A DNA stretch of 64,000 nucleotides from Escherichia coli (GTDB lineage Bacteria; Pseudomonadota; Gammaproteobacteria; Enterobacterales; Enterobacteriaceae). Below the pieces are notes generated by a model that saw only the letters and a list, made by a program, of their open reading frames with translations, was not told the DNA's origin and ran no database searches. Shown piece by piece: positions 1 to 64,000 of the stretch. How positions within the stretch are numbered: the stretch's first letter is position 1; every line of letters begins with the position of its first letter. The position numbers and the translations under genes were made by a program. The stretch is from NCBI RefSeq assembly GCF_048403405.1, contig NZ_CP183129.1. The stretch is one strand, 5' to 3'.

Positions 1-784
1 TTTTGCTTGAGTTGGCTAGTTTTCGGATGAAATCAATGTCATTACCTTTATAAAAAACAGCCTTTGTATCTGTAGATACTAGCCAGTTTCGCTCAACTGC
101 TTTCTGTTTATCAAGGCGATAAAGCATGCTGGTTTGTTCAAGGCCTAAATATACATCCCAACTAAGAAATACTTCGGTTTTCTTTTCTCGGCAAGCTATA
201 AAAAGAGTAGGAGTAACCGCTTCTCCAAATGGAGTTCTGATATAATCATCACTTTCTAACGATAAAATTACATTTTTCGAATCATCAATTGGCGATGTAG
301 TAATGGATGTGTGCCATTTTCCTACATCTGTGGCTTTCTCTAATTTTGATTCAGCTTGAGCGATTTTATCCTGTGGGAATAGTTTATCGTAGCAGTTTAG
401 TCTGGCTTCTTTATCATTTTCTGCACGACATTTAGATATCTCAGAAAGATTTGGTTGCTGAGCCTCTGTTGTTACTGGCTTTTCCGTTTTAGATTTTGAG
501 TTTACAGATGGAGTAAATGTTGGAGAAAAGAAACGATCATAACAAGATAAACGTCTATCATCATCTTTCTCATCAGGGCATTGATCTCTGCTTTCGAATT
601 TTTCAGCAACTTTCGTTCGAGTCGGTTGTATTGACTTATCGTAACAAGAAAGTCTGTCTTTATTATTTTCTATTGCTCGGCACTGGAGTACTGCATTGAA
701 GTTCTTATGTTCAGTTGCTGCTTGAACAGGCAGTACACTAATTGATATAAATGATGCACCTATAGAAAAAATTATATTTTTCAT
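1..784 (-). CDS. VasI/TagO-like secreted protein; N-terminus complete, C-terminus runs off the window
   Basis: Absent from the ORF track because there is no stop in the window. Read by hand on the minus strand from ATG 784-782, with no in-frame stop down to nt 2 (261 codons). MKNIIFSIGASFISISVLPVQAA is signal-peptide-like. There are three C..RL(S/N)CYD motifs, then GKWHTSITTSPIDDSKNVILSLES...TPTLFIACREKKTEVFLSWDVYLG, a pattern I recognise as the T6SS-associated VasI domain. The start lies 4 nt after the stop of the 789-1121 gene. Confidence 0.55.
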   Translation of the reverse strand, partial: MKNIIFSIGASFISISVLPVQAATEHKNFNAVLQCRAIENNKDRLSCYDKSIQPTRTKVAEKFESRDQCPDEKDDDRRLSCYDRFFSPTFTPSVNSKSKTEKPVTTEAQQPNLSEISKCRAENDKEARLNCYDKLFPQDKIAQAESKLEKATDVGKWHTSITTSPIDDSKNVILSLESDDYIRTPFGEAVTPTLFIACREKKTEVFLSWDVYLGLEQTSMLYRLDKQKAVERNWLVSTDTKAVFYKGNDIDFIRKLANSSK

Positions 785-788
785 TTTA

Positions 789-1121
789 TTATCCCTTTGG
801 TTTAGTAAGAAATACTAAAATTCCGATAATGATATCGCCAATAACCCATAAGCTTCCAATGGTAATTAAACCTAAGCCTGTACCAATAACTGCACCGGCT
901 TTTTCGGCATCGGATGTGGCATTATTTATTATTTCACTAGTGCCTCCTAGTCCAACTAAAAGCGTATAGATCATAAAAATATTAAATAATATAAAAACCC
1001 ACTTAATGATCCGTCCAAAAAATGAACGCTTAAGTTTTTGCAGTTGTTTACCACAAGCAGGGCAATACAATGCTGAATCGCTCACCTCTTTCTGGCATTC
1101 AGGACATTTGATTAATGCCAT
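789..1121 (-). CDS. zinc-ribbon membrane protein (CPEC...CPAC N-terminus plus hydrophobic helices)
   Basis: ORF track 110 aa. The N-terminus MALIKCPECQKEVSDSALYCPACGK is a 4-Cys zinc ribbon, followed by 2-3 hydrophobic segments. It is AT-rich and tightly coupled to the downstream VasI-like ORF. Confidence 0.7.
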   Translation of the reverse strand: MALIKCPECQKEVSDSALYCPACGKQLQKLKRSFFGRIIKWVFILFNIFMIYTLLVGLGGTSEIINNATSDAEKAGAVIGTGLGLITIGSLWVIGDIIIGILVFLTKPKG

Positions 1122-1383
1122 GTAATCCGCCTCCTTTGGATTAATACGAGTTGATATTTGTTACAAAACATTTTGATTTTATCAGATTTATTTTTATTGA
1201 TAAGTGTCAATTGATTAGCTGGTATAGAGTGAGGCATATAGAAGGGCTGGTCTGTATCAGTATGTGATGCAAAAATCCCACAGTTTCATGGAATTTTTGC
1301 ATTTAGAGCTGTGAGATAGGGTGCCTTATCGACCTTACCCTGGCAACCGATTGACGGGGGATTACTCCCCCGTCGCGGTTTCC

Positions 1384-1524
1384 TTACTGCTTACACTGTA
1401 AGAACGCCGCAAACTCCGCTCCCCAGAAGCTCATCCGTATTTCACACAGCGAACCGTGCAGCATCCAGATGATGAGGATTACCGTCACGCAGAACGTGAT
1501 GGCCGTAAGCGATTTTTGCGACAT
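1384..1524 (-). CDS. Hok/Gef-family type I toxin (46 aa)
   Basis: Below the ORF-track size cutoff. Hand translation gives MSQKSLTAITFCVTVILIIWMLHGSLCEIRMSFWGAEFAAFLQCKQ. It has a TM helix, then SLCEIR, then a G.EFAAF..C signature like Hok (SLCEIR...EVAAFMAYE). An AAGGAG lies 7 nt upstream of the ATG. A strong hairpin GACGGGGGA-GUAA-UCCCCCGUC at 1353-1374 follows the stop. Confidence 0.7.
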   Translation of the reverse strand: MSQKSLTAITFCVTVILIIWMLHGSLCEIRMSFWGAEFAAFLQCKQ

Positions 1525-1714
1525 AGCGCTTGCTCCTTTTTCGGGGAGGCGCTAACCTATCACTTGCTTAGGGTAGACGGTTAGGGCCTCGGTTAAACAA
1601 AAGTGTTTTCCGGGGCCTTTCCACATCCGGCCATCGGGTATTCCCTCCGACCATCAGCCGAAAGGCACCCGCGCGTAATCTATCGCTTTTTTGTTACTCC
1701 GGCAATTCTGCCTG

Positions 1715-1975
1715 TTAATTCTGAGGTAAAGGCAAACTCATCTGATTGTTTCCCCTGTGTGAAGCTGGCAGCTCATGCCACGGGATACCTTCTGAAGAGT
1801 GAACGCCGGAGGCGTGTTTTGATGTGAATTTATGGAAGGCTTCCAGTGTTGAGAAGCATACGCCGCATTCCAGATTGTTACACTGGTAATACTTTTGCCG
1901 CACGGTGTTTGAATCATTTTCCGGACGACTGGTGCGGATACGGGCAGATGCGCCACAAAGCGGACAACGGAACAT
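1715..1975 (-). CDS. ogr: Ogr/Delta-family zinc-finger late transcription activator
   Basis: MFRCPLCGASARIRTSR...YYQCNNLECGVCFST matches the P2 Ogr pattern (MFHCPLC...RTSR...YHQCQNVNCSATF). It sits next to gene D as in P2. Confidence 0.9.
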   Translation of the reverse strand: MFRCPLCGASARIRTSRPENDSNTVRQKYYQCNNLECGVCFSTLEAFHKFTSKHASGVHSSEGIPWHELPASHRGNNQMSLPLPQN

Positions 1976-2017
1976 AGCGACCTCCCTTAACGTGGTGCTG
2001 CCGCTATTCTAAGTTGC

Positions 2018-3127
2018 TCACTCTGTTTCCGCTATCCATTCCGGGATTTTTGCCTCAAGCTCAAGCTGCGTGGTAAAGCCGCTGTTATCAATAGTGTGCT
2101 CGGCTTTTGCAATGATCCAGTCCTGATTATCAATCTCGCTTTTAAATCCTGTTACCGTACCATGCATTTCGGGGTAGAGTTCTGCACGTCCACGCGCCAG
2201 CGTGATGGAGAATGATGCGGCTCCGCGTTGTAGTTGCTGCCACTTTGCCGCCGCTGCGCGTCTTGCTGCCTGTTCGTTCTGATAGGTCTTGCGTAACACA
2301 AACACATTGCCTTCCGCGCCTTCCATATAATCACCTTCACGGCTGCTGCTTTTCTCCTTTTGGGGTTTTGGTGGTTTGCGGCGTTTCACGCTGACTTTTT
2401 TCTTTTCCCCGTAATTAAGATCAAGCCAGTAGGCGCGTACCCCCGTATACGCCTCGCGGTCAGCAATACGGAACTGATGGCGATCGCCGCTGCTGCGTGT
2501 AATGGCGAACGAGGGCAACGGCTGGCCCTGTGCGTTCACGCCACCACCTGGCATGATGAATAACAGATTGCCGCTTTTTACCGTGGTGATTGCGCCCAGC
2601 ATTTCCGCCATGCGCGTAAGGAAGGACATGTCGCTTTCTTCGGTCTGGTCGGCGTGGTCGATTTCGATATCCATCAGCATTTCGCTGATTTGTGGTTTCA
2701 GACCATACCGATGAGCGATGGCGGATACCACACGCTCAACGGTCACATCATGCCAGGACACCTCACGTTTAACGTTAAATTCATCCCGAAAATCTGCGCT
2801 TCTGGCTGAAACAGTCAGCCTGTCCGGCGGTCCTTCGTGAGCGATTTCATCAACAATGTAAGTGCCTTTTTCTGTCAGCGGTTCTCCTTTCCAGCCAATG
2901 AGAACCGTCAGGCGCGCGCCCCGTGGCGGTAGCTGCAACTGACCATCCGCATCATCCAGCGTGATGGTGAGCTGGTCCGCCTCAAATCCCCGGTTGTCGG
3001 TCAGTGACAGGCTCATCAGGCGCTCTGCCACGCCTGACAGCGTTTTACCCTCCGCGAGAATATCAAAATCCGGCATTTTCACGGGGTCTGTGCCCTGACT
3101 GAGCAATTGCATGGTGGTGTCGGTCAT
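2018..3127 (-). CDS. D: tail protein gpD (late control D family)
   Basis: The ORF-track 413-aa frame was trimmed to ATG 3127, which is preceded by AGGGAGGGAACAG. The protein MTDTTMQLLSQGTDPVKMPDFDILAEGK... is the P2 D family. Confidence 0.88.
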   Translation of the reverse strand: MTDTTMQLLSQGTDPVKMPDFDILAEGKTLSGVAERLMSLSLTDNRGFEADQLTITLDDADGQLQLPPRGARLTVLIGWKGEPLTEKGTYIVDEIAHEGPPDRLTVSARSADFRDEFNVKREVSWHDVTVERVVSAIAHRYGLKPQISEMLMDIEIDHADQTEESDMSFLTRMAEMLGAITTVKSGNLLFIMPGGGVNAQGQPLPSFAITRSSGDRHQFRIADREAYTGVRAYWLDLNYGEKKKVSVKRRKPPKPQKEKSSSREGDYMEGAEGNVFVLRKTYQNEQAARRAAAAKWQQLQRGAASFSITLARGRAELYPEMHGTVTGFKSEIDNQDWIIAKAEHTIDNSGFTTQLELEAKIPEWIAETE

Positions 3128-3181
3128 CTGTTCCCTCCCTGTGCGGCATGGTCGCATGTGCGTGCGGAGGGGGTTACTGCT

Positions 3182-3207
3182 TTTTGTTGTCGCCGGGTCG
3201 GGAGAAC
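3182..3207 (+). promoter_or_regulatory. candidate late-promoter activator box TTTTGTTGT-N12-AGAAC upstream of FI
   Basis: The same 9-mer, N12 spacing and AGAAC recur upstream of terminase gene P (22101-22126). It resembles the TGT-N12-ACA Ogr site of P2 late promoters and is centred about 90 nt before the FI ATG. Confidence 0.3.
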
Positions 3208-3284
3208 GGCGCAGGGGTGAGATTACGCGCGTGGTGGGTGATGATTGTTGCCGAATCATTTAACGGATACAAGGGGCTGAAGCT

Positions 3285-4469
3285 ATGAGTGAAACTCGTT
3301 TTCATGGTGCCCGTGTTACGGAAAATACCGACCTGGTAACAGCGATTAACGATGTTGATTCCAGCGTTATCGGTATCGTGGCAACGGCGGATGATGCGGA
3401 CGCGAAGCTGTTCCCGCTGAATAAGCCCACACTGCTGACCCGCGTCAATGACGTGCTGGGAAAATGCGGGACAACGGGGACGCTTTATCGTGCGCTTAAG
3501 GCCATCGCAGACCAGGTGAGCACAAAGGTGATCGTCGTTCGCGTGGCTGAACACAAAGAAGAAGACGGAAAGACGCAGGATCAACTGGTTATCGGTGGTT
3601 CTGAGGATGACGGCAGCTATACGGGGATGTATGCGCTGCTTGTTGCAGAGCAGGATGAAAGCATCGGATACCGTCCGCGTATTCTGGCCGCGCCGGAGCT
3701 GGACACGGAGGCTGTAACAAAATCCCTGTGCGTGATTGCAGGTAAACTGCGCGCGTTTGTGTATGCCTCATGTCACGGCTGTAACACGATGGCTGAGGCG
3801 ATTACCTACCGCCAGAAATTCAACGAACGTGAGGTGATGCTCTTATGGCCGGACTTCATCGCCTACAACCCGAAAAGTGGCAAAAACGAAACGTTCCCCG
3901 CGCCTGCCTATGCGTGCGGCCTTCGTGCGTACATTGACCATGAGCAGGGCTGGCACAAATCGCTGTCCAACGTTCCGGTTAAAAATGTGCTGGGAATGTC
4001 CAGGCATGTGTTCTGGTCGTTGCAGGCCGAAGACAGCGATGCCAACAGCCTCAACAACAAAGAAATCACGACCATTATTCGTCGCAACGGGTTCCGCTTC
4101 TGGGGCAACCGCACACCGGAAACGAACGCCTACATCTTTGAGGTGTATACCCGAACCGCACAGGTGCTGGCTGATTCAATTGCGGAAGCGCAGTTTGAAA
4201 CCATCGACAGTCCACTGACACCTGCGAACGTGAAGGATGTTATCAGCGCCATCAGGGCAAAACTGGATTCGCTGGTTACTGCCGGGAAACTGATTGGTGT
4301 GGAGTGCTGGTATGACGTGGTGGATAACGGCACCACGAATTTACGTCAGGGACGTGTGCGTATTCGCTACAAATATACGCCTGTTCCCCCGCTGGAAGAC
4401 ATGGAGCTTTACCAGACGTTTACTGATGAATTCTTTGGTCCCGCATTTGCGGTGCTGGGAGGTGCCTGA
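3285..4469 (+). CDS. FI: contractile tail sheath protein
   Basis: ORF track 394 aa, P2 FI family. It is followed by the tube gene with a TGATG overlap. Confidence 0.95.
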   Translation: MSETRFHGARVTENTDLVTAINDVDSSVIGIVATADDADAKLFPLNKPTLLTRVNDVLGKCGTTGTLYRALKAIADQVSTKVIVVRVAEHKEEDGKTQDQLVIGGSEDDGSYTGMYALLVAEQDESIGYRPRILAAPELDTEAVTKSLCVIAGKLRAFVYASCHGCNTMAEAITYRQKFNEREVMLLWPDFIAYNPKSGKNETFPAPAYACGLRAYIDHEQGWHKSLSNVPVKNVLGMSRHVFWSLQAEDSDANSLNNKEITTIIRRNGFRFWGNRTPETNAYIFEVYTRTAQVLADSIAEAQFETIDSPLTPANVKDVISAIRAKLDSLVTAGKLIGVECWYDVVDNGTTNLRQGRVRIRYKYTPVPPLEDMELYQTFTDEFFGPAFAVLGGA

Positions 4470-4981
4470 TGGCTGTACCAAAACATCTTCGCTTTTTTAC
4501 GTTGTTTGTGGATGGTGAAAACGAAGTGGGTAAAGTGACATCCGTCACGCCGCCCAAACTGACGCGCAAAACCGACAGCTATCGTGGTGGTGGCATGATG
4601 GGGGCGGTAAGTATTGATCTCGGTCTGGACGACTCCGCGCTTGATGCGAGTTTTGTCATGGGGGGAGCTGTTCGTGCGCTGTTCCTTAAATATGGCGGCA
4701 CGATTGACGGCACGCTGCTGCGTTTTGCGGGTGAATACTACACCGATGCAGAAAGCGATCTGTATGAAATCGAGATGCGCGGGCGTGTGACGGAAATTGA
4801 TATGGGGGAAGCCAAACAGGGCGAAGCCACATCACACACTTACGCTGTCAAAAACACCTACTACAAGCTGAGCGTTAACGATCGCCCGCTGTGGGAAATC
4901 GACCTGTTGAACCACATCTACCGGAAGGACGGCAAGGACATTGTGCCTGACCGTATCCGTTCCGCGCTTGGGCTTGGCTGA
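4469..4981 (+). CDS. FII: tail tube protein
   Basis: ORF track 170 aa (MAVPKHLRFFTLFVDGENEVGKVTSVTPPKLTRKT...), P2 FII family. Confidence 0.95.
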   Translation: MAVPKHLRFFTLFVDGENEVGKVTSVTPPKLTRKTDSYRGGGMMGAVSIDLGLDDSALDASFVMGGAVRALFLKYGGTIDGTLLRFAGEYYTDAESDLYEIEMRGRVTEIDMGEAKQGEATSHTYAVKNTYYKLSVNDRPLWEIDLLNHIYRKDGKDIVPDRIRSALGLG

Positions 4982-5036
4982 TAAGTAATATGCAGGCGGC
5001 GCAGTGCGTCGCCTCTGACTGAAAAGGAGACAACTG

Positions 5037-5411
5037 ATGAAAGACATCGATACTGAAACCCGGAATAACACCGTGGCGGATGATGTGACGGCAGGTGAGG
5101 ATATGGCTGTCGAACGTGGCGTAAAACTGACCCGACCAATTGAGCGTGGTGGCGAAAAAATCACGTATGTGGAGATCACCGGGGCTATTGAGCAGGCTGG
5201 ATCCCTGCGTGGTCTGTCGCTGTCTGATGTGCTGAATCTGAAAGCGGATACCATGTTTACGCTGTTGCCTCGCGTGACCTCGCCACGACTGGATGAAGTG
5301 ATGATTAAAAAAATGTCGTCACGCGATTTTATTCAGTTGTGCGCTGTGGCTGTAAATTTTATGAGCGAGCCAGACTCTGGCGCGAAGAGCGTGCAGGAGA
5401 CGGCAGCGTAA
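5037..5411 (+). CDS. E: tail assembly chaperone gpE
   Basis: Position and size between the tube gene and the tape measure gene; ORF track 124 aa. Confidence 0.8.
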   Translation: MKDIDTETRNNTVADDVTAGEDMAVERGVKLTRPIERGGEKITYVEITGAIEQAGSLRGLSLSDVLNLKADTMFTLLPRVTSPRLDEVMIKKMSSRDFIQLCAVAVNFMSEPDSGAKSVQETAA

Positions 5412-5575
5412 TCACCCTGGTGTGCTTTGAGCACATCGAAGATCTGGTGGCGGATATTGCCGCCATTTTTAACTGGTCGCCCGCCGAAATCTTCATGATG
5501 ACGCCCGGCGAAGTGGTTAGCTGGCGCGAGCGGGCGGCACTTCGCAGCGGGAATGCAGATAATGAAGACTCTTGA
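5037..5575 (+). CDS. E+E': gpE+E' fusion made by programmed -1 frameshift on an A7 run (5307-5313)
   Basis: The -1 frame is open from 5309 to 5575 (ORF-track 5339..5575 is its tail). The slippery AAAAAAA lies in the E frame (AUU AAA AAA AUG). This is analogous to P2 E/E+E' and lambda G/GT. Confidence 0.6.
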
Positions 5576-8369
5576 TATCCGGGTCGCTTTCAGCGCCGTT
5601 GACAGGCTGACCCGGCCTGCCGAAAACGCCCGCCGCCTGATGGGGCAGTTTGGTGACTCCATCCAGCGAACGCAGGGGGCGATCAAAAATCTCGAGCGTC
5701 AGGCGCGTTCATTTGAGCGCGCCCGTGACGCTGTCAGTAAAGCGGATGCTGGCATCGTGAAAGCACGACGCCAGCTTAACGCCCTTAATCAGTTACAACG
5801 CACGGGTACAGTGCTCAGCGAAAAACAACAAAAGCTGATGCAGCAGTTAAGCACCCGGCTTGAACGCCTGAATGAATCGCGCACACGGGAAATTCAGAAA
5901 ATGCGGGAGCTTGGCGGAGAGCTGAAACGCCACGGCATTTCCCTGACAGGCAGCGATAACACCATCCAGCAGGCCATCAGACGCACCGAACAGTACAACA
6001 ACCAGCTTGAACGCGAACGGCAGGCGCTTGCGCGTGTAACGCGGGCGCGTGAGCGGTATTCGCGCGCGCAGGAAACAGCGGGAAAACTGAAAACAGGTGG
6101 TGCGCTGGCAATTGGTGCGGCAGCGGCGGGCGGCTATGCTGCCGGGCGTTTTTTGCAGCCTGCGATCGGGTTCGGCAAAGAGATGTCCCGCGTTCAGGCA
6201 CTGACGCGAATCGACCAGAACAGCCCGCAGTTTAAGGCGCTGCGTGAGCAGGCGTTAAAACTTGGCTCTGAAACGCAGTTCACCGCAGGCGATGCCGCCA
6301 GTGGACAGGCATTTCTTGCAATGGCTGGCTTCACTCCGCAGGCCATTCAGGCTGCGCTTCCCGGCGTGCTGAGCATGGCAACGGCTGGCGGTATGGATCT
6401 CGGCGAGACGGCAGATATTGGCTCAAATATCCTGACGCAGTTCGGCCTTTCTGCTGACCAGATGGACCGGGTCGGTGACACACTCACCGCAGCGTTTACC
6501 CGTACCAACACTGACCTTCGCGCACTGGGCGAAACCATGAAATATGCAGGTCCGGTGGCGGGTAAGCTGGGAATATCGCTGGAGCAGGCCGCAGCGATGG
6601 CTGGCGTGCTGGCGAATATGGGCATCAGAGGGAGTGATGCCGGGACGGCAATGCGTGCCAGCCTGGCTCGTCTGGCATCACCGCCAAAGGCGGCGGCAGA
6701 AGCTCTGAAAGAGCTGGGCGTGTCCGTCTCGGATGCCGGGGGCAAAATGCGCCCGATGGAGGATGTGCTGGCCGACCTTTATAAAGCCACCCGTAAATAC
6801 GGGGAAGTTGACCGGGTATCGTTCTTTAAGGACATTGCCGGAGAAGAGGCTTTCACATCGTTTATGGCGCTCGTTGATGCAGCGGGTGACGGTTCCTTAC
6901 CCAAACTGAGAAAAGAACTTGAAGGCGCGCGCGGTGAGGCTGAACGCACAGCAAAGGTTATGGCCAACAACCTTGACGGCGATCTGAAATCACTCGGCAG
7001 TGCATGGGAAGGGTTGCGCATCCGCATTGCAGATCTGATTGACGGTCCGCTGCGTTCTGTCACGCAGTGGCTCACGCGGGTGGTCTCAAAAGTGACGGCA
7101 CTGGCGCAGGCCCATCCGGCACTGACGCGCCAGTTACTGATAGCGGGAGGTGCACTGCTGGCGACAACAGCAACGGTTGGTTCGTTGTCTCTGGTTATTG
7201 GGGTGCTTCACGGGAAGCTGGCTACGTTACGTCTCGGTTTTTCTCTCCTGACCGGATCAATGAATGCTGTCAGGGGCCTGCCAGCACTATGGGGAATGGT
7301 GACGGGTTCCGTTTCTTTACTGGGAGGCGCTATCGGGGCGCTGATCAGTCCGGTTGGTCTTATCGTGGCTGCGCTTGCCGGAGCTGCCGTTCTTATCTGG
7401 AAATACTGGGATCCCATCAGGGCATTTTTTGCCGGGGTGTTCAGCGGGATTATGGAAAGGCTGACCCCGTTGCGCGAAACCTTTGAACGGTTTGGTCCTG
7501 TTTTTGACGCAATCGGAAGCGGGATCAGCCAGGTGTTTAACTGGTTTAAATCGCTGCTGTCACCGATGGAGTCCAGCAAGGAAACGCTGGATAAATGTAC
7601 CAGTGCTGGCGAGATATTCGGTAACGTTCTTGGCGGTGCGTTACAGCTTGTTCTGACACCTGCAAAAATGCTACTGGATACGCTGGCGTGGATACTTGAA
7701 AAACTTGGCGTCCTTCCGGATGAAGCGGAAAAGGCGCGCAAGAAAATCGAAGACGCACAGCGTGCGGCCATTCTTCAGGACAAGGTTGCCTTGCTTCAGG
7801 GGGACCTTGCGAAAATCAATCCGCCGAAGCCTGTGGAAAATGGCAATGGCACCGGAGGTGATAAACCCAAAGACAACAAACCGCTCACAGACAGCAATAC
7901 CGGGACGCTACGCAGACTCAGCAAAATTGCTGATAACACAGGTAAGCTGGTTGATGAGACGAAAAAACGCATTGGCCCTGGCGATATTGTCTTTAAGAAC
8001 CTGCCCCGCGCACTTGCTGTTCGTGGGGAGTGGCAGGAGCGGAAGATTGCGCAGGTCAGTAAGCCTGCCCCCGCAATTAATATCACACCCGTAGTCCCGG
8101 CTCCGCTGCCTCCGGCGCTGGTCCCTGTTGTTGCGGCCAGCTCCCGCCCGGTGGCGGAGGCCATACGATCGCCAGTGGCATCAGTTCCTGCAGCTTCCCG
8201 TAATCGGGAGCCTGCTGTCTCCAGATTTGGCGGTGAAATTCATGTTCATCTGCATAACGTTGTTACGCAGAATCCCCGCGAACTGGCGAAACTGGTCGGT
8301 GAAATGGTCAGGGCAGAGATGGAACGGCGCGCCCGTGCCGGACGTGGCAGTTTTTACGATAAAGATTGA
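5553..8369 (+). CDS. T: tail tape measure protein
   Basis: ORF track 938 aa with coiled-coil and Gly/Ala-rich hydrophobic segments, in the position after E/E'. The start could be ATG 5562. Confidence 0.9.
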   Translation: MQIMKTLDIRVAFSAVDRLTRPAENARRLMGQFGDSIQRTQGAIKNLERQARSFERARDAVSKADAGIVKARRQLNALNQLQRTGTVLSEKQQKLMQQLSTRLERLNESRTREIQKMRELGGELKRHGISLTGSDNTIQQAIRRTEQYNNQLERERQALARVTRARERYSRAQETAGKLKTGGALAIGAAAAGGYAAGRFLQPAIGFGKEMSRVQALTRIDQNSPQFKALREQALKLGSETQFTAGDAASGQAFLAMAGFTPQAIQAALPGVLSMATAGGMDLGETADIGSNILTQFGLSADQMDRVGDTLTAAFTRTNTDLRALGETMKYAGPVAGKLGISLEQAAAMAGVLANMGIRGSDAGTAMRASLARLASPPKAAAEALKELGVSVSDAGGKMRPMEDVLADLYKATRKYGEVDRVSFFKDIAGEEAFTSFMALVDAAGDGSLPKLRKELEGARGEAERTAKVMANNLDGDLKSLGSAWEGLRIRIADLIDGPLRSVTQWLTRVVSKVTALAQAHPALTRQLLIAGGALLATTATVGSLSLVIGVLHGKLATLRLGFSLLTGSMNAVRGLPALWGMVTGSVSLLGGAIGALISPVGLIVAALAGAAVLIWKYWDPIRAFFAGVFSGIMERLTPLRETFERFGPVFDAIGSGISQVFNWFKSLLSPMESSKETLDKCTSAGEIFGNVLGGALQLVLTPAKMLLDTLAWILEKLGVLPDEAEKARKKIEDAQRAAILQDKVALLQGDLAKINPPKPVENGNGTGGDKPKDNKPLTDSNTGTLRRLSKIADNTGKLVDETKKRIGPGDIVFKNLPRALAVRGEWQERKIAQVSKPAPAINITPVVPAPLPPALVPVVAASSRPVAEAIRSPVASVPAASRNREPAVSRFGGEIHVHLHNVVTQNPRELAKLVGEMVRAEMERRARAGRGSFYDKD

Positions 8370-8375
8370 GGAGTC

Positions 8376-8870
8376 ATGGTCATGATGATGATCTACGGCA
8401 TGTTTGTTTTTGAGCTGCGCACACTGCCGCATCAGCAGTTACAGCAAAACAAAAGCTGGCGGCATGTGAAAAATGAACGCGTTAACCGTTCAGCAAGCTG
8501 GCAGTATATAGGTGCAGGTGATGATCGCATTGTGCTTTCCGGCGTGCTTTATCCTGAAATTACAGGTGGCGAAGTGTCGCTTTCGTTGCTGACCACGCAG
8601 GCATATACAGGACGCCCCTGGCCTCTGATTGATGGTGTCGGGCAGATTTACGGCATGTATGTGCTGACTGAAACGAATACGACCCGTTCCGAGTTTGATC
8701 GCTACGGTAAGGCGAAAAAGATAGAATTTTCACTGACCCTTGAACGCTGTGATGAGGATTTGCGGGAGCGCCTGCAATCCTCATCATTCAGCGATATGCT
8801 GTCCGGCTTCAAAGATAAGGTGACATCATCTCTTAACAGCGCGGCCAGTTCAGTTAAAGGGCTGTTCTGA
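8376..8870 (+). CDS. U: tail protein gpU
   Basis: MVMMMIYGMFVFELRTLPHQQLQQNKSWRH... resembles P2 U. ORF track 164 aa. Confidence 0.9.
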   Translation: MVMMMIYGMFVFELRTLPHQQLQQNKSWRHVKNERVNRSASWQYIGAGDDRIVLSGVLYPEITGGEVSLSLLTTQAYTGRPWPLIDGVGQIYGMYVLTETNTTRSEFDRYGKAKKIEFSLTLERCDEDLRERLQSSSFSDMLSGFKDKVTSSLNSAASSVKGLF

Positions 8871-8875
8871 TTTAA

Positions 8876-8913
8876 CACAAAAACCGCTAATGGTCAGATT
8901 AGCGGTTATTTTG
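8876..8913. terminator. bidirectional intrinsic terminator between convergent U and invertase
   Basis: The stem AACCGCTAA/TTAGCGGTT (8882-8890 / 8899-8907) is flanked by an A-run on the left and TTATTTT on the right. Confidence 0.6.
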
Positions 8914-9493
8914 TTTCCTGACTCTTCTCTATTGTTCCGATTGATTCTCCTGCGGGGTGGTAACGATAAATCGTCGATATACCAATGCCGTAAATTATTG
9001 CCAGTTGTTTTCTGTCGTGCCCGTTTTTGATCAGCCTTGCTATTTGCTCATGCTGTTCTTTTGTCAGCTTCGGTCGACGTCCGCCTGTGCGCCCCCGTGC
9101 GCGTGCTGCCGCCAGTCCGGCCAGTGTACGTTCAACAATTAATTCACGTTCCATTTCAGCCAGGGCACCCATCACGTGGAAGAAAAAACGCCCCATTGGA
9201 GAAGATGTATCTATGCTGTCGGTCAGACTGCGAAAATTAATTCCTCGCTCCCGTAGTTCCCCGACGAGAGAAATCAGATGTTTCATGCTTCGCCCGAGGC
9301 GATCCAGTTTCCAGACAACCAGCGTGTCACCTTTTTGAAGGCGCTTTAAAGCGCGTTTTAATCCCGGTCGGTCTGTCTTTGTCCCGCTTAATTTATCTTC
9401 AAATATTTGTTCACATCCTGCACAAACAAGAGCGTTTCGTTGCAGGTCTGTATTCTGGTCATTTGTTGATACCCTTACATAGCCAATCAGCAC
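8906..9493 (-). CDS. serine DNA invertase (Gin/Pin/Cin/Hin family)
   Basis: Nearly colinear with Mu Gin as I remember it (LIGYVRVSTNDQNTDLQRNALVCAGCEQIFEDKLSGT.TDRPGLKRALKRLQKGDTLVVWKLDRLGRSMKHLISLVGELRERGINFRSLTDSIDTSSPMGRFFFHVMGALAEMERELI). The likely start is GTG 9493 rather than the ORF-track TTG 9511. Confidence 0.95.
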   Translation of the reverse strand: MLIGYVRVSTNDQNTDLQRNALVCAGCEQIFEDKLSGTKTDRPGLKRALKRLQKGDTLVVWKLDRLGRSMKHLISLVGELRERGINFRSLTDSIDTSSPMGRFFFHVMGALAEMERELIVERTLAGLAAARARGRTGGRRPKLTKEQHEQIARLIKNGHDRKQLAIIYGIGISTIYRYHPAGESIGTIEKSQETK

Positions 9494-9547
9494 GCTGAAT
9501 CTCCCGTCCAAAAGCGCAAATCATGCCATGCAGGCCGGAAACGGCCA

Positions 9548-9573
9548 TTATCTAAAACCTCGGTTTACAGGAA
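9548..9573. repeat. gix/cix-like crossover site (left)
   Basis: The reverse complement of TTATCTAAAACCTCGGTTTACAGGAA is TTCCTGTAAACCGAGGTTTTAGATAA, close to Mu gix. A 25-bp exact inverted repeat links 9557-9581 with 12612-12636. Confidence 0.85.
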
Positions 9574-10581
9574 ACGGTAAACAAGGCTGGTAACGCCGTC
9601 CAAAAGACAGGCGATATCTTGTCCGGTGGGCTTACTTTTGAAAACGACTCAATCCTTGCCTGGATTCGGAATACTGACTGGGCAAAGATTGGTTTTAAAA
9701 ATGATGCCGACAGCGATACTGATTCATACATGTGGTTTGAAACAGGCGACAACGGCAATGAATATTTCAAATGGAGAAGCAAACAAAGCACCACAACAAA
9801 AGACCTGATGAATCTTAAATGGGATGCTTTGTCTGTTCTTGTTAAAGCCCTTTTCAGCAGTGAAGTAAAAATATCGACAGTCAATGCACTGAGGATATTT
9901 AATTCATCTTTTGGTGCTATTTTTCGCCGTTCTGAAGAATGCCTGCATATCATCCCGACACGAGAGAATGAGGGAGAAAATGGTGATATAGGGCCACTAC
10001 GCCCCTTTACGCTTAATCTCAGAACTGGTCGGATAAGCATGGGGCATGGTCTTGATGTTACAGGGGATATATTTGCAAACCGTTTTGCAATTAACAGTAG
10101 TACCGGCATGTGGATTCATATGCGTGACCAGAATGTTATTTTGGGACGCAATGCGGTATCCACCGATGGTGCACAGGCATTACTTCGTCAGGACCATGCT
10201 GATCGCAAATTTATGATTGGTGGGCTGGGAAATAAGCAATTTGGCATCTACATGATTAATAACTCAAGGACAGCTAATGGCACCGATGGTCAGGCGTACA
10301 TGGATAATAACGGGAACTGGCTTTGCGGTTCGCAAGTTATTCCCGGCAACTATGGCAATTTTGATTCCAGATATGTGAAAGATGTTCGACTTGGTTCACA
10401 GCAATATTATGGAGTGAACAACTGGCAAACATGGAATTTCCAGTGCCCGTCAGGTCATGTATTGTCTGGTATTAATGTTCAGGATACAGGGTCCAACTCT
10501 GCCGATAATATAGCGGGCGTTTATTACAGACCCGTTCAAAAGTATATAAATGGCACCTGGTATAATATAGCGAGCGTTTAA
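9556..10581 (+). CDS. promoterless alternative tail-fibre C-terminal cassette (Sv'-like), expressed only after inversion
   Basis: The frame is open from the stop at 9553 and reads [15 protein letters not shown]... The LGLQETVN at the crossover is identical to H (..[14 protein letters not shown]..). Both cassettes end ...INGTWYN(A/I)(G/A)S(I/V). Confidence 0.8.
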
Positions 10582-10582
10582 T

Positions 10583-11110
10583 ATGATGCACTTAAAGAAC
10601 ATAAAAGCGGGTAATGCTAAAACACTGGAACAGTATGAGTTAACAAAGAAGCACGGAGTCATCTGGCTTTACTCTGAGGACGAAAAAAACTGGTATGAGG
10701 AAGTGAAAAACTTTCAGCCAGACACCATAAAGATTGTTTACGATGCAAATAATATTATTGTCGCCATCACTAAAGATGCCTCCACGCTTAACCCTGAAGG
10801 TTTTAGCGTCGTTGAGGTTCCAGATATTACAGCCAACCGCCGCGCTGATGATTCAGGAAAGTGGATGTTTAAGGATGGAGCTGTAGTTAAACGGATTTAT
10901 ACGGCAGACGAACAGCAACAACAGGCCGAATCACAAAAGGCCGCATTGCTTTCCGAAGCTGAATCAGTCATCCAGCCGCTGGAACGCGCTGTCAGGCTGA
11001 ATATGGCAACAGACGAGGAACGCACACGACTGGAAGCATGGGAACGCTACAGTGTTCTGGTCAGCCGTGTGGATACGGCAAATCCTGAATGGCCACAAAA
11101 GCCTGAATAA
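10583..11110 (+). CDS. alternative tail fibre assembly chaperone (G'/U'-like)
   Basis: [40 protein letters not shown]... is paralogous to the 11139-11672 product (Tfa family). Confidence 0.85.
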
Positions 11111-11115
11111 AAATT

Positions 11116-11135
11116 AAGGCCCGCTATCGGGCCTT
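11116..11135. terminator. hairpin between convergent G' and G
   Basis: AAGGCCCG-CTAT-CGGGCCTT perfect stem. Confidence 0.5.
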
Positions 11136-11138
11136 GTC

Positions 11139-11672
11139 TCATTCAGGTTGTTCGGGAAATGTTACTGGCAGGCTGGAGGTGTCTGTAGATTCGACTTTCT
11201 GCGCATAGAGCATCCACTCGGTTAATTTTGGTTTATTCTCGTCGGAAATGATGCCCAGCCGTAGCTGTGAGTCCCATAGCTGGGTTTTATCCCTGACAAG
11301 TTGCAACAGGCTTTGCTTTTCATTTTCCGCCTGCTGCCTCTGCTCTTCCTCGGTATAAGTTCGCTTTACCACTACGCCATCTTTGAACATCCATTTACCC
11401 GAAATGTCAGCACGGCGATTTGCTGTAATATCAGGTAATTCAACGACGCTTGCGCCTTCCGGATTAATTGCTGAAACATCCTTTTCAATACAAATAATAA
11501 CGCCGTTATGGTCATAGACCATTTTTAAAGTGTCTGGCTGGAAATTCTTTTGTTCCTCATACCAGTTTTTTCCATCCTCTGAATAAAGCCATTTGATGTT
11601 AAATTGTTTCGTTAGCTGGTATTGCTCTTTTGTTTTAGGGTTGCCAGCAGTAATGTTTTTTAAGTGCATCAT
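11139..11672 (-). CDS. G: tail fibre assembly chaperone
   Basis: ORF track 177 aa, [40 protein letters not shown], directly downstream of H. Confidence 0.9.
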
Positions 11673-11674
11673 CG

Positions 11675-13777
11675 TTAAATACTCCCCGCGTTATACCACG
11701 TCCCATTAATGCAATACTGAATTGGCCTTGCCTGAGTTGTATCAATTAATTCATCACGGTTTCCGTTAACTGAACCCGTAACGACATAACCTGACCTGTC
11801 AGACCAGCCGGGACCATTCCATGTCTGAACAGATGACAGACCGCCAAGGCGAATACCTGTAATAAACCTTGAGTTACATTCTGCCTGCGTGTATGCACCA
11901 ACATCTCCCGCTGAGGGTTTGCGGGTCGTGGTGTAAAACTCTGACCAGTCAGCTTCAAAGCCATAACCATCACGCGCTGAACGATAAAAAATGCCGCCGT
12001 TCCTGTAATTCACGCGGAACTGTACAGCAGGGCAACTCCCCGCATTCATATTGAAATGAAGAATTAACGTTGATGCGCCGGTGATTCTGGCGCAATAAAC
12101 TCCGCTGTTCCAGTTCCAGCCAACAGCTTTATCATTTCCGACAGTGCTTCCTGTTTGCCCTAAAGCAAATGCAGGTTGTTGATTTTTCGTGTTGTAGTCT
12201 CGTCGCCAGCCAGGAGCGTAAGCATCACCATGATTGATATAAGTGAATTGAGCGTTAGTAATTCCGCCACCGCTGGACGTGCTCGGCGTGGTAACGCGTA
12301 TGGTCATTGCGCCGCGAGTGCCAATAACTTCCACCACAGCACCTGCAAGACAAATATTTCCGCAACCTGTATCTGTAATGACCTTATTATTTGCATAAGC
12401 CCATGAGCCTTTGCACATCCAGTAAGGATGGTTAAATGCTCCCTGACTCTCCAGCCACGAAATAAATTGCGCGGTTGTCCAGACCTGACTATCGCCACCA
12501 ATATTCAGCCATGCGCTATATGCGCGGCAGGCACCAATATTTTTGGTGAAGGTATCTTTTCCTGGAATATCTGCGCCGTTCTGGTTTTTCTGTAATGCGC
12601 CAGAAGCCTGATTTACCGTTTCCTGTAAACCGAGGTATTCGATAACGGCAGCAACGGTCGATTTCGCAAGAATATCCCGCCCGACTTTTGTCAGGGTTGC
12701 CAGGCTGGCGACATCATTCCCCGTAAAATACGGAAACCTGTCTGCCGCAGTAGCAAGCCCGGCCAGCGCCGTCAGGGTGGCATCTTTCGGTTGCTTACCC
12801 GCAAGCGCTTTAGTCATGGTGGTCGCAAAATTCGGGTCGTTTCCCAGCGCCGCCGCTAACTCGTTCAACGTATTCAGTGCGTCAGGCGACGAGTCTACAA
12901 GTGCGGCAATCGCGGCCATCACATAAGCCGTGCTTGCGATCTGAGTATTATTAGTCCCTTTTGGCGCAGTTGGCGTTGTTGGCGTTCCGGTCAGTGCAGG
13001 ACTATTTAAGGGCGCTTTCTTGTTCGTTTCATCCATTACCGCCTTAACCGCTTTTGGCGTCGCAGCCAGCGTTTCAGATGTGCTGTTGGTGGCGCTACTG
13101 AGCTGAACTATCCCTTTTCGCGCAGTGGTAGCGTCCTGTGCGGTGTATTTGCCATTAGCCAGGTCATATGCCGCCTTAACAGCCTTTGGCGTTGCCGCAA
13201 GCGTTTCAGACGTGCTGTTAGTGGCGCTGCTAAGTTGAACAAAGCCTTTTGCGGTCAGCGAGGCGTCCGGGTGACGTCGTGAGTGTTCATGCTCTTTCAG
13301 TTTGTCATCCACGTAATCCACTGTGGCCATCACCATGGTGTTATCCACGGTAAGCGCCACGGTGGCAGTGCTGGATACGGTCAGAATGGTGCGAAATGTT
13401 TGTGCACGTCCTGACCCTTCGGCAACGGCTGGCTTGTAACTTTCGGCAGTATTGCCTACTGCGATTAAATCGCCGTGCTCATCAAACACACCAATTTCCC
13501 GGATCCAGAATCCGCCCGTTTCTGGAGGAATAACCAGCTCCGCAATAATGCGGTTCTGATGTGTTGCGTCCAGTATGACGCGATTAACAGTGTGTCGCCA
13601 CACCTCATGCACCAGACGGGTCTGCTTACTGTCTGGTGTGGGCAACGTGCCGCCACCGTCGCCCACGGCCATATGAGTCAGGCGGACAGGCTTACCATCT
13701 GGCGCGGCTGCCTGAGCTAATTTTTTTGCACCCGTATCGGTGATAACGGTTTTAAATTTTCGTGTTGTGGTACTCAT
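11675..13777 (-). CDS. H: tail fibre protein (constant N-part fused to the currently active variable C-part)
   Basis: ORF track 700 aa with P2 H-like N-terminus and phage fibre repeats. The crossover site lies inside the gene at 12620-12645. Confidence 0.9.
12620..12645. repeat. gix/cix-like crossover site (right, inside H)
   Basis: TTCCTGTAAACCGAGGTATTCGATAA, the inverted partner of 9548-9573. Confidence 0.85.
13041..13240 (-). repeat. tandem ~68-bp repeat pair inside H encoding (G)[24 protein letters not shown] twice
   Basis: 13041-13108 and 13173-13240 are near-identical by eye. This is the typical phage tail fibre repeat. Confidence 0.7.
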
Positions 13778-13779
13778 GC

Positions 13780-14310
13780 TTAATCGTCCGGATAAATGGT
13801 AATGACTTCACCGTCGTAAGTTGCTGCCGCCGCGAAAATATCTCCCGGGATCTCCTGAATGATATTCAGCCCTGTCATGTGGCGGCTGACCGGGCGGGCA
13901 TCAGCAATCAACCGCTCCATTTCCAGATACATTTCCTCCGTCACGCCACTGTCCAGCGTGCCGACTTCAACGGTAAATGTTCCCGGTTCTCCGCCGAACT
14001 CCCACCACTCAGACACGCGAATGAGGTATCCCAGCGGCTCAATGGCCCGGCGCAGTGCGCTGATGGTCCCTTTGTGTCGGTGTATCAGCCATGCATCACG
14101 AATCACCTGTCGCTTTGTCTCTTCCGGCCAGTTGCGATCCCAGCGGTCAACGGAAAATGCCCAGGCGAGATAAGGCAGCAAATGCACCGGGCAGGTGTCC
14201 GGTGACCACAGCGTGTTGAGGTCTACCGGGATGTCTGTAATGCGCGCTCCGACAGCTTCGGCGCAACGCATGAAACGGCTGGCTGATGGCGGTAACAGTG
14301 AATTACTCAT
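13780..14310 (-). CDS. I: baseplate protein gpI
   Basis: Trimmed to ATG 14310 (MSNSLLPPSASRFMRCAE...), giving 176 aa, the size I recall for P2 gpI (unverified). It overlaps the end of J by 8 nt. Confidence 0.88.
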   Translation of the reverse strand: MSNSLLPPSASRFMRCAEAVGARITDIPVDLNTLWSPDTCPVHLLPYLAWAFSVDRWDRNWPEETKRQVIRDAWLIHRHKGTISALRRAIEPLGYLIRVSEWWEFGGEPGTFTVEVGTLDSGVTEEMYLEMERLIADARPVSRHMTGLNIIQEIPGDIFAAAATYDGEVITIYPDD

Positions 14311-15199
14311 TGCGCCCACCTTCGCTGATGGTGAATGACTCACAGCGCGCCGCCTGTATGTCGCTGATGGCCAGATTCTGTGTGGGTTCGATTATCTCCA
14401 CGCGTTGCACACCGTGCACATGCAGTGCGGCAGCAATGGCGGACAACGCCACGTCCTGACCGATAAGCCCCTGCTCAGCCAGCCACTTCCTGAACGACGA
14501 TTCAGCCGCCGCCAGAATAGGTTCGGATTCCGGACCGGGGTAAAAGTACAGTTTTGCATTCAGCCGCCATGTCACGATTCTGGCGCTCTGTACGGTCAGG
14601 CGGTCGGCCACCGGGCGGGTATCCTCTGCATTCAGAACGGCGCGAACGGTATTAAGCAACGCCTCCGTTGCTGTGCCGTCGCCTTCAGTGGACAGGATGG
14701 AAACCGTCACATTTGCCGGAGACGGACTGATAGCCCGCGCATCACGCACCAGACCGCTGGCGCTGCGGGCAAAATACTCGTATGCACCTGACGGGCCAGC
14801 AACACTCAGGCCGTCGTACGCCCGCTGCGCCCGCAGTCTCAGCGAGGTGTCGCTCTCCATCACCGCGTCGGTGGTATCCGTTGCCGGAGTGATAACCAGG
14901 CGCTTTGTGTTCATATTGCCCGCGAGGTTGTCCAGGTCTGTCCCGGCGCTGTGGCTTAACATGCAGGCGCGTGCCCCCTCGTTAACCCGCTGGCGTAACA
15001 GCATTTCACGAAACGACATGGTTTGAGCGATAACGTTCAGGGGTTCCGATTCCAGCTCCAGCGCGGCGGAAACGGCTTCACGCTGTTCGGCGGGATAGGA
15101 CGCAATCATCATGGCTTTTGTGTCAGCCAGAATTGCTTCAAAGTCAGGCTCCGCGATGATGGCGGGTTCCGGTAACTGGGAAAGGTCAACGGCGGGCAT
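14303..15199 (-). CDS. J: baseplate protein gpJ
   Basis: ORF track 298 aa, in the position between W and I. Confidence 0.9.
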   Translation of the reverse strand: MPAVDLSQLPEPAIIAEPDFEAILADTKAMMIASYPAEQREAVSAALELESEPLNVIAQTMSFREMLLRQRVNEGARACMLSHSAGTDLDNLAGNMNTKRLVITPATDTTDAVMESDTSLRLRAQRAYDGLSVAGPSGAYEYFARSASGLVRDARAISPSPANVTVSILSTEGDGTATEALLNTVRAVLNAEDTRPVADRLTVQSARIVTWRLNAKLYFYPGPESEPILAAAESSFRKWLAEQGLIGQDVALSAIAAALHVHGVQRVEIIEPTQNLAISDIQAARCESFTISEGGRNE

Positions 15200-15202
15200 G
15201 AT

Positions 15203-15553
15203 TTACTCCCTCAGCGTGATGGTTAACTCAATATTCTGCATGGTCTGCATGACAGTGCCCGACAGCGTCACCCCGGCGCGGCCTCCCGCTTTCCAGACAA
15301 CGTCGATGGCATCCAGGGCAATGCGGGGTTCCCATCGTGTCAGCGCAATCACGGCAGCACTCATGCATTGCAGACGCGTGGTGTTATTCATGGGTTCGTC
15401 AATCAAATCAGGCACAAGGCTGCCATATTCCCGTCGCATAACCCGGCTGGCCAGCGGGGTGGTCAGGATGTCCCTGACTGACTGTTTCAGGTGCTCCATA
15501 TCGTTCAGGTTTCCCGTTCCGTCCGGGTTCATTCCTGTGTAGCGGGTTGTCAC
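15203..15553 (-). CDS. W: baseplate wedge protein gpW (gp25-like)
   Basis: ORF track 116 aa, GPW/gp25-like, following V. Confidence 0.9.
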   Translation of the reverse strand: MTTRYTGMNPDGTGNLNDMEHLKQSVRDILTTPLASRVMRREYGSLVPDLIDEPMNNTTRLQCMSAAVIALTRWEPRIALDAIDVVWKAGGRAGVTLSGTVMQTMQNIELTITLRE

Positions 15554-16131
15554 TGCGGGCCTCCTGTCGAATCGCTGCCACCTTTAACGCCACCGTGCTT
15601 ATGCGTATGCACTGTGATGCCGTTTGAGGTGAAGTTGCCGCCGCTGTGCGTGATATTGCCGCTCATCTTTCCCCCTTTTGTGACGTCAAGCGTCGCTGTT
15701 CTCAGAAGGTTTGTGCATTCCACGACGGGCGTATCCAGTGTCACGCTGACGGATGCCTGCAGGGTGGCTGTTTTCATGCCGCTGGCGCTCAGTGCGCCTG
15801 CGTCTGCGTCGTAGCGGAACACCGCGCCATCCGGCGCGCTGACCACGATTTCTTTCAGGCTTTTGCCGGGGGCCGGACTGGCATCACTCCACAGGCTGCC
15901 AATTATCATGGCGGTTTCCGGGTTGCCGCCAATGCAGGCAATTACCACCTGTTCGCCTGGTGATGGCGGCAGCCACACATTGAAGGCTCCCGCGCGCGTG
16001 GTGTTCCAGCGCAACCAGCCTGTTTCCAGTTCGCCGCTGCGAACGCGCACGCGCCAGGACTTCTCATCAACTTCAGAGATGATCCCGGTGCGGATGATAT
16101 TACTCAGCAGTCGCATGAGTTCTGCGCTCAC
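15550..16131 (-). CDS. V: baseplate spike/assembly protein gpV
   Basis: ORF track 193 aa, MSAELMRLLSNIIRTGIISEVDEKSWRVRVRSGELETGWLRW..., P2 V family. Confidence 0.9.
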   Translation of the reverse strand: MSAELMRLLSNIIRTGIISEVDEKSWRVRVRSGELETGWLRWNTTRAGAFNVWLPPSPGEQVVIACIGGNPETAMIIGSLWSDASPAPGKSLKEIVVSAPDGAVFRYDADAGALSASGMKTATLQASVSVTLDTPVVECTNLLRTATLDVTKGGKMSGNITHSGGNFTSNGITVHTHKHGGVKGGSDSTGGPQ

Positions 16132-16772
16132 CGTACAGCCTCCGCAATCCGGCCCAGCACCGTGTTATAAATCAGGCGCTCATCTGCCTGGCTGATACCC
16201 AGCAGCTCACGTACCGGGTAATCGGTGAAAATGCCCGGCGCAACCTGATCGCGCTCACCGAACTGATGAACGCGGGCAATACGTGCGGCCACGCCGCTGT
16301 AACCCACCGTCACACCGGAAGCATCTGCACGGGCTTTCAGGTAGCGGGCGGTGCGCAGTTTTACGAACATGGGGACGCGCTTTGTGCTGTCCTGGTTGAT
16401 GCGCCGGGTGCGTATTTCCAGAAAACGGTCGATGTCATCCCGGTAAAACGTGCGGATATTGTTTTTATCCTCATCCCACCCGGTAATGGTTCGCCCGTAT
16501 TTCCCCGTGTCGTGATGCCAGTTTTTCAGCGTGCGTGCTTCGTTATTCCAGATAAAGCGAATGCGTTCCTGTATCCGGGTTACGCGGCGTCTGCGTGGTG
16601 TCCACGCGGTCCCGTCCGGCGCTTTCTGTGACCGGATACGCGCCTGCTGGGCGCGGCGTAAATCCTGTGCCAGCTTTCTGGCGATGTTATTGATGGCCTG
16701 CTGATTCAGGCTGTCGCGGATGGCCTCAAAGGTTTCATCCACGCGTGTGAATGCCTTATCCATCGCTTTCAC
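16128..16772 (-). CDS. S: tail completion / virion morphogenesis protein gpS (longer than P2 S)
   Basis: Contains ..QQARIRSQKAPDGTAWTPRR.. and ..IARVHQFGERD.. like P2 S (QQQRIMAQKAPDGTPYAPRK, IASVHQFG), with an internal insertion. Confidence 0.85.
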   Translation of the reverse strand: MKAMDKAFTRVDETFEAIRDSLNQQAINNIARKLAQDLRRAQQARIRSQKAPDGTAWTPRRRRVTRIQERIRFIWNNEARTLKNWHHDTGKYGRTITGWDEDKNNIRTFYRDDIDRFLEIRTRRINQDSTKRVPMFVKLRTARYLKARADASGVTVGYSGVAARIARVHQFGERDQVAPGIFTDYPVRELLGISQADERLIYNTVLGRIAEAVR

Positions 16773-17223
16773 CCCACGTCACATCCTGGAATACATGCGA
16801 CCAGTCGCCTTCGGAAGATGGCAGGCGGGGTTTTGGCTCCGGCAGGTGTTCTGCCTGCGGTGTGCCCTGACTGCTGCGCGTGATGCGAACGCGTTCCCGC
16901 AGGGGGAGCGTAAACAGGAGATCGGCGCTGTCATCGTCATTGATAACGGCGGAGAATTTGATGTCCTGATTACGCTCCGGATTGAGCAACAACTGTGGCT
17001 GATTTTCGGATAACCACGCCAGCAGCGGCAGCGTGAGGTCGTCCAGCTCCCCGGCGTAATCCATGACAAACATCACCATCTGATAGCGGTAAACAAACGA
17101 GGGCGTTTCTCCGGTCGTTTCAATGTTGCCGCTCTCCACGAAAATGGTGAATTTTTCCGGGTTGGCCTGACACCATCGGCATGAACGGGTCATGGCTTCA
17201 CGCAGGGAATCAGTTTTCAGCAT
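16756..17223 (-). CDS. R: tail completion protein gpR
   Basis: ORF track 155 aa, position after the lysis genes. Confidence 0.85.
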   Translation of the reverse strand: MLKTDSLREAMTRSCRWCQANPEKFTIFVESGNIETTGETPSFVYRYQMVMFVMDYAGELDDLTLPLLAWLSENQPQLLLNPERNQDIKFSAVINDDDSADLLFTLPLRERVRITRSSQGTPQAEHLPEPKPRLPSSEGDWSHVFQDVTWGESDG

Positions 17224-17500
17224 GGTTGTTGTCCTCGTTGTTCAGTCGTTGCAGCCTGCGCTGTTCCAGTAATTCAATGGCCCGTTTATCCGCGTTACAG
17301 GTTTCCAGTGCATCCAGAAGGCGGTCGCCCCATATACCGAGATTTCCCCATGTGGGAGTATCAGGGAAGGGGGGAGGCGTTACCGGTATGGTCAGCGTCT
17401 GCGGTATAAGCCGGACTGACGGCGCTGGCAGTGGCGCGTTCTGCGTGCCTGCGCAGCCTGTCAGTAAAACGAGCGTCAGGCAAAGCGTGGGCGCATTCAT
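17210..17500 (-). CDS. lysC: o-spanin lipoprotein (LysC/Rz1-like)
   Basis: Trimmed to ATG 17500. MNAPTLCLTLVLLTGCAG is a lipobox signal. The gene overlaps the 3' end of lysB in another frame, as in P2 lysB/lysC. Confidence 0.75.
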   Translation of the reverse strand: MNAPTLCLTLVLLTGCAGTQNAPLPAPSVRLIPQTLTIPVTPPPFPDTPTWGNLGIWGDRLLDALETCNADKRAIELLEQRRLQRLNNEDNNHAEN

Positions 17501-17768
17501 CTTTTGCAATATCGTTGCGTAGCTGTTCACGTCTTGCCTCTCCGTCCTGATTGCGTTGCTGATTTTCCACGCGGAGTTGCGCCAGCACCTGCTGCATATC
17601 CTGTACCCCGGCGCTGATGATATTCAGGGTGTCGGCGGTACGTTTCAGGGTGCTGGCCTGCGCTTCGTTTCTGGCGTTCTCCCGGCCCAGCGACCATGAC
17701 AGACGCATGGATGTTCCCCATGCGGCAATCAGAAGGAAAGCGACACCCAGCGTGGGCCAGAGCTTCAT
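17361..17768 (-). CDS. lysB: i-spanin (LysB/Rz-like)
   Basis: Trimmed to ATG 17768, which overlaps the endolysin stop (ATGA). MKLWPTLGVAFLLIAAWG is an N-terminal TM, followed by a coiled-coil-like region. Confidence 0.75.
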   Translation of the reverse strand: MKLWPTLGVAFLLIAAWGTSMRLSWSLGRENARNEAQASTLKRTADTLNIISAGVQDMQQVLAQLRVENQQRNQDGEARREQLRNDIAKDECAHALPDARFTDRLRRHAERATASAVSPAYTADADHTGNASPLP

Positions 17769-18157
17769 GCGGGATAGGCTCCGTGTGGTAACTGAAAATG
17801 CGGTCCGTCTTTCAGGGTCTTCCAGTCGCCGCCCCATTCCACCGGAATATTCAGCTCCCGGCTGGCCTGTCTGAATGCTGCTGCGATTTTTTCGTACAGC
17901 GGCCATTCCCATGACACCTGGCTGCCGATATAAGCCACAACATCCACGGCATGTCCCGTAAGGTGGCGGCTGTTCATGGTCTGGCTCTTACCTGTGGCCA
18001 CAAGTTGCTTCTGGCGGTAACGGCTGCGCAACCCTTCGGTGATACCAAAATCCACTTCCGAAATTTCCAGTGCCCGTCGGGTCACTTTCACCAGATCAGG
18101 ATTTACACCCTGCAAATTCTTTTCGCTCCGGCTGCTGAATTTAAATGTGTTGCTCAT
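17765..18157 (-). CDS. endolysin, M15/VanY-type L-alanyl-D-glutamate peptidase
   Basis: ..SRHLTGHAVDVVAY...WGGDW...DGPHFQL is the zinc D,D/L,D-peptidase signature (T5-endolysin type), not the P2 K lysozyme. Confidence 0.8.
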   Translation of the reverse strand: MSNTFKFSSRSEKNLQGVNPDLVKVTRRALEISEVDFGITEGLRSRYRQKQLVATGKSQTMNSRHLTGHAVDVVAYIGSQVSWEWPLYEKIAAAFRQASRELNIPVEWGGDWKTLKDGPHFQLPHGAYPA

Positions 18158-18477
18158 TCGTCCTTCTCCTTCACCCTGCGATTAAAGGCCGCAATAACCT
18201 TGTCGCGTGCTTTCTCTGCGCCCATAAAACCGATTGATGCGCCGATAAACGTCACGGCATCTTCAGGAAACCCGAAGAAGCGCAACGACCCGGCCACGGC
18301 CATGGCAAGAACGCCGCACGCCAGCGATCCCGTTACGGTCTGAACCAGTGTTCGTCCGTCATAAAGACTCATCAGCGCGGAAATGCTGACCGCCGCGCCT
18401 ACTGCATACACCGTTGGCAGGTGGTCAAAGAGCCACGCAATAACCTGCTCTGTGATCCCTGTTTGAATGGTGCTCAC
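18154..18477 (-). CDS. holin (107 aa, multi-TM)
   Basis: The ORF-track frame was trimmed to GTG 18477, just after the X stop and preceded by GGGGGGAG. It has hydrophobic helices and a charged C-terminus (RRVKEKDE). Confidence 0.65.
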   Translation of the reverse strand: MSTIQTGITEQVIAWLFDHLPTVYAVGAAVSISALMSLYDGRTLVQTVTGSLACGVLAMAVAGSLRFFGFPEDAVTFIGASIGFMGAEKARDKVIAAFNRRVKEKDE

Positions 18478-18479
18478 TG

Positions 18480-18686
18480 CTACTCCCCCCACAACTGAAT
18501 CATTTCTCGTTTCTTCTTCTCCGGCTCCGGCATCTCCACGTCCTGCCCGGCGTCCAGAAATACCTGCTGACAGAGTCCGGGGTTGGCATCCAGCACCTTT
18601 TCGGTGGCGCCCTGCGTCGTGCCGTAGTACCGGAAACAGAGCGAATCCACGGTGTCGCCTTCCAGTGCCTTCACTTTCATCAGCAC
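18480..18686 (-). CDS. X: tail protein X (LysM-like)
   Basis: ORF track 68 aa, MLMKVKALEGDTVDSLCFRYYG..., P2 X family. Confidence 0.85.
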   Translation of the reverse strand: MLMKVKALEGDTVDSLCFRYYGTTQGATEKVLDANPGLCQQVFLDAGQDVEMPEPEKKKREMIQLWGE

Positions 18687-19183
18687 AGCTCCGCAAAAAT
18701 TCGCGGGCGGCGCAGAATGTCAGAGATGGCCCAGCTCACATCGCGCCACAAATCCGATGTCTGTATATCCAGTGCGTCCGCCCGGCGGTCGCCCTTATCC
18801 GTTGTGTCCGCATCGCGGTAACGCTCCAGAATCAGGGCGCGCGTGGCGGTATAAACCGCATTGCGCCAGTGCCAGAGATTGACGCTTTCTCCGTTAATTA
18901 CGGGTGCCGGAACATCGGCCAGCGTCTGATGGCCAGCCGCCTGCTGTTCCTGCTGCCATGCTTCCAGCTCGCGGGTAACGTGAGCCACCGCCCCGGTGGC
19001 GGTATGCAGCAGGCGGGAGGTGGTCACGCGCCCCGGCAGTCGTACCGCCAGACGCAGCTCACGCAGCACAATATCCGGCCAGAATGCACCCGCTGAAATA
19101 CGGGTATCACCATCATCGGTATCGGTGATGTCGTCCTCTGCGGGGCCGGGGTTGGTTCTGGCAACCATACTCATGGGGTTCAC
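18680..19183 (-). CDS. L: head completion/stabilisation protein gpL
   Basis: ORF track 167 aa, position between M and X. Confidence 0.85.
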   Translation of the reverse strand: MNPMSMVARTNPGPAEDDITDTDDGDTRISAGAFWPDIVLRELRLAVRLPGRVTTSRLLHTATGAVAHVTRELEAWQQEQQAAGHQTLADVPAPVINGESVNLWHWRNAVYTATRALILERYRDADTTDKGDRRADALDIQTSDLWRDVSWAISDILRRPRIFAELC

Positions 19184-19275
19184 TCCTGAAAAAATCGGGC
19201 GGTGGGTGCGCGGTGTAAACGGTCACGGAGTCAAACCGGAACACCGCGCACGCCGCCCGCTGACGGGGTCAGTCG

Positions 19276-20076
19276 TTAACCGCGCTTCGCCTTCTGCGTC
19301 GCGGTGGTTTTTCGTGTTGCAGGCTTCCGCGTTGTCTTTTTACTTTTGCTGCTTTCGTCCTGCGCCTGCGGTGCGCTGGCGTCTTCTGGTTCGGCTGCGG
19401 AATCGGCTTTTTTCAGGGCGCGGGAAAGGGTTGCAATCTCGCGTTTCACACCTGCGTTCGGGTTCAGGTGCATCGCTTCGCGCAGCAGCTTCAGTGATAA
19501 GGCCATGTTGTCTGCATCGGTCAGACCACGACGGGCAAAGGCGCACGCCTTGCATAATTTGGCGCGCACTTCGTCCGGCATATCCTGGTTGGCGACAATT
19601 TCCCAAAGTGTGTCCAGTGGTTCGATAAAGGCGGACAAATCCGCGTCGGCATCCGTCCCGGCCTGCGTCAGTACCGGGTTGCAGATTTCTTCGGTCAGTA
19701 CCGTGGCAGCAGTACGGCCAAAGTTATCCGGCATGATGAGGTTGTGACGGACCACATACGCACCAATACGCAGCGCAAGCGGAAGATCGCCGCAGTCAAT
19801 TGCCCACACCATCAGCGTGGCAATCACTTCATCCTGCTGCCCGCCGTCAGCCTCCAGCGTTCCCTCAATCCAGCCGGAAAAATCCGGCAACAACTCTTTT
19901 TTGATGGCGGCTTTCGCGCTTCTGGCCTGTACGCCCTTAAGCCGGGCCTGTGCCAGACGCAGACGATACAGCACCTCTTCATGCGCGGTACGCGCGGCGT
20001 GGTCCACGCCTTCATTCGCCCGGCCTGCGCGCTGTGCCATCACGTTCTGCCAGTGTTGCTGTGCAGGAGTAATCAT
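19276..20076 (-). CDS. M: terminase small (endonuclease) subunit gpM
   Basis: ORF track 266 aa with a basic C-terminal tail, position after N. Confidence 0.9.
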   Translation of the reverse strand: MITPAQQHWQNVMAQRAGRANEGVDHAARTAHEEVLYRLRLAQARLKGVQARSAKAAIKKELLPDFSGWIEGTLEADGGQQDEVIATLMVWAIDCGDLPLALRIGAYVVRHNLIMPDNFGRTAATVLTEEICNPVLTQAGTDADADLSAFIEPLDTLWEIVANQDMPDEVRAKLCKACAFARRGLTDADNMALSLKLLREAMHLNPNAGVKREIATLSRALKKADSAAEPEDASAPQAQDESSKSKKTTRKPATRKTTATQKAKRG

Positions 20077-20121
20077 TTGTTCTCTCCGTTACTGGCGGGC
20101 ATGATGCCCGCCGTGAGTTGA

Positions 20122-21174
20122 TTAGCTGTCGGCGAACTTCAGGCCAGTGACCATCGCGCACTTGCCATAGTCTTCAACGACATAAGCGTCATTGATGGAC
20201 TGGTAGGTGGCGATGCGGTTGTATTCCGGCTCGTCTTTCATCAGACGACGCATTGAACCTTTCTGCCAGTAAATCGACAGGTTGTTGAACGAGGTGATCA
20301 GCATCGTTGCATCCGGGAAGAACGGCGCAAGGAACACACCCAGCCCGCCAATGGTGCGCGATGACAGGATGAGCTGCCCGGCGAGTAATTCCGCATTGGG
20401 ATTCTGGCCGCTGATGCTGTTCAGCACGGGCAGACGCAGCGAGTTAAACAGGTTGCGCCCCATAATCACCACGAGGTCGTCAGCTTCCTTGTGCCATTCA
20501 TCCAGCAGGGATGAGCGTGCGTCCTGAACCAGTGCATCAGCATTCGCATACTTACCCGCGTGCGCCACGGTGTTGTCCATGTTGCGGGAGGTCAGCGTCA
20601 CGTCATTCATTACGCGCGCGCTGGCATTGGTTCTGATGTGCTTCAGCCACCCCACGTTAACGTCCTGAAGCAGCTTGTTGGTGCTGAAGTTGGACTCATC
20701 CGCGTGAGACGTGCCGTTGAAACCGATCATGATGCGGTCAAGCGCCACCTGCCGGGCAATCTGTGTGCTGACGCGTGACTGAAAATCAGGGTGTGCCGCC
20801 CAGGCATCAAGCTGCGGATACGAAATAAACGTGTCGTAGTTCACCTGTTCGCACTGATATTTGCGGTTTTTCAGATCAACCACGTTATTCGGGTTACGGC
20901 GTTTTGTGCCGTCATAACTGGTATTCGTGCGCGCAATCGGCCCGGTGGTGTCCAGGAGGATTTTTTCGCCTTTCTGGTCGGTCACACCGAACACGTTAAT
21001 TTTTTTTGTAAATTCAGTGCTCTCCTTTACTGCGTTTTCAAAACGCTGCTGCACCGAGGGTTCCACGGTAAATCGCGATACCAGTGCAGATACCGGGATG
21101 TTGTTAAGCGACGCCTGCTGCGCCATATAGCAACCCAGCTTGTTGCGGGTAATATCTGACATCACCAGATTCAT
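20122..21174 (-). CDS. N: major capsid protein gpN
   Basis: ..RFTVEPSVQQ.. and the overall pattern match P2 N (KKFTVEPSVTQ). An AAGGAG lies 10 nt before ATG 21174. An alternative start is at 21162. Confidence 0.95.
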   Translation of the reverse strand: MNLVMSDITRNKLGCYMAQQASLNNIPVSALVSRFTVEPSVQQRFENAVKESTEFTKKINVFGVTDQKGEKILLDTTGPIARTNTSYDGTKRRNPNNVVDLKNRKYQCEQVNYDTFISYPQLDAWAAHPDFQSRVSTQIARQVALDRIMIGFNGTSHADESNFSTNKLLQDVNVGWLKHIRTNASARVMNDVTLTSRNMDNTVAHAGKYANADALVQDARSSLLDEWHKEADDLVVIMGRNLFNSLRLPVLNSISGQNPNAELLAGQLILSSRTIGGLGVFLAPFFPDATMLITSFNNLSIYWQKGSMRRLMKDEPEYNRIATYQSINDAYVVEDYGKCAMVTGLKFADS

Positions 21175-21197
21175 AAAAAATTTGCTCCTTTGTCTTA

Positions 21198-22034
21198 TCA
21201 GAAGTCAGCCAGTTGATCGGAGGCTGCGCCTGTTGCGGTGAACCGGTTCTGCGGATCGCCGTCCTGCGTGCGCAGTTTTTCCTTCAGTGCTGTCAGCTCT
21301 GTGGTCAGTAAAGTGATTTTCTGGCTGTCCTGCTGATGGCGGGTTTCCAGCGCATTAAAACGGTCGATAATGTCGGCCTGTGACGTTGCGACACCTTCCA
21401 CCGCTTCCTGAATACGGGAGAAACTGGCGTCATCCGCTTTGCGGCCACGGCCAATAATCCCCATAACGCGGTTAAACCACTGGGTGCCTTCTTCCTGACG
21501 TTGTTCGGTGAGTTCGATAAGTTCTGACTCCATAGCGGCGGTAAACATCGCCACGTCTCCCTGCTGACAGTTGAATGTCATCAGTTGCATACGTTGTTGT
21601 GCCGCAAAGGCCAGACGTTCCGTGCCCAGGCTGGCGGGGGTGTCGGTCATTGCCAGCCCGCGCAGGTAAGGGCCTCCCGTGATGGTTGACTGTGGTTCCA
21701 GCTCAATACTGGAGTAAATTTTTTTACCATCGTTAAGCAGGGACATCATGCGAGCGGTCGGCTCAATTTCGGCATACAGTGCCGTGCGACCTGCCAGCGG
21801 GCCATCGGTTATGTCTTCGGTGCTCAACCCCACAACATCGCCCATAGCGGAAAACTCGCTACCGGGGAGTGGTGACAGGATGTGCTCAATATTCACACGT
21901 GCACCATAAACGGACGGGTTATAACTGGTGGCGGCAGCTTTCAGCATGTCGCCGTTGATTTCGCGCCCGTCTGCCGTTACACCGGAGACAGCCACGCGAA
22001 ACTTTTTGCGGGATGTCTTTTTTTCATTAGCCAT
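21198..22034 (-). CDS. O: capsid scaffold protein gpO
   Basis: Trimmed to ATG 22034 (MANEKKTSRKKFRVAVSGVTADGREI..), which parallels P2 O (MAKKVSKFFRIGVEGDTCDGRVI..). Confidence 0.9.
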   Translation of the reverse strand: MANEKKTSRKKFRVAVSGVTADGREINGDMLKAAATSYNPSVYGARVNIEHILSPLPGSEFSAMGDVVGLSTEDITDGPLAGRTALYAEIEPTARMMSLLNDGKKIYSSIELEPQSTITGGPYLRGLAMTDTPASLGTERLAFAAQQRMQLMTFNCQQGDVAMFTAAMESELIELTEQRQEEGTQWFNRVMGIIGRGRKADDASFSRIQEAVEGVATSQADIIDRFNALETRHQQDSQKITLLTTELTALKEKLRTQDGDPQNRFTATGAASDQLADF

Positions 22035-22100
22035 AGTTTTTGCCCCTCTGACTGGTTCTTCAGTCATGATGGCAAAGCGTAACAGGCTGATACAAAGGGC

Positions 22101-22126
22101 TTTTGTTGTAAGAAAACAGTCAGAAC
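22101..22126 (+). promoter_or_regulatory. candidate late-promoter activator box TTTTGTTGT-N12-AGAAC in the O/P divergent region
   Basis: Same motif as 3182-3207, centred about 73 nt before the P ATG. Confidence 0.3.
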
Positions 22127-22188
22127 AGGGGGTTAAGGAGAACGGTTTCGCGCGCGGGTAATCTTCCTGTAATTACTCAGGGGGAGCA

Positions 22189-23940
22189 ATGATTCAGGAC
22201 GCTTTTGTGCGCCAGCGTGCGCGACAACTTTACTGGCAGGGTTATCCGCCCGCAGAAATATCACGTCTGATGGGAATAAACCCGAACACGATTTATGCGT
22301 GGAAAAAACGCGACCAGTGGGATGAAACGCCACCCGTGCAGCGTGTCACGCAGTCCATCGATGCGCGCCTCATCCAGCTTACTGAAAAACAGAATAAAAC
22401 AGGCGGTGACTTTAAGGAAATAGACCTGCTGACCCGGCAACTTAAAAAGCTGCATGATGGCCAGCCGGATGTGATGGCCGCAGGAAAGAAAGGCCGGGCG
22501 AAAAAACTCAAAAATCATTTCACGCCGGAACAGATTGCCGCACTGCGGGAAAAAATCATCAGCAGGCTGGAGTGGCATCAGCGGGGCTGGTTTGACTCCC
22601 TGACCCTTTGCAGGGAAGCCGGGATACGTAACAGGATGATCCTGAAATCCCGACAGATTGGGGCGACCTGGTATTTTGCACAGGAAGCACTGCTGATGGC
22701 GCTGCGTGACGATGTGGTGCAACCTTATCAGCGTAACCAGATTTTTTTGTCTGCGTCGCGTCGTCAGGCGTTCCAGTTTAAAAGCATTATTCAGAAGGCC
22801 GCGGCTGAAGTTGATGTGGAGCTGAAAGGGGGCGATAAAATCATCCTCTCCAACGGCGCAGAGCTGCATTTTCTCGGCACTTCTGCTGCGTCGGCACAGT
22901 CCTATACGGGCAATTTTTATTTTGATGAATTCTTCTGGGTCAGTCGCTTTGCTGAACTGCGCAAGGTGGCTGGCGCTATGGCAACCCTCAGCGGACTGCG
23001 GCGCACCTACTTCTCCACGCCATCCACCGAAACGCACGAGGCATACGCCTACTGGAACGGCGACCGCTGGAACGAGAAAAAGGCCACGCATAAACGCCAG
23101 CGTTTTTCTGTGGACTGGAAAACGCTGCATAACGGGCTTATCTGCCCTGACCGGACGTGGCGGCAAATTGTCACGCTGGAAGATGTGGTTAATCACGGCT
23201 GGAAACACACCGATATTGATGAAATTCGTGATGAAAACACCGAAGACGAGTTCCTCAATCTCTATATGTGTGAGTTTGTCCGCGAAGGGGAATCGGCATT
23301 TAACCTGAATATCCTGATTGGCTGCGGTGTTGACGGATACGACGACTGGAAAGACTGGAAACCTTTTGCTCCCCGCCCGATGGGGAATCGCCCGGTATGG
23401 ATTGGGTATGACGCAAACGGCAGCAGTGGCAACGGCGACAGCGGCGCTGTGTCCGTGGTGGTTCCTCCGGCTGTTCCTGGTGGCCGTTTTCGAACGGTGG
23501 AGACGCGACGCGTTCAGGGGCTGGAGTTTGAAGAACAGGCCAGAGTCATTGAAGAGTTCACGTGTCGCTACAACGTGGAACACATCGGCATTGATGTGAC
23601 GGGCGGGAACGGGGAGGCTGTTTATCAGATAGTGAAACGGTTTTTCCCTGCCGCTATTCCGTACACCTTCACGCTGTCATCAAAACGGTCGCTGGTACTG
23701 AAAATGCTGCAAATAATGCGTGCCGGGCGGTGGGAATACGATCGCGCCGAACGCGAGCTGGTCGCGGCCTTTAACGCCGTGCGTAAGGTGAAAACACCGG
23801 GCGGCTTTATCACTTACGAAACGGACCGCGCGAGGGGGATCAGCCACGGCGACCTTGCGTGGGCAACCATGCTTGCTGTCATTAACGAACCAATTGGCGG
23901 CGAAGGAGAAAACGAGCGTTTCACGGTTATGGAGTTCTGA
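22189..23940 (+). CDS. P: terminase large (ATPase) subunit gpP
   Basis: ORF track 583 aa, P2 P family, divergent from O. Confidence 0.95.
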   Translation: MIQDAFVRQRARQLYWQGYPPAEISRLMGINPNTIYAWKKRDQWDETPPVQRVTQSIDARLIQLTEKQNKTGGDFKEIDLLTRQLKKLHDGQPDVMAAGKKGRAKKLKNHFTPEQIAALREKIISRLEWHQRGWFDSLTLCREAGIRNRMILKSRQIGATWYFAQEALLMALRDDVVQPYQRNQIFLSASRRQAFQFKSIIQKAAAEVDVELKGGDKIILSNGAELHFLGTSAASAQSYTGNFYFDEFFWVSRFAELRKVAGAMATLSGLRRTYFSTPSTETHEAYAYWNGDRWNEKKATHKRQRFSVDWKTLHNGLICPDRTWRQIVTLEDVVNHGWKHTDIDEIRDENTEDEFLNLYMCEFVREGESAFNLNILIGCGVDGYDDWKDWKPFAPRPMGNRPVWIGYDANGSSGNGDSGAVSVVVPPAVPGGRFRTVETRRVQGLEFEEQARVIEEFTCRYNVEHIGIDVTGGNGEAVYQIVKRFFPAAIPYTFTLSSKRSLVLKMLQIMRAGRWEYDRAERELVAAFNAVRKVKTPGGFITYETDRARGISHGDLAWATMLAVINEPIGGEGENERFTVMEF

Positions 23941-24986
23941 TGAGCAGAAAAAATAAAAAAGTGCGCATGAGTTCACGCATTGATCTCGCTGATGCGCTCA
24001 GGAAAGAATCATCGCTCAGTGCATTCACATTTGATGGTCCTTATCGCCTGACCGGGCATGACCTGCTGGACAATATGTACTGTGCTGATAACGGGCGGTG
24101 GTATGAAACCCCGGTGGACTGGTACGGTCTGGCAAGAGCCGCCCGGCAAACGTCCTGGCATCAGTCTGCGCTTTACTTTAAGCGCAATGTATTACTCGGT
24201 TGCTACATCCCGCACCCGCTGCTTTCCCGGCAGGATTTCTCGGCGCTGGCGCTGGACTGGTTTGTGTTCGGTAACGCATTCCTTGAGCTTCGGAGCAATA
24301 TGCTCGGCGAACCGCTTAAATTACGGCACGCCCTGGCGAAATACATGCGACGCGGAAGCGATCTTGAATCATGGTGGTATGTGCAGGATGGCAAGGACGC
24401 GTTCCAGTTTCGCCCTGGCAAAGTGTGCCACCTGATGAATCCGGATATTAACCAGGAAATCTACGGCATGCCGGAATATCTTGGCGCATTACTCTCGGCC
24501 AGCCTTTCTCATTCGGCGGACATGTTCAGAAAACTGTACTACGACAACGGATCCCACGCCGGGTGCATCATCTACATCGGTGCAGCGCAGGTAAACCGCG
24601 AAAGCATGGACTCCCTGAAAGAAACGTTACAGGGTGCGCGTGGTGGTGGTGCATTTAAAAACGTGCTCATTCATGCGCCCAACGGGGGCAAAGAAGGGGT
24701 GCAAATTTTGCCGTTCCAGCAGATCACCGCAAAAGATGAGTTCATGAATGTTAAGGCGGCATCCCGTGATGATGTGCTGGCTGCGCACCGCGTTCCGCCG
24801 CAACTGATGGGGGCGATGCCGGGCGAAAAAAGTGCGTTTGGTGATGTGGAGAAGGCCGCGCGGGTTTACGCAATTAACGAGCTGATGCCCGTCATGGAGG
24901 CCATGAAGCACATCAATGACTGGCTTGGCGAAGAGGTGATCCGCTTTAACCCTTACGCACTGTTAGACACCCAGCCCACATCCTGA
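23940..24986 (+). CDS. Q: portal protein gpQ
   Basis: ORF track 348 aa, P2 Q family, with an ATGA overlap with P. Confidence 0.95.
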   Translation: MSRKNKKVRMSSRIDLADALRKESSLSAFTFDGPYRLTGHDLLDNMYCADNGRWYETPVDWYGLARAARQTSWHQSALYFKRNVLLGCYIPHPLLSRQDFSALALDWFVFGNAFLELRSNMLGEPLKLRHALAKYMRRGSDLESWWYVQDGKDAFQFRPGKVCHLMNPDINQEIYGMPEYLGALLSASLSHSADMFRKLYYDNGSHAGCIIYIGAAQVNRESMDSLKETLQGARGGGAFKNVLIHAPNGGKEGVQILPFQQITAKDEFMNVKAASRDDVLAAHRVPPQLMGAMPGEKSAFGDVEKAARVYAINELMPVMEAMKHINDWLGEEVIRFNPYALLDTQPTS

Positions 24987-25012
24987 CGCGCTTCGCTTGT
25001 CTGCTGCTTCGC

Positions 25013-25037
25013 CGGGGCATAAAAAATTTATGCCCCG
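25013..25037 (+). terminator. hairpin after Q
   Basis: CGGGGCAT-AAAAAATTT-ATGCCCCG. Confidence 0.5.
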
Positions 25038-25199
25038 ACTCTCCAGCTCCTGTATCAGTCAGATAATTTCACGACGCTTTCCTGCTGATTGCCATCATCG
25101 ACAGTCAGACTCTTACGCAATCCCACCGCGTTGACTGCATGTTCTCGCCGTCTCAGTGCGATTTTGACGGCCTTACCTTTCACCCCATCAAATCAAAAG

Positions 25200-25450
25200 C
25201 CCTCACGTCTTTTTCACGCTCAGCGTGAGAAATACAGCCATTCTGTTGTGTCTCTGCGACATCGTTCAGGGGATGCTATTTACCCCCTGAAACGCGGGCT
25301 GTTCCCCCGTCACCTGCGCGCAGAAAAAGCGCGTTTTTTTGTGCACGCACGGATCCTTGACGGATCCAGCCGCCATGCGGGCCGGAAGGGTAAAAAGTCG
25401 TTCAAAAAAATTGTGCAAATTTGTGCACTTTTGTGCAGGTAAGCATGCCT
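25200..25450. other. probable cos / packaging region (exact cohesive ends not identified)
   Basis: This is the non-coding stretch next to the portal gene, as in P2. The segment CCGTCACCTGCGCGCAG (25306-25322) resembles my memory of the reverse complement of the sequence adjoining the P2 cos end. No G-rich 19-mer like P2/186 was found. Confidence 0.3.
25411..25440. repeat. three perfectly phased 10-bp direct repeats TTGTGCA(AAT/CTT/GGT); a fourth TTGTGCAC at 25339-25346
   Basis: Read directly from the sequence. They lie between the putative cos and the cargo promoter. Confidence 0.8.
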
Positions 25451-25456
25451 ATATAT

Positions 25457-25485
25457 TTGACCGTGGCTTGCCTTTGATGTAGTTT
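25457..25485 (+). promoter_or_regulatory. sigma70-like promoter candidate for the cargo operon (TTGACC-17-TAGTTT)
   Basis: Hexamers read by eye. Followed by the small inverted repeat AACCAC-N5-GTGGTT (25498-25514). Confidence 0.3.
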
Positions 25486-25537
25486 ATACGTCACAAAAAC
25501 CACAAAACGTGGTTATGATTTCTATGAGGGGGTTGAT

Positions 25538-25573
25538 ATGAAAAAAATGTATGATGAATTTGATGGTTTCTAA
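25538..25573 (+). CDS. 11-codon mini-ORF MKKMYDEFDGF (possible leader peptide)
   Basis: GAGGGGG lies 5 nt upstream of the ATG. The stop is 20 nt before the terminator hairpin. It is too short for statistics. Confidence 0.3.
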   Translation: MKKMYDEFDGF

Positions 25574-25593
25574 GCTACGTTGACCTCTAATGA

Positions 25594-25621
25594 GGCGGGG
25601 ATTTGCTCCCCGCCTTTTTTA
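25594..25621 (+). terminator. intrinsic terminator / attenuator 14 nt upstream of the first cargo gene
   Basis: GGCGGGGA-TTTGC-TCCCCGCC followed by TTTTTTAT. Confidence 0.7.
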
Positions 25622-25634
25622 TGGATGAAATAGG

Positions 25635-26132
25635 ATGAACCCAATAACACTACAAATCATCAGCAATGCTATTGTTCTGCTTGGCGTTTTGGTTGCCATT
25701 GGAACCATTATCTACAATGTGCGTACCGCAAAAAAAACTCAAACGGCCAACTTTCTTTTTGAGAGTCGGCAAGATATGCAATATATAGAGTCATTGCATA
25801 CCCTGAAACAAGTGCATCGTTCAGGCAAATCATTTCGTTCTTATGTTTTTCCTTGTGATGGTTGCATAATAACAGATGAAGAAATGGCCGAGCGTCGAAA
25901 ATTTCAATATATTTTAAATTTTTACGAGCGAGTTGCTGTAAGTATTCGTGAAGGTATTTATGATGAAAAAATGATAAAAAGAACATCTTACACAACAGTT
26001 GTAGAGACATATGATATTGCCGAGCCATTAATTAAAGCAATCAGAGAAAGCATTAATTCGGATACTACATATCAAGAATTCGAATGGTTAGTAAGAAGAT
26101 GGAAAGCTAATCCTTTACGGAAAAACAAATAA
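25635..26132 (+). CDS. cargo protein 1: single N-terminal TM helix plus ~130-aa helical soluble domain, function unknown (reminiscent of DUF4760-type proteins)
   Basis: ORF track 165 aa, AT-rich. There are no enzyme motifs I can recognise. Confidence 0.8.
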   Translation: MNPITLQIISNAIVLLGVLVAIGTIIYNVRTAKKTQTANFLFESRQDMQYIESLHTLKQVHRSGKSFRSYVFPCDGCIITDEEMAERRKFQYILNFYERVAVSIREGIYDEKMIKRTSYTTVVETYDIAEPLIKAIRESINSDTTYQEFEWLVRRWKANPLRKNK

Positions 26133-26171
26133 TGTTTTACCCTTTAATTTACAAGTAACACAGGGGGAAGT

Positions 26172-27014
26172 GTGACACAGAATCCGTTTTCATTTTATGA
26201 CTTTTTGGGCTATCTAATTCCAGGTGGGTTATTCCTGTTTATCCTTTTTTTGTTTTCTATTGAAATTAACCCTGTTTATATAGAAGGTATTCTTAACCAT
26301 ATCCTGAAATATAAAGAAATAATAAGTGTATTTATATATGTGGCATTAATCGTTCTATCATATATTTCAGGTCACTTCATATCTATTCTATCATCCTGTT
26401 TAATTGAAAAATACATGAACAGTAAACTTGGGTATCCTTCAATTTATCTGTTTTCTAAAAGAAGCTCCCTGAAAATAAAACGACATAATACTAAGTTCAG
26501 TATAGTTAATTTTATTCGTGGAGTTTTTTTATTTCCTGTATCAGCTTTTGATAAAGCAGAACATCATAAAACCACACTGCATTCTATACTTATTAAAGTC
26601 TTTTGGCCGCAAATACGAGATGGTTATATAAATGTTTTTTCTGTATCTACGCTATATCGACGTAAGGGCTTGAGGGGCAATCTTTTTCGCCTTGCTTATC
26701 ATTATGTGTATGAACATTCTAAAAATCATCAGGTGAAAATGCAAAACTATGTTGCTTTGTATGGTTTTTGTAGAAACATTACATTTGTTTTTCTCGCTTC
26801 AGTCTGGTTGCTTATGTTCCTGCTCCTTCTATCCTTTTTAATAGATATAAATATCAGACTGTTACCTTTTTGTTTTCTTCTCTTGTTTTGTATTGCTGTA
26901 TCCCGAGTATTTTATTATGGTTTTGTTAAGTATTATCGCCGCTATTCTCTTGAGGTTTTAATGGCATTTGCGGTACTTCAGCACGATAAAAAAACTTCGG
27001 CAATTTCATCATGA
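26172..27014 (+). CDS. cargo protein 2: polytopic membrane protein, function unknown
   Basis: ORF track 280 aa with a GTG start after GGGGGAA. Hydrophobic helices sit at the N-terminus (FYDFLGYLIPGGLFLFILFLF, IISVFIYVALIVLSYISGHFISIL) and the C-terminus (ITFVFLASVWLLMFLLLLSFLI, LLPFCFLLLFCIAV). Confidence 0.8.
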   Translation: MTQNPFSFYDFLGYLIPGGLFLFILFLFSIEINPVYIEGILNHILKYKEIISVFIYVALIVLSYISGHFISILSSCLIEKYMNSKLGYPSIYLFSKRSSLKIKRHNTKFSIVNFIRGVFLFPVSAFDKAEHHKTTLHSILIKVFWPQIRDGYINVFSVSTLYRRKGLRGNLFRLAYHYVYEHSKNHQVKMQNYVALYGFCRNITFVFLASVWLLMFLLLLSFLIDINIRLLPFCFLLLFCIAVSRVFYYGFVKYYRRYSLEVLMAFAVLQHDKKTSAISS

Positions 27015-27024
27015 TTTGAAACAT

Positions 27025-27049
27025 TGGCACCCTGTTAGCAAGGGTGCCA
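27025..27049. terminator. hairpin between convergent cargo gene 2 and parR
   Basis: TGGCACCCT-GTTAGCA-AGGGTGCCA; no clear U-tract. Confidence 0.4.
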
Positions 27050-27097
27050 GAATGATGTGTTGGTCTGTATTTTATTAGTTCACATACAATTATCAGA

Positions 27098-27412
27098 TTA
27101 TTCTGGGAATAAGGTCTGAATATTCTTTTTTATTCTATAAAAATTGCATTCAACTCCGCTAGGCTGATTATCCTGGTATGTTTCCTTGATGCTAACGGTA
27201 TTGAAGGGGAGGTTGTCCTCTGGCCATTCGGCCATCCAGTAGGCAAATGCTGGGTTGCGCTTTATGAGCGCTAGCCCAGCCAGAAAGGCCGCGCGTTGCG
27301 CGCGGCTGCGTTCGGAGGCTGGTAGGCTATCGAGGTAATTGCACGCCTCCTGTTCACTCTTGACGGCGGCGGGCTTCAGATAGAAACTTATCCGTCTGGT
27401 TGGTGTCGTCAT
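27098..27412 (-). CDS. parR: ParR-like centromere-binding adaptor
   Basis: Trimmed to ATG 27412. MTTPTRRISFYLKP...YLDSLPASERSRAQRAAFLAGLAL parallels R1 ParR (..TLDSIPQGERSRLNRAALTAGLAL). Confidence 0.8.
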   Translation of the reverse strand: MTTPTRRISFYLKPAAVKSEQEACNYLDSLPASERSRAQRAAFLAGLALIKRNPAFAYWMAEWPEDNLPFNTVSIKETYQDNQPSGVECNFYRIKKNIQTLFPE

Positions 27413-27416
27413 TGGT

Positions 27417-28376
27417 TTACTCCTTGTCCATTGCGTACAGCCCATTAACCAGAGCAAACTGTGGCACCCCGTCCGCGATGAAAGTCGCATTAACTCCGCA
27501 GACTTCGCGGATAGCGGGTGCCACAATCTCCGCCCCTCCACCGACAACCATCACCCGCCCGTAACCCGAAAAAACCGCCAGCGCGCGGATCACGCGTTGT
27601 TTCAGTGTTTCTTCCTTTTCACGAATAACCGCCATCAGGCTGGCGTAATGCGCGTCATTGTGGATGTGCTGGCGCAGCCAGGCTTCATCATGGCGATGTT
27701 CGATAATGGTATTGGCGATGTGGTGACTGGTGCGCATACCGTTAGTGGCCATCACCGACAGTACGGCATCGGCCATCAGGGAAACGCCTACGTGTGGATC
27801 GCAAAACACCTGGCTGATACCTGCCAGTTGCCCTTGAACCTTTGCCACATCCAGCGTGGTTCCGCCTAAATCCACAATCAGCAGGGATTCAAACGGACTC
27901 ATGTCAGCCAGTGCTTTAAAGCCAGCCGGAATGGATTCAGGCATAACCCGCACGTTACGGATAGTGAATGCTTCGCCGTTCTGGTACTCCACCGAGCGCA
28001 TAACGTTCGCTTTTTTGCGGTTGATGTTGGCCATGTCCGGCTGTGCGTTTGTCTCGAAATACTCGCTCAGTGGCAGGGTGACAACCACATCCACCTCTTG
28101 TGGCGTGATGCCTGATTTGACCAGCGCGTGATGAATGGCGATTACATTCACATCGCTGTACTGGTATTGCGTGTCGGTCGTCTGGACAAAGCGATCGCTG
28201 ACCGGATCAAAACCATAGCGCACGCCATCAAGCATGTAGTTCGCGGGCTGCATGCCACCGAACGGCGCAGACCATTCCGACTTGAAGCTGTTCGGGCTGA
28301 TGGCGTTGCGGCGTTCGCCATTCTCAGTCCATGCCAGCTTGATGTTGGTGGAGCCGTCGTCGATACAAATTTTCAT
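27417..28376 (-). CDS. parM: ParM/StbA actin-like segregation ATPase
   Basis: MKICIDDGSTNIKLAW...ISPNSFKSEW...YSDVNVIAIHHAL...VMPESIPAGF...LIVDLGGTTLD...GVSL...VMVVGGGAE is colinear with plasmid R1 ParM as I remember it. Confidence 0.95.
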   Translation of the reverse strand: MKICIDDGSTNIKLAWTENGERRNAISPNSFKSEWSAPFGGMQPANYMLDGVRYGFDPVSDRFVQTTDTQYQYSDVNVIAIHHALVKSGITPQEVDVVVTLPLSEYFETNAQPDMANINRKKANVMRSVEYQNGEAFTIRNVRVMPESIPAGFKALADMSPFESLLIVDLGGTTLDVAKVQGQLAGISQVFCDPHVGVSLMADAVLSVMATNGMRTSHHIANTIIEHRHDEAWLRQHIHNDAHYASLMAVIREKEETLKQRVIRALAVFSGYGRVMVVGGGAEIVAPAIREVCGVNATFIADGVPQFALVNGLYAMDKE

Positions 28377-28404
28377 GTCGATTTTCCTTATGTTGGTTAA
28401 TTAA

Positions 28405-28518
28405 CCGTTTACGGGATTTTTAAATCCCGCTTTCGCCTGTTTTGTGCGCGCTTCATATATCGCGGCGCGTTTTTTGCTCATTTACGGGATTTGTGAATCC
28501 CGTTTCTGTCTGTTTTTT
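28405..28518. repeat. two ~38-bp direct repeats, each with an 18-bp palindrome (CGGGATTTTTAAATCCCG 28412-28429; CGGGATTTGTGAATCCCG 28485-28502): parC-like candidate
   Basis: The repeats bracket the region immediately upstream of parM. The second copy lies inside the 3' end of gene A. Confidence 0.45.
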
Positions 28519-31293
28519 GTTTCCACTGGTCAGGCCAGTCCTCAGCAGGTTTGCTTTGCGGCGGGCGCGTTCAGTGGTTTCTCTGATTCTCTGTGCGTGC
28601 TCTGCGTCACGAATGGCGCGCAGCATGTCAGAAAGCACGGTAACGGGTGTTTTCATGGTGTTCTGGACCTGCTGAAGTGTGGATGCCAGGCGTGCGGCGG
28701 CTTCGGGGTCTGATGCCCCGAGCTGTGCCAGATAGCTGGAGACCGGGTTATGGCGGATCTCCGTGCTGCTTACGCCGTGATTACGGCTCAGGCGCTGCCA
28801 GAGCTGCGTGATTCGGCTGTCCGGGCGGGCATCCGGTTTGCGTACAATTTCAAATCCCTGCGGTGCAATGATGCTGCCGTCAACGTACAGACTGCCGCCC
28901 CGTAACAGGTGCTGCATCTGTTGTTCACCGATATGCAGGCCGAGAGATTCAGCAGACTCCCGCCATTCTTTAGCGAGTAATTCGTGGTTATCAGGCAAAG
29001 GCCGCTGCTGTTTGCGGCTCTGTGTCCAGCTCTGCATTTCATCGCTGCTGTTTTTTGCCTGTTTGTCACGAAGCGAACGCATCAGCGCCCGGCGTTCGTG
29101 TCGTTTCAGTGAGCGCATCCATTCGTTCACTTCAACGCCGTTAGGGAGCTGCGGCCACGGTGCTGGCCGTTCTTCCGGCTGTTCTGTCCCGTTGTTGTCC
29201 GTTTCCTGTACACGGGGACAGTTATTGCCACGAGTCCAAGGGGCGGCAGGGCCGCCCTGAAGGTCAAAACCATTTTCGCGGGCGCTGTCTTCCGCTTCCG
29301 GTTTGCGTCTTACCAGCTTCCAGTTATCCGGATGCGTGCACACACGGGAGGATTCCCCGATGAGTGGTGACCAGATCCCGTAAATCTGTACGCTCTGTTC
29401 GCCGTAATCGTTCATCTCATCGGCGAGGTCGTAGGCGGTGCGAATCAGGTAGTCTTTGCGTGGAACAAGTACGCCGCCCTGTTTCTCTATGTAGGTGGCA
29501 AAACATCCGGCATCAGCGGCGGCAAGAACCGCATCCATTGCGTCATCCTTCAGCCGTTGCGGGCCTTCCGGGTTGCGTGCCATCTGGCTGGCAAGGCGGC
29601 GCAGTTCACGCCATACCTGGCGGGAGGGGATGCCAAAGAACTGGAACTGGCGGACCCGGTGAAGGCGCGCCCAGCCGATGGCGCGTTCCACGCTCTCGGC
29701 CATTGATTTTCCGGTTTCGTGGTCAACGCGTGGCTTGCCCGTTTTCGGGTCGATGCCATCCACGGCACGGCTGTCCAGGTTTTTCCCGATGTAGGTGGCG
29801 ATGTAGCTGGTCGGTGTGCCTTTTGAGCCGTCGACGTACTCCGCCTTAAAGCGTGGGGTAATATCATCACCCAGCTCGTGACGATCTTCCTGAATGGCAA
29901 TATCGCGGGTGTGGGACACAATAGTGTCGATTTCTTCCGGATGAGCAAAGACCATCATATGCCAGTGCACGGTGCCGTCATGGTGAGGCTCCACCGTGCG
30001 GATGCCATACCAGCGCAGGCCGTCGCGGTTCAGTTTCTTGCGGACCGCCGCAAAAAACGTGTTAACCAGGTAATCGCTGGAGTCGCGCATGGTGGCCCCG
30101 TTCCATTTGGGATTCGGATGACCGTTCTCTGTTGTGGCGTGGTATTTTGACGGGCAGGTGACAGTCAGAAACACCGCTCTGTCGCCACGGGCTTCGGCCA
30201 GAAGTTCCAGCCCCTTCATGGTGGCCATCATTTCTGCCTTACGGTGAACCGGGTTACTTACTCCCGCGTAATACACTGTCTCGAGATCAATCGTGAACCC
30301 ATCTTCGTTTTCCAGCATGAAACTTTTCAGGAAATCGCGTGTTTTCTCGCGCTGTGCGCGAAACTCGCTTAATGCGTCCTGGCTCAGATAGGGCGATGTT
30401 TTTCTGGAAACCAGACAGGCGGCGCGGAGTTGTTCTTCTCTCCACTCGCAACGTAACAGCCACAGTTTGCGTTTCCACCATTCCGCACAGGTCAGGCGAA
30501 GGATTGCGCCCGGCAGCAGCTCCGTGTCCGGTTCGTTCCTCCGGTCTTTATCTGTTGTCAGTGCGTCATAATGTGGAGGCATGATGTGCAGGTGTAACGC
30601 CATGCGGGCCAGCATCTGATACGCCTTCAGCGTTACATCCATGGTCAGTTCGCCATCGGTCGCGCCAAAGCCATCGCAGAGTTTTTCGAAGGTGCTGCTG
30701 AACATCGCCGCCGTCATGGTGGCCAGCGTCTGTATCTGGTGTTTGTTGAGCTGCGGCAGGTAAAGCAAATCGTCCAGGCGTTCGCGTCCGGCAAGGGAGC
30801 GATAACCAGGTGTCAGCCAGCGCCCGTCAGTGCGATCCAGACGTTCGAATATTTTGCGCAGGGTTCCGCGTGCATAGCGTTCCGCCTGCCAGGTCTTTTT
30901 GCCTTTCTGACGATCGGCTTCCTGCTTCTTGCGCAGGAAAGAGAGGTGGCGGCTCAGAGGTTCTCGCAGATAACCGGGAAGCGCCTTCAGTGTGGCAAAG
31001 GCACGGGCTACCGGGTCTTGTTCTGTTGCCCGGCGCTTACTGATGATGCTCTGTGCCAGCTTTTCACGCTGTCCGGCTTCCTCAAGGGATGCCATGAGTT
31101 TTTTACCCATGGCGGATTGTGCGAAAAAGGCTTCTTCCTTCGCTTCCTGTTCTTCCTGTGCCCTTTTGTCCGCCTCAAGGTAGTAACGGATGGCGCGTTG
31201 CAGGTCGGTTTCAGTTTCCTGCCTGCGCTCCGTAAATCTGGCCGGATCAATAGCTGGTCGTGGTTCATTCCAGCTCCATGCAAACGCACTCAT
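28453..31293 (-). CDS. A: replication initiation endonuclease gpA (rolling-circle Rep), 946 aa
   Basis: Contains ..VEPHHDGTVHWHMMVF.. (HUH-like) and ..GTPTSYIATYIGKN.. (catalytic Tyr pair). ATG 31293 overlaps the upstream stop (ATGA). It is about 185 aa longer than my recollection of P2 A (761 aa). Confidence 0.9.
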   Translation of the reverse strand: MSAFAWSWNEPRPAIDPARFTERRQETETDLQRAIRYYLEADKRAQEEQEAKEEAFFAQSAMGKKLMASLEEAGQREKLAQSIISKRRATEQDPVARAFATLKALPGYLREPLSRHLSFLRKKQEADRQKGKKTWQAERYARGTLRKIFERLDRTDGRWLTPGYRSLAGRERLDDLLYLPQLNKHQIQTLATMTAAMFSSTFEKLCDGFGATDGELTMDVTLKAYQMLARMALHLHIMPPHYDALTTDKDRRNEPDTELLPGAILRLTCAEWWKRKLWLLRCEWREEQLRAACLVSRKTSPYLSQDALSEFRAQREKTRDFLKSFMLENEDGFTIDLETVYYAGVSNPVHRKAEMMATMKGLELLAEARGDRAVFLTVTCPSKYHATTENGHPNPKWNGATMRDSSDYLVNTFFAAVRKKLNRDGLRWYGIRTVEPHHDGTVHWHMMVFAHPEEIDTIVSHTRDIAIQEDRHELGDDITPRFKAEYVDGSKGTPTSYIATYIGKNLDSRAVDGIDPKTGKPRVDHETGKSMAESVERAIGWARLHRVRQFQFFGIPSRQVWRELRRLASQMARNPEGPQRLKDDAMDAVLAAADAGCFATYIEKQGGVLVPRKDYLIRTAYDLADEMNDYGEQSVQIYGIWSPLIGESSRVCTHPDNWKLVRRKPEAEDSARENGFDLQGGPAAPWTRGNNCPRVQETDNNGTEQPEERPAPWPQLPNGVEVNEWMRSLKRHERRALMRSLRDKQAKNSSDEMQSWTQSRKQQRPLPDNHELLAKEWRESAESLGLHIGEQQMQHLLRGGSLYVDGSIIAPQGFEIVRKPDARPDSRITQLWQRLSRNHGVSSTEIRHNPVSSYLAQLGASDPEAAARLASTLQQVQNTMKTPVTVLSDMLRAIRDAEHAQRIRETTERARRKANLLRTGLTSGNKKQTETGFTNPVNEQKTRRDI

Positions 31294-31679
31294 GGCTGGT
31301 ATCCCGTCACGCGCTGCCACTCCTGCGAGAAGAGGGCGGAAAGGCGGTTAAATTCAGCGGTGTATTCACTCAGCGAGGCACACCCGCCAGCAGTGCGATG
31401 CGCCAGCATTGCTGCAAATACGGAGGCCGGAGAGTCGTAATACGCCAGCAGTGATTCGCCGTGCGGTGTCAGGCAGTGCAACGCCAGTCCGTGTGGTGTG
31501 AAGTCCACGCGGTAGCAGTCGTCTACTGTGAAATAAAGGGTGTCTGCATTCTCCGGTTTTGTGGTGCGTGCTCTGTTGTCACGACCACGGATGTAGAGAT
31601 CAAATAACCCCTGAAGAACGGGAGCCAGACGGGTGTCCTGTGTGCGCACCCATCTTGTGAAGTCATGAGCGTCAATCAT
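31290..31679 (-). CDS. hypothetical early protein (129 aa)
   Basis: ORF track; translationally coupled to A. Confidence 0.6.
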   Translation of the reverse strand: MIDAHDFTRWVRTQDTRLAPVLQGLFDLYIRGRDNRARTTKPENADTLYFTVDDCYRVDFTPHGLALHCLTPHGESLLAYYDSPASVFAAMLAHRTAGGCASLSEYTAEFNRLSALFSQEWQRVTGYQP

Positions 31680-31751
31680 GCTGCAATTCTCTTTACTACA
31701 GATGTGCGAAGGCCTCCCGCCGCAAGGTGCAGAAAAGGCCCGGAACAGGAA

Positions 31752-31982
31752 TTAATGGAGTTTGTTTTGCTGCTGGATGAGCTGTTGAAGCTCGTGCAGA
31801 TCATCCGCCAGATAGCTGAAAACAGAGGCGGAATAAATGTTTGATAGTGCGTGGCTGCGCTCATGCAGCATATTGATGTGCATGATTTGCGCGACGCGTG
31901 ATGCGCGGGAAAGTCTGCGGTTGATTTCAGTCTGGATGTGACGACGCTCCGCGATAGCGCGGTGCTGTTTGCGGTCTGCCAT
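31752..31982 (-). CDS. hypothetical basic/helical 76-aa protein; predicted target of the C4-like RNA
   Basis: ORF track. The SD AAGAGG lies 7 nt upstream of ATG 31982 and sits inside the GAGCAAAGAGG box. Confidence 0.6.
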   Translation of the reverse strand: MADRKQHRAIAERRHIQTEINRRLSRASRVAQIMHINMLHERSHALSNIYSASVFSYLADDLHELQQLIQQQNKLH

Positions 31983-32040
31983 GGTGTGGCCTCTTTGCTC
32001 GGTGATAGAAATAACTCACCATCCAGAGTTGAGAATCTCG
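31983..32040 (-). promoter_or_regulatory. downstream target copy (a2/b2-like): UUCUCAAC (32035->32028) ... GAGCAAAGAGG (32000->31990, contains SD)
   Basis: Exact complementarity to the two exposed boxes of the 32120->32041 RNA. Confidence 0.6.
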
Positions 32041-32120
32041 GGGTGGCGAGACGTACAGGGTTCTCAACACCGGAGAGCAAAGAATCCGGCCCGACCGAAG
32101 TCGGCCCCGTACGCCCCGCC
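32041..32120 (-). ncRNA. C4-type antisense RNA (P1/P7 c4-like), ~79 nt
   Basis: Hand-folded. A 16-bp closing stem GGCGGGGCGUACGGGG/CCCUGUACGUCUCGCC (13 WC + 3 GU) is followed by a 3' ACCC. Inside are the hairpins CCGAC-UUCG-GUCGG and CCGGA-UUCUUUGCUC-UCCGG, then single-stranded UGUUGAGAA. TTGCCA-17-AATTAT lies immediately upstream (32149->32121). Confidence 0.6.
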
Positions 32121-32161
32121 ATAATTCTGACGCGAAAAAGACGTGGCAATACAGTACGCAC

Positions 32162-32182
32162 AAAAAAACCGCTTGCGCGGTT
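32162..32182 (-). terminator. intrinsic terminator-like hairpin inside the early operon
   Basis: The minus strand reads AACCGCGCAAGCGGUUUUUUU. Confidence 0.5.
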
Positions 32183-32184
32183 AT

Positions 32185-32216
32185 GCGCTTTGCTCTGTAT
32201 CGGGTTGAGAATCCCG
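32185..32216 (-). promoter_or_regulatory. upstream target copy (a1/b1-like): CGGGAUUCUCAACCCG hairpin ... AGAGCAAAG
   Basis: Same two boxes as the downstream copy, with an 8-nt spacer instead of 27 nt. Confidence 0.55.
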
Positions 32217-32304
32217 GCACCCGTTTTATGAGGTGCAGCGGAAATGTAACCTGACCGATTGAGGCATGGCAAGCGGTTTTTTTGTGTGTGCATGTTCTGG
32301 TTTC

Positions 32305-32604
32305 TTACTGGTTCAGAAAAAAATCAAAAACGTTATCGATGCGTTGCAGCAGCTCTTGCTGCATTGCTTCCGGCGTTTCCGGTTCGCCAGGTGCCCCCAG
32401 CGTTGCGCAGAAATCAGCGATTTCATGATGGAGCGTGAGGCGAATGGCAGGAGCCGTGGTTCTGGCGTGCTCCAGCTGATCCAGCAGTGCCAGCACAGCA
32501 GACGGCGAGAGCATTGCGCGAAATGCCAGTAATTTTTGAGGCGTTGCCATTCGTTGCAGGGCAAATGCCAGTTCGCGTAGCTTCTGGTGGTTGATGGTGC
32601 TCAT
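32305..32604 (-). CDS. hypothetical early protein (99 aa)
   Basis: ORF track; overlaps the upstream gene by 4 nt. Confidence 0.6.
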   Translation of the reverse strand: MSTINHQKLRELAFALQRMATPQKLLAFRAMLSPSAVLALLDQLEHARTTAPAIRLTLHHEIADFCATLGAPGEPETPEAMQQELLQRIDNVFDFFLNQ

Positions 32605-32846
32605 GCTCTGGCTTCCTTCAGTAGCTGGTTAAACATGTTGGTAAGTGGATTGCCGCACCCGAACGGCATCGGGTTTATCTGGTAAGAAAAGCGACCGCCT
32701 GTTTTGCGCTCTTTTCTTATGACTGAACCGCTGCGCCAGAGTCGGCGTAACTCCGCATTAATGGCTGTGGTTGGGGTATTCAGTGCTGCGGCGATTTCTC
32801 CACCGCTACACCCCGGATTGGCAGCGATATAATCCAGAATGGTCAT
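32601..32846 (-). CDS. small winged-helix-like DNA-binding protein (81 aa)
   Basis: MTILDYIAANPGCSGGEIAAALNTPTTAINAELRRLWRSGSVIRKE looks like a wHTH; ORF track. Confidence 0.6.
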   Translation of the reverse strand: MTILDYIAANPGCSGGEIAAALNTPTTAINAELRRLWRSGSVIRKERKTGGRFSYQINPMPFGCGNPLTNMFNQLLKEARA

Positions 32847-33046
32847 CTGCGTGACTCCTGTACCTGTCGGATAAGGTTCACCTGCACCACATTCGTGGCG
32901 CAGAAGTAAGTGCCGTCAGTGAGATAGATGTGATGTGCATCCTTTTCTGAACGGTGTTTGTCGATTGTGGTAATCAGGCGTTCGTCGACTTCGTATTCAC
33001 GTCCTCTGGAGGTAAAACGAACGACAGGAAAATGCTTAATTGCCAT
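32843..33046 (-). CDS. hypothetical early protein (67 aa)
   Basis: ORF track; coupled by a 4-nt overlap. Confidence 0.55.
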   Translation of the reverse strand: MAIKHFPVVRFTSRGREYEVDERLITTIDKHRSEKDAHHIYLTDGTYFCATNVVQVNLIRQVQESRR

Positions 33047-33132
33047 TACGCCTCCTTGGCGTATGCGAATACCTCCGCGAATGCGGATTGTTTTTACATT
33101 TTCTTATTTAACCTGTGGTTTTATTTGCTCTG

Positions 33133-33246
33133 TTATTCGCCAGTGAAAAAGCGTTCAATCTTTTTTACTGAATGAATAATTCGCATAATCCCAATGGCGC
33201 AGGCCACAGAAATAATCAGAACAAGCCATGAGATAAATATACTCAT
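33133..33246 (-). CDS. 37-aa hydrophobic peptide MSIFISWLVLIISVACAIGIMRIIHSVKKIERFFTGE
   Basis: Hand-translated. The ATG overlaps the upstream stop (ATGA). It has one TM helix. Confidence 0.4.
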   Translation of the reverse strand: MSIFISWLVLIISVACAIGIMRIIHSVKKIERFFTGE

Positions 33247-33485
33247 GCGATATTCCCCAGCTTATACGGTTCAATATGTTCCCCGCATTCTGCGGCACAG
33301 ATTAGCTCGGAAAGTTCGTTAAGTGCATCCAGATCATCAGCGTAAAAAGCCACGTCATACAGACTCCGGATTGCCCTGGTCAATGAGTCACGGGCTGCAC
33401 GTTCAGCATGAGAGCCTGATGCACTTAAGCGAAAATAAAAACGCTCAAGTGCTTTGTTGATGAGTGTTTTATATTCTTTGCCCAT
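33243..33485 (-). CDS. hypothetical early protein (80 aa)
   Basis: ORF track. Confidence 0.55.
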   Translation of the reverse strand: MGKEYKTLINKALERFYFRLSASGSHAERAARDSLTRAIRSLYDVAFYADDLDALNELSELICAAECGEHIEPYKLGNIA

Positions 33486-33496
33486 TGCAACACCCT

Positions 33497-33784
33497 TTAA
33501 TCTGCTTTCTGAATTTCAGCTTCTGAATCCATGCAAATAATTTCGATATAGGGTTCATTGCCATTAGCCTGGCGCGCTTTTTCAGCTTTGCTAATGATTT
33601 CTCGTACGGTCTGGTACGGAAGTTCCACAAGCAGTCGCGTGCCGTTCAGATAAACGTAAGTGGCTTCGTCGGCTCCGTTTTTACCCGCCGGAGCCACTCC
33701 ATCAATAGCGGATGCGCGTAATAACAGTTCACCGCGAAAATCAATAAAACGGATAAATACACCTTGTGCATGGTCTTTGGTCAT
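33497..33784 (-). CDS. hypothetical early protein (95 aa)
   Basis: The ORF-track frame was trimmed to ATG 33784 (MTKDHAQGVF..) so it does not overlap the upstream gene. Confidence 0.55.
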   Translation of the reverse strand: MTKDHAQGVFIRFIDFRGELLLRASAIDGVAPAGKNGADEATYVYLNGTRLLVELPYQTVREIISKAEKARQANGNEPYIEIICMDSEAEIQKAD

Positions 33785-33794
33785 AAAGCACCTG

Positions 33795-34136
33795 TTATAA
33801 ATCAGCCTGTTTAATAAAACTTTGTCCGCGAAGCAGACGATCAACCGTGCGTAGTGCTTCGTATAATGTGAAATCCTGCCCGAACTGATTTTCGCCGCTG
33901 CTTAGAGCAAAAATGCGGTTTCCAGTAAACGGGTTGCGTGGGCATTTGTGGACCACGATTCCAGCTTTCTCAATCAGCCAGGCATGCTCGCCGATTTGTT
34001 TTACTGGGTAGCCATCCGGCGTTGCGTGTGTATCACTCAGGCTGTAGCGGATGTTGCTGCGTGATGCACTGGTAGCGAAACGATTAGCGTGACGTTCAGC
34101 ACCATTACGAAAGCGTGAATTACGTTGCTGTTTCAT
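33795..34136 (-). CDS. hypothetical early protein (113 aa)
   Basis: ORF track. Confidence 0.55.
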   Translation of the reverse strand: MKQQRNSRFRNGAERHANRFATSASRSNIRYSLSDTHATPDGYPVKQIGEHAWLIEKAGIVVHKCPRNPFTGNRIFALSSGENQFGQDFTLYEALRTVDRLLRGQSFIKQADL

Positions 34137-34137
34137 G

Positions 34138-34245
34138 TTAAAGACTCTGTACAGATTTAATTATTCCGGCATAGCGGCCGAACTCAAAATATTTGCGATT
34201 AAATCGCATCGCATTGTTTTCACGTTGTGCGGACTGCTGGTTCAT
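34138..34245 (-). CDS. 35-aa basic peptide MNQQSAQRENNAMRFNRKYFEFGRYAGIIKSVQSL
   Basis: Hand-translated. A GGAGG lies 9 nt upstream. The stop is 1 nt before the next ATG. Confidence 0.45.
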   Translation of the reverse strand: MNQQSAQRENNAMRFNRKYFEFGRYAGIIKSVQSL

Positions 34246-34349
34246 TTTCGTTTGCCTCCGCACATGAGAATTACGCCGCTTAAGAGGTAACCGAAGTTAA
34301 TTGATAGTATTACAATTAACATAAGGTCCAATTTGTCCATGCCACACAT
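34242..34349 (-). CDS. 35-aa membrane peptide MCGMDKLDLMLIVILSINFGYLLSGVILMCGGKRK
   Basis: Hand-translated. A GAGGG lies 5 nt upstream. There is an ATGA overlap with the next ORF. Confidence 0.4.
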   Translation of the reverse strand: MCGMDKLDLMLIVILSINFGYLLSGVILMCGGKRK

Positions 34350-34388
34350 AATTACCCTCATTGCAGTAGTTGTGGTTTATCAGGTTTC

Positions 34389-34595
34389 TCACCCGATAAA
34401 CCAGATAACAAACGCTATAAACATCGCCCCAATAGCTGCCGGGAAAAGCCCTTTGGTATAAGCGGCGATATATTCAATGCTGAGTTCAATAAAGCGTTCT
34501 TCATGTCCCGTTAACTTACGAAACAAATAGATCGCTATTACGCCTATCTCAATAAAAACAAGGGTCAGAATGGCGCTGATGATATGGCTGGTCAT
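34389..34595 (-). CDS. 68-aa two-TM membrane protein
   Basis: ORF track; the second gene of the early operon. Confidence 0.6.
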   Translation of the reverse strand: MTSHIISAILTLVFIEIGVIAIYLFRKLTGHEERFIELSIEYIAAYTKGLFPAAIGAMFIAFVIWFIG

Positions 34596-34601
34596 TTATG
34601 A

Positions 34602-34889
34602 CTAAAGCCCCAGCCACAACAACCATGCATCGCGGCGTTCTTTCGGTTGCTCAAAAAACGCTTTGCGCATGCCTTCGTTAAATGCTGGCAGATATACCCA
34701 GTTTTCTGATGCACGCGTCTTTACTGAACCTGGTTTCACAAAGTCAATTGTCGGTAGCTTTGCTGCGTCAATCATGGTTCTGACTGTGGATTCCTTGCGG
34801 CCGATCATCTTGGCGAATAGTTGATATGGCACCGCTTCAAGTGGATATGGTGCTACCTGAATGAAGCCCCCAAGCTCTGATTCGCTCAT
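34602..34889 (-). CDS. cox: Cox (excisionase / Pc repressor)
   Basis: ..VPYQLFAKMIGRKESTVRTMIDAAKLPTIDF...ENWVYLPAFNEGMRKAF...RRDAWLLWLGL parallels P2 Cox (IPYQEFAKLIGKSTGAVRRMIDKGKLPVIDM...EYWVYLPAWNNGL...IRDGWLMWLGL). Confidence 0.9.
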   Translation of the reverse strand: MSESELGGFIQVAPYPLEAVPYQLFAKMIGRKESTVRTMIDAAKLPTIDFVKPGSVKTRASENWVYLPAFNEGMRKAFFEQPKERRDAWLLWLGL

Positions 34890-34914
34890 TGTGGTAATCT
34901 CCCTAATTCGTTCG

Positions 34915-35009
34915 AATGGCTCAAAATGGCTTATATCGGCTTATTTGAGTGTTTTTATGTTTGTGCCCGATGTGGCATGTTGCGATGGAGGATATGCCCG
35001 ATATGGCAT
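34915..35009. promoter_or_regulatory. lysis-lysogeny switch region with phased direct repeats
   Basis: Three 10-bp phased units AATGGCTCAA / AATGGCTTAT / ATCGGCTTAT lie at 34915-34944. Two copies of TGCCCGAT(G/A)TGGCAT lie at 34964-34978 and 34995-35009. All sit between the divergent cox and C genes. Confidence 0.4.
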
Positions 35010-35323
35010 CTTTGTCAAGCATGGGTGAAAAATTTCGCCTGATTCGTGAAGCAGAAGGTATGACCCGCCAGGAGTTTGCGGATTGTGTTGGGCTGCCTTA
35101 TGGGACGGTAACTAACTATGAGGTGAGGGGGAAGCAAGTAACAGAGGGTGCCTTACTTAAGGTTACGAAACACCCTAAATTTAAGAAATATGCTTATTGG
35201 TTATCAACAGATGAAACGATGCCGGAGGTTGGGCAAATTTCTCCGGCTCTCTCTCTTGATGGTTCCTGCAATTCGGAGGGAGATCGTGTTTCAACCGAAA
35301 CAATCCAAAAATTATCCCGCTGA
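35003..35323 (+). CDS. C: immunity repressor C (HTH)
   Basis: Trimmed to ATG 35003, which follows GGAGGA. MASLSSMGEKFRLIREAEGMTRQEFADCVGLPYGTVTNYE parallels P2 C (..ISEKIVLMRKSEYLSRQQLADLTGVPYGTLSYYE). Confidence 0.85.
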   Translation: MASLSSMGEKFRLIREAEGMTRQEFADCVGLPYGTVTNYEVRGKQVTEGALLKVTKHPKFKKYAYWLSTDETMPEVGQISPALSLDGSCNSEGDRVSTETIQKLSR

Positions 35324-35419
35324 GGCCAGAAAACTGGTTAGACCTGCTTTTTGTCTGGTCTGATTATTGCTGGAAAGAGGCTGGAGAAATTGTAGAGCGG
35401 TTCATTGGAGGGCTTCGCA

Positions 35420-36424
35420 ATGTCGATTAAGAAGCTCGAAGATGGTCGTTATTTGCTGGACATCAGGCCGAACGGACGCAAGGGAAAGCGCGTGCGTAAG
35501 GTATTTGACAAAAAATCGGTAGCGGTGGCCACTGAACGCTACATCATGGCGAACGCTGAAAAGCGGGAATATATACAGGGCTACCGTGATCGTCGAACGC
35601 TAAATGATTTGCTTGAGTTGTGGTGGATGTATCACGGCCAGCACAGGCGTAAGGCAGAAGAAGACCGAAAACAACTGCGCAACATAATCAATGAGCTTGG
35701 CGCTGATATGCAGGCTGTGGATCTTGATAAGCTAAAAATTATCGCGTGGCGTTCTCAAAAGATAGCTGATGGATTGAAACCGTCATCTGCTAACAGATAC
35801 ATGAATCGGTTATCCGGAATGTTTACCGTACTGAAGAAAATAGGCCTCTGGGATGCAGAACATCCGGTAAGGGGAATTTCTATTCTTTATGTATCTCCAC
35901 GAGAAATGGCTTTCCTGTCCCAGAAGGAAGTGGCGTTATTGCTCGATACACTGGAGGGCGATTACTGGCGTGTTGCGCTTTTGTGTTTAAGCACGGGGGC
36001 GCGCTGGAGTGAAGCCTGTAAGCTTCGTGGTGAACAGATAGTTCATAACCGTGTAACGTTTCTTGAAACCAAAAATGGCCGAAAGAGAACAGTGCCAATT
36101 TCGCAGGCAGTTTGTGAGGCGATCAAAACCAGAGAAACAGGCGGCTTGTTTGAGGTGAAGTACCGGGAATTCTGCTTGGCGCTGAAAAGAGTTAAGCCCG
36201 ATTTGCCAAAAGGCCAGGCTGCACATGTGCTGCGGCATACGTTCGCCAGCCATTTTGTGATGAACGGAGGAAACATTATTGCGCTTCAGAAGATTCTTGG
36301 CCACGCAACCATTCAGCAAACAATGGCATATGCACATTTTGCACCGGATTACCTGCAGGATGCGGTGGCCCTTAATCCGCTGAAAGGTGGCGTGAGTGTC
36401 CACGCAGTGTCCACGGGGGATTAA
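35420..36424 (+). CDS. int: tyrosine integrase
   Basis: MSIKKLEDGRYLLDIRPNGRKGKRVRKVFDKKS... and ...HVLRHTFASHFVMNGGNIIALQKILGHATIQQTMAYAHFAPDYLQDA are colinear with P2 Int. Confidence 0.95.
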   Translation: MSIKKLEDGRYLLDIRPNGRKGKRVRKVFDKKSVAVATERYIMANAEKREYIQGYRDRRTLNDLLELWWMYHGQHRRKAEEDRKQLRNIINELGADMQAVDLDKLKIIAWRSQKIADGLKPSSANRYMNRLSGMFTVLKKIGLWDAEHPVRGISILYVSPREMAFLSQKEVALLLDTLEGDYWRVALLCLSTGARWSEACKLRGEQIVHNRVTFLETKNGRKRTVPISQAVCEAIKTRETGGLFEVKYREFCLALKRVKPDLPKGQAAHVLRHTFASHFVMNGGNIIALQKILGHATIQQTMAYAHFAPDYLQDAVALNPLKGGVSVHAVSTGD

Positions 36425-36582
36425 TTTTATATAGCCTGAAACGGCTTAAAGGGCGATACTGAATAACAATTTTTCAGTATTGCCCGTCTAAATGGTTATG
36501 TTGTTATCTGTATGATTATGAATGTTTTTTCAGATTAAACAGCAGTTTGCAAATGGGCGTTTGTTAATAAAGGAGCCTTAGA

Positions 36583-37740
36583 TTGTCAGAGACTGAAAAA
36601 TGGTTAAAAATCCTTGTTGATGAAAATATGCCTTATGCCCGCGACTTATTTAGCCGTTTGGGTGAGGTGACCGCGGTTCCCGGGCGTCCAATTCCCGTGG
36701 CTCAACTGGCAGACGCGGATGCGATGATGGTGCGTTCGGTCACGAAAGTGAATGAATCTTTGCTGGCAGGAAAACCCATTAAATTTGTTGGCACTGCCAC
36801 CGCGGGGACCGACCATGTCGATGAAGCGTGGTTAAAGCAGGCGGGAATTGGTTTTTCCGCGGCACCTGGCTGTAATGCGATTGCGGTGGTGGAATATGTT
36901 TTCTCCTCACTGCTGATGCTTGCCGAACGCGATGGATTTTCACTGCACGAGCGTACCGTGGGGATCGTGGGCGTTGGTAACGTTGGTCGCCGTTTACAGG
37001 CGCGACTGGAAGCGTTAGGGATTACAACCTTGCTTTGCGATCCGCCCCGCGCCGACCGTGGGGATGAGGGGGATTTCCGCTCGCTGGATGAATTAGTTCA
37101 GCATGCGGATATTCTGACTTTCCATACGCCACTCTTTAAAGATGGTCCGTACAAAACGCTGCATCTGGCGGATGAAAAACTGATCCGCAGCCTGAAGCCG
37201 GGAGCGATTCTGATTAACGCCTGCCGTGGCGCAGTTGTCGATAATACCGCCCTGCTGACCTGCCTGAACGAAGGCCAGAAGTTAAGCGTAGTGCTGGATG
37301 TCTGGGAAGGCGAACCGGAACTTAACGTGGAATTGCTGAAAAAAGTGGATATCGGCACGCCGCATATCGCAGGCTATACCCTGGAAGGTAAAGCACGCGG
37401 TACTACGCAAGTGTTTGAAGCTTATAGCAAGTTTATTGGGCATGAACAGCACGTTGCGCTGGATACATTACTGCCCGCGCCAGAGTTTGGTCGCATTACG
37501 CTGCATGGCCCGCTCGATCAGCCAACGCTGAAAAGGCTGGTGCATTTGGTGTATGATGTGCGCCGCGATGACGCACCGCTGCGTAAAGTCGCCGGGATAC
37601 CGGGTGAGTTCGATAAACTGCGCAAAAACTATCTTGAGCGCCGTGAATGGTCATCTCTGTATGTGATTTGTGATGACGCCAGCGCGGCATCATTGCTGTG
37701 TAAACTGGGTTTTAACGCCGTTCATCATCCGGCACGTTAA
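36583..37740 (+). CDS. pdxB: erythronate-4-phosphate dehydrogenase
   Basis: The protein matches K-12 PdxB from [15 protein letters not shown] onward. The start here is probably TTG 36583, 8 nt after AGGAG. The codon at the position I remember as Met1 of K-12 PdxB reads TTA. Confidence 0.93.
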
Positions 37741-37805
37741 TCTCTTCTTCATGCTCTCTGCTGTAATATTGGCAGGGAGCTTTGCTATTTCTGGAGTAAA
37801 CCACC

Positions 37806-38819
37806 ATGTCTGAAGGCTGGAACATTGCCGTCCTGGGCGCAACTGGCGCTGTGGGCGAAGCCCTGCTTGAAACGCTGGCTGAACGTCAGTTCCCGGTTGG
37901 GGAAATTTATGCACTGGCACGTAACGAAAGCGCAGGCGAACAACTGCGCTTTGGTGGTAAGACAATCACCGTGCAGGATGCTGCTGAATTCGACTGGACG
38001 CAGGCGCAGCTGGCGTTTTTTGTCGCAGGCAAAGAAGCTACCGCTGCCTGGGTTGAAGAAGCGACCAACTCAGGTTGTCTGGTGATCGACAGCAGCGGAT
38101 TGTTTGCTCTCGAACCTGACGTACCGCTGGTGGTGCCGGAAGTAAACCCGTTTGTACTGACCGATTACCGCAACCGGAATGTCATCGCCGTACCGGACAG
38201 TCTGACCAGCCAACTGCTGGCGGCACTGAAACCGTTAATCGATCAGGGCGGTTTGTCGCGTATCAGCGTTACCAGCCTGATTTCAGCCTCCGCCCAGGGC
38301 AAAAAAGCGGTCGATGCGTTAGCGGGGCAGAGTGCGAAATTACTCAATGGCATTCCGATTGACGAAGAAGATTTCTTCGGGCGTCAGCTGGCGTTCAACA
38401 TGCTGCCGTTACTGCCGGATAGCGAAGGTAGCGTGCGTGAAGAACGTCGTATCGTTGACGAAGTACGCAAAATCCTGCAGGACGAAGGGCTGATGATTTC
38501 GGCAAGCGTCGTCCAGGCACCGGTATTCTACGGTCATGCCCAGATGGTCAACTTTGAAGCACTGCGTCCGCTGGCAGCAGAAGAAGCGCGTGATGCGTTT
38601 GCTCAGGGCGAAGATATTGTGCTCTCTGAAGAGAACGAATTCCCGACTCAGGTGGGGGATGCTTCTGGTACGCCGCATCTTTCCGTTGGCTGCGTACGTA
38701 ATGACTACGGTATGCCGGAGCAAGTTCAGTTCTGGTCGGTGGCCGATAACGTTCGCTTTGGCGGCGCGCTGATGGCAGTAAAAATCGCCGAGAAACTGGT
38801 GCAGGAGTATCTGTACTAA
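37806..38819 (+). CDS. usg: USG-1 protein (aspartate-semialdehyde dehydrogenase paralogue)
   Basis: [39 protein letters not shown]...; K-12 synteny. Confidence 0.95.
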
Positions 38820-39631
38820 TGTCCGACCAGCAACAACCGCCAGTTTATAAAATTGCGCTGGGCATTGAGTACGACGGCAGTAAGTATTACGGCTGGCAAC
38901 GGCAGAACGAAGTCCGCAGTGTGCAGGAGAAGCTGGAAAAGGCGCTCTCCCAGGTGGCGAACGAACCGATCACCGTCTTCTGCGCCGGGCGTACTGACGC
39001 AGGTGTACACGGCACCGGGCAGGTTGTGCATTTCGAAACGACCGCGCAGCGCAAAGACGCTGCGTGGACGTTGGGCGTAAATGCGAATTTACCTGGTGAC
39101 ATCGCCGTGCGTTGGGTTAAAGCTGTACCTGATGATTTTCATGCCCGATTTAGCGCCACGGCTCGCCGTTATCGCTACATCATCTACAATCATCGGCTGC
39201 GCCCGGCGGTATTGAGTAAAGGGGTAACCCATTTTTACGAACCGCTGGACGCTGAACGGATGCATCGGGCCGCGCAATGCTTGCTGGGCGAGAATGATTT
39301 CACCTCGTTCCGTGCGGTGCAGTGCCAGTCCCGAACCCCGTGGCGCAACGTTATGCATATTAATGTCACGCGTCACGGTCCTTATGTGGTGGTAGATATC
39401 AAAGCGAATGCCTTTGTACATCATATGGTCAGGAATATTGTCGGCAGCCTGATGGAAGTCGGTGCCCACAACCAGCCGGAGAGCTGGATAGCAGAGTTGC
39501 TGGCGGCAAAGGACAGAACGCTGGCGGCAGCAACGGCAAAAGCGGAAGGGCTGTATCTGGTCGCGGTGGATTACCCTGACCGGTATGATCTTCCAAAACC
39601 GCCAATGGGCCCGCTATTTCTGGCGGACTAA
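38819..39631 (+). CDS. truA: tRNA pseudouridine(38-40) synthase
   Basis: [29 protein letters not shown]...; synteny. Confidence 0.97.
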
Positions 39632-39713
39632 CAAGAATAATGCTCGGAACATTTCAGGCTGTAGCCAACGTAGTTACAGCCTGAAAGATGACGAGTACAA
39701 GGCATAGGCTAAT

Positions 39714-40373
39714 ATGGACCTGATTTATTTCCTCATCGATTTTATCCTGCACATTGACGTGCATCTGGCAGAACTGGTCGCGGAGTATGGCGTCTGGGTT
39801 TATGCCATTTTGTTCTTAATTTTGTTCTGTGAAACCGGTCTGGTGGTAACGCCGTTTTTACCGGGTGATTCATTGCTGTTTGTTGCCGGTGCGTTGGCAT
39901 CACTGGAAACCAACGATCTCAACGTCCATATGATGGTGGTGCTGATGCTGATCGCCGCGATTGTGGGTGACGCGGTGAACTACACCATTGGACGGTTATT
40001 TGGTGACAAACTGTTCAGTAATCCGGATTCGAAAATCTTTCGTCGCAGTTATCTTGATAAGACTCATCAGTTTTACGAGAAACATGGCGGCAAAACGATT
40101 ATTCTCGCCCGTTTTGTGCCGATCGTCAGAACGTTCGCGCCGTTCGTTGCGGGAATGGGCCACATGTCGTATCGTCATTTCGCCGCTTTTAACGTCATCG
40201 GCGCGTTGCTATGGGTACTGATTTTTACCTACGCGGGTTATTTCTTCGGAACGCTCCCCTTCATTCAGAGCAACCTTAAACTGATGATTGTTGGCATTAT
40301 TTTTGTTTCAATATTGCCAGGTGTTTTCGAATTTATTCGCCACAAACGCGCTGCGGCACGCGCCGCAAAATAA
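39714..40373 (+). CDS. dedA: DedA-family inner membrane protein
   Basis: ORF track 219 aa; synteny. Confidence 0.95.
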
Positions 40374-40528
40374 AAAGTAACTCCGCGGTTCGACCACTTT
40401 TTTATCCAAAGTTTCGGGCTGTTATGTTTTAATGTGCAACATTCATGGTCTGTTGGGGGCAAAAATGGCATTATGCGTCCCCAAAGATAAAACTGGCATC
40501 GAACCAGGTTCAGACAGAAAGGTCCCTA

Positions 40529-41443
40529 ATGAGCTGGATTGAACGAATTAAAAGCAACATTACTCCCACCCGCAAGGCGAGCATTCCTGAAGGGGTGTGG
40601 ACTAAGTGTGATAGCTGCGGTCAGGTTTTATACCGCGCTGAGCTGGAACGTAATCTTGAGGTCTGTCCGAAGTGTGACCATCACATGCGTATGACAGCGC
40701 GTAATCGCCTGCATAGCCTGTTAGATGAAGGAAGCCTTGTGGAGCTGGGTAGCGAGCTTGAGCCGAAAGATGTGCTGAAGTTTCGTGACTCCAAGAAGTA
40801 TAAAGACCGTCTGGCATCTGCGCAGAAAGAAACCGGCGAAAAAGATGCGCTGGTGGTGATGAAAGGCACCCTGTATGGAATGCCGGTTGTCGCTGCGGCA
40901 TTCGAGTTTGCCTTTATGGGCGGTTCCATGGGGTCTGTGGTAGGTGCACGTTTCGTGCGTGCCGTTGAGCAGGCGCTGGAAGATAACTGCCCACTGATCT
41001 GCTTCTCCGCCTCTGGTGGCGCACGTATGCAGGAAGCACTGATGTCGCTGATGCAGATGGCGAAAACCTCTGCGGCGCTGGCAAAAATGCAGGAGCGCGG
41101 CTTGCCGTACATCTCCGTGCTGACCGACCCGACCATGGGTGGTGTTTCTGCAAGTTTCGCCATGCTGGGCGATCTCAACATCGCTGAACCGAAAGCGTTA
41201 ATCGGCTTTGCCGGTCCGCGTGTTATCGAACAGACCGTTCGCGAAAAACTGCCGCCAGGATTCCAGCGCAGTGAATTCCTGATCGAGAAAGGCGCGATCG
41301 ACATGATCGTCCGTCGTCCGGAAATGCGCCTGAAACTGGCGAGCATTCTGGCGAAGTTGATGAATCTGCCAGCGCCGAATCCTGAAGCGCCGCGTGAAGG
41401 CGTAGTGGTGCCACCGGTACCAGATCAGGAACCTGAGGCCTGA
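40529..41443 (+). CDS. accD: acetyl-CoA carboxylase carboxyltransferase beta subunit
   Basis: Trimmed to ATG 40529 ([35 protein letters not shown]..., 304 aa). Confidence 0.97.
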
Positions 41444-41453
41444 TAACTGATAA

Positions 41454-41480
41454 GGGCAGGGCCACTGGCTCTGCCCTTTT
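41454..41480 (+). terminator. accD terminator
   Basis: GGGCAGGGCC-ACT-GGCTCTGCCC followed by TTTT. Confidence 0.75.
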
Positions 41481-41512
41481 GCTATTCTCACCGTAACGAA
41501 TCAGCGGATACC

Positions 41513-42781
41513 ATGATTATCAAACGCACTCCTCAAGCCGCGTCGCCTCTGGCTTCGTGGCTTTCTTATCTGGAAAACCTGCACAGTAAAACTATCGATC
41601 TCGGCCTTGAGCGCGTGAGCCAGGTCGCGGCGCGTCTTGGCGTCCTGAAACCTGCGCCATTTGTGTTTACCGTTGCGGGTACGAATGGCAAAGGCACCAC
41701 TTGCCGTACGCTGGAGTCGATTCTGATGGCGGCAGGGTACAAAGTGGGCGTCTACAGTTCGCCGCATCTGGTGCGTTATACCGAGCGCGTACGTGTGCAG
41801 GGCCAGGAATTGCCGGAATCGGCCCACACCGCCTCTTTTGCGGAGATTGAATCGGCACGCGGTGATATTTCCCTGACCTATTTCGAGTACGGTACGCTGT
41901 CGGCGTTGTGGCTGTTCAAGCAGGCACAACTTGACGTGGTGATTCTGGAAGTAGGGCTGGGCGGTCGTCTGGACGCAACCAATATTGTCGATGCCGATGT
42001 CGCGGTAGTAACCAGTATTGCGCTGGATCATACCGACTGGCTGGGGCCAGATCGCGAAAGTATTGGTCGCGAGAAAGCAGGTATCTTTCGCAGCGAAAAA
42101 CCGGCAATTGTCGGTGAGCCGGAAATGCCTTCTACCATTGCTGATGTGGCGCAGGAAAAAAGTGCACTGTTACAACGTCGGGGCGTTGAGTGGAACTATT
42201 CCGTCACCGATCATGACTGGGCGTTTAGCGATGCTCACGGCACGCTGGAAAATCTGCCGTTGCCGCTTGTCCCGCAACCGAATGCCGCAACGGCGCTGGC
42301 GGCACTGCGTGCCAGCGGGCTGGAGGTCAGTGAAAATGCCATTCGCGACGGGATTGCCAGCGCAATTTTGCCGGGACGTTTCCAGATTGTGAGCGAGTCG
42401 CCACGTGTTATTTTTGATGTCGCGCATAATCCACATGCGGCGGAATATCTCACCGGGCGTATGAAAGCGCTACCGAAAAACGGGCGCGTGCTGGCGGTTA
42501 TCGGTATGCTACATGATAAAGATATTGCCGGAACTCTGGCCTGGTTGAAAAGCGTGGTTGATGACTGGTATTGTGCGCCACTGGAAGGGCCGCGCGGTGC
42601 CACGGCAGAACAACTGCTTGAGCATTTGGGTAACGGCAAATCATTTGATAGCGTGGCGCAGGCATGGGATGCCGCAATGGCGGACGCTAAAGCGGAAGAT
42701 ACCGTGCTGGTGTGTGGTTCGTTCCACACGGTCGCACATGTCATGGAAGTGATTGACGCGAGGAGAAGCGGTGGCAAGTAA
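41513..42781 (+). CDS. folC: dihydrofolate synthase / folylpolyglutamate synthase
   Basis: ORF track 422 aa, MIIKRTPQAASPLASWLSYLENLH... Confidence 0.97.
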   Translation: MIIKRTPQAASPLASWLSYLENLHSKTIDLGLERVSQVAARLGVLKPAPFVFTVAGTNGKGTTCRTLESILMAAGYKVGVYSSPHLVRYTERVRVQGQELPESAHTASFAEIESARGDISLTYFEYGTLSALWLFKQAQLDVVILEVGLGGRLDATNIVDADVAVVTSIALDHTDWLGPDRESIGREKAGIFRSEKPAIVGEPEMPSTIADVAQEKSALLQRRGVEWNYSVTDHDWAFSDAHGTLENLPLPLVPQPNAATALAALRASGLEVSENAIRDGIASAILPGRFQIVSESPRVIFDVAHNPHAAEYLTGRMKALPKNGRVLAVIGMLHDKDIAGTLAWLKSVVDDWYCAPLEGPRGATAEQLLEHLGNGKSFDSVAQAWDAAMADAKAEDTVLVCGSFHTVAHVMEVIDARRSGGK

Positions 42782-43421
42782 GTTTCAGAATCGGTTAGTG
42801 GGCACGATCGTGCTGGTGGCGCTGGGGGTGATTGTACTTCCAGGGCTGCTGGACGGGCAGAAAAAACATTATCAGGATGAGTTCGCGGCTATCCCGCTGG
42901 TGCCGAAAGCGGGCGATCGCGATGAGCCTGATATGATGCCAGCCGCCACCCAGGCGTTGCCGACGCAGCCGCCGGAAGGCGCAGCGGAAGAGGTGCGGGC
43001 AGGTGATGCCGCAGCACCGTCGCTCGATCCGGCCACTATTGCAGCCAATAACACCGAGTTTGAACCGGAACCTGCACCGGTCGTCCCACCGAAGCCGAAA
43101 CCGGTGGAGCCGCCTAAGCCGAAGGTTGAAGCACCACCTGCGCCGAAGCCGGTCGTGGAAGAAAAAGCAGCGCCAACGGGTAAAGCCTATGTTGTACAAC
43201 TGGGCGCACTGAAAAATGCCGATAAAGTGAATGAGATTGTCGGTAAGCTGCGCGGTGCCGGTTATCGGGTTTATACGTCGCCATCCACGCCAGTGCAGGG
43301 TAAAATTACCCGTATTCTGGTTGGGCCAGATGCCTCGAAAGATAAGCTGAAAGGTTCGCTGGGTGAGTTGAAGCAACTTTCTGGCTTAAGTGGCGTGGTA
43401 ATGGGCTATACGCCGAATTAA
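42771..43421 (+). CDS. dedD: cell division protein DedD (SPOR domain)
   Basis: GTG 42771 follows AGGAGA. (M)ASKFQNRLVGTIVLVALGVIVLPGLLDGQKK... Confidence 0.93.
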   Translation: MASKFQNRLVGTIVLVALGVIVLPGLLDGQKKHYQDEFAAIPLVPKAGDRDEPDMMPAATQALPTQPPEGAAEEVRAGDAAAPSLDPATIAANNTEFEPEPAPVVPPKPKPVEPPKPKVEAPPAPKPVVEEKAAPTGKAYVVQLGALKNADKVNEIVGKLRGAGYRVYTSPSTPVQGKITRILVGPDASKDKLKGSLGELKQLSGLSGVVMGYTPN

Positions 43422-43428
43422 TACGGTC

Positions 43429-43612
43429 TTGCCTGATGCGACGCTGGCGCGTCTTATCAGTCCTACGCAGGAGTAGAACCGTAGGTCGAATAAGGCGTTC
43501 ACGCCGCATCCGACAGCCGTTGCCTGATGCGACGCTGGCGCGTCTTATCAGGCCTGCGCAGGGGTAGAACCGTAGGTCGAATAAGGCGTTCACGCCGCAT
43601 CCGACACGCATT
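43429..43612. repeat. BIME: two tandem ~91-bp units, each with an inverted pair of REP elements
   Basis: TTGCCTGATGCGACGCTGGCGCGTCTTATCAG..GTAGGTCGAATAAGGCGTTCACGCCGCATCCGACA occurs twice (starting at 43429 and 43520). This is the canonical E. coli REP sequence. Confidence 0.9.
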
Positions 43613-43770
43613 GCCCGATGCCGCAAAGGCATAAAAAGTCGATGGCGTTGAATATTTTTTCAGCGCCATTTTTATTGATGCGTGGGAAGGAAATCCCTAC
43701 GCAAACGTTTTCTTTTTCTGTTAGAATGCGCCCCGAACAGGATGACAGGGCGTAAAATCGTGGAACACAT

Positions 43771-44259
43771 ATGGTCTGGATTGATTACGCCATAATCGCG
43801 GTGATTGCTTTTTCCTCTCTGGTTAGCCTGATCCGCGGCTTTGTTCGTGAAGCGTTATCGCTGGTGACATGGGGTTGTGCTTTCTTTGTTGCCAGTCATT
43901 ACTACACTTACCTGTCAGTCTGGTTTACGGGCTTTGAAGACGAACTGGTTCGAAATGGGATTGCCATCGCGGTACTGTTTATCGCTACCCTGATTGTTGG
44001 TGCTATCGTGAACTTCGTGATAGGCCAGTTGGTGGAGAAAACGGGGTTGTCAGGCACCGATCGGGTGCTGGGCGTCTGTTTCGGTGCGTTGCGCGGTGTG
44101 TTGATTGTTGCCGCCATTCTCTTCTTTCTCGACTCCTTTACCGGGGTGTCGAAAAGCGAAGACTGGAGCAAATCACAGCTGATCCCGCAGTTCAGTTTTA
44201 TCATCAGATGGTTTTTTGATTATCTGCAAAGCTCGTCAAGTTTCTTGCCCAGAGCGTAA
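43771..44259 (+). CDS. cvpA: colicin V production membrane protein
   Basis: ORF track 162 aa; synteny. Confidence 0.95.
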   Translation: MVWIDYAIIAVIAFSSLVSLIRGFVREALSLVTWGCAFFVASHYYTYLSVWFTGFEDELVRNGIAIAVLFIATLIVGAIVNFVIGQLVEKTGLSGTDRVLGVCFGALRGVLIVAAILFFLDSFTGVSKSEDWSKSQLIPQFSFIIRWFFDYLQSSSSFLPRA

Positions 44260-44295
44260 GTGCTCTGAGATGTGGCTTAACGAGGAAAAAGACGT

Positions 44296-45813
44296 ATGTG
44301 CGGTATTGTCGGTATCGCCGGTGTTATGCCGGTTAACCAGTCGATTTATGATGCCTTAACGGTGCTTCAGCATCGCGGTCAGGATGCCGCCGGCATCATC
44401 ACCATAGATGCCAATAACTGCTTCCGTTTGCGTAAAGCGAACGGGCTGGTGAGCGATGTATTTGAAGCTCGCCATATGCAGCGTTTGCAGGGCAATATGG
44501 GCATTGGTCATGTGCGTTACCCTACGGCTGGCAGCTCCAGCGCCTCTGAAGCGCAGCCGTTTTACGTTAACTCTCCGTATGGCATTACGCTTGCCCACAA
44601 CGGCAATCTGACCAACGCTCACGAGTTGCGTAAAAAACTGTTTGAAGAAAAACGCCGCCACATCAACACCACTTCCGACTCGGAAATTCTGCTTAATATC
44701 TTCGCCAGCGAGCTGGACAACTTCCGCCACTACCCGCTGGAAGCCGACAATATTTTCGCTGCCATTGCTGCCACAAACCGCTTAATCCGCGGCGCGTATG
44801 CCTGCGTGGCGATGATTATCGGCCATGGTATGGTTGCTTTCCGCGATCCTAACGGGATTCGTCCGCTCGTACTGGGAAAACGTGATATTGACGAGAACCG
44901 CACAGAATATATGGTCGCTTCCGAAAGCGTTGCGCTCGATACACTAGGCTTTGATTTCCTGCGTGACGTCGCGCCGGGCGAAGCGATTTACATCACTGAA
45001 GAAGGGCAGTTGTTTACCCGTCAATGTGCTGACAATCCGGTCAGCAATCCGTGCCTGTTTGAGTATGTATACTTTGCTCGCCCGGACTCGTTCATCGACA
45101 AAATTTCCGTTTACAGCGCGCGTGTGAATATGGGCACGAAGCTGGGCGAGAAAATTGCCCGCGAATGGGAAGATCTGGATATCGACGTGGTGATCCCGAT
45201 CCCGGAAACCTCGTGTGATATCGCGCTGGAAATTGCTCGTATTCTGGGCAAACCGTACCGTCAGGGCTTCGTTAAAAACCGCTATGTAGGCCGTACCTTC
45301 ATCATGCCGGGTCAGCAACTGCGTCGTAAGTCCGTGCGCCGTAAACTGAACGCCAACCGCGCCGAGTTCCGCGATAAAAACGTCCTGCTGGTCGACGACT
45401 CCATCGTCCGTGGCACCACTTCTGAGCAGATTATCGAGATGGCACGCGAAGCCGGAGCGAAGAAAGTGTACCTCGCTTCTGCGGCACCGGAGATTCGCTT
45501 CCCGAACGTTTATGGTATTGATATGCCGAGCGCCACGGAACTGATTGCTCACGGTCGCGAAGTAGATGAAATTCGCCAGATCATCGGTGCTGACGGGTTG
45601 ATTTTCCAGGATCTGAACGATCTGATCGAAGCCGTTCGCGCTGAAAACCCGGATATTCAGCAGTTTGAGTGTTCGGTGTTCAACGGCGTCTACGTCACCA
45701 AGGATGTTGATCAGGGCTACCTCGATTTCCTCGATACGTTACGTAATGACGACGCCAAAGCAGTGCAACGTCAGAACGAAGTGGAAAATCTCGAAATGCA
45801 TAACGAAGGATGA
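44296..45813 (+). CDS. purF: amidophosphoribosyltransferase
   Basis: [34 protein letters not shown]..., 505 aa. Confidence 0.98.
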
Positions 45814-45907
45814 TGCCTTCGCTCAGGGTGCCGGTCTGGCACCCTGACTTGCAACTCCCGCCGAAATCCTGCAAAGTCTGCCTGCAAGTCTGACAGGGCA
45901 ACTATTT

Positions 45908-46477
45908 ATGAAACGACTTATTGTGGGCATCAGCGGTGCCAGCGGCGCGATTTATGGCGTGCGCTTATTACAGGTTCTGCGCGATGTCGCAGATGTTGAA
46001 ACGCATCTGGTAATGAGCCAGGCCGCGCGCCAGACCTTATCTCTTGAAACGGATTTTTCCCTGCGCGAAGTGCAGGCATTAGCCGATGTGACGCACGATG
46101 CGCGCGATATTGCTGCCAGCATTTCTTCCGGTTCTTTCCAGACACTGGGGATGGTGATTTTACCCTGTTCAATCAAAACCCTGTCCGGCATTGTCCATAG
46201 CTATACTGATGGCTTACTGACCCGTGCGGCAGATGTGGTGCTGAAAGAGCGTCGCCCGTTGGTGCTCTGCGTACGTGAAACACCATTGCACTTAGGCCAT
46301 CTGCGTTTAATGACTCAGGCAGCAGAAATCGGTGCGGTGATTATGCCTCCCGTTCCGGCGTTTTATCATCGCCCGCAATCCCTTGATGATGTGATAAATC
46401 AGACGGTTAACCGTGTACTCGATCAATTCGCCATAACGCTTCCTGAAGATCTCTTTGCCCGCTGGCAGGGCGCATAA
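45908..46477 (+). CDS. ubiX: flavin prenyltransferase
   Basis: MKRLIVGISGASGAIYGVRLLQVLRD..., 189 aa. Confidence 0.97.
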   Translation: MKRLIVGISGASGAIYGVRLLQVLRDVADVETHLVMSQAARQTLSLETDFSLREVQALADVTHDARDIAASISSGSFQTLGMVILPCSIKTLSGIVHSYTDGLLTRAADVVLKERRPLVLCVRETPLHLGHLRLMTQAAEIGAVIMPPVPAFYHRPQSLDDVINQTVNRVLDQFAITLPEDLFARWQGA

Positions 46478-46742
46478 CTCCGCTGTTGCCCTGTTTCAGG
46501 GCAATTTTGCAACCGCGATCAAATCCTCGACATTTTGTTCCTTTCGATGAATCGAAACGCTGCGATTCAACCGCCATACCTGCTATCTTCAACTTCAGGA
46601 CAATAATGCAACGTCTTATTAACATATTTAACGTTGAATGTTACTGCTGTCGTAAAGATGGCATAAGACCTGCATGAAAGAGCCTGCAAACACACAACAC
46701 AATACACAACATAAAAAAGCCATTTTCACTTGAGGGTTATGT

Positions 46743-47525
46743 ATGAAGAAGTCGATTCTCGCTCTGTCTTTGTTAGTCGGTCTCTCCGCAGCGGCTTCCA
46801 GCTATGCGGCGCTACCGGAGACGGTACGTATCGGAACTGATACCACCTATGCGCCGTTCTCATCGAAAGATGCCAAAGGTGACTTTGTTGGCTTTGATAT
46901 CGATCTCGGTAACGAGATGTGCAAACGGATGCAGGTGAAATGTACCTGGGTTGCCAGTGACTTTGACGCGCTGATCCCCTCACTGAAAGCGAAAAAAATC
47001 GACGCCATTATTTCGTCGCTTTCCATTACCGATAAACGTCAGCAGGAGATTGCTTTCTCCGACAAGCTGTACGCCGCAGATTCTCGTTTGATTGCCGCCA
47101 AAGGTTCGCCGATTCAGCCAACGCTGGATTCACTGAAAGGTAAACATGTGGGTGTGCTGCAGGGATCAACCCAGGAAGCTTACGCTAACGAGACCTGGCG
47201 TAGCAAAGGCGTGGATGTGGTGGCCTATGCCAACCAGGATTTGGTCTATTCCGATCTGGCTGCAGGACGTCTGGATGCCGCACTGCAGGATGAAGTGGCG
47301 GCCAGCGAAGGTTTCCTCAAGCAACCAGCCGGTAAAGAGTTCGCTTTTGCTGGCTCATCAGTGAAAGACAAAAAATACTTCGGTGACGGTACCGGTGTAG
47401 GGCTACGTAAAGATGATGCCGAACTGACGGCTGCCTTCAATAAGGCGCTTGGCGAGCTGCGTCAGGACGGCACCTACGACAAGATGGCGAAAAAGTATTT
47501 TGACTTTAATGTCTACGGTGACTGA
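46743..47525 (+). CDS. argT: lysine/arginine/ornithine-binding periplasmic protein
   Basis: 260 aa with a signal peptide; paralogue of HisJ; synteny. Confidence 0.96.
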
Positions 47526-47745
47526 TACGTCGCAGGGAAGCTGTACCTGATGGAATGATCATCATGGTGCACGCCAGGTTTGTTGCACTATCGTGGTGCA
47601 TTGAAATGCATACTTAAGCATTTTTAATGAAAAATAATACGTCTAACGGGGCGGGATATTTTGCCTTGATGGTCAATTTTATGGCACGATAAGTGTAACA
47701 AACCTGTAAATATTCCCTATAAAAAGACTGTCAGTTGAGGACATT

Positions 47746-48528
47746 ATGAAAAAACTGGTGCTATCGCTCTCTCTGGTTCTGGCCTTCTCCAGCGCAACTG
47801 CGGCATTTGCTGCGATTCCGCAAAACATCCGCATCGGTACCGACCCGACCTATGCGCCATTTGAATCAAAAAATTCACAAGGCGAACTGGTTGGCTTCGA
47901 TATCGATCTGGCGAAGGAGTTGTGCAAGCGCATCAATACGCAATGTACGTTTGTCGAAAACCCACTGGATGCGTTAATCCCGTCCTTAAAAGCGAAGAAG
48001 ATTGACGCCATCATGTCATCGCTTTCCATTACGGAAAAACGTCAGCAAGAAATAGCCTTCACCGACAAACTGTACGCTGCCGATTCTCGTCTGGTGGTGG
48101 CGAAAAATTCCGACATTCAGCCGACAGTCGAGTCGCTGAAAGGCAAACGGGTAGGCGTATTGCAGGGCACCACCCAGGAGACGTTCGGTAACGAACACTG
48201 GGCACCAAAAGGCATTGAAATCGTCTCTTATCAGGGGCAGGACAACATTTATTCTGACCTGACTGCCGGACGTATTGATGCCGCGTTCCAGGATGAGGTC
48301 GCTGCCAGCGAAGGTTTCCTCAAACAACCCGTCGGTAAAGATTACAAATTCGGTGGCCCGTCTGTTAAAGATGAAAAACTGTTTGGCGTAGGGACCGGCA
48401 TGGGCCTGCGTAAAGAAGATAACGAACTGCGCGAGGCTCTGAACAAAGCCTTTGCCGAAATGCGCGCTGACGGTACTTACGAGAAATTAGCGAAAAAGTA
48501 CTTCGATTTTGATGTTTATGGTGGTTAA
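47746..48528 (+). CDS. hisJ: histidine-binding periplasmic protein
   Basis: 260 aa; synteny with hisQMP. Confidence 0.96.
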
Positions 48529-48617
48529 TCGCCATCGGTGAAAGAAAGTCCGCTCCCTTCGGGTAACCGGAGGGAGACAAGAGGCGGTAATTCACCACAC
48601 ACGACAGGACAGGCAGC

Positions 48618-49304
48618 ATGTTGTATGGGTTTTCAGGTGTTATTTTACAGGGGGCGCTCGTCACGCTGGAGCTGGCTATCAGCTCTGTAGTGCTCGCTGT
48701 AATCATCGGTTTAATTGGCGCTGGCGGTAAGCTCTCGCAAAATCGGCTTTCGGGGCTGATTTTCGAAGGGTACACCACGCTGATTCGAGGCGTGCCGGAC
48801 TTGGTGTTGATGCTGCTAATTTTCTACGGTTTGCAGATTGCACTAAACACGGTGACGGAGGCGATGGGCGTCGGGCAGATTGATATTGATCCGATGGTCG
48901 CAGGTATTATCACTCTCGGTTTTATCTACGGTGCTTACTTTACCGAAACGTTCCGTGGCGCGTTTATGGCTGTGCCGAAAGGGCATATAGAGGCGGCGAC
49001 GGCGTTCGGTTTTACTCGTGGGCAAGTGTTTCGGCGGATCATGTTTCCGGCGATGATGCGTTACGCCCTGCCAGGCATTGGCAACAACTGGCAGGTGATC
49101 CTCAAATCTACCGCTCTGGTTTCGTTACTTGGCCTGGAAGATGTGGTCAAAGCCACGCAGCTGGCAGGCAAAAGTACCTGGGAACCGTTCTATTTCGCCA
49201 TCGTCTGTGGCGTGATTTACCTGGTTTTCACCACTGTTTCCAATGGTGTGCTGCTGTTCCTTGAGCGCCGCTACTCCGTGGGTGTGAAGAGGGCTGACCT
49301 GTGA
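48618..49304 (+). CDS. hisQ: histidine ABC transporter permease
   Basis: 228 aa. Confidence 0.96.
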   Translation: MLYGFSGVILQGALVTLELAISSVVLAVIIGLIGAGGKLSQNRLSGLIFEGYTTLIRGVPDLVLMLLIFYGLQIALNTVTEAMGVGQIDIDPMVAGIITLGFIYGAYFTETFRGAFMAVPKGHIEAATAFGFTRGQVFRRIMFPAMMRYALPGIGNNWQVILKSTALVSLLGLEDVVKATQLAGKSTWEPFYFAIVCGVIYLVFTTVSNGVLLFLERRYSVGVKRADL

Positions 49305-50017
49305 TCGAAATCTTACATGAATACTGGAAACCGTTGTTGTGGACCGACGGTTATCGCTTTACTGGCGTGGCGATCACTCTGTGGCTGCTTATTTTGTCGG
49401 TAGTGATAGGCGGAGTTCTGGCGCTGTTTCTGGCGATTGGTCGCGTCTCAAGTAATAAATACATCCAGTTTCCAATCTGGTTATTTACCTATATTTTTCG
49501 CGGTACGCCGCTGTATGTTCAGTTGCTGGTGTTCTATTCTGGCATGTATACGCTGGAGATTGTTAAGGGGACCGAGTTCCTTAACGCCTTTTTTCGCAGT
49601 GGCCTGAACTGTACCGTGCTGGCGCTGACGCTTAACACCTGTGCTTACACCACCGAGATTTTTGCCGGAGCGATCCGTTCAGTGCCGCATGGGGAAATCG
49701 AAGCCGCCAGAGCCTATGGCTTCTCGACCTTTAAAATGTATCGCTGCATTATTTTGCCTTCTGCGCTGCGTATTGCGTTACCGGCATACAGCAACGAAGT
49801 GATCCTGATGCTGCACTCTACTGCGTTGGCATTTACTGCCACGGTGCCGGATCTGCTGAAAATAGCCCGCGATATTAACGCCGCCACGTATCAACCTTTT
49901 ACCGCCTTCGGCATTGCCGCGGTGCTCTATTTAATCATCTCTTATGTCCTGATCAGCCTCTTTCGCAGAGCGGAAAAACGCTGGTTGCAGCATGTGAAAC
50001 CTTCTTCAACGCACTGA
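49301..50017 (+). CDS. hisM: histidine ABC transporter permease
   Basis: 238 aa; 4-nt overlap with hisQ. Confidence 0.96.
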
Positions 50018-50024
50018 GAATACG

Positions 50025-50798
50025 ATGTCCGAGAATAAATTAAACGTTATCGATTTGCACAAACGCTACGGCGAACACGAAGTGCTGAAAGGGGTTTCAC
50101 TGCAAGCGAATGCCGGAGATGTAATTAGCATCATCGGATCGTCGGGATCGGGGAAAAGTACCTTTCTGCGCTGCATTAACTTCCTCGAAAAACCGAGCGA
50201 AGGATCGATCGTGGTCAATGGCCAGACGATCAATCTGGTGCGCGACAAAGATGGTCAACTCAAAGTCGCCGATAAAAATCAGCTGCGCTTACTGCGCACA
50301 CGCCTGACGATGGTATTCCAGCACTTCAATCTCTGGAGCCATATGACGGTGCTGGAAAACGTCATGGAAGCGCCGATTCAGGTGTTGGGCCTGAGCAAGC
50401 AGGAAGCGCGCGAGCGGGCGGTGAAGTATCTGGCAAAAGTCGGGATAGACGAGCGTGCGCAGGGGAAATATCCGGTGCATCTTTCCGGCGGTCAGCAACA
50501 GCGTGTTTCCATCGCAAGGGCGCTGGCAATGGAACCGGAAGTTTTACTATTTGATGAACCTACCTCGGCGCTCGATCCTGAACTGGTAGGCGAAGTGTTA
50601 CGTATTATGCAGCAACTGGCAGAAGAGGGGAAAACCATGGTGGTAGTGACTCACGAAATGGGCTTTGCTCGCCATGTTTCTACTCACGTCATTTTCCTCC
50701 ATCAGGGGAAAATAGAAGAAGAGGGCGCGCCAGAACAGTTATTCGGTAACCCGCAAAGTCCTCGTCTGCAACAGTTCCTTAAAGGTTCGCTGAAATAA
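50025..50798 (+). CDS. hisP: histidine ABC transporter ATPase
   Basis: Walker [10 protein letters not shown] and signature LSGGQQQR; 257 aa. Confidence 0.97.
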
Positions 50799-50993
50799 TT
50801 TCCTCTCCGGTGGCTAACGCTGCCGGAGTATTTCATGGGGAATTTGCGAGTCCGCTTCCGCTGAAATGTAAAAGTTGCAGTCCGCTAAAAATAGTTCTGA
50901 ATTCGCTGTCCAAAGATAAAAACTGCCTGCTGCATTGGGTGTAAATCGTGGTTATTGTCGCGTCATCTTAAATTTGAGGGGTGACGGAACGCC

Positions 50994-51884
50994 ATGACAA
51001 TATCGACAACTTCCACGCCGCATGATGCGGTATTTAAATCTTTTTTACGCCATCCAGACACCGCGCGGGATTTTATTGATATTCATCTTCCCGCGCCGCT
51101 GCGCAAACTGTGTGATTTAACAACACTTAAACTGGAACCAAACAGTTTTATTGATGAAGACCTGCGGCAATATTATTCCGACCTCTTGTGGTCTGTGAAA
51201 ACGCAGGAGGGAGCGGGTTATATTTATGTGGTGATAGAGCACCAAAGTAAGCCAGAGGAATTAATGGCTTTTCGCATGATGCGCTATTCCATTGCGGCGA
51301 TGCAAAACCATCTTGATGCGGGCTATAAAGAGCTTCCATTAGTGATCCCGATGCTGTTTTATCATGGTTGCAGAAGCCCTTATCCATATTCACTCTGCTG
51401 GCTTGATGAATTTGCCGAGCCTGCGATTGCCCGCCAAATTTATTCATCGGCTTTTCCGCTGGTGGATATTACCGTGGTGCCGGATGACGAGATTATGCAA
51501 CATCGCAAAATGGCGCTGTTGGAGTTAATTCAGAAACATATTCGTCAGCGCGATCTGTTGGGATTAGTCGACCAAATTGTTTCGCTGCTAGTTACAGGGA
51601 ACACTAATGACAGACAGCTAAAAGCCCTGTTTAATTACGTATTACAAACGGGGGATGCCCAGCGTTTCCGTGCATTTATTGGTGAGATAGCGGAACGCGC
51701 ACCACAAGAAAAGGAGAAACTGATGACTATTGCTGACAGATTACGTGAAGAAGGCGCAATGCAGGGCAAACACGAAGAAGCCCTGCGTATTGCTCAGGAG
51801 ATGCTGGAAAAAGGATTTGACTACGAAGTCATCCTGACGCTGACCCGACTTTCGCCAGACGATCTTATCGCGCAAAACCACTAA
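50994..51884 (+). CDS. rpnB: Rpn-family recombination-promoting nuclease (PD-(D/E)xK, transposase_31-like)
   Basis: 296 aa, [33 protein letters not shown]... (YfcI of K-12). Confidence 0.9.
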
Positions 51885-51931
51885 TCCTGTAACACCGGGA
51901 ATTAACTGGCGGATGTTTGCAGTAGACCACA

Positions 51932-52825
51932 TCAGCGAACAACATCCGCCAGCGCCTCTTCTAAATCGTACCAGCGAAACGCAAAACCCGCTTCTTCCAA
52001 CCGTTTAGGCAAGGCGCGTTGACCGCCTAATACCAGTACTGAAGATTCGCCCATTAACAGTCGAATAGCGGTCGCGGGGACGCGCAAAATGGCCGGGCGA
52101 TGCAGCGCATGACCGAGCGCATGGGCAAATTGTTCATTGCGTACCGGGTAGGGCGAAACCATATTAAATGGCCCGCGCAGCTCGTTATCGAGCAGCCAGA
52201 GAATGCCGTTGACCATATCATCAATATGAATCCAGGCCAGATACTGCCGACCGGAACCAATCGGCCCGCCCAGGCCAAGACGAAACGGCGGCAGCATTTT
52301 ACCGAGAATACCGCCATCCGGTGCCAGCACTACGCCGGTACGCAGCAGGCACACTCGCGTTTTGTCACTTTGTGCCCGACAGGCAATTTCTTCCCAGCGG
52401 GCGCAGAGTTTATGAGTAAATTCGTTATGCGGCGGTTCCTCTTCGGTAACCACCACTTCACCTAAGTCGCCATAATAGCCCGTTGCCGAGCCGGAAATGA
52501 GTACCGACGGCGGCGTGTCGCTGGCATTAATCAAATCGACCAGTTTTTGCGTGATATTCCAGCGGCTTTGGCAGAGACGCTCTTTTTGCTCGTGAGTCCA
52601 GCGTTTATCAGCAATCGGTTCTCCGGCCAGGTTGATTACCGCATCAACGCCGTTGAGGTTACTTTGATCGGCAAGCCCTTGCCATAGTGTCACCCGAGGG
52701 CCGAGAACGGAACTGGCTTTCTGCGGGTTACGCGTCACTACCGTGATTTGATGGCCCAGATCCAGCAAACGCGGAATCAAATGGCGACCAATTAATCCCG
52801 TCCCTCCGGTGATCACTATCTTCAT
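51932..52825 (-). CDS. yfcH: epimerase-family protein (SDR, DUF1731 C-terminus)
   Basis: [21 protein letters not shown]..., 297 aa. Confidence 0.93.
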
Positions 52826-52845
52826 GCAGCCTCCCGATATGGCGG

Positions 52846-53208
52846 TTAACGCTGCCAGCTTAAGGTCATGGATACCGAATCGGCGTAGCGCAGCGCGTGC
52901 AGTTTATCGATCTCCACTTCAGCATACGTCACCCAGTGATGTTCACGTGCGATATCGAGCACATTCTGAGTTAATTTTTCCAGCAAAGAGAAACGGTTAT
53001 TCTCTACATGCTGAATAATGTTTTTCGTTACGGTGCGATAATTCAGCGCATCGTTGATATCTTCGCTAGTGCGCGCTTTATCGGCGGGGTAGTGGATCGT
53101 CACATTGATAACAATATCCTGACGGTTGTTAATTTCTTCTTCCTTAATTCCGATAAACGTACGTAAACGAAGGTTCTTTATACGAATAATAGCGGCAGGT
53201 TGTGCCAT
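52846..53208 (-). CDS. folX: dihydroneopterin triphosphate 2'-epimerase
   Basis: 120 aa, [25 protein letters not shown]... Confidence 0.95.
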
Positions 53209-53264
53209 TGCAGGTTCTCCGTTGTTTTACTTAGAATGAAATAATACACGAGAACCTGTTTCTG

Positions 53265-54741
<1,477 letters not shown>

Positions 54742-54744
54742 TGA

Positions 54745-55299
54745 GTGATGAAACTGATGTTTGCATCGGACATTCATGGGTCGTTACCGGCGACGGAACG
54801 TGTTCTGGAGTTGTTTGCCCAAAGCGGTGCCCAGTGGCTGGTGATCCTTGGCGACGTGTTGAATCACGGCCCGCGTAATGCTTTACCGGAGGGTTACGCG
54901 CCAGCCAAAGTCGCTGAACGGCTTAATGAAGTGGCACATAAGGTTATCGCTGTGCGCGGCAACTGCGACAGCGAAGTGGATCAAATGCTGCTGCATTTCC
55001 CGATAACCGCGCCGTGGCAACAGGTATTACTGGAAAAACAACGTCTGTTTTTGACGCATGGTCATCTTTTTGGCCCGGAAAACCTACCTGCTTTAAACCA
55101 GAACGATGTGCTGGTGTACGGTCATACCCATCTGCCAGTGGCAGAACAGCGGGGGGAGATTTTCCACTTCAACCCCGGCTCGGTGAGTATTCCGAAAGGC
55201 GGTAATCCGGCGAGTTATGGCATGCTGGATAATGACGTACTTAGTGTAATCGCACTCAATGATCAAAGTATCATTGCGCAGGTCGCGATTAATCCGTAA
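54745..55299 (+). CDS. yfcE: Mn-dependent phosphodiesterase
   Basis: 184 aa with metallophosphoesterase motifs (DIHG, GDVLNHG, GNCD, GHTH). Confidence 0.95.
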   Translation: MMKLMFASDIHGSLPATERVLELFAQSGAQWLVILGDVLNHGPRNALPEGYAPAKVAERLNEVAHKVIAVRGNCDSEVDQMLLHFPITAPWQQVLLEKQRLFLTHGHLFGPENLPALNQNDVLVYGHTHLPVAEQRGEIFHFNPGSVSIPKGGNPASYGMLDNDVLSVIALNDQSIIAQVAINP

Positions 55300-55356
55300 T
55301 TTACCCACAACTCAAAATGCGCCGTAAGAGCGCCAGAAAAAGAAGGTTTCCTGATA

Positions 55357-55899
55357 ATGGAACAGCGTCGTTTGGCAAGTACTGAATGGGTGGATATTGT
55401 CAATGAAGAGAACGAAGTCATTGCACAAGCCAGCCGGGAACAAATGCGGGCACAGTGTCTGCGTCATCGTGCAACTTACATCGTCGTGCATGATGGCATG
55501 GGCAAAATTCTGGTCCAGCGTCGTACCGAGACAAAAGACTTTTTACCCGGCATGTTAGATGCGACCGCAGGCGGTGTGGTCCAGGCCGATGAGCAACTGC
55601 TGGAATCCGCGCGTCGCGAAGCGGAAGAAGAGTTGGGCATTGCCGGTGTCCCCTTTGCCGAGCACGGGCAGTTCTATTTCGAAGATAAAAATTGCCGTGT
55701 CTGGGGCGCGTTGTTCAGTTGCGTCTCTCACGGTCCCTTCGCCCTACAGGAAGATGAAGTCAGTGAAGTTTGCTGGTTGACGCCGGAAGAAATCACCGCA
55801 CGCTGCGATGAGTTCACTCCAGACTCGCTGAAAGCGCTGGCGTTGTGGATGAAGCGCAATGCCAAAAATGAAGCCGTAGAGACTGAAACGGCAGAATGA
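55357..55899 (+). CDS. yfcD: Nudix hydrolase
   Basis: 180 aa with a Nudix box ([24 protein letters not shown]). Confidence 0.95.
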
Positions 55900-55931
55900 A
55901 AAAAGAGCCGCAATTGCGGCTCTTAACATTT

Positions 55932-57452
55932 TTAGTGGTAGCCCATCAACTGAGCGCCGATCACTACGACGCTGGACATAATAAACAGCAGTCCAAGCAG
56001 GGTCGCGCCCACCTTCAGCCAGTTACGGAAGTCCACCCGGCACACACCGAGCGTCGCCATTAACGAAGCTGAGGTTGGGTAAATGATGTGGCTGAAGCCA
56101 TCACCAAACTGGAACGCCAGCACGGTAACCTGACGGTTAACACCGACCAGATCGCCAAGCGGTGCCAGTAACGGCATGGTTAACGCCGCCTGACCAGAAC
56201 CGGACGTCACGAAGAAATTAAATACTGCCTGGAAGAGCAACATAAACCAGGCCGCGACCGCATTGTCCAGACCGCTAATGGCATTGGCAATGCTGTTGAG
56301 GATGGTATTTAACACGCTGGCATCACCCGCTTCACCATTACCGACCAGCAGCAAAATCCCTTTGGCGAAACCCACCAGCAGGGCAGGGGCGATCATCATT
56401 CGCGCCCCTTCGGTAAAGGATGAAGCCATGGTATTAACCGTCATGCCGTTAAGGCGGAAAACAACGCCGATGATGCCAATCACCAGACCCATGGTGAAGA
56501 ACTGGCTGGCAATTTCTGGAATAAACCAGGCATTAACGATCACGCCCCAAATCACCCAGACCATTACGGCGGTCAGGACAATCAATACCAGCCAGTCACC
56601 AAAGGTAAACGGACGTTGTTCAACATCCGCCTGCTTTTCACGAAAGAAGCGGTCGGACTCATGCACGCGTGACAGAAGAGGATTCTTTTTCACTCGTGAG
56701 GCGTACACCATGGTAAAGATCAGGCCAATCAGAGTGGCGATAACCCACACCACGATGCGCAACCCGGAGCCAGAAAGCACCGGAACGCCGGCAATCCCCT
56801 GAGCAACAACCACACAAAACGGGTTCATCCACGAACTGGCAAAACCGATTTGCGTGGCGATATAGGTCACCAGGACGGTGGTAATACTGTCATAGCCTAG
56901 CCGGACCATTAGCGGTGCGATGATAATGGCAAAGGCGACGGCCTCTTCTCCCATACCAAATACCGCGCCGCCAAGTGAAAACAGAATAAAGAGCGCAGGA
57001 ATAAAGAGAATTTCATTTCCGCGGGTATGGCGAATAAGCGCCAGGATACCGTTATCAATGGTTCCTGTACGCATCACAATGCCAAACGCGCCGCCAATCA
57101 CCAGCATAAACATGATGATGCCAACGGCTGTCCCGTATTTCGATCCTGAGGTTAACCCTTCAAACGGGAAGTTCATCAGACCCGGGCGTTCATCGCCCGT
57201 CGTGAACAGCTGTACGCGGTGATACTCAGGTTCGCCTGCTTCGTTAGTCAGAATGCGAAAAGAGTGTGGATCTACGACTTTGCGAGTTTTTGTTTGACCA
57301 TCAACCTGATACTGCACTTCCTGACTGTCAAACATCCCCACCGGAACTACCCAGGTGGCAAGGCTGGTTAAAATAGCAACAAAAAAGATAATCACCAACG
57401 TATCGGGCATTGCCCATCTTCTTGTTGGTTTAGATTCAGTGATTGCGGACAT
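55932..57452 (-). CDS. yfcC: C4-dicarboxylate-anaerobic-carrier-family inner membrane protein
   Basis: Trimmed to ATG 57452 (MSAITESKPTRRWAMPDTLVIIFF...). Confidence 0.93.
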   Translation of the reverse strand: MSAITESKPTRRWAMPDTLVIIFFVAILTSLATWVVPVGMFDSQEVQYQVDGQTKTRKVVDPHSFRILTNEAGEPEYHRVQLFTTGDERPGLMNFPFEGLTSGSKYGTAVGIIMFMLVIGGAFGIVMRTGTIDNGILALIRHTRGNEILFIPALFILFSLGGAVFGMGEEAVAFAIIIAPLMVRLGYDSITTVLVTYIATQIGFASSWMNPFCVVVAQGIAGVPVLSGSGLRIVVWVIATLIGLIFTMVYASRVKKNPLLSRVHESDRFFREKQADVEQRPFTFGDWLVLIVLTAVMVWVIWGVIVNAWFIPEIASQFFTMGLVIGIIGVVFRLNGMTVNTMASSFTEGARMMIAPALLVGFAKGILLLVGNGEAGDASVLNTILNSIANAISGLDNAVAAWFMLLFQAVFNFFVTSGSGQAALTMPLLAPLGDLVGVNRQVTVLAFQFGDGFSHIIYPTSASLMATLGVCRVDFRNWLKVGATLLGLLFIMSSVVVIGAQLMGYH

Positions 57453-57570
57453 AGCGCAAATATTCCCTTGCACAAAACAAAGTGGTAAGTATGCAAAGTG
57501 AGATGGCGCAATTCATTGATGCAGCGCAGCTAAGCAAGATAATCAGAAAGGATTAATGCAAATTAAGAGA

Positions 57571-57603
57571 ATAAAAAACCGGAAATAGTGACTATTTCCG
57601 GTT
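57571..57603 (-). terminator. pta terminator
   Basis: The minus strand reads AACCGGAAATAG-TCA-CTATTTCCGGTT followed by TTTTTTAT. Confidence 0.7.
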
Positions 57604-57641
57604 CAGATATCCGCAGCGCAAAGCTGCGGATGATGACGAGA

Positions 57642-59786
57642 TTACTGCTGCTGTGCAGACTGAATCGCAGTCAGCGCGATGGTGTAGACGATATCGTCAA
57701 CCAGTGCGCCACGGGACAGGTCGTTAACCGGTTTGCGCATACCTTGCAGCATCGGCCCGATGGAGATCAGGTCGGCAGAACGCTGTACCGCTTTGTAGGT
57801 GGTGTTACCGGTGTTCAGATCCGGGAAGATGAACACGGTAGCGCGACCTGCAACCGGAGAGTTCGGCGCTTTGGATTTCGCAACGTCAGCCATTACCGCA
57901 GCGTCGTACTGCAGCGGACCGTCGATCATCAGGTCAGGACGTTTTTCCTGCGCCAGACGAGTTGCTTCGCGAACTTTTTCTACGTCGCTACCAGCACCAG
58001 AAGTCCCGGTGGAGTAGGAGAGCATAGCAACGCGCGGTTCGATACCGAAGGCCGCAGCGGAATCAGCGGACTGAATCGCGATTTCTGCCAGCTGTTCTGC
58101 GGTCGGATCCGGGTTGATCGCACAGTCACCGTAAACGTAAACCTGTTCCGGCAGCAGCATGAAGAACACGGAAGATACCAGGGAGCTGCCCGGTGCAGTT
58201 TTGATCAGCTGCAGCGGCGGACGGATGGTGTTTGCGGTGGTGTGAACAGCACCGGAAACCAGACCATCAACTTCATCCTGTTCCAGCATCAGCGTACCGA
58301 GAACCACGTTGTCTTCCAGCTGTTCGCGGGCAACGGTTTCGGTCATGCCTTTGTTCTTACGCAGTTCGACCAGACGACCAACATAGCTTTCGCGAACCAC
58401 TTCTGGATCAACGATTTCAATGCCTGCACCCAGTTCTACACCCTGAGACGCTGCAACACGGTTGATCTCTGCCGGATTACCCAGCAGTACGCAAGTTGCG
58501 ATACCACGTTCAGCACAGATAGCGGCTGCTTTAACGGTACGCGGTTCGTCACCTTCCGGCAGAACGATACGTTTGCCCGCTTTGCGCGCAAGTTCAGTCA
58601 GCTGATAACGGAACGCTGGCGGAGACAGACGACGGCTGCGCTCAGAAGTGGCAGTCAGAGAATCGATCCAGTCAGCGTTGATGTAGTTAGCAACGTATTC
58701 CTGAACTTTCTCGATACGCTCGTGATCGTCAACCGGAACTTCCAGGTTGAAGCTCTGCAGGCTCAGAGAAGTCTGCCAGGTGTTGGTGTTCACCATAAAT
58801 ACCGGCAGGCCGGTAGCGAAAGCACGTTCGCACAGTTTAGAAATGCGCGCGTCCATTTCGTAGCCGCCAGTCAGCAGCAGGGCACCGATTTCTACGCCGT
58901 TCATGGCAGCCAGGCAAGCGGCAACCAGCACGTCAGGACGGTCTGCGGAAGTCACCAGCAGAGAACCGGCACGGAAGTGCTCCAGCATGTGCGGAATGCT
59001 GCGTGCGCAGAAAGTGACGGATTTAACGCGGCGAGTATTGATGTCGCCTTCGTTGATGATGGTCGCATTCAGGTGGCGAGCCATATCGATCGCACGAGTC
59101 GCGATCAGGTCAAAGCTCCACGGAACCGCGCCGAGAACCGGCAGCGGGCTGGATTCTTGCAGCTTCGCCGGATCAACATTGTTTACTTTAGCTTTGGAAG
59201 AGTCGTCGAAAATCTCGGACAGATCCGGGCGAGTACGACCCTGTTCATCAACCGGTGCGTTCAGTTTGTTAACGATAACGCCGGTGATGTTGGTGTTTTT
59301 GGCACCGCCGAAGCTGTTGCGGGTCAGTTCGATACGCTCTTTCAGCTGTTCCGGGGTGTCAGTGCCCTGAGACATAACGAAGACGATTTCCGCATTCAGC
59401 GTTTTAGCGATTTCGTAGTTCAGAGACTGGGCAAACTGGTGCTTACGTGTCGGGACCAGACCTTCAACCAGAACGACTTCAGCGTCTTTGGTGTTAGCGT
59501 GGTAGTTTGCGACGATCTCTTCCATCAGCACATCTTTCTGATTGCTGGAAAGCAGACCTTCAACGTAGCTCATTTTCAGCGGTTCAGCGGCCGTCGTGGT
59601 GGAAGAGTTCGCACGCACGATAGTGGTAGTCTGATCGGGCGCATCGCCACCGGTACGCGGCTGAGCGATAGGTTTGAAAACGCTCAGACGAACGCCTTTG
59701 CGTTCCATTGCACGGATCACGCCAAGGCTGACGCTGGTCAGACCGACGCTGGTTCCGGTAGGGATCAGCATAATAATACGGGACAC
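57642..59786 (-). CDS. pta: phosphate acetyltransferase
   Basis: 714 aa, [43 protein letters not shown]... Confidence 0.98.
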
Positions 59787-59860
59787 GGTTTATCCTCTTT
59801 CGTTACCGCCGATTTGGCGGGTTACAAAACAGCACCGCCAGCTGAGCTGGCGGTGTGAAA

Positions 59861-61063
59861 TCAGGCAGTCAGGCGGCTCGCGTCTTGCGCGATAACCAGT
59901 TCTTCGTTGGTTGGGATAACCACCGCAGGACGGGTACCTTCTTTGTTGATGAAACCAGATTTGCCGAAACGTGCAGCCAGGTTGCGTTCATGATCAACTT
60001 CAAAGCCCAGCACGCCCAGTTTGCCCAGAGACAGCTCACGAACCATCGCGGCATTTTCACCGATACCACCGGTGAATACAACAGCGTCCAGACGACCATC
60101 CATCAGCGCAGTGTAGGCACCGATGTATTTCGCCAGGCGGTGGCAGTAAACGTCCATTGCGCGCTTCGCGTCTTCTTTCGTCGCGTAGTTGTCTTCAACA
60201 TAGCGGCAGTCGCTGGTCACTTCGGTCAGACCCAGCAGGCCAGACTCTTTGGTCAGCAGTTTGTTGATTGCGTCAACGCTCATGCCCAGGGTGTCGTGCA
60301 GGTGGAAGATGATCGCCGGATCGATATCACCAGAACGGGTACCCATGACCAGACCTTCCAGCGGGGTCAGGCCCATAGAGGTGTCAACGCATTTACCGTT
60401 GCGGATAGCAGAAACGGAACCACCGTTGCCCAGGTGGCAGGTGATGATGTTCAGTTCTTCTACCGGTTTGTTCAGCATTTTTGCCGCTTCCTGGGTTACA
60501 TAGAAGTGGCTGGTGCCGTGCGCGCCGTAACGACGGATGCCGTGCTCTTTGTACAGGTTGTACGGCAGGGCGTAGAGGTAAGACTCTTCCGGCATAGTCT
60601 GGTGGAACGCGGTGTCAAATACAGCAACGTTTTTGTCTTTCAGCTGTGGGAAAGATTTCAGAGCTTCTTCGATACCGATCAGGTGAGCCGGGTTGTGCAG
60701 CGGTGCAAAAGAAGCTGCATCTTTGATACCCTGAATAACAGACTCATCGATCACTACGGAGCTGGTATACTTTTCGCCGCCGTGTACGATACGGTGACCG
60801 ATAGCAGTCAGCTGCGCAGACAGTTCTGGTTTTTGTGCCAGAATAGTATTAACGATAAAGTTGAGCGCTTCGCTGTGAGCGGCGCCTGCACCTAAAGCCG
60901 CTTCCTGTTTATTGCCGTCCATTTTCCATTTGATACGTGCTTCGGGCAGGTGGAAACATTCGGCTAAACCAGAAAGGTACTCTTCACCATTTACTGCATC
61001 GATGATGGCAAATTTCAGTGAAGAACTACCGCAGTTCAGAACCAGTACTAACTTACTCGACAT
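59861..61063 (-). CDS. ackA: acetate kinase
   Basis: 400 aa, [32 protein letters not shown]... Confidence 0.98.
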
Positions 61064-61400
61064 GGAAGTACCTATAATTGATACGTGGCTAAAAAAACGT
61101 CAGGGAGCCATAGAGCGTAGCGCATGATGACACCGACATTTATGATTAACATCATGCACTGCAAATTTTTTTTGCATGATGGAAGAAATATCTTGAGTCT
61201 ATGCCATTTTGCGTAATTTTCAGCCAATGGCATAATGTATATGAATTTGACGACTCAATGAATATGTACTACTTAGGCCTTCAGGCTGCTAAAGGATACC
61301 TGATAGTGGGTATGGAAGACAAAATGTTTTGAACGTTGTCCCGCTGAGTTGTGAATTTGCACAAATTTTTGAATCTTTATATGTGAAGTTGAGGTGAAGC

Positions 61401-61856
61401 ATGTCAACGCCGGATAATCGTTCTGTTAATTTTTTTAGCTTGTTTCGCCGGGGACAGCATTACTCAAAGACGTGGCCGATGGAAAAACGCCTTGCCCCGG
61501 TCTTTGTCGAAAATCGCGTTATCAAGATGACGCGTTATGCGATCCGTTTTATGCCGCCGATCGCCGTATTTACTCTCTGCTGGCAGATTGCCCTGGGCGG
61601 TCAGCTTGGGCCGGCAGTTGCCACTGCGCTGTTCGCTTTAAGTTTACCCATGCAGGGATTGTGGTGGCTGGGCAAACGTTCTGTAACGCCATTACCCCCT
61701 GCAATCCTTAACTGGTTTTATGAAGTTCGCGGTAAATTGCAGGAGTCTGGACAGGTGTTGGCACCCGTTGAAGGCAAGCCTGATTACCAGGCATTAGCTG
61801 ACACGCTTAAGCGCGCATTCAAACAACTGGATAAAACTTTCCTTGATGATTTGTAA
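61401..61856 (+). CDS. yfbV: UPF0208 inner membrane protein
   Basis: 151 aa; synteny. Confidence 0.93.
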
Positions 61857-61860
61857 TTGA

Positions 61861-62433
<573 letters not shown>

Positions 62434-62443
62434 GGAGGCCCGC

Positions 62444-63094
62444 GTGCGGTGCAAAGGTTTTCTGTTTGATCTTGATGGAACGCTGGTGGATTCCCTGCCT
62501 GCAGTAGAACGGGCGTGGAGCAACTGGGCCAGACGTCATGGGTTAGCGCCGGAAGAGGTGCTGGCTTTTATTCACGGTAAACAGGCGATCACCTCTCTGC
62601 GCCATTTTATGGCGGGCAAATCCGAGGCTGATATTGCCGCCGAGTTTACGCGTCTGGAGCAAATCGAGGCCACGGAAACCGAGGGTATTACCGCGCTTCC
62701 GGGGGCAATCGCCTTACTCAATCATTTGAATAAAGCAGGTATTCCGTGGGCCATTGTGACTTCTGGCTCCATGCCGGTAGCGCGAGCGCGCCATAAAGTA
62801 GCTGGGCTTCCCGCACCAGAGGTGTTTGTAACCGCTGAGCGAGTGAAGCGCGGAAAACCAGAACCTGATGCGTATCTGTTAGGCGCGCAGCTGCTTGGGC
62901 TTGCGCCGCAGGAGTGTGTGGTGGTGGAAGATGCTCCCGCTGGCGTGCTTTCTGGCCTGGCGGCGGGTTGTCATGTCATTGCGGTTAACGCTCCGGCAGA
63001 TACCCCGCGCCTGAATGAGGTCGATTTGGTCCTCCACAGTCTGGAGCAAATTACTGTGACCAAACAGCCAAATGGCGATGTTATTATTCAGTGA
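62444..63094 (+). CDS. hxpA: HAD-family hexitol/sugar phosphatase
   Basis: 216 aa, (M)RCKGFLFDLDGTLVDS... with the HAD motif I (YfbT of K-12). Confidence 0.93.
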   Translation: MRCKGFLFDLDGTLVDSLPAVERAWSNWARRHGLAPEEVLAFIHGKQAITSLRHFMAGKSEADIAAEFTRLEQIEATETEGITALPGAIALLNHLNKAGIPWAIVTSGSMPVARARHKVAGLPAPEVFVTAERVKRGKPEPDAYLLGAQLLGLAPQECVVVEDAPAGVLSGLAAGCHVIAVNAPADTPRLNEVDLVLHSLEQITVTKQPNGDVIIQ

Positions 63095-63112
63095 AACACC
63101 TGATCATGATTT

Positions 63113-63138
63113 AGCCCCGTCTCGTCGGGGCTTTTTTA
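63113..63138 (+). terminator. yfbT terminator
   Basis: AGCCCCG-TCTCGT-CGGGGCT followed by TTTTTAT. Confidence 0.8.
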
Positions 63139-63180
63139 TGGCAGAATCAAGTCATCCCCCTCAATTAACAAGGATAAGTT

Positions 63181-64000
63181 GTGAACGGTGAATTGATTTG
63201 GGTTCTTTCATTACTGGCCGTTGCCATCGTCTTGTTTGCGACGGGCAGAGTGCGTATGGATGCGGTCGCTTTGTTTGTTATTGTCGCGTTTGCATTAAGC
63301 GGAACGCTGACGGTCCCCGAAGTATTTTCCGGCTTTTCCGATCCTAACGTTGTCCTGATTGCCGCCTTGTTCATTATTGGCGATGGTTTGGTCCGTACCG
63401 GTGTTGCCACTGTAATGGGGACATGGCTGGTCAAAGTGGCGGGCAACAGTGAAATCAAAATGTTGGTTTTGTTGATGCTGACCGTCGCGGGGCTTGGCGC
63501 GTTTATGAGTTCAACCGGCGTTGTCGCTATCTTTATTCCTGTGGTGTTAAGCGTTGCCATGCGTATGCAAACGTCGCCGTCGCGCCTGATGATGCCGTTA
63601 AGTTTTGCCGGGCTGATAAGCGGCATGATGACGCTGGTGGCGACGCCGCCGAACCTGGTAGTCAACAGTGAATTGCTGCGTGAAGGCTATCATGGTTTTA
63701 GTTTCTTTAGCGTAACACCTATTGGCCTGGTCGTGCTGGTGCTGGGTATTTTGTATATGTTAGTGATGCGTTTCATGCTGAAAGGGGATACCCAGACCCC
63801 GCAGCGCGAAGGCTGGACGCGTCGAACCTTTCGCGATCTTATCCGTGAATATCGACTGACCGGGCGTGCGCGTCGTCTGGCTATTCGCCCCGGTTCGCCA
63901 ATGATTGGTCAACGGCTGGACGATCTCAAACTACGTGAGCGTTATGGCGCTAACGTCATCGGTGTTGAACGCTGGCGGCGTTTTCGTCGCGTTATCGTGA
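63181..64000 (+). CDS. yfbS: SLC13/DASS-family permease with TrkA-C domains; 3' end beyond the window
   Basis: Absent from the ORF track because there is no stop in the window. GTG 63181 follows AAGGA. Hand translation gives [43 protein letters not shown]... and is open to nt 64000. Confidence 0.9.

Follow-up and report, generated by a model that had tools for sequence, protein, structure and literature searches.

Probable separate cargo modules in the P2 hotspot of an Escherichia coli prophage: a DUF4760 gene with a conserved leader peptide and a gene for a Csx27-type membrane protein

The P2 hotspot is the cos-proximal Q-A interval of P2-like phages (Rousset et al. 2022, PMC9122126). Table S5B of that study lists a gene pair from this interval as "system #3, DUF4760", found at 1,102 of 18,150 loci and annotated with '1 TM in protein 1, 4 TM in protein 2' (Phobius). 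Protein 1 of this system is identical to gene 1 of the locus described here, protein 2 is a few residues off gene 2, and the gpQ-gpA locus is shared. The pair itself is already catalogued, in a single line that treats it as one system and mentions neither the mini-ORF, nor the fold, nor the Csx27 link; neither sequence occurs in that study's tables of systems put to the test. A literature search on the Pfam family (DUF4760, PF15956), on the accessions of the proteins and on their PHROG ids returned nothing relevant and no experiment on either protein, and the term 'DUF4' is absent from the main text of a 2025 survey of TIR-linked effectors. An earlier note on this DNA contains neither the Table S5B listing nor the conserved leader peptide.

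Csx27 is a membrane protein that accompanies type VI-B1 CRISPR-Cas as an accessory component, and the published description of the wider Csx27 family gives it four helices (Smargon 2017; Makarova 2019). Repression of the immune effector Cas13b is the sole activity shown for any Csx27 protein. The P2 hotspot also harbours the Rst_2TM_1TM_TIR system of phage AC1 (Rousset et al. 2022), which likewise has small proteins of the membrane, among them one that spans it once. In plants, the immune proteins EDS1, PAD4 and SAG101 are receptors for TIR-derived nucleotides, and their EP domain is described as lacking structural relatives beyond the EDS1 family.

HK97 gp15, T4 Imm and P22 SieA are small inner-membrane exclusion proteins carried as self-contained 'moron' units. 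In attenuators such as tnaC, ermC and mgtL, a short leader ORF is translated first, and a terminator separates it from the regulated gene; the best-known cases with leader peptides control biosynthetic and antibiotic-resistance genes.

The window analysed here is a stretch of 64,000 nucleotides of E. coli DNA. Its insert at 25457-27049 has a GC content of 0.34 (gene 1: 0.349; gene 2: 0.316), against 0.54 in the terminase/portal flank and 0.557 in the parR-to-gpA flank, which bears out by computation an AT-richness that the earlier note had judged by eye. The left flank is formed by terminase P (22189-23940) and portal Q (23940-24986), the right flank by ParR (Pfam Plasmid_stab_B, 1.9e-28), ParM (StbA_N, 1.4e-81) and gpA, all convergent with the insert. 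The locus is the same site as the published hotspot, as the earlier note had proposed, and the view of the insert as foreign AT-rich cargo in a documented P2 defence hotspot is supported. The following features are recognised.

25457-25485, plus strand: promoter-like site, -35 TTGACC (25457-62), 17-nt spacer and weak -10 TAGTTT (25480-85), from sequence reading
25498-25514, plus strand: leader 5' stem-loop AACCAC-AAAAC-GTGGTT, from scan and sequence reading
25526-25573, plus strand: Shine-Dalgarno GAGGGGG (25526-32) and mini-ORF MKKMYDEFDGF with its stop codon (25538-25573), from comparison of DUF4760 loci
25583-25588, plus strand: ACCTCT box between mini-ORF stop and terminator, near-invariant among enterobacterial loci
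25592-25620, plus strand: intrinsic terminator between mini-ORF and gene 1, stem 25592-25616 followed by a T-run, from scan
25621-25638, plus strand: conserved ATGGATGAA box, from alignment, which in the window opens a 5-codon ORF (MDEIG and stop) with a stop codon overlapping the ATG of gene 1 (ATGA)
25635-26132, plus strand: gene 1, DUF4760 protein of 165 aa, from ORF call and Pfam match
26172-27014, plus strand: gene 2, four-helix membrane protein of 280 aa, Csx27 superfamily, GTG start, from ORF call and PADLOC match
27025-27049, no strand assigned: 9-bp hairpin TGGCACCCT-GTTAGCA-AGGGTGCCA between gene 2 and parR, which converge on it, from sequence reading

The layout given in the earlier note is recovered: two same-strand genes separated by 39 nt, a leader with a terminator, and a hairpin facing parR. 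No terminator was found between gene 1 and gene 2. The hairpin at 27025-27049 is not called as a terminator by the scan because no T-run follows its stem on the plus strand. The sigma70-like promoter of the earlier note holds in part: the site exists and its TTGAC(T/C) -35 box recurs at the equivalent place in other, related DUF4760 loci, but TTGACC-N17-TAGTTT matches the consensus weakly and was left uncalled by the consensus scan, which picked GTCACA-18-TATGAT at 25490-25519 instead. Many related DUF4760 loci carry a spacer palindrome ATTACC-N5-GGTAAT, which is degenerate in the window. At the place of the 5' stem-loop, related loci possess hairpins of different sequence by visual inspection, e.g. 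CCACT-AAA-AGTGG and GACTAC-AAAGC-GTAGTC.

The mini-ORF has no annotation in RefSeq. An equivalent is located upstream of the DUF4760 gene in 56 of the 58 distinct DUF4760 genes compared, which range from 28 to 99% identity. Differences among loci are mainly synonymous and at third codon positions, and the end before the stop follows the pattern [D/N]E[F/Y/G][D/E/W][G/W/D][F/V/...]. Judged by this comparison, the mini-ORF is the constant partner of DUF4760 genes. Enterobacterial loci have an intrinsic terminator between the two; in the window it is strong, its stem of 10 bp (25592-25616) being followed by a T-run and lying 18 nt upstream of the gene 1 ATG. An alignment of 21 loci shows the stem preserved, at times through compensatory changes (e.g. 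G-C to A-U in locus L136), and distant loci have other stem sequences at the same position. In Pasteurellaceae the ATGGATGAA box corresponds to the true DUF4760 start (M-D/N-E), and the mini-ORF stop overlaps this start as TAATG.

A short ORF with a Shine-Dalgarno sequence, an intrinsic terminator and then gene 1 follow one another in the order known from tnaC, ermC and mgtL. In the DUF4760 leader the consensus fold contains just the terminator and a small hairpin, with no convincing antiterminator; in a minimum-energy fold of the single sequence the ACCTCT box pairs with the leader Shine-Dalgarno region. An Rfam search of 24900-27200 gave no match near the gathering score. Promoter, 5' hairpin, 11-codon leader ORF, terminator and DUF4760 gene would together form one module (25457-26132). 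Most transcripts probably end at the leader terminator; DUF4760, and in this cassette gene 2 behind it, would be made solely upon read-through or re-initiation permitted by translation of the leader peptide, as in a leader-peptide attenuator.

The same leader could alternatively belong to a toxin-antitoxin-like unit, in which an abundant, unstable acidic peptide restrains a membrane-damaging DUF4760 protein and a stop in its synthesis, after shut-off by a phage or once the element is lost, releases the toxin, with abortive infection or post-segregational killing as the outcome. The peptide sequence itself is conserved, not merely the ORF, and the strong Shine-Dalgarno sequence with the terminator downstream would yield peptide in excess over DUF4760. 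The TAATG overlap in Pasteurellaceae and the adjoining ParM/ParR, which would suit post-segregational killing, point the same way, as does the resemblance of the peptide end (DEFDGF or DEFEWV) to the near-invariant YQEFEWL motif of the DUF4760 protein. Yet conservation of the amino acids fits a cis-acting ribosome-arrest peptide equally well, most DUF4760 loci lack partition genes, stable genus-conserved chromosomal copies are atypical of addiction modules, and we know of no antitoxin among peptides of 8-13 residues. We consider this explanation quite improbable.

Gene 1 matches Pfam DUF4760 (PF15956) with 119.3 bits (cut-off 25; E=1.8e-34) over positions 2-141 of the 141 in the profile. Its hydropathy profile contains a single N-terminal hydrophobic segment, followed by a predicted cytoplasmic all-helical domain, in agreement with the single N-terminal TM helix and DUF4760 likeness of the earlier note. 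Among the matches listed, full-length relatives are mostly 160-200 aa long, besides a few short fragments, and nearly all consist of a single domain, with one match carrying a second; a profile search for distant relatives and fusions retrieved single-domain proteins only. Neither gene 1 nor gene 2 has a detectable catalytic or NTPase domain, as previously claimed.

The AlphaFold model of gene 1 is confident and finds its closest fold in plant EDS1/PAD4/SAG101. The matched plant region is presumably the helical EP domain, in a likeness of fold only, which rests on this one model and is without sequence support. No EP-domain match to gene 1 was obtained in the Pfam search, a PDB sequence search with E up to 10 gave no match of any kind, and a fold search of viral structures (BFVD) returned nothing informative. 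Sequence homology to the EP domain was rejected after an hhalign comparison with AtEDS1 345-623, which contains this domain (probability 0.25%). Unlike the EDS1 family, gene 1 has no lipase-like domain and possesses a membrane anchor instead, and no TIR gene is located nearby; it consists of a membrane helix and a helical domain only. Likewise, the window contains no TIR gene as found in Rst_2TM_1TM_TIR, and the single-pass protein of AC1 is unrelated to DUF4760 (hhalign probability 0.3% against the DUF4760 profile), so that DUF4760 was rejected as the 1TM component of that system. That DUF4760 is a phage and bacterial counterpart of the plant EP domain, tethered to the membrane, binding a small acidic ligand (a nucleotide-derived immune signal or its own DEFDGF-type peptide) and thereby switching on a membrane response to infection, is a long shot. 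In the reading we prefer, the protein would be a single-pass inner-membrane protein whose EP-like cytoplasmic domain is most likely a binding module for a ligand or a protein and not an enzyme; as a membrane-tethered sensor or effector it may block or abort infection by other phages. Compared with HK97 gp15, T4 Imm and P22 SieA, no sequence or fold relation was found, and DUF4760 is mostly cytoplasmic.

The earlier note regarded the two genes as a two-component cargo. An obligate membrane defence of this kind, in which DUF4760 and the four-helix protein work only jointly as sensor and effector, would account for the same-strand arrangement with its gap of 39 nt and terminator-free junction, for the listing as one system by Rousset et al. 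(PMC9122126), and for the distribution in E. coli, where gene 1 and gene 2 each occur in 288 of 5,426 complete genomes, at 291 places, and are perfectly linked. This co-occurrence is limited to one cassette, gene 1 being at least 95% identical in 288/288 genomes and gene 2 in 286/288. Outside this cassette gene 2 never adjoins a DUF4760 gene. None of 28 DUF4760 loci of other species has a gene 2 relative. Among 61 viral DUF4760 loci, 52 lack gene 2, 21 of these occupying the P2 site that follows portal Q, as here; in three of the loci (L135-L137) terminase and portal are 99% identical and DUF4760 is present without gene 2, and in many P2-like phages DUF4760 is the sole plus-strand gene of the hotspot. 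Conversely, DUF4760 is missing from 59 of the 66 viral loci that carry a gene 2 relative, and these relatives adjoin xis/int or lie in the nin region of lambdoid prophages. In one locus (L044) gene 1 is 99% identical and gene 2 just 86%. The pairing is confined to one young E. coli cassette, and the genes recombine independently. With each gene solitary in all other lineages, alleles that recombine separately, and the mini-ORF instead of gene 2 as constant partner of DUF4760, obligate cooperation is improbable. Being operon-like and perfectly linked in E. coli, the two genes may nevertheless cooperate in that lineage. The region contains two separate cargo modules, whose role is probably phage exclusion or defence.

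Gene 2 has hydrophobic segments at residues 8-38, 44-75 and 198-253, the last corresponding to two helices, i.e. four helices by hydropathy; the polytopic protein of the earlier note is recovered with its N-terminus FYDFLGYLIPGG, which is nearly invariant across the family. The protein belongs to phrog_12528, in a family of 1,102 clusters at 50% identity. It has no match in the Pfam profile search, only a chance match in the PDB sequence search, and a poor AlphaFold2 model (pLDDT 55.5). A search of NCBIfam returned no match. Its match to the PADLOC Csx27 profile is moderate (E=1.6e-5), the profile being shorter than the protein: with 206 positions it falls about 80 residues short of gene 2. 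The same profile is matched by 15/15 close and 32/68 diverse gene 2 relatives (best 2.2e-10), and the four predicted helices agree with those of Csx27. In contrast to Csx27, the immediate neighbours examined include no cas13b, CRISPR array, competence, ubiquitin-like or WYL gene; they are portal, DUF4760, parR/parM and gpA, and the home of gene 2 is enterobacterial prophages. The repression of Cas13b by Csx27 is not transferable to gene 2 by inference. The other PADLOC-DB 2.0 match is that of gene 1 to PDC-S35, at chance level (E=0.014). No component of Kiwa or of any other PADLOC-DB 2.0 system was matched beyond these two, so the earlier statement that neither protein resembles a named defence system stands except for the Csx27 match of gene 2. 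The second module (26172-27014) encodes a four-helix protein of the Csx27 superfamily, whose gene is elsewhere solitary cargo at accessory spots in lambdoid prophages. This protein most likely functions independently at the membrane, as a channel-like exclusion factor or one that modulates immunity.

Both families recur next to defence genes. In one locus (L130) DUF4760 adjoins a complete Gabija system (GajA 6.9e-228, GajB 1.7e-146), in another (L104) a gene 2 relative adjoins AbiU/AIPR (AbiU 6.6e-112), and a further gene 2 relative adjoins a PIN_8 protein. About half of the DUF4760 loci, however, consist of one inserted gene flanked by housekeeping genes; they are conserved at genus level and lie outside defence islands. 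On account of these chromosomal loci, the idea that DUF4760 is linked to defence islands in general was rejected. A general envelope or stress function fits them equally well.

These inserts bear on the view that both genes are accessory genes without a role in defence, serving lysogenic conversion or envelope stress to the benefit of the host or the phage cycle, for instance in translation or Mg2+ stress perceived through the acidic leader peptide. Stable inserts of this type, made up of DUF4760 and its leader, occur in Enterobacter, Atlantibacter, Rahnella and Franconibacter, and gene 2 relatives within the early-left operon of lambdoid prophages suggest a role in lytic growth. Short acidic nascent peptides, such as mgtL, sense Mg2+ through destabilisation of the ribosome. 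Partition genes and a cytolethal toxin are known non-defence cargo of the P2 hotspot. Against this view, both genes recur at sites with validated defence genes, are strongly AT-rich and have a patchy distribution, and the defence rate among untested cargo of the analogous P4 hotspot is high, six of eight unknown loci having proved defensive when tested. We regard a non-defence role as unlikely, if the most serious of the competing explanations.

The reading preferred here, two independently moving single-gene modules, one an attenuated DUF4760 gene and the other a gene for a Csx27-type protein, both with an anti-phage role, has in our judgement about an even chance of being correct as a whole. 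In a lineage of P2-like prophages of E. coli, the two modules would have been joined as one transcription unit.

Within the P2 hotspot of E. coli the cassette ranks third in frequency, and about 5% of the complete genomes of this species carry it, among them those of ST131 strains. Since the modules are separable, each gene can be assessed singly, gene 1 together with its native mini-ORF and terminator; a construct beginning at the annotated DUF4760 ATG would drop this apparent control element. The EP-like fold, if confirmed, would make the origin of the EDS1-family domain accessible to testing and add to the known parallels between bacterial and plant TIR/NLR immunity. Were DUF4760 indeed an EP counterpart, mini-ORF and DUF4760 would constitute a new peptide-controlled single-gene immune module, which would be a candidate for kinship, on the prokaryotic side, with the receptor arm of TIR signalling in plants. 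With gene 2, the Csx27 family of membrane proteins, itself poorly understood, extends to enterobacterial prophages, and the conserved leader peptide is a new, hitherto unannotated feature of the whole Pfam family DUF4760.

The AT-rich cassette (25457-27049) lies in the gpQ-gpA, cos-proximal interval that constitutes the P2 hotspot as defined by Rousset et al. 2022 (PMC9122126), with terminase P and portal Q on its left and ParR (Plasmid_stab_B), ParM (StbA_N/ParM_N) and the replication protein gpA, all convergent, on its right. Its GC content is 0.34, vs 0.54 on the terminase/portal side and 0.557 on the parR-gpA side. The cassette and its left neighbours comprise:

22189-23940, terminase P, left neighbour
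23940-24986, portal Q, left neighbour
25457-62, -35 box TTGACC of a promoter-like site (N17, then TAGTTT), weak consensus match
25526-32, strong Shine-Dalgarno upstream of gene 1
25538-25573, mini-ORF of 11 codons (MKKMYDEFDGF, stop)
25592-25616, strong leader terminator
25635-26132, + strand, gene 1 (DUF4760), ORF of 165 aa
26172-27014, + strand, gene 2, ORF of 280 aa with GTG start
27025-27049, hairpin

The cargo-hotspot location, the switch to AT-rich DNA, the two same-strand genes 39 nt apart (ORF list) and the leader with terminator and final hairpin, all described in an earlier note, are borne out. Its sigma70-like promoter fares less well: the -35 box is conserved among related loci, but the consensus match is weak and the promoter scan of the window makes no call at TTGACC-N17-TAGTTT.

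The actin-type ParM/ParR partition module of the prophage (27098-28376, minus strand) is hotspot 'system #1' in Rousset et al. 2022 (PMC9122126). ParR appears in the ORF list as a 149-aa TTG-start form overlapping parM; the RefSeq parR CDS is shorter (315 nt, approximately 27098-27412) and ends 4 nt before the parM stop. About 637 bp found just after the portal gene in an ST131 prophage (L172, 443-1079) are absent from the window (~24955-24980). They hold a 174-aa minus-strand ORF (WP_000236495), and a same-sized minus-strand ORF is annotated at this position in phage vB_EcoM-705R2.

The cassette itself was already on record. Three deposited P2-like coliphage entries match it at 99.8% identity, 288 of 5,426 complete E. 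coli genomes carry it in full, and its protein pair is "system #3, DUF4760" in Table S5B of Rousset et al. (PMC9122126), with 1,102 occurrences among 18,150 hotspot loci and the remark "1 TM in protein 1, 4 TM in protein 2". Neither sequence was found in the tested-system tables of that study, and a literature search on DUF4760, the protein accessions and the PHROG families returned nothing beyond its catalogue. New here are the separability of the two genes, the conserved leader peptide, a predicted EP-like fold of gene 1 and the placement of gene 2 in the Csx27 superfamily.

Within E. coli both genes occur in the same number of genomes (288, in 291 places each). This co-occurrence represents one cassette: identity is 95% or higher for gene 1 in 288/288 genomes and for gene 2 in 286 (80-90% in the other two). 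When one genome per species was scanned outside E. coli, no gene 2 relative turned up in any of 28 DUF4760 loci, which are low-GC single-gene inserts. They are located at the P2 hotspot in Xenorhabdus, Kluyvera and Dryocola, in other prophages in some cases, and at genus-conserved sites between housekeeping genes in Enterobacter, Atlantibacter, Rahnella and Franconibacter. On viral contigs, gene 2 is absent from 52 of 61 DUF4760 loci, 21 of these at the Q-proximal P2 position, where DUF4760 is in many phages the sole + strand hotspot gene; three loci (L135-L137) lack gene 2 despite a terminase and portal 99% identical to those of the window. DUF4760 is likewise missing from 59 of the 66 viral loci that carry a gene 2 relative. 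These relatives occur as single genes of low GC (0.22-0.37); some close the early-left operon, adjoining xis/int, and others belong to the nin region of lambdoid prophages. Even inside the cassette the alleles have separate histories, as locus L044 shares 99% identity with the window in gene 1 and only 86% in gene 2. Pairing of the two genes is not obligate, and the two-component membrane system of the earlier note is improbable: pairing is confined to the one E. coli cassette and does not extend to any of the 28 DUF4760 loci scanned outside E. coli.

Gene 2 (phrog_12528) has no Pfam or NCBIfam family in profile searches. It matches the PADLOC Csx27 profile (E=1.6e-5), as do 15/15 close relatives (best 5.6e-8) and 32/68 diverse relatives (best 2.2e-10). 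The family comprises 1,102 clusters at 50% identity, counted at E≤0.001, with a conserved N-terminal QNPFSxYDFLGYLIPG, followed by GH..S...E, YPS and QNYVALYGF.R, and a C-terminal KFYRRY.LE. Its structure model is poor, below usable quality; hydropathy indicates four helices. Csx27, a membrane accessory protein of type VI-B1 CRISPR-Cas, is reported to have four helices and to repress Cas13b. Gene 2 resembles Csx27 in both profile match and helix number. The repressive activity of Csx27, the early-operon placement of gene 2 relatives and the stable chromosomal DUF4760 copies leave room for non-defence or immune-modulating roles, which the genes may have. A 288-aa gene 2 paralogue (44% identity; 6001-6867 of the E. 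coli chromosomal loci L003-L006) abounds in lambdoid prophages of E. coli (>1,000 contigs), located after YfdP/YfdQ/YfdR-like genes and before a PrtN-like gene, near dinF/lexA.

Gene 1 (phrog_2284) belongs to Pfam DUF4760 (E=1.8e-34), the type to which the earlier note had likened it. Its predicted model is confident (pLDDT 92.3, pTM 0.79) and consists of a long N-terminal helix, including the membrane segment, and a helical bundle. Foldseek ranks EDS1 first (probability ≤0.98, TM 0.52-0.59, E-values ~0.3), the matched region presumably being the helical EP domain. Profile search gives no Pfam EP-domain match, sequence search of PDB no match at E up to 10, and hhalign against AtEDS1 345-623 a probability of 0.25%, i.e. 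no sequence support. Kinship with the AC1 TIR system's single-pass protein, which comes from this hotspot too, was considered and rejected. Because sequence similarity and a nearby TIR gene are lacking and the AC1 protein is unrelated, the resemblance in the model counts as a lead rather than as a family assignment.

The constant partner of DUF4760, judging from sequence comparison, is the mini-ORF. In a set of 58 distinct DUF4760 genes (28-99% identity), drawn from viral contigs, Enterobacterales, Pasteurellaceae, Rhodovulum and an uncultured proteobacterium, 56 are preceded by an ORF of 8-15 codons; of the two that are not, one is at a contig end and the other is truncated. The peptides end in DEFDGF, DEFEGF, DEYDWF, DEFEWV, NEGWDGF or close variants. 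Changes among 48 distinct leaders are mostly synonymous, at third codon positions (GAT/GAC, GAA/GAG, TTT/TTC, GGT/GGC), a count biased because the collecting pattern admitted only these codon classes; peptide variants found by eye agree with it. Downstream of the mini-ORF come, in order, a conserved ACCTCT box, the terminator, the likewise conserved ATGGATGAA box and gene 1. This layout recurs ahead of DUF4760 in nearly all loci compared. Enterobacterial leaders keep the terminator stem, with occasional compensatory changes. Pasteurellaceae leaders have no terminator, and there the stop codon of the mini-ORF shares bases with the start of DUF4760 (TAATG). The mini-ORF is not annotated in RefSeq and the leader has no Rfam family. 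We read the region as a putative leader-peptide control element; the peptide could instead act in trans. It resembles the near-invariant YQEFEWL motif of the DUF4760 protein. This motif (residues 146-152, 26070-26090), similar to the endings DEFEWV and DEFDGF, stays constant when the peptide variant changes.

Further features accompany this candidate control element. The ATGGATGAA box (25621-25638) is in frame with DUF4760 in L013, L122 and L136; in the window the frame differs, and the box yields a 5-codon ORF with a stop codon overlapping the ATG of gene 1, a pattern that suggests termination-reinitiation coupling. Between -35 and -10 of many DUF4760 promoters (L012, L014, L016, L017, L120, L121, L124, L131, L140, L146, L165) lies a palindrome, (A/G)TTACC-N5-GGTAA(T/C), degenerate in the window (25463-25479, GCTTGCC-TTTGA-TGTAGTT), that looks like a candidate operator for a regulator. 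A hairpin near the leader transcript 5' end (25498-25514) is kept in related loci with differing stem sequences (by eye), which looks like covariation. IS421 (IS4-family) interrupts the leader terminator, between mini-ORF and DUF4760, in E. coli ST131 (NZ_OX637964, L172 1713-3040; window ~25605) and in L117; the exact junction is common to four complete genomes, the IS being otherwise arranged in others. Such an insertion would break the link between gene 1 and its leader.

Defence or defence-like genes are among the neighbours of both families. DUF4760 is followed by a complete Gabija system (L130, 6864-10030) or by a ParA-like ATPase and a RelA/SpoT-like protein (L140, 5348-7116), and nin-region gene 2 relatives of lambdoid prophages adjoin AbiU/AIPR (L104, 5179-6879) or a PIN_8 protein (L103, 6939-8282). 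The insert would best be explained as two cargo modules side by side: DUF4760, probably held at a low level by leader and terminator and probably acting at the inner membrane via a putative cytoplasmic binding domain, and gene 2 as a separate, Csx27-like membrane protein. Since both genes recur at phage accessory sites with validated defence genes, a role in exclusion or abortive infection is the best single guess, at about even chances.

What the first reader, a model, noticed from the sequence alone, without database searches (positions are those of the whole stretch)
27098..28518. Plasmid R1-type ParM/ParR partition cassette with parC-like palindromic repeats in an integrase-bearing P2-like prophage
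- **Proteins.** The 319-aa protein is colinear with R1 ParM (actin-fold motifs DDGSTNIK, DLGGTTLD, GGGAE). The 104-aa protein downstream carries the ParR N-terminal RHH-like segment (LDSLPASERSRAQRAAFLAGLAL).
- **Repeats.** Upstream of parM are two ~38-bp direct repeats. Each contains an 18-bp palindrome (CGGGATTTTTAAATCCCG; CGGGATTTGTGAATCCCG). They lie 73 bp apart and bracket the likely parM promoter. The second copy sits inside the 3' end of gene A.
- **Interpretation.** The cassette is co-oriented with, and directly follows, the early operon (…A-parM-parR). An actin-like segregation machine is not part of the P2 paradigm. It suggests either an episomal (phage-plasmid) phase or intracellular positioning of replicating phage DNA.
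- **Link to the C4-like RNA.** Because the cassette lies downstream of the C4-like RNA target, the same RNA could gate its expression.
Basis: partly seen in the sequence, partly recalled or inferred. Interest (0 to 1): 0.55.

Follow-up and report, generated by a model that had tools for sequence, protein, structure and literature searches.

The report
ParMRC partition module in P88-like prophage
An integrated P2-like (phage P88-type) prophage of E. coli carries an intact plasmid-style actin-filament DNA-segregation cassette; this is real and widespread, has already been noted in the literature, and no functional study of it was found.

Summary
parM (27417-28376, minus strand) is about 55% identical to plasmid R1 ParM over its full length. 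parR (27098-27412) is a Pfam Plasmid_stab_B protein. Two 39-nt repeats with 18-bp palindromes lie 73 bp apart upstream of parM, and the distal one sits inside the 3' end of replication gene A.

The window is an E. coli chromosome carrying a phage P88-type (Xuanwuvirus) prophage. The cassette is annotated as ParM and partition protein in GenBank and PHROGs. Rousset et al. 2022 remarked that about a quarter of E. coli P2-like phages carry such a system, "perhaps" for plasmid maintenance.

New results here:
- Phage-linked ParMs grouped as one clade in an NJ tree without bootstrap. In E. coli, Salmonella, Hafnia, Plesiomonas, Serratia and Enterobacter they always sit downstream of, and co-oriented with, gene A.
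- parM is under strong purifying selection (dN/dS 0.06-0.2).
- A GGG-N10-CCC site pair with 72-73 bp spacing is conserved and travels with parM.
- The ParR linker is hypervariable, and a recombination junction lies at codon 18/19.
- 1440 of 1442 copies in complete E. coli genomes are chromosomal, and no consensus promoter of its own was found.

Best reading: a working ParMRC machine expressed with the early replication operon, acting on extrachromosomal phage circles. Stable plasmid lysogeny is less likely.

The parts
27417..28376 (-). parM: 319-aa actin-like ATPase, the filament-forming motor of a type II partition system.
   Evidence: It matches Pfam StbA_N (1.4e-81) and the ParM C-terminal domain (1e-68). 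It aligns over its full length to R1 ParM (1mwk, E 3e-92). It matches phrog_691 'partition protein'. dN/dS is 0.06-0.2. The nucleotide-binding residues D6, D7, G8, E147, D169 and the GGGA motif are invariant across the phage clade.
27098..27412 (-). parR: 104-aa ribbon-helix-helix adaptor. It has an N-terminal DNA-binding domain (residues 1-62), a hypervariable linker (63-93) and a conserved C-terminal tail KKNIQTLFPE (94-104).
   Evidence: It matches Pfam PF10784 (7.7e-29), pB171 ParR 2jd3 (E 0.012) and phrog_2515. The alignment with R1-type StbB shows a shared tail, KKNAMKLIN. The entropy profile defines the three regions. The AF2 model has helices at 20-61, a disordered stretch at 62-86 and a C-terminal helix at 87-101.
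28408..28446 (.). Proximal parC-like repeat, in the A-parM intergenic region. Its core is the palindrome CGGGATTTTTAAATCCCG at 28412-28429. It is the presumed ParR binding site.
   Evidence: A GGG-N10-CCC core at the same distance from the parM ATG (52-59 nt) is conserved in E. coli, Salmonella, Hafnia and Plesiomonas phages.
28481..28519 (.). Distal parC-like repeat, inside the last codons of gene A. Its core is CGGGATTTGTGAATCCCG at 28485-28502, 73 bp (about 7 helical turns) from the proximal copy.
   Evidence: The spacing of 72-73 bp is conserved in three divergent lineages. In Hafnia the distal copy lies in a different upstream ORF, so the pair travels with parM and not with gene A.
28453..31320 (-). 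Gene A: the P2-type rolling-circle replication endonuclease, immediately upstream in the same orientation. It is the likely source of parMR transcription.
   Evidence: It matches Pfam Phage_GPA (1.2e-131). No terminator is predicted on the minus strand between the stop of A and parM. A-parM co-orientation holds in all 10 independent phage loci examined.
27025..27049 (.). A 9-bp-stem hairpin between the convergent parR and the cargo ORF. It is the likely end of the early/parMR transcription unit.
   Evidence: RNA fold. It was not called by the terminator scan because the T-run is short.
32039..32126 (-). C4 antisense RNA, with isrK at 32162-32236. It is co-oriented and lies 3.7 kb upstream, within the same early-operon direction. 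It is context only.
   Evidence: Rfam C4 78.5 bits and isrK 63.1 bits. The downstream ORF belongs to the Pfam Derepression family.

Best explanation
This is an intact, functional type II (ParM/ParR/parC) DNA-segregation module. It is an anciently inherited, near-core part of one clade of P2-like phages, namely phage P88/Xuanwuvirus and relatives in other Enterobacterales.

**Proposed mechanism.**
1. parMR is transcribed as the distal end of the early replication operon (...C4/isrK-derepression-orf-A-parM-parR). It is therefore made when the phage genome is extrachromosomal and replicating, after infection or induction.
2. ParR dimers bind the two GGG-N10-CCC sites, which lie 73 bp apart on the same DNA face.
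3. The clustered C-terminal ParR tails capture ParM filament ends.
4. ATP-driven ParM polymerisation pushes phage DNA circles apart.

**Proposed benefit.** The module would distribute or position the monomeric circles made by gene-A rolling-circle replication. This is analogous to AlpAC of prophage CGP3. It could also deliver copies to both daughter cells before integration or after non-lytic excision.

**Shown versus inferred.**
- Shown: identity and integrity of the parts, conservation, selection, synteny and chromosomal location.
- Inferred: ParR binding to the sites, co-transcription with A, and the biological role.
For: **Parts intact and R1-like.**

**Purifying selection.** parM dN/dS is 0.06-0.2. 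The parR RHH domain and tail give 0.05-0.45. There are no internal stops in 11 loci.

**Distribution of phage-linked ParMs.**
- They group as one clade in an NJ tree, for which no bootstrap support was obtained.
- Every ParM at least 53% identical to this one sits beside a gene A homologue. The flanking gpA (31-56%) and portal (30-47%) are more diverged than ParM (53-62%).

**Link to gene A.**
- parM is always downstream of A and co-oriented with it, whereas neighbouring cargo genes take either orientation.
- In E. coli about 96% of well-covered copies of this A type (1327 genomes) are matched by parM (1278 genomes).

**Cis sites.**
- The site pair has conserved GGG/CCC ends, a variable interior and fixed 72-73 bp spacing in three divergent lineages, and it moves with parM.
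- The half-sites (AAATCCCG, AAACCCA) resemble R1-type iterons (AAACCCAAAAAC).

**Transcription.** No consensus promoter and no terminator lie between A and parM.

**Location.** Copies are overwhelmingly chromosomal (1440 of 1442).

**Precedent.** In prophage CGP3, AlpC/AlpA is early-induced, its adaptor binds upstream sites, and it is needed for efficient phage replication (PMC4446434).
Against: - There are no expression, binding or localisation data.
- Two binding sites (at most about 4 ParR dimers) are far fewer than the 10 iterons of R1 parC. A clamp-like segrosome may therefore not form, and the sites could be mere operators.
- The E. coli-group ParR lacks the conserved helical cap region seen in R1-type ParR and in the Hafnia and Serratia homologues.
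- A weak promoter could exist, with a -35-like TTTAAA in the proximal palindrome and a conserved TTAAT box. It could give lysogenic expression.
- P2 itself, 186 and most P2-like phages replicate well without such a system, so any benefit must be conditional.
- The same prophage also carries a hok-like gene. Together with parMRC this hints at plasmid-style stabilisation.
Confidence: 0.5

Rival explanations
1. Plasmid-prophage (phage-plasmid) mode. The cassette would allow the phage to persist as a low-copy episome as an alternative to integration. ParMRC would provide partition and hok would provide post-segregational killing.
For:
- The ParMRC parts are complete, and there is a hok/gef gene on the same prophage.
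- One 34,461-bp circular 'plasmid' record (NZ_CP148288.1) is an entire P88-like genome. An identical phage is integrated in another strain.
- The P2-like Burkholderia phage KS14 is maintained as a plasmid with a ParA (PMC3091744).
- The phage-plasmid D6 uses a StbA-type ParM.
Against: - 1440 of 1442 copies in complete E. coli genomes are chromosomal.
- Among 72,556 plasmid records only one is a phage-sized circle. The other hits are large replicons or a degraded linear contig.
- All examined elements keep an integrase.
- No plasmid-type replication or copy-control gene is annotated. Gene A belongs to the early operon, which established P2 biology says is repressed in lysogens.
- The single circular record could simply be excised replicative DNA captured by the assembler.
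Confidence: 0.2
2. Replication-coupling role. ParM/ParR assembled at the sites that overlap the end of gene A would act with the gpA HUH nickase. They would stimulate or localise rolling-circle initiation or termination, as R1 ParM/ParR stimulate the TraI relaxase, rather than acting mainly as a segregation motor.
For: - The A-parM adjacency is invariant across very divergent gpA types.
- In the E. coli group and in Plesiomonas the distal site lies within the gene A coding end.
- In R1, ParM and ParR bind TraI and stimulate its relaxase activity (PMC4949242).
Against: - In Hafnia and Enterobacter one or two other ORFs separate A from parM, and the sites stay with parM.
- There is no evidence of a gpA-ParM/ParR contact.
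- The position of ori relative to the sites was not determined.
Confidence: 0.1
3. Lysogen-phase function unrelated to phage DNA transport. Three variants were considered:
- ParR acts as a repressor or roadblock at two operators.
- The cassette excludes or destabilises incoming related phages or ParMRC plasmids by incompatibility.
- The cassette is antiviral cargo of the A-Q hotspot.
For: - The cassette lies between gpA and gpQ, the defence hotspot of P2-like phages.
- ParR alleles are highly diversified: dozens of 90% clusters against about four for ParM.
- Having only two sites looks operator-like.
- ParR specificity determines plasmid incompatibility in C. perfringens (PMC9426499, listed).
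Against: - There is no PADLOC hit.
- Unlike true hotspot cargo, the cassette is conserved, always adjacent to A and always co-oriented with it.
- The diversified part of ParR is the linker. The DNA-binding strand and the sites are shared between alleles.
- A mere repressor would not require a 319-aa ATPase kept at dN/dS of about 0.1.
Confidence: 0.1
4. The palindromic repeats are RNA or DNA hairpins, for example terminators for antisense transcription, rather than protein-binding sites.
For: - On the plus strand both palindromes are followed by T-rich runs and are called terminator-like.
- Similar antisense calls occur in Serratia.
- The region folds better than shuffled sequence (z = -3.95).
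Against: - In Hafnia and Plesiomonas only the GGG/CCC ends are kept and the interior is not self-complementary, so no stable hairpin forms. The spacing and position are nevertheless conserved.
- The T-runs correspond to the A-tracts that are typical of R1-type iterons.
Confidence: 0.05

Closest known systems
Plasmid R1 parA locus (ParM/ParR/parC; StbA/StbB of R100/IncF), the type II partition system
   Same: - ParM is colinear with R1 ParM, with about 55% of aligned residues identical by eye in the alignment, and has the same nucleotide-binding motifs.
- The gene order is sites-parM-parR.
- ParR has an N-terminal RHH strand (RRISFYL versus RTIAFKL) and the C-terminal tail KKNxxxL.
- The cis sites are split into two blocks upstream of parM.
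- The half-sites share the A-rich + CCC core, and the leader and RBS are similar (ATAAGGA).
   Different: - There are only two inverted-repeat sites (four half-sites), not two blocks of tandem direct iterons (ten 11-bp iterons from memory of the R1 literature).
- There is no TTGACA-type promoter between the blocks.
- The ParR middle region is replaced by a hypervariable linker.
- The cassette sits at the end of a phage replication operon in an integrating prophage, not on a plasmid.
- The closest plasmid ParMs are 52% identical or less, with a gap to the phage clade.
AlpC/AlpA/alpS of Corynebacterium glutamicum prophage CGP3
   Same: Both are an actin-like protein plus a DNA-binding adaptor on an integrated prophage, with adaptor sites in the upstream region. 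In CGP3 the system is induced early on prophage activation, connects circular phage DNA to filaments, and is needed for efficient phage replication (PMC4446434). This is the best functional analogy.
   Different: There is no close sequence relationship. Pfam ALP_N scores only 26.2 bits against a 26.3-bit cut-off. The host phylum and phage type differ. The function of the P88-type system is untested.
Partition systems of phage-plasmids (P1 ParAB, D6 StbA-type ParM, Burkholderia P2-like KS14 ParA)
   Same: These are phage-borne plasmid-type partition genes. D6 carries a ParM that is 47% identical. KS14 shows that a P2-like phage can live as a plasmid.
   Different: Those phages are extrachromosomal in lysogens. 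P88-type elements carry a tyrosine integrase and are found integrated in 1440 of 1442 cases.
Cargo of the gpA-gpQ defence hotspot of P2-like phages (old/tin of P2; Rousset et al. 2022)
   Same: The cassette occupies the same interval between A and Q. Rousset et al. listed it among the hotspot 'systems' and noted that it is present in about a quarter of E. coli P2-like phages.
   Different: The cassette is conserved rather than variable, and it is fixed in position and orientation next to A. The real variable region starts inside parR at codon 18/19. There is no defence-family hit.

Membership tests
Type II ParMRC partition system (R1 parA type) | ParM: an actin-fold ATPase with StbA_N and ParM C-terminal domains and intact nucleotide-binding motifs. 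| tested here: met
   Pfam E-values are 1.4e-81 and 1e-68. The protein aligns over its full length to R1 ParM structures (E 3e-92). D6, D7, G8, E147, D169 and GGGA are invariant in the phage clade.
Type II ParMRC partition system (R1 parA type) | ParR: a small ribbon-helix-helix centromere-binding protein encoded immediately downstream of parM. | tested here: met
   Pfam PF10784 matches at 7.7e-29 over residues 6-75. pB171 ParR 2jd3 matches at E 0.012. The strand R[RK]ISFYLKP and the helix QRAAxLAGLAL are conserved. A fold search with the monomer model was uninformative.
Type II ParMRC partition system (R1 parA type) | A conserved C-terminal ParR tail that binds ParM. | tested here: met
   The tail K-x-N-I/A-x-x-L-F-P is conserved across all phage alleles and aligns with R1-type KKNAMKLIN. 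AF2 predicts a C-terminal helix at 87-101. The binding itself is not testable here.
Type II ParMRC partition system (R1 parA type) | parC centromere: an array of several tandem iterons upstream of parM (ten 11-bp iterons in R1, from memory; four 20-bp repeats in pSK41, from memory). | tested here: not met
   There are only two sites, each an inverted repeat (GGG-N10-CCC), 73 bp apart. No further copies occur in the prophage. The R1-type control locus shows the expected iteron arrays. The split two-block layout and the CCC core are shared.
Type II ParMRC partition system (R1 parA type) | A ParR-autoregulated promoter embedded in parC. | tested here: inconclusive
   No sigma-70 consensus match lies in the sense orientation upstream of parM in the E. 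coli, P88, Hafnia or Plesiomonas loci. The Serratia hit overlaps the ATG. By eye, only a weak TTTAAA-17-ATTAAT candidate is seen.
Type II ParMRC partition system (R1 parA type) | Stabilises a low-copy extrachromosomal replicon. | not testable with these tools
   This needs a plasmid-stability assay. Location data show 1440 chromosomal copies against 2 plasmid copies.
Phage-plasmid / plasmid prophage | The prophage is an extrachromosomal replicon in lysogens. | tested here: not met
   1440 of 1442 places are chromosomal in complete E. coli genomes. Only one phage-sized circular record exists in PLSDB. The window copy is integrated next to pdxB.
Phage-plasmid / plasmid prophage | A plasmid-type replication initiator or copy control, usually with no integrase. 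| tested here: not met
   The annotation of P88 and of the identical E. coli prophage lists only the gpA rolling-circle endonuclease and a tyrosine integrase. This is an annotation-level check only.
AlpAC-type phage actin system (CGP3) | Sequence membership in the Alp (ALP_N) family, early induction, and a requirement for phage replication. | tested here: not met
   ALP_N scores 26.2 bits, below the 26.3-bit cut-off. The expression and replication phenotypes are not testable here. The system may work like AlpAC but is not a member of that family.
Antiviral cargo of the P2 gpA-gpQ hotspot | A variable, swappable gene set between A and Q that matches or behaves like a defence system. | tested here: not met
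   The position criterion is met. However, there is no PADLOC hit, about 96% coupling to this A type, and fixed orientation and adjacency across genera.

The most novel reading that the evidence does not exclude
ParMRC would be an integral accessory of P2-type rolling-circle replication in a whole clade of Peduoviridae. A minimal two-site centromere next to or inside the replication gene would tether newly made monomeric circles to actin-like filaments. This would raise burst size and/or deliver pre-integration copies to both daughters. Such a filament-driven viral DNA positioning system would then be present in about a quarter of E. coli genomes. A sub-variant is bet-hedging, in which the same module allows occasional stable episomal carriage, backed by the hok-like toxin.
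Probability: 0.3. Interest if true: 0.65.

Novelty: already known. Interest (0 to 1): 0.38.

Why it matters
About 24% of complete E. coli genomes, including O157:H7, O26, O121 and ST131 strains, carry this cassette inside a P2-like prophage. No study in the searched literature has tested what an actin-like segregation motor does for an integrating phage.

If it positions or segregates replicating phage circles, it would be the Gram-negative, genetically tractable counterpart of AlpAC and PhuZ-type viral cytoskeletons.

If instead it permits plasmid-like carriage, it would blur the border between integrative prophages and phage-plasmids for a very common E. coli phage family.

The minimal two-site centromere and the hypervariable ParR linker are also convenient handles for dissecting how many ParR tails a ParM filament end needs.

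Tried and rejected
- **Defence-system reading.** PADLOC gave no hit for ParM or ParR.
- **Recent capture from a plasmid.** This is rejected. The nearest plasmid ParMs are 52% identical or less, and the phage ParMs grouped as one clade in the NJ tree.
- **Decaying hitchhiker.** This is rejected by intact ORFs and low dN/dS.
- **Hairpin or terminator reading of the palindromes.** This is rejected, because the interiors are not self-complementary in Hafnia and Plesiomonas.
- **Extra centromere copies elsewhere in the prophage.** None were found.
- **Own sigma-70 promoter.** None was found by consensus scans in four lineages, and the one Serratia hit overlaps the parM ATG.
- **Fold search with the AF2 ParR model.** There were no meaningful matches (best E = 6). 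The model is a partly disordered monomer with mean pLDDT 68.5.
- **Bootstrap of the ParM tree.** It timed out, so the monophyly rests on one NJ tree plus the identity and context split.
- **Check of whether the strain with the 34-kb circular copy also has an integrated copy.** That assembly is apparently not in the E. coli collection. Only an identical integrated copy in another strain was found.
- **Shigella 'plasmid' hit.** It is a linear, IS-ridden prophage fragment and is uninformative.
- **Literature searches for a functional study of the P88-type ParMR.** Only passing mentions were found.
Full report
**1. Observation**

- The minus strand of the window carries a 319-aa ORF (27417..28376). 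Four bases downstream lies a 104-aa ORF that starts at the ATG at 27412 and ends at 27098.
- The first ORF matches Pfam StbA_N (E 1.4e-81) and the ParM C-terminal domain (E 1e-68). It aligns from residue 2 to 316 with the crystal-structure sequences of plasmid R1 ParM (1mwk and others, E 3e-92).
- The second ORF matches Pfam Plasmid_stab_B (E 7.7e-29) and, weakly, the pB171 ParR/StbB structure 2jd3 (E 0.012).
- Upstream of parM there are two 39-nt direct repeats at 28408-28446 and 28481-28519. They are 82% identical and 73 bp apart start to start. Each holds an 18-bp near-palindrome.
- The motif CGGGATT-N4-AATCCCG occurs only at these two places in the 64-kb window.
- The 955-aa ORF at 28453..31320 is a P2-type replication protein (Phage_GPA, E 1.2e-131). 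The distal repeat therefore lies inside its last codons and the proximal one lies in the 76-bp A-parM gap.

**2. What the element is and where it sits**

- The window is an E. coli chromosome. It is 100% identical over the 1.6-kb cassette query to strain CRE1540 and seven other strains, and the CRE1540 annotation was used as a guide.
- It carries a P2-like prophage integrated next to pdxB. The prophage has integrase, C, Cox, an early operon, gene A, parM, parR, two cargo genes, then the cos region, portal Q and the morphogenetic genes.
- The prophage belongs to the phage P88 group (Xuanwuvirus, Peduoviridae). P88, PhiSM of Citrobacter rodentium and a dozen other sequenced phages carry the same cassette at 96-98.5% DNA identity, annotated as "plasmid segregation protein ParM" and "partition protein". 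PHROGs also holds families for both proteins.
- parM is present in 1302 of 5426 complete E. coli genomes. There are 1440 copies on chromosomes and 2 on plasmid records.
- The matching type of gene A is present in 1431 genomes. At 80% or greater coverage the counts are 1327 for A and 1278 for parM, which is roughly 96% coupling.

**3. Prior art**

- Rousset et al. 2022 analysed the gpA-gpQ interval of E. coli P2-like prophages. [quoted passage not shown]
- The PhiSM paper lists the protein only as a "fitness" factor (PMC6456863).
- I found no functional study.
- The existence of the cassette and the episome idea are therefore already known. The function is untested.

**4. Comparative evidence that it is a functional, long-resident phage module**

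- Database homologues show a gap. P88-type ParMs are at least 91% identical to this one. A few proteins follow at 53-62%, and plasmid ParMs (IncF, pOXA-48-like and others) start at 52% or below.
- I fetched the contexts of the 53-62% proteins. In Hafnia, Plesiomonas, Serratia (two species) and Enterobacter ludwigii they all lie in P2-like prophages. The order is gene A, then zero to two small ORFs, then parM, parR, variable cargo (HicAB, a KAP NTPase and others), sometimes ogr, then portal Q.
- A scan of one genome per species, followed by tblastn, gave a clean split. Every ParM at least 53% identical has a gpA homologue upstream. None of those at 52% or below has one within 7 kb.
- In a neighbour-joining tree the phage-linked ParMs form one clade. 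The bootstrap run timed out.
- Across these phages ParM (53-62%) is better conserved than gpA (31-56%) or the portal (30-47%).
- All parM and parR ORFs are intact in the 11 loci examined.
- Nei-Gojobori dN/dS for parM is 0.06-0.20 and for parR is 0.16-0.52.
- parMR always has the same orientation as gene A, whereas the adjacent cargo genes take either orientation.

**5. The cis sites**

- A GGG-N10-CCC pair recurs in the E. coli group (six sequences, including Salmonella and E. albertii prophages), in Hafnia and in Plesiomonas.
- The start-to-start spacing is 72-73 bp. The proximal copy begins 52-59 nt before the parM ATG.
- The ten interior bases differ between lineages, and even between P88 and the window. 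The GGG and CCC ends and the spacing are fixed.
- In Hafnia the gene upstream of parM is an inserted 167-aa ORF rather than gene A, and the distal site lies in that ORF. The sites therefore belong to parM and not to A.
- GGG-N10-CCC occurs about once per 7 kb in the window. A correctly placed pair in three divergent lineages is therefore not chance.
- In Hafnia and Plesiomonas the interiors are not self-complementary, so a hairpin or terminator explanation fails. Recognition of two half-sites by a protein is the economical reading.
- Serratia and Enterobacter phages instead have a 14-20-nt inverted repeat with a 26-28-nt spacer, plus a GCCGTTTAAACGGC palindrome.
- An R1-type control locus shows the classical arrays of A-rich, CCC-containing 11-bp iterons flanking a TTGACA promoter element.
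- The phage half-sites (AAATCCCG, and AAACCCAAAAACG in Hafnia) resemble single iterons. The leader and RBS (ATAAGGA) are also similar.
- The phage "parC" is thus a reduced, inverted-repeat version of the split R1 centromere, with four half-sites instead of ten iterons.
- The review of type II segrosomes describes one ParR dimer per iteron, with the tails clustered inside a ring (PMC5016525). Whether four dimers suffice is open.

**6. ParR**

- ParM of the window and of P88 are 98% identical, but their ParRs are only 53% identical.
- The first 18 codons show no difference at all, and parM has dS of 0.056. From codon 19 onward, synonymous sites are saturated (pS 0.74-0.92). A sharp recombination junction therefore lies inside parR, at about window position 27358.
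- This is also where megablast identity to P88 stops. It marks the real left border of the swappable hotspot.
- A database search found dozens of ParR clusters of 101-107 aa at 48-73% identity in Escherichia, against about four clusters for ParM.
- The entropy profile shows three regions. Residues 1-62 (RHH strand RRISFYLKP and helices) are conserved, residues 63-93 form a hypervariable linker, and the tail K-x-N-I-x-x-L-F-P-E is conserved.
- pN/pS is 0.5-0.76 in the linker. It is 0.05-0.45 in the RHH domain and 0-0.33 in the tail.
- The tail aligns with the KKNAMKLIN end of R1-type StbB. That region is known to insert into ParM (PMC5016525).
- AlphaFold2 (mean pLDDT 68.5) predicts helices at 20-61, disorder at 62-86 and a C-terminal helix at 87-101. 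A fold search with this model found nothing useful.
- P88-allele ParRs occur with either variant of the site interior. This is consistent with the specificity lying in the shared N-terminal strand and the GGG/CCC ends.

**7. Expression**

- No sigma-70 consensus promoter is found in the sense orientation upstream of parM in the window, P88, Hafnia or Plesiomonas. The only hit, in Serratia, overlaps the start codon.
- No terminator is predicted on the coding strand between A and parM.
- A 9-bp-stem hairpin follows parR at 27025-27049.
- I therefore infer that parMR is the last part of the early operon. It would be made when gene A is made, that is, when the genome is extrachromosomal.
- A weak candidate (TTTAAA in the proximal palindrome, 17 bp, ATTAAT/ATTAAC in a conserved TTAAT box) cannot be excluded.
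- Rfam confirms a C4 antisense RNA (32039..32126) and isrK (32162..32236) on the same strand. They lie just upstream of a Derepression-family ORF, a 129-aa ORF, A and parMR.

**8. Which role**

- *Against a regular plasmid lifestyle:*
  - 1440 of 1442 copies are chromosomal.
  - Of seven PLSDB hits, only NZ_CP148288.1 is a phage-sized circle (34,461 bp, complete genome with integrase). The identical phage is integrated in another strain of the same study.
  - The other hits are very large replicons or a degraded linear contig.
  - No plasmid-type replication gene is annotated.
- *For some plasmid-like behaviour:*
  - The prophage also carries a hok/gef gene (1384..1524, Pfam 30.1 bits). It thus has counterparts of both stability loci of R1.
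  - The P2-like Burkholderia phage KS14 is a plasmid prophage with a ParA (PMC3091744).
- *Closest functional precedent for an integrated prophage:* AlpC/AlpA of CGP3. It is an early-induced actin-like protein and adaptor that tether circular phage DNA to filaments and are needed for efficient replication (PMC4446434).
- R1 ParM/ParR also stimulate the HUH relaxase TraI (PMC4949242). Given the invariant adjacency to the HUH nickase gpA, a replication-coupling role is worth testing.
- I weight the explanations as follows:

| Explanation | Weight |
|---|---|
| Segregation or positioning of extrachromosomal, replicating or transient circles | about 0.5 |
| Stable plasmid lysogeny | about 0.2 |
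| Replication coupling | about 0.1 |
| Lysogen-phase regulatory or exclusion roles | about 0.1 |
| Hairpin artefact | about 0.05 |

**9. Verdict**

- The finding is real and accurately described.
- It is a bona fide ParM/ParR pair of the R1 type with a reduced centromere-like site pair. It is not a classical iteron parC and not a plasmid element.
- It is already annotated and has been noted in the literature, so its novelty is low.
- The unanswered functional question, the prevalence and the details added here give it moderate interest. Those details are the grouping of phage ParMs in one clade, fixed synteny with gene A, the conserved two-site architecture, the recombination junction, and the hypervariable linker in parR.

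Noticed in passing
window 1384-1524 (-), next to ogr at 1715-1975 (-): A 46-aa Hok/Gef-family toxin ORF (Pfam HOK_GEF, 30.1 bits) lies at the attL-side end of the prophage. Together with parMRC, the phage carries counterparts of both R1 stability loci (parA and parB/hok-sok). No sok-like RNA reached the Rfam gathering score.
   Followed up: partly
window 27098-27412, junction at about 27358 (parR codon 18/19): There is a sharp recombination junction inside parR. Compared with P88, codons 1-18 and all of parM are nearly identical (parM dS 0.056). Codons 19-104 are saturated at synonymous sites (pS 0.74-0.92). The swappable A-Q hotspot therefore begins inside parR. ParR residues 63-93 form a hypervariable linker, with dozens of alleles in Escherichia.
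   Followed up: yes
window 32039-32236 (-) and 31752-31982 (-): Rfam C4 antisense RNA and isrK lie directly upstream of a Derepression-family (PF25738) ORF. This is a P1 immI-like (c4-ant) arrangement embedded in a P2-type early operon upstream of gene A.
   Followed up: partly
window 25635-26132 (+) and 26172-27014 (+): The actual variable hotspot cargo of this prophage is a DUF4760 protein and a 280-aa multi-pass membrane-like ORF. The latter has a weak PADLOC hit to Csx27 (E 1.6e-5). Both are PHROGs of unknown function. They may be an uncharacterised defence pair.
   Followed up: no
L002 (NZ_CP148288.1, 34,461 bp circular 'plasmid'): A complete P88-like phage genome, with integrase, is deposited as a circular plasmid of E. 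coli strain Z1323PEC0009. An identical phage is chromosomally integrated in strain Z1323HEC0067 (NZ_CP148378.1). I could not tell whether this is a true episome or replicative DNA captured by the assembler.
   Followed up: partly
L011 (NZ_JBQPOM010000071.1, titled Vagococcus sp. WN89Y) and L035 (Lachnospiraceae MAG contig): Records attributed to Firmicutes hold a P88-type prophage with a ParM 97% identical to this one (L011), or an enterobacterial-type ParM (L035). These are most likely contamination or binning errors in the public records.
   Followed up: no
L037 6992-8269 (Apirhabdus apintestini 44-kb plasmid CP138907.1): A plasmid-borne parM is split into two ORFs. Its best segment is 61% identical to the phage ParM, closer than any other plasmid copy seen. 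No gpA lies in the 12-kb flank. It may be the nearest plasmid relative of the phage clade.
   Followed up: no
L007 7887-7978, L008 7883-7974, L013 (Serratia and Enterobacter P2-like prophages): In this subclade the region upstream of parM holds a different architecture. There is a 14-20-nt inverted repeat (GGGAAC..ATAGAAAAAT / ATTTTTCT..GTTCCC) with a 26-28-nt spacer, plus a GCCGTTTAAACGGC palindrome, instead of the 73-bp-spaced pair.
   Followed up: partly
L010 (Escherichia albertii NBRC 107761): The parM is 99% identical to the window's, but it is joined to a third ParR allele (62% identical) and to a portal only 30% identical. The replication/parM module is thus combined with a different morphogenetic module.
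   Followed up: no

Follow-up and report, generated by a model that had tools for sequence, protein, structure and literature searches.

A C4-type antisense RNA cassette upstream of a P4 epsilon homologue in the early operon of P88-like prophages of Escherichia coli

Introduction

In the phages P1, P4 and N15 the genetically defined repressor is a processed RNA; in P1 and P4, termination follows from a translational block, and P4 relies on the CI RNA alone for immunity. For P1 c4, the logic of the a1b1, a'b' and a2b2 boxes, with b2 over a ribosome-binding site (RBS) and an anti-repressor under control, is given in the supplement of Weinberg 2010, summarising Citron & Schuster 1990. P4 CI has been described as acting by premature termination via pairing with seqA and seqC (PMC4825925; PMC10111431), and the Rfam models C4 and isrK are reported to detect relatives of P4 CI and seqA, respectively (PMC10111431). 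The Gifsy-1 locus isrK-orf45(STnc1160)-anrP of Salmonella combines read-through of a terminator, a processed stable RNA, trans-activation by the leader and an anti-repressor as output; its leader is complementary to the downstream RNA, and the authors themselves draw the analogy with P4 seqA/CI (PMC4825925).

Here, we describe such an element within a stretch of 64,000 nucleotides of an E. coli genome (the window). The prophage that harbours it is P88-like (Xuanwuvirus, P2-like) and possesses a C/Cox switch as well, and the element lies in its early operon. The element is a genuine member of the known C4/CI phage immunity RNA family. Since 2010 this RNA family has been known to occur widely among the prophages of proteobacteria (PMC2864571), and the element is therefore of a familiar kind; what is new is the phage that hosts it, and no new mechanism is involved.

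Results

The C4 RNA and its leader

The gene content of the prophage (Cox, HTH repressor, integrase, GPA and ParM/StbB) agrees with a preliminary description of this DNA, which had placed an RNA module inside the P2-like early operon of a phage with a C/Cox switch. That description had also proposed a C4-type antisense RNA from a fold paired by hand, and the covariance-model search bears it out. The minus strand from 32126 to 32039 matches the Rfam C4 antisense RNA (RF01695) with 78.5 bits (E = 1e-13), well over the gathering score of 45 bits, and the match covers model positions 1-87 of 87.

32041..32120, minus strand: C4/CI-type antisense RNA, ~80 nt (RF01695 match and minimum free energy fold; ACCC after the closing stem)

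The minimum free energy (MFE) fold of 32122 to 32037 on the minus strand (-47.6 kcal/mol, z = -3.9, with 0 of 200 shuffles folding equally well) is the structure of the Rfam model and also the one paired by hand, the closing stem counting 17 bp instead of 16. Besides this stem it consists of a CCGAC-UUCG-GUCGG hairpin, a GCCGG(A)-loop-(U)CCGGU hairpin and the single-stranded GUUGAGAA. The features that define the family are present, namely a first hairpin with a UUCG tetraloop, b' in the second loop and a' in the 3' junction, and among relatives compensatory changes are seen in stems P1 (3 pairs) and P2 (2 pairs). A 5' leader of ~40 nt past the terminator precedes the RNA and, like the acceptor-like stem and the ACCC tail, is consistent with release by RNase P.

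Adjacent to the C4 match, and on the same strand, lies a second RNA family match, preceded by a promoter and closed by a terminator.

32243..32272, minus strand: cassette promoter, P4 PLE-like, TTGCCA, 18-nt spacer, TACATT (promoter scan, 9/12 matches)
32162..32236, minus strand: a1b1 leader RNA, two hairpins followed by an intrinsic terminator (Rfam isrK RF01394, 63.1 bits)
32160..32182, minus strand: intrinsic terminator of the leader, AACCGC-GCAA-GCGGTT then U7 (terminator scan)

The isrK family corresponds to the c4-a1b1 motif and to the seqA region of P4, and the leader matches it at full length (threshold, 50 bits), with a1 in the second loop, b1 single-stranded and an intrinsic terminator at the end. 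The -10 hexamer ends 7 nt ahead of the first position of the isrK match, and the transcription start is predicted at ~32236. Both hexamers are identical across 45 distinct aligned relatives, and the stem of the terminator is invariant in 22 representatives. The upstream box pair sits inside the isrK match, a point absent from the preliminary description. A candidate second promoter for C4 alone (32149 to 32121) was rejected, its -35 being T/C polymorphic in relatives and its start falling within the closing stem. No LexA-box-like site was found near the cassette, window-wide counts of such sites being those of chance.

Boxes and their co-variation

The 8-mer TTCTCAAC occurs on the minus strand at 32211 to 32204 and at 32035 to 32028, with its complement within the RNA at 32068 to 32061; in the same manner, GAGCAAAG occurs at 32195 to 32188 and at 32000 to 31993, with its complement at 32082 to 32075. 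The box pairs upstream and downstream of the RNA, to which its exposed boxes had been said to be complementary, are thus both in place.

32204..32211, minus strand: box a1 (UUCUCAAC), loop of the second leader hairpin
32187..32195, minus strand: box b1 (AGAGCAAAG), single-stranded, between hairpin 2 and the terminator
32074..32082, minus strand: box b' (CUUUGCUCU), loop of hairpin P3
32061..32068, minus strand: box a' (GUUGAGAA), single-stranded junction from P3 to the 3' arm of P1
32028..32035, minus strand: box a2 (UUCUCAAC), 5 nt past the ACCC tail of the RNA
31990..32001, minus strand: box b2 (CGAGCAAAG) running into the Shine-Dalgarno AAGAGG of ORF76 (sequence)

The overlap of the downstream box with the Shine-Dalgarno of a 76-aa ORF had likewise been noticed before, and b2 does run into AAGAGG: AGG stands directly 3' of b2 (GAGCAAAGAGG), and 7 nt more lead to the ATG at 31982. 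Elsewhere in the window, single box 8-mers occur at about the chance rate, and what exceeds chance is the ordered triple arrangement together with its co-variation in relatives.

For the latter, a scan of viral contigs with ORF76 supplied the useful set, the same scan of the genome collection having returned 3 loci. Among 86 related P88-like (Xuanwuvirus) prophage loci, 12-13 box combinations were found, in which a1, a' and a2 change together, as do b1, b' and b2. One of these loci, L053, represents a natural heterologous box type, CUUGUGUAG/ACUGCGAA. The preliminary description had made its reading depend on the boxes co-varying in related prophages, and compensatory changes are found at all four inter-box helices (4-6 compensatory pairs each and 92.6-100% of cells paired, counted on 22 representatives). 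For a1:a', 4 of 8 pairs are compensatory (92.6% of cells paired), for b1:b' 6 of 9 (100%), for a':a2 4 of 8, and for b':b2 5 of 9 (97%), the last two pairs of b':b2, which reach the Shine-Dalgarno, being invariant. Control helices obtained by sliding are ~40% paired. The mean energy of the duplex between C4 and leader is -24.9 kcal/mol for cognate versus -14.3 kcal/mol for non-cognate combinations. In the MFE fold of the full leader, b' and a' pair with a2 and b2 in cis. Among the relatives, the box type assorts independently of the type of the C repressor.

ORF76 and the downstream genes

The genes that follow the RNA are arranged as given below.

31752..31982, minus strand: ORF76, homologue of the P4 epsilon 'derepression' (anti-repressor) protein, first gene 3' of the RNA
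31290..31679, minus strand: ORF129 (phrog_3237), function unknown, its ATG overlapping the stop of the long frame
28453..31320, minus strand: replication endonuclease gpA (Pfam Phage_GPA, 438.9 bits)

ORF76 reaches 32.5 bits on Pfam PF25738, the derepression protein family (cut-off 27), on which P4 epsilon itself scores 170 bits, and BLASTP aligns the two proteins with 32% identity over 50 aa (E = 6e-9). Its variable sites are distributed 20/16/33 over the three codon positions, that is, with an excess at the third. Judged by these comparisons, ORF76 is an epsilon homologue under protein-level constraint. This homology was absent from the preliminary description. NCBIfam models gave no match on ORF76, ORF129 or the long ORF, and no relative of ORF76 was found among solved structures. 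Across relatives the epsilon-like protein is at least 91% identical, and the neighbouring C repressor ranges from 100% identity to undetectable similarity (types set by tblastn, as typing by ORF position is patchy). Because ORF76 stays this constant while C varies, it may not target the phage's own repressor.

ORF129 is swapped for another gene in most relatives. The two replacement-gene phage records checked also annotate a gene start at +303, again as an ATGA overlap, and relatives retain the TGA at +304. ORF129 was also considered as a homologue of P4 orf151, to which it shows no similarity. The gpA gene, whose true start probably lies slightly 3' of 31320, is located downstream of the cassette in 79 of the 86 related loci and is possibly subject to polarity; control of gpA and parMR by the RNA is something that we can only infer.

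The 205-aa reading frame

The preliminary description had seen a gap of ~320 nt without a credible ORF in the operon. This does not hold, as a 205-aa ORF (32293 to 31676) spans the gap.

31676..32293, minus strand: 205-aa frame, candidate 'translated bridge' of the P4 eta type (open-reading-frame list)

The frame starts 21 nt upstream of the -35 of the cassette, covers the leader, C4 and a2b2, shares sequence with ORF76 in a different frame and terminates in the ATGA overlap with ORF129. Of 59 distinct relatives, 55 keep it open and have its ATG in frame, while random substitutions would be expected to leave it open in ~25% of the divergent ones (~40-60 substitutions); about nine different sequences are found directly 5' of this ATG among relatives. 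In the window, the GC-rich C4 region leaves two of the three frames uninterrupted by stops, so that part of this openness may be compositional. The variable sites are spread over the codon positions as 38/44/42, with no third-position excess, and in the part overlapping ORF76 the excess is at the second position of the 205-aa frame. The frame thus seems to be kept open yet has no sign of amino-acid selection, like the long ORF of P4.

Comparison with known systems

As a precedent, P1/P7 c4 had been put forward. The C4 family, the a1b1/a'b'/a2b2 layout and the position of b2 over an RBS stand, but the nearest architecture is that of P4 (seqA-CI-seqC-epsilon) and Gifsy-1 (isrK-STnc1160-anrP) more than that of P1.

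P4 carries matches to the same two Rfam models (74.9 bits for C4, 60.8 bits for isrK) in the same order upstream of epsilon. Its leader also has a terminator-like hairpin followed by a U-run, its downstream box also runs into a Shine-Dalgarno, and in both loci an epsilon-family gene follows, so that the P4-type order promoter-seqA-CI-seqC-epsilon is found here as well. An ORF of 205-214 aa that begins upstream of the cassette promoter spans the RNA module in both (in P4, the 214-aa ORF at 8812 to 8168). In P4, however, the first gene after seqC is kil, in frame with the long ORF, and epsilon is next, whereas here the epsilon-like ORF76 comes first and out of frame, and the first gene is thus not the in-frame end of the long ORF. 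The distance from CI to epsilon is ~245 nt in P4 versus 57 nt here, the box sequences are unrelated, and the replication gene is gpA, a rolling-circle endonuclease, instead of the primase-helicase alpha. Finally, the context is that of a full P88-like phage with C/Cox and not of a satellite without structural genes.

P1/P7 c4 is the type member of the same Rfam family, acts as a secondary immunity determinant beside a protein repressor and has specificity variants (P1 versus P7), but P1 is a plasmid prophage, and the controlled genes, icd/ant and the epsilon family, are non-homologous. In BLAST comparisons, the C4 described here resembles lambdoid and N15 copies more than it does P1, which is absent among the matches listed. 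With Gifsy-1 our locus shares a leader that itself belongs to the isrK family; Gifsy-1 is, however, a lambdoid prophage with another anti-repressor family, in which the C4-equivalent region is read as the small orf45, translationally coupled to anrP, and the leader as an activator. The N15 cA-gp31-antC and lambdoid C4-Rha cassettes (mEp460, Stx2a phages) are 79-82% identical to this C4 at the nucleotide level, with a terminator just 5' of the RNA and an anti-repressor 3' of it. The genes preceded by these related copies are Rha (mEp460), Ant (N15, where the RNA is named 'cA secondary immunity repressor') and the anti-repressors of Stx phages, so that both phage families and anti-repressors (Ant, Rha) differ from ours. 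In mEp460 the cassette likewise lies in the early operon, just 5' of the replication genes, but there the frame that crosses the RNA forms one CDS with Rha.

Discussion

Proposed mechanism and alternatives

We consider it likely that the cassette forms a self-contained unit of RNA-based immunity of the P1 c4/P4 CI/N15 CA type, inserted in a P88-like early operon. The conserved sigma-70-like promoter (32272 to 32243) would give a transcript from ~32236, and most transcripts would stop at the leader terminator (~32160), yielding a short a1b1 RNA of the IsrK/seqA kind. Transcripts that read through would carry C4, and a cut by RNase P at its 5' side, as in P1 and P4, would produce the ~80-nt RNA (32120 to 32041). 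Its b' (loop) and a' (junction) may then pair with the downstream a2/b2, in cis if unprocessed and in trans once processed. Since the b':b2 helix extends into the Shine-Dalgarno of ORF76, ribosomes would be kept from translating this epsilon-like anti-repressor homologue; we infer that ORF76 is the direct target of control and that it has anti-repressor activity. Untranslated RNA would be prone to premature termination, by analogy with P1 icd-ant and P4 kil, and ORF129 and gpA would therefore be off from the cassette promoter. The a1b1 leader could compete for the same boxes, either as a decoy or as an activator (compare Gifsy-1 IsrK). In lytic growth, transcripts from the early promoter would carry ribosomes on the 205-aa frame across the cassette into ORF129 and gpA, and such ribosome-bridged transcripts would be insensitive to the RNA, as is the case with P4 eta.

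That the stretch is simply protein-coding, with a 205-aa protein of the Ash or 'transcriptional regulator' kind and incidental RNA features, is what existing annotations suggest: the ORF is a CDS in NC_049391 (gp51), is called 'similar to ash family protein' in PV468777 and 'ash family protein' in some RefSeq genomes, and PHROG 'transcriptional regulator' families match it with E = 1e-15 to 1e-7, in addition to the frame being conserved open. Yet the score on Pfam Phage_ASH (PF10554) is 18.6 bits, below the cut-off of 26, and the Pfam and PHROG matches are limited to residues overlying isrK and C4, as in P4, where the Phage_ASH profile likewise matches only residues over the RNA module. Variable sites are, as given above, even over the codon positions, with the second-position excess where ORF76 overlaps. 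The ORF was also compared as a protein-level homologue with P4's 214-aa ORF, without significance (E = 0.087), and the three-site nucleotide co-variation has no protein-level explanation. This makes a protein product very improbable as the account of the stretch; Phage_ASH and several PHROG 'regulator' families seem for the most part to be translations of the RNA cassette.

Among RNA-based accounts, replication immunity of the P4 type might be the main output, the RNA pairing with a1b1/a2b2 on nascent transcripts and causing premature (Rho-dependent) termination, so that gpA is kept silent both in the lysogen and in homo-immune phages that superinfect it, and ORF76 is incidental. This corresponds to the 'second control layer over replication' of the preliminary description. 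The P4-like layout, with P4 CI and seqA scoring on the same models, gpA located 3' of the cassette in 79 of the 86 relatives, and a box type independent of C type, as expected of a second immunity determinant, all point in this direction, as does the record of 186, which notes a terminator in A that is active when A is untranslated. P4 CI, moreover, is described as a premature-termination agent (PMC4825925; PMC10111431). On the other hand, the overlap of b2 with the Shine-Dalgarno is the signature of P1-type translational control, and a Rho-dependent site is not identifiable from sequence; nor is such an output exclusive of the translational model. As the main output we hold it possible, though with more doubt than confidence. 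A second account makes activation of the IsrK type the main event: the transcript would be locked in cis, the short a1b1 RNA would titrate a'b' in trans and open the RBS of ORF76, and the processed C4 would be a by-product or a buffer. In Gifsy-1, IsrK provided in trans lifts translation of the downstream anti-repressor >100-fold (PMC4825925). At our locus the full leader folds with b'/a' on a2/b2 in cis, and the co-variation with a'b' is as tight for a1b1 as for a2b2. The processed RNA is, however, the genetically defined repressor in P1, P4 and N15, and activation of this kind would be a component of the same system and not an alternative to it; as the main event, it seems to us rather unlikely.

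Returning to the self-contained immunity cassette, we tentatively extend it to a broader reading, about which we remain doubtful as a whole. P88-like phages would run two independent immunities, C/Cox and an RNA cassette of the P4 type, which occurs naturally in a dozen or more modular a/b specificities and gates an epsilon-like anti-repressor; the cassette would be kept in a frame translated only for the act of translation, such that early transcripts reach gpA and transcripts from the cassette promoter are shut off. If true, the immunity/derepression module of satellite P4 would share ancestry with a module of helper-type phages.

Distribution, annotation and significance

In genome annotation the element is left as an unannotated gap or is mis-called a 'transcriptional regulator' or 'ash family' protein, and no RNA gene was annotated over the stretch among the sampled RefSeq rows. 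Neither the C4 nor the isrK model matches P2 or 186. Our literature searches found no paper describing a C4 antisense RNA in P2-like phages: the titles and abstracts of the Xuanwuvirus literature hold nothing on the RNA, term searches of the P88 and PhiSM papers returned no mention of it, and a 2025 review gives c4 for P1/P7 only. P88 is reported to have been recovered following mitomycin C treatment, without an uninduced control.

The cassette suggests that this P2-like phage group carries secondary immunity of the P4/P1/N15 type, with many specificities assorting independently of C, and it shows that helper-type phages, too, contain a homologue of P4 epsilon. In contrast to the recovery of P88, P2 is in classical descriptions a non-inducible phage, and the cassette bears on prophage induction, on competition in polylysogens and on how P4-like satellites and their helpers are related in evolution. 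If the broader reading is true, RNA-based hetero-immunity would shape prophage competition in about one fifth of E. coli genomes. Of the 5426 complete E. coli genomes, 1177, O157:H7 among them, contain the 301-nt stretch.

A C4-type RNA and its leader in the early operon

The Rfam scan covered the whole window and gave three matches in total, two of them within the cassette. The C4 antisense RNA model (RF01695) matched in full at 32126->32039 (-), with 78.5 bits against a gathering score of 45, and the isrK model (RF01394) matched directly 5' of it on the same strand, at 32236->32162 (-), with 63.1 bits against 50. The preliminary description, made from the sequence alone, had proposed a C4-type RNA with a duplicated two-box target and had named the covariance model as a test, an absent hit being the refuting outcome; the C4 model matches. 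Its hand-drawn fold was reproduced by the computed fold of 32122->32037 (-), which has an energy of -47.6 kcal/mol, 3.9 SD below dinucleotide shuffles. Both 8-mers were found at the positions claimed, and the proposed overlap with a ribosome binding site was also borne out, as box b2 runs on into AAGAGG, 7 nt short of the ATG (31982) of the 76-aa ORF (ORF76). The observation of a C4-type RNA with two target pairs is confirmed. What had been overlooked is that the upstream boxes belong to a structured leader. The motif that Weinberg et al. 2010 (PMC2864571) named 'c4-a1b1' is the one matched here by isrK, a model that the seqA region of P4 also matches. The element is a member of the Rfam C4 family with its known companion motif.

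Features of the cassette
32272->32243, minus strand: promoter-like site TTGCCA-18-TACATT (promoter scan), ending 7 nt before the first isrK position
32211->32204, minus strand: box a1 (8-mer search), in the loop of the second leader hairpin
32195->32188, minus strand: box b1 (8-mer search), single-stranded
32182->32167 followed by U7, minus strand: intrinsic terminator of the leader (terminator scan)
32082->32075, minus strand: box b', complement of b1/b2, inside the C4 RNA
32068->32061, minus strand: box a', complement of a1/a2, inside the C4 RNA
32035->32028, minus strand: box a2 (8-mer search)
32000->31993, minus strand: box b2 (8-mer search)

Both promoter hexamers, TTGCCA and TACATT, are invariant across 45 distinct aligned relatives. 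A second promoter-like site directly 5' of C4 was discarded, its -35 not being conserved and its start falling within the stem. The a' segment of P4 (UUCUCAC, ~8446-8452 in the P4 locus) resembles the target boxes a1/a2 of the window (UUCUCAAC) and not its a' (32061-32068), so that the a' segments of both RNAs are roughly complementary to each other, probably by coincidence.

Co-variation of the boxes among related prophages

With ORF76 as probe, 86 related P88-like prophage loci were gathered, 79 of which have the replication endonuclease gene gpA downstream. The RNA region is ~82-89% identical, versus a nearly invariant ORF76 just downstream, and the changes are concentrated in the boxes, where 5 a-types and ~10 b-types form 13 combinations. 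Boxes lacking conservation or co-variation had been given as grounds for rejecting the proposal; in all 13 combinations, a1/a'/a2 change jointly and so do b1/b'/b2. Pairs were counted in 22 representatives for which each pairing had been spelled out.

Pairing and two-sided changes in the box helices (22 representatives)
Helix b1:b': changes on both sides in 6 of 9 pairs; 100% of cells paired
Helix a1:a': changes on both sides in 4 of 8 pairs; 92.6% of cells paired
Helix b':b2: changes on both sides in 5 of 9 pairs; 97% of cells paired
Helix a':a2: changes on both sides in 4 of 8 pairs; 92.6% of cells paired

When the partners were slid by 1-3 columns as a control, overall pairing was ~40%. Compensatory pairs also occur in the C4 closing stem (three) and in the first hairpin (two). 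The summed duplex energy of both exposed segments with the downstream leader averaged -24.9 kcal/mol for cognate and -14.3 kcal/mol for non-cognate combinations, strong off-diagonal values being restricted to types with a common box. Read from sequence, the co-variation together with the cognate energies carries the signature of specific RNA-RNA recognition under diversifying selection, i.e., of putative immunity specificities.

The C/Cox region, 2.3-4 kb upstream of ORF76, is mosaic in the 86 loci, with C ranging from 100% identity to no detectable similarity and at least two unrelated Cox types. Neither the C4 box type nor the epsilon-like protein encoded by ORF76 tracks this variation, one C type being found with several box types and vice versa. 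Given this independent assortment, the RNA specificity would be an immunity determinant separate from C.

Proposed mechanism

The mechanism known for the family is the best-supported account. Transcripts from the cassette promoter would mostly end at the leader terminator, and read-through RNA would give rise to the ~80-nt C4 RNA, whose b' and a' segments would pair with a2 and b2, the b':b2 helix masking the ORF76 Shine-Dalgarno sequence. The full-length leader is predicted to form the same b'/a' pairing with a2/b2 in cis, which fits the long Gifsy-1 transcript described as 'translationally inactive' (PMC4825925). The a1b1 leader could compete for the same C4 segments; such competition was the original P1 proposal, as summarized by Weinberg et al. 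2010, and an activator role of IsrK was demonstrated experimentally (PMC4825925). By analogy with P4 (PMC10111431, PMC4825925), the translational block may then exert polarity on the next gene (ORF129) and on gpA, and this polarity, amounting to replication immunity, may possibly be the main purpose.

ORF76 as an epsilon-like protein

ORF76 passes the cut-off of the Pfam 'Derepression protein family' (PF25738; 32.5 bits, cut-off 27), for which epsilon of P4 is the best scorer in this analysis (170 bits), and the two proteins share 32% identity over 50 residues (E = 6e-9). Its variable sites by codon position number 20/16/33, and given this third-position excess, ORF76 is a real gene. The sole informative relative is P4 epsilon, labeled 'helper derepression protein' in the P4 record. 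P4 epsilon acts as an anti-repressor against P2 C. In other phages, C4 relatives precede anti-repressors (Rha in mEp460, Ant in N15, and those of Stx and Salmonella phages). The epsilon-like protein is at least 91% identical across the 86 loci despite the mosaic C/Cox region and does not co-evolve with the adjacent repressor; it may act on a conserved target or on one located in other prophages.

A conserved long frame across the cassette

The preliminary description saw here a ~320-nt gap without a credible ORF, which does not hold, since a 205-aa ORF (32293->31676, -) spans it. This long frame starts 21 nt 5' of the cassette -35, runs through the leader, C4 and a2b2 and then over ORF76 in a different frame; its stop codon overlaps the start codon of the next gene as ATGA. 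An in-frame ATG at the same position and a frame open to the same stop were found in 55 of 59 distinct relatives, with ~9 different sequences directly 5' of the ATG, mostly having the stop of the preceding gene a few nt upstream. Indels within the frame are compensated in the aligned relatives, and when the observed substitutions (~40-60 in divergent relatives) were placed at random, it stayed open only about one quarter of the time; these observations indicate that the frame is maintained. Its variable sites by codon position (38/44/42) give no third-position excess, and within the ORF76 overlap the excess sits on its second position.

Pfam Phage_ASH scored below threshold against the long frame, and the Phage_ASH and PHROG 'regulator' matches are confined to the residues over the RNAs. 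Together with the codon-position counts, these results speak against a conventional protein. In both the window ORF (31676-32293, -) and the P4 ORF (8168-8812, -), Phage_ASH and the PHROG 'transcriptional regulator/repressor' families (phrog_995, 821, 6928 and 3960) match solely where the ORF overlies the isrK + C4 module. Phage_ASH and these families look like being largely translations of the conserved RNA cassette. In P4, a 214-aa ORF (8812->8168) likewise begins 5' of the promoter and extends over seqA, CI and seqC, and a Shine-Dalgarno sequence overlapping seqC precedes the final 65 codons of this ORF; protein similarity between the 205-aa and 214-aa ORFs is not significant. In 1999, Forti et al. 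reportedly named the P4 genes eta and kil, and are said to have found that translation across the P4 region prevents termination, rendering transcripts from the upstream promoter insensitive to immunity. That the long frame has been retained because translation as such matters, with ribosomes of the early operon crossing the cassette in this way to reach ORF129/gpA, is an evenly balanced possibility.

Between the epsilon-like ORF and gpA, one gene can stand in for another: the type found in the window, ORF129 (31290-31679, -), occupies this place in 19 of the 86 loci, and most of the remaining loci have another gene there. In PV468777 and NC_049391, the annotated replacement gene also begins at +303, so that its ATG shares an ATGA with the TGA that closes the long frame, a stop codon that is conserved.

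Relation to known systems and distribution

In architecture, the cassette is nearest to the P4 immunity region and to isrK-STnc1160-anrP of Gifsy-1; in sequence, it is nearest to the lambdoid and N15 copies (79-82% identity). Two features of P4 are absent, namely a kil that shares its frame with the long ORF and the satellite gene set, so this is not 'a P4' but the same kind of cassette in a helper-type phage. In mEp460 (locus L090, 1040-2191), the 384-aa CDS annotated as 'Rha', in the early operon just 5' of the replication genes, contains a close relative of the C4 RNA. In N15 (locus L091, 1454-2825), the relative is annotated as a protein, the 'gene 32 transcriptional repressor' (cA), with a terminator 5' and gp31 followed by Ant 3'. 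That the C4 family is widespread in prophages has been known since 2010 (PMC2864571); it counts 593 members in Proteobacteria and phages, and the Rfam C4 and isrK models were already used to detect CI and seqA relatives in satellites (PMC10111431). In the literature searched on C4 RNA, P2-like phages, Xuanwuvirus, P88 and PhiSM, no published description of the cassette in P2-like phages was found. The element is real and ordinary in kind, and what is new is its presence in this phage group. Side results are an RNA mis-annotated as protein families, a dozen natural specificities independent of C, and a conserved frame over the cassette whose translation we infer.

The gene neighborhood is that of a P2-like phage, with an integrase, an HTH repressor gene pointing away from a Cox-family gene, several small early genes, GPA and then ParM/StbB. 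Among phage records, P88, P88_4B11 and their relatives (genus Xuanwuvirus, Peduoviridae) come nearest, along with Citrobacter phage PhiSM. Neither C4 nor isrK matched in the early regions of P2 or 186. A 301-nt stretch of the cassette was found in 1177 of 5426 complete E. coli genomes; in an O157:H7 RefSeq record, it is an unannotated 322-nt gap with no ncRNA feature, and other records label it 'transcriptional regulator', 'ash family protein' or 'hypothetical protein'. No LexA box was found near the cassette. P88 was obtained after mitomycin C treatment, with no uninduced control (PMC5285337), and PhiSM shows spontaneous release (PMC6456863).

A perfect LexA-box-like CTGT-N8-ACAG lies inside gpA (29206-29221, +), such sites being at chance expectation in the window. 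Directly 3' of gpA (27098-28376, -), ParM (StbA_N plus ParM C-terminal domain, 319 aa) and Plasmid_stab_B (149 aa) are encoded, a pair also annotated in P88-like phage records, which suggests a plasmid-like maintenance option. The Rfam naRNA4, a REP-element-derived nucleoid-associated RNA (43484-43554, +; 75.1 bits), marks the host chromosome outside the prophage. In PV468777, the Rfam STnc130 sRNA (790-924 of locus L001, 137 bits) lies beside the prophage integration site near dmsA and is host flank included in the 'phage' record.
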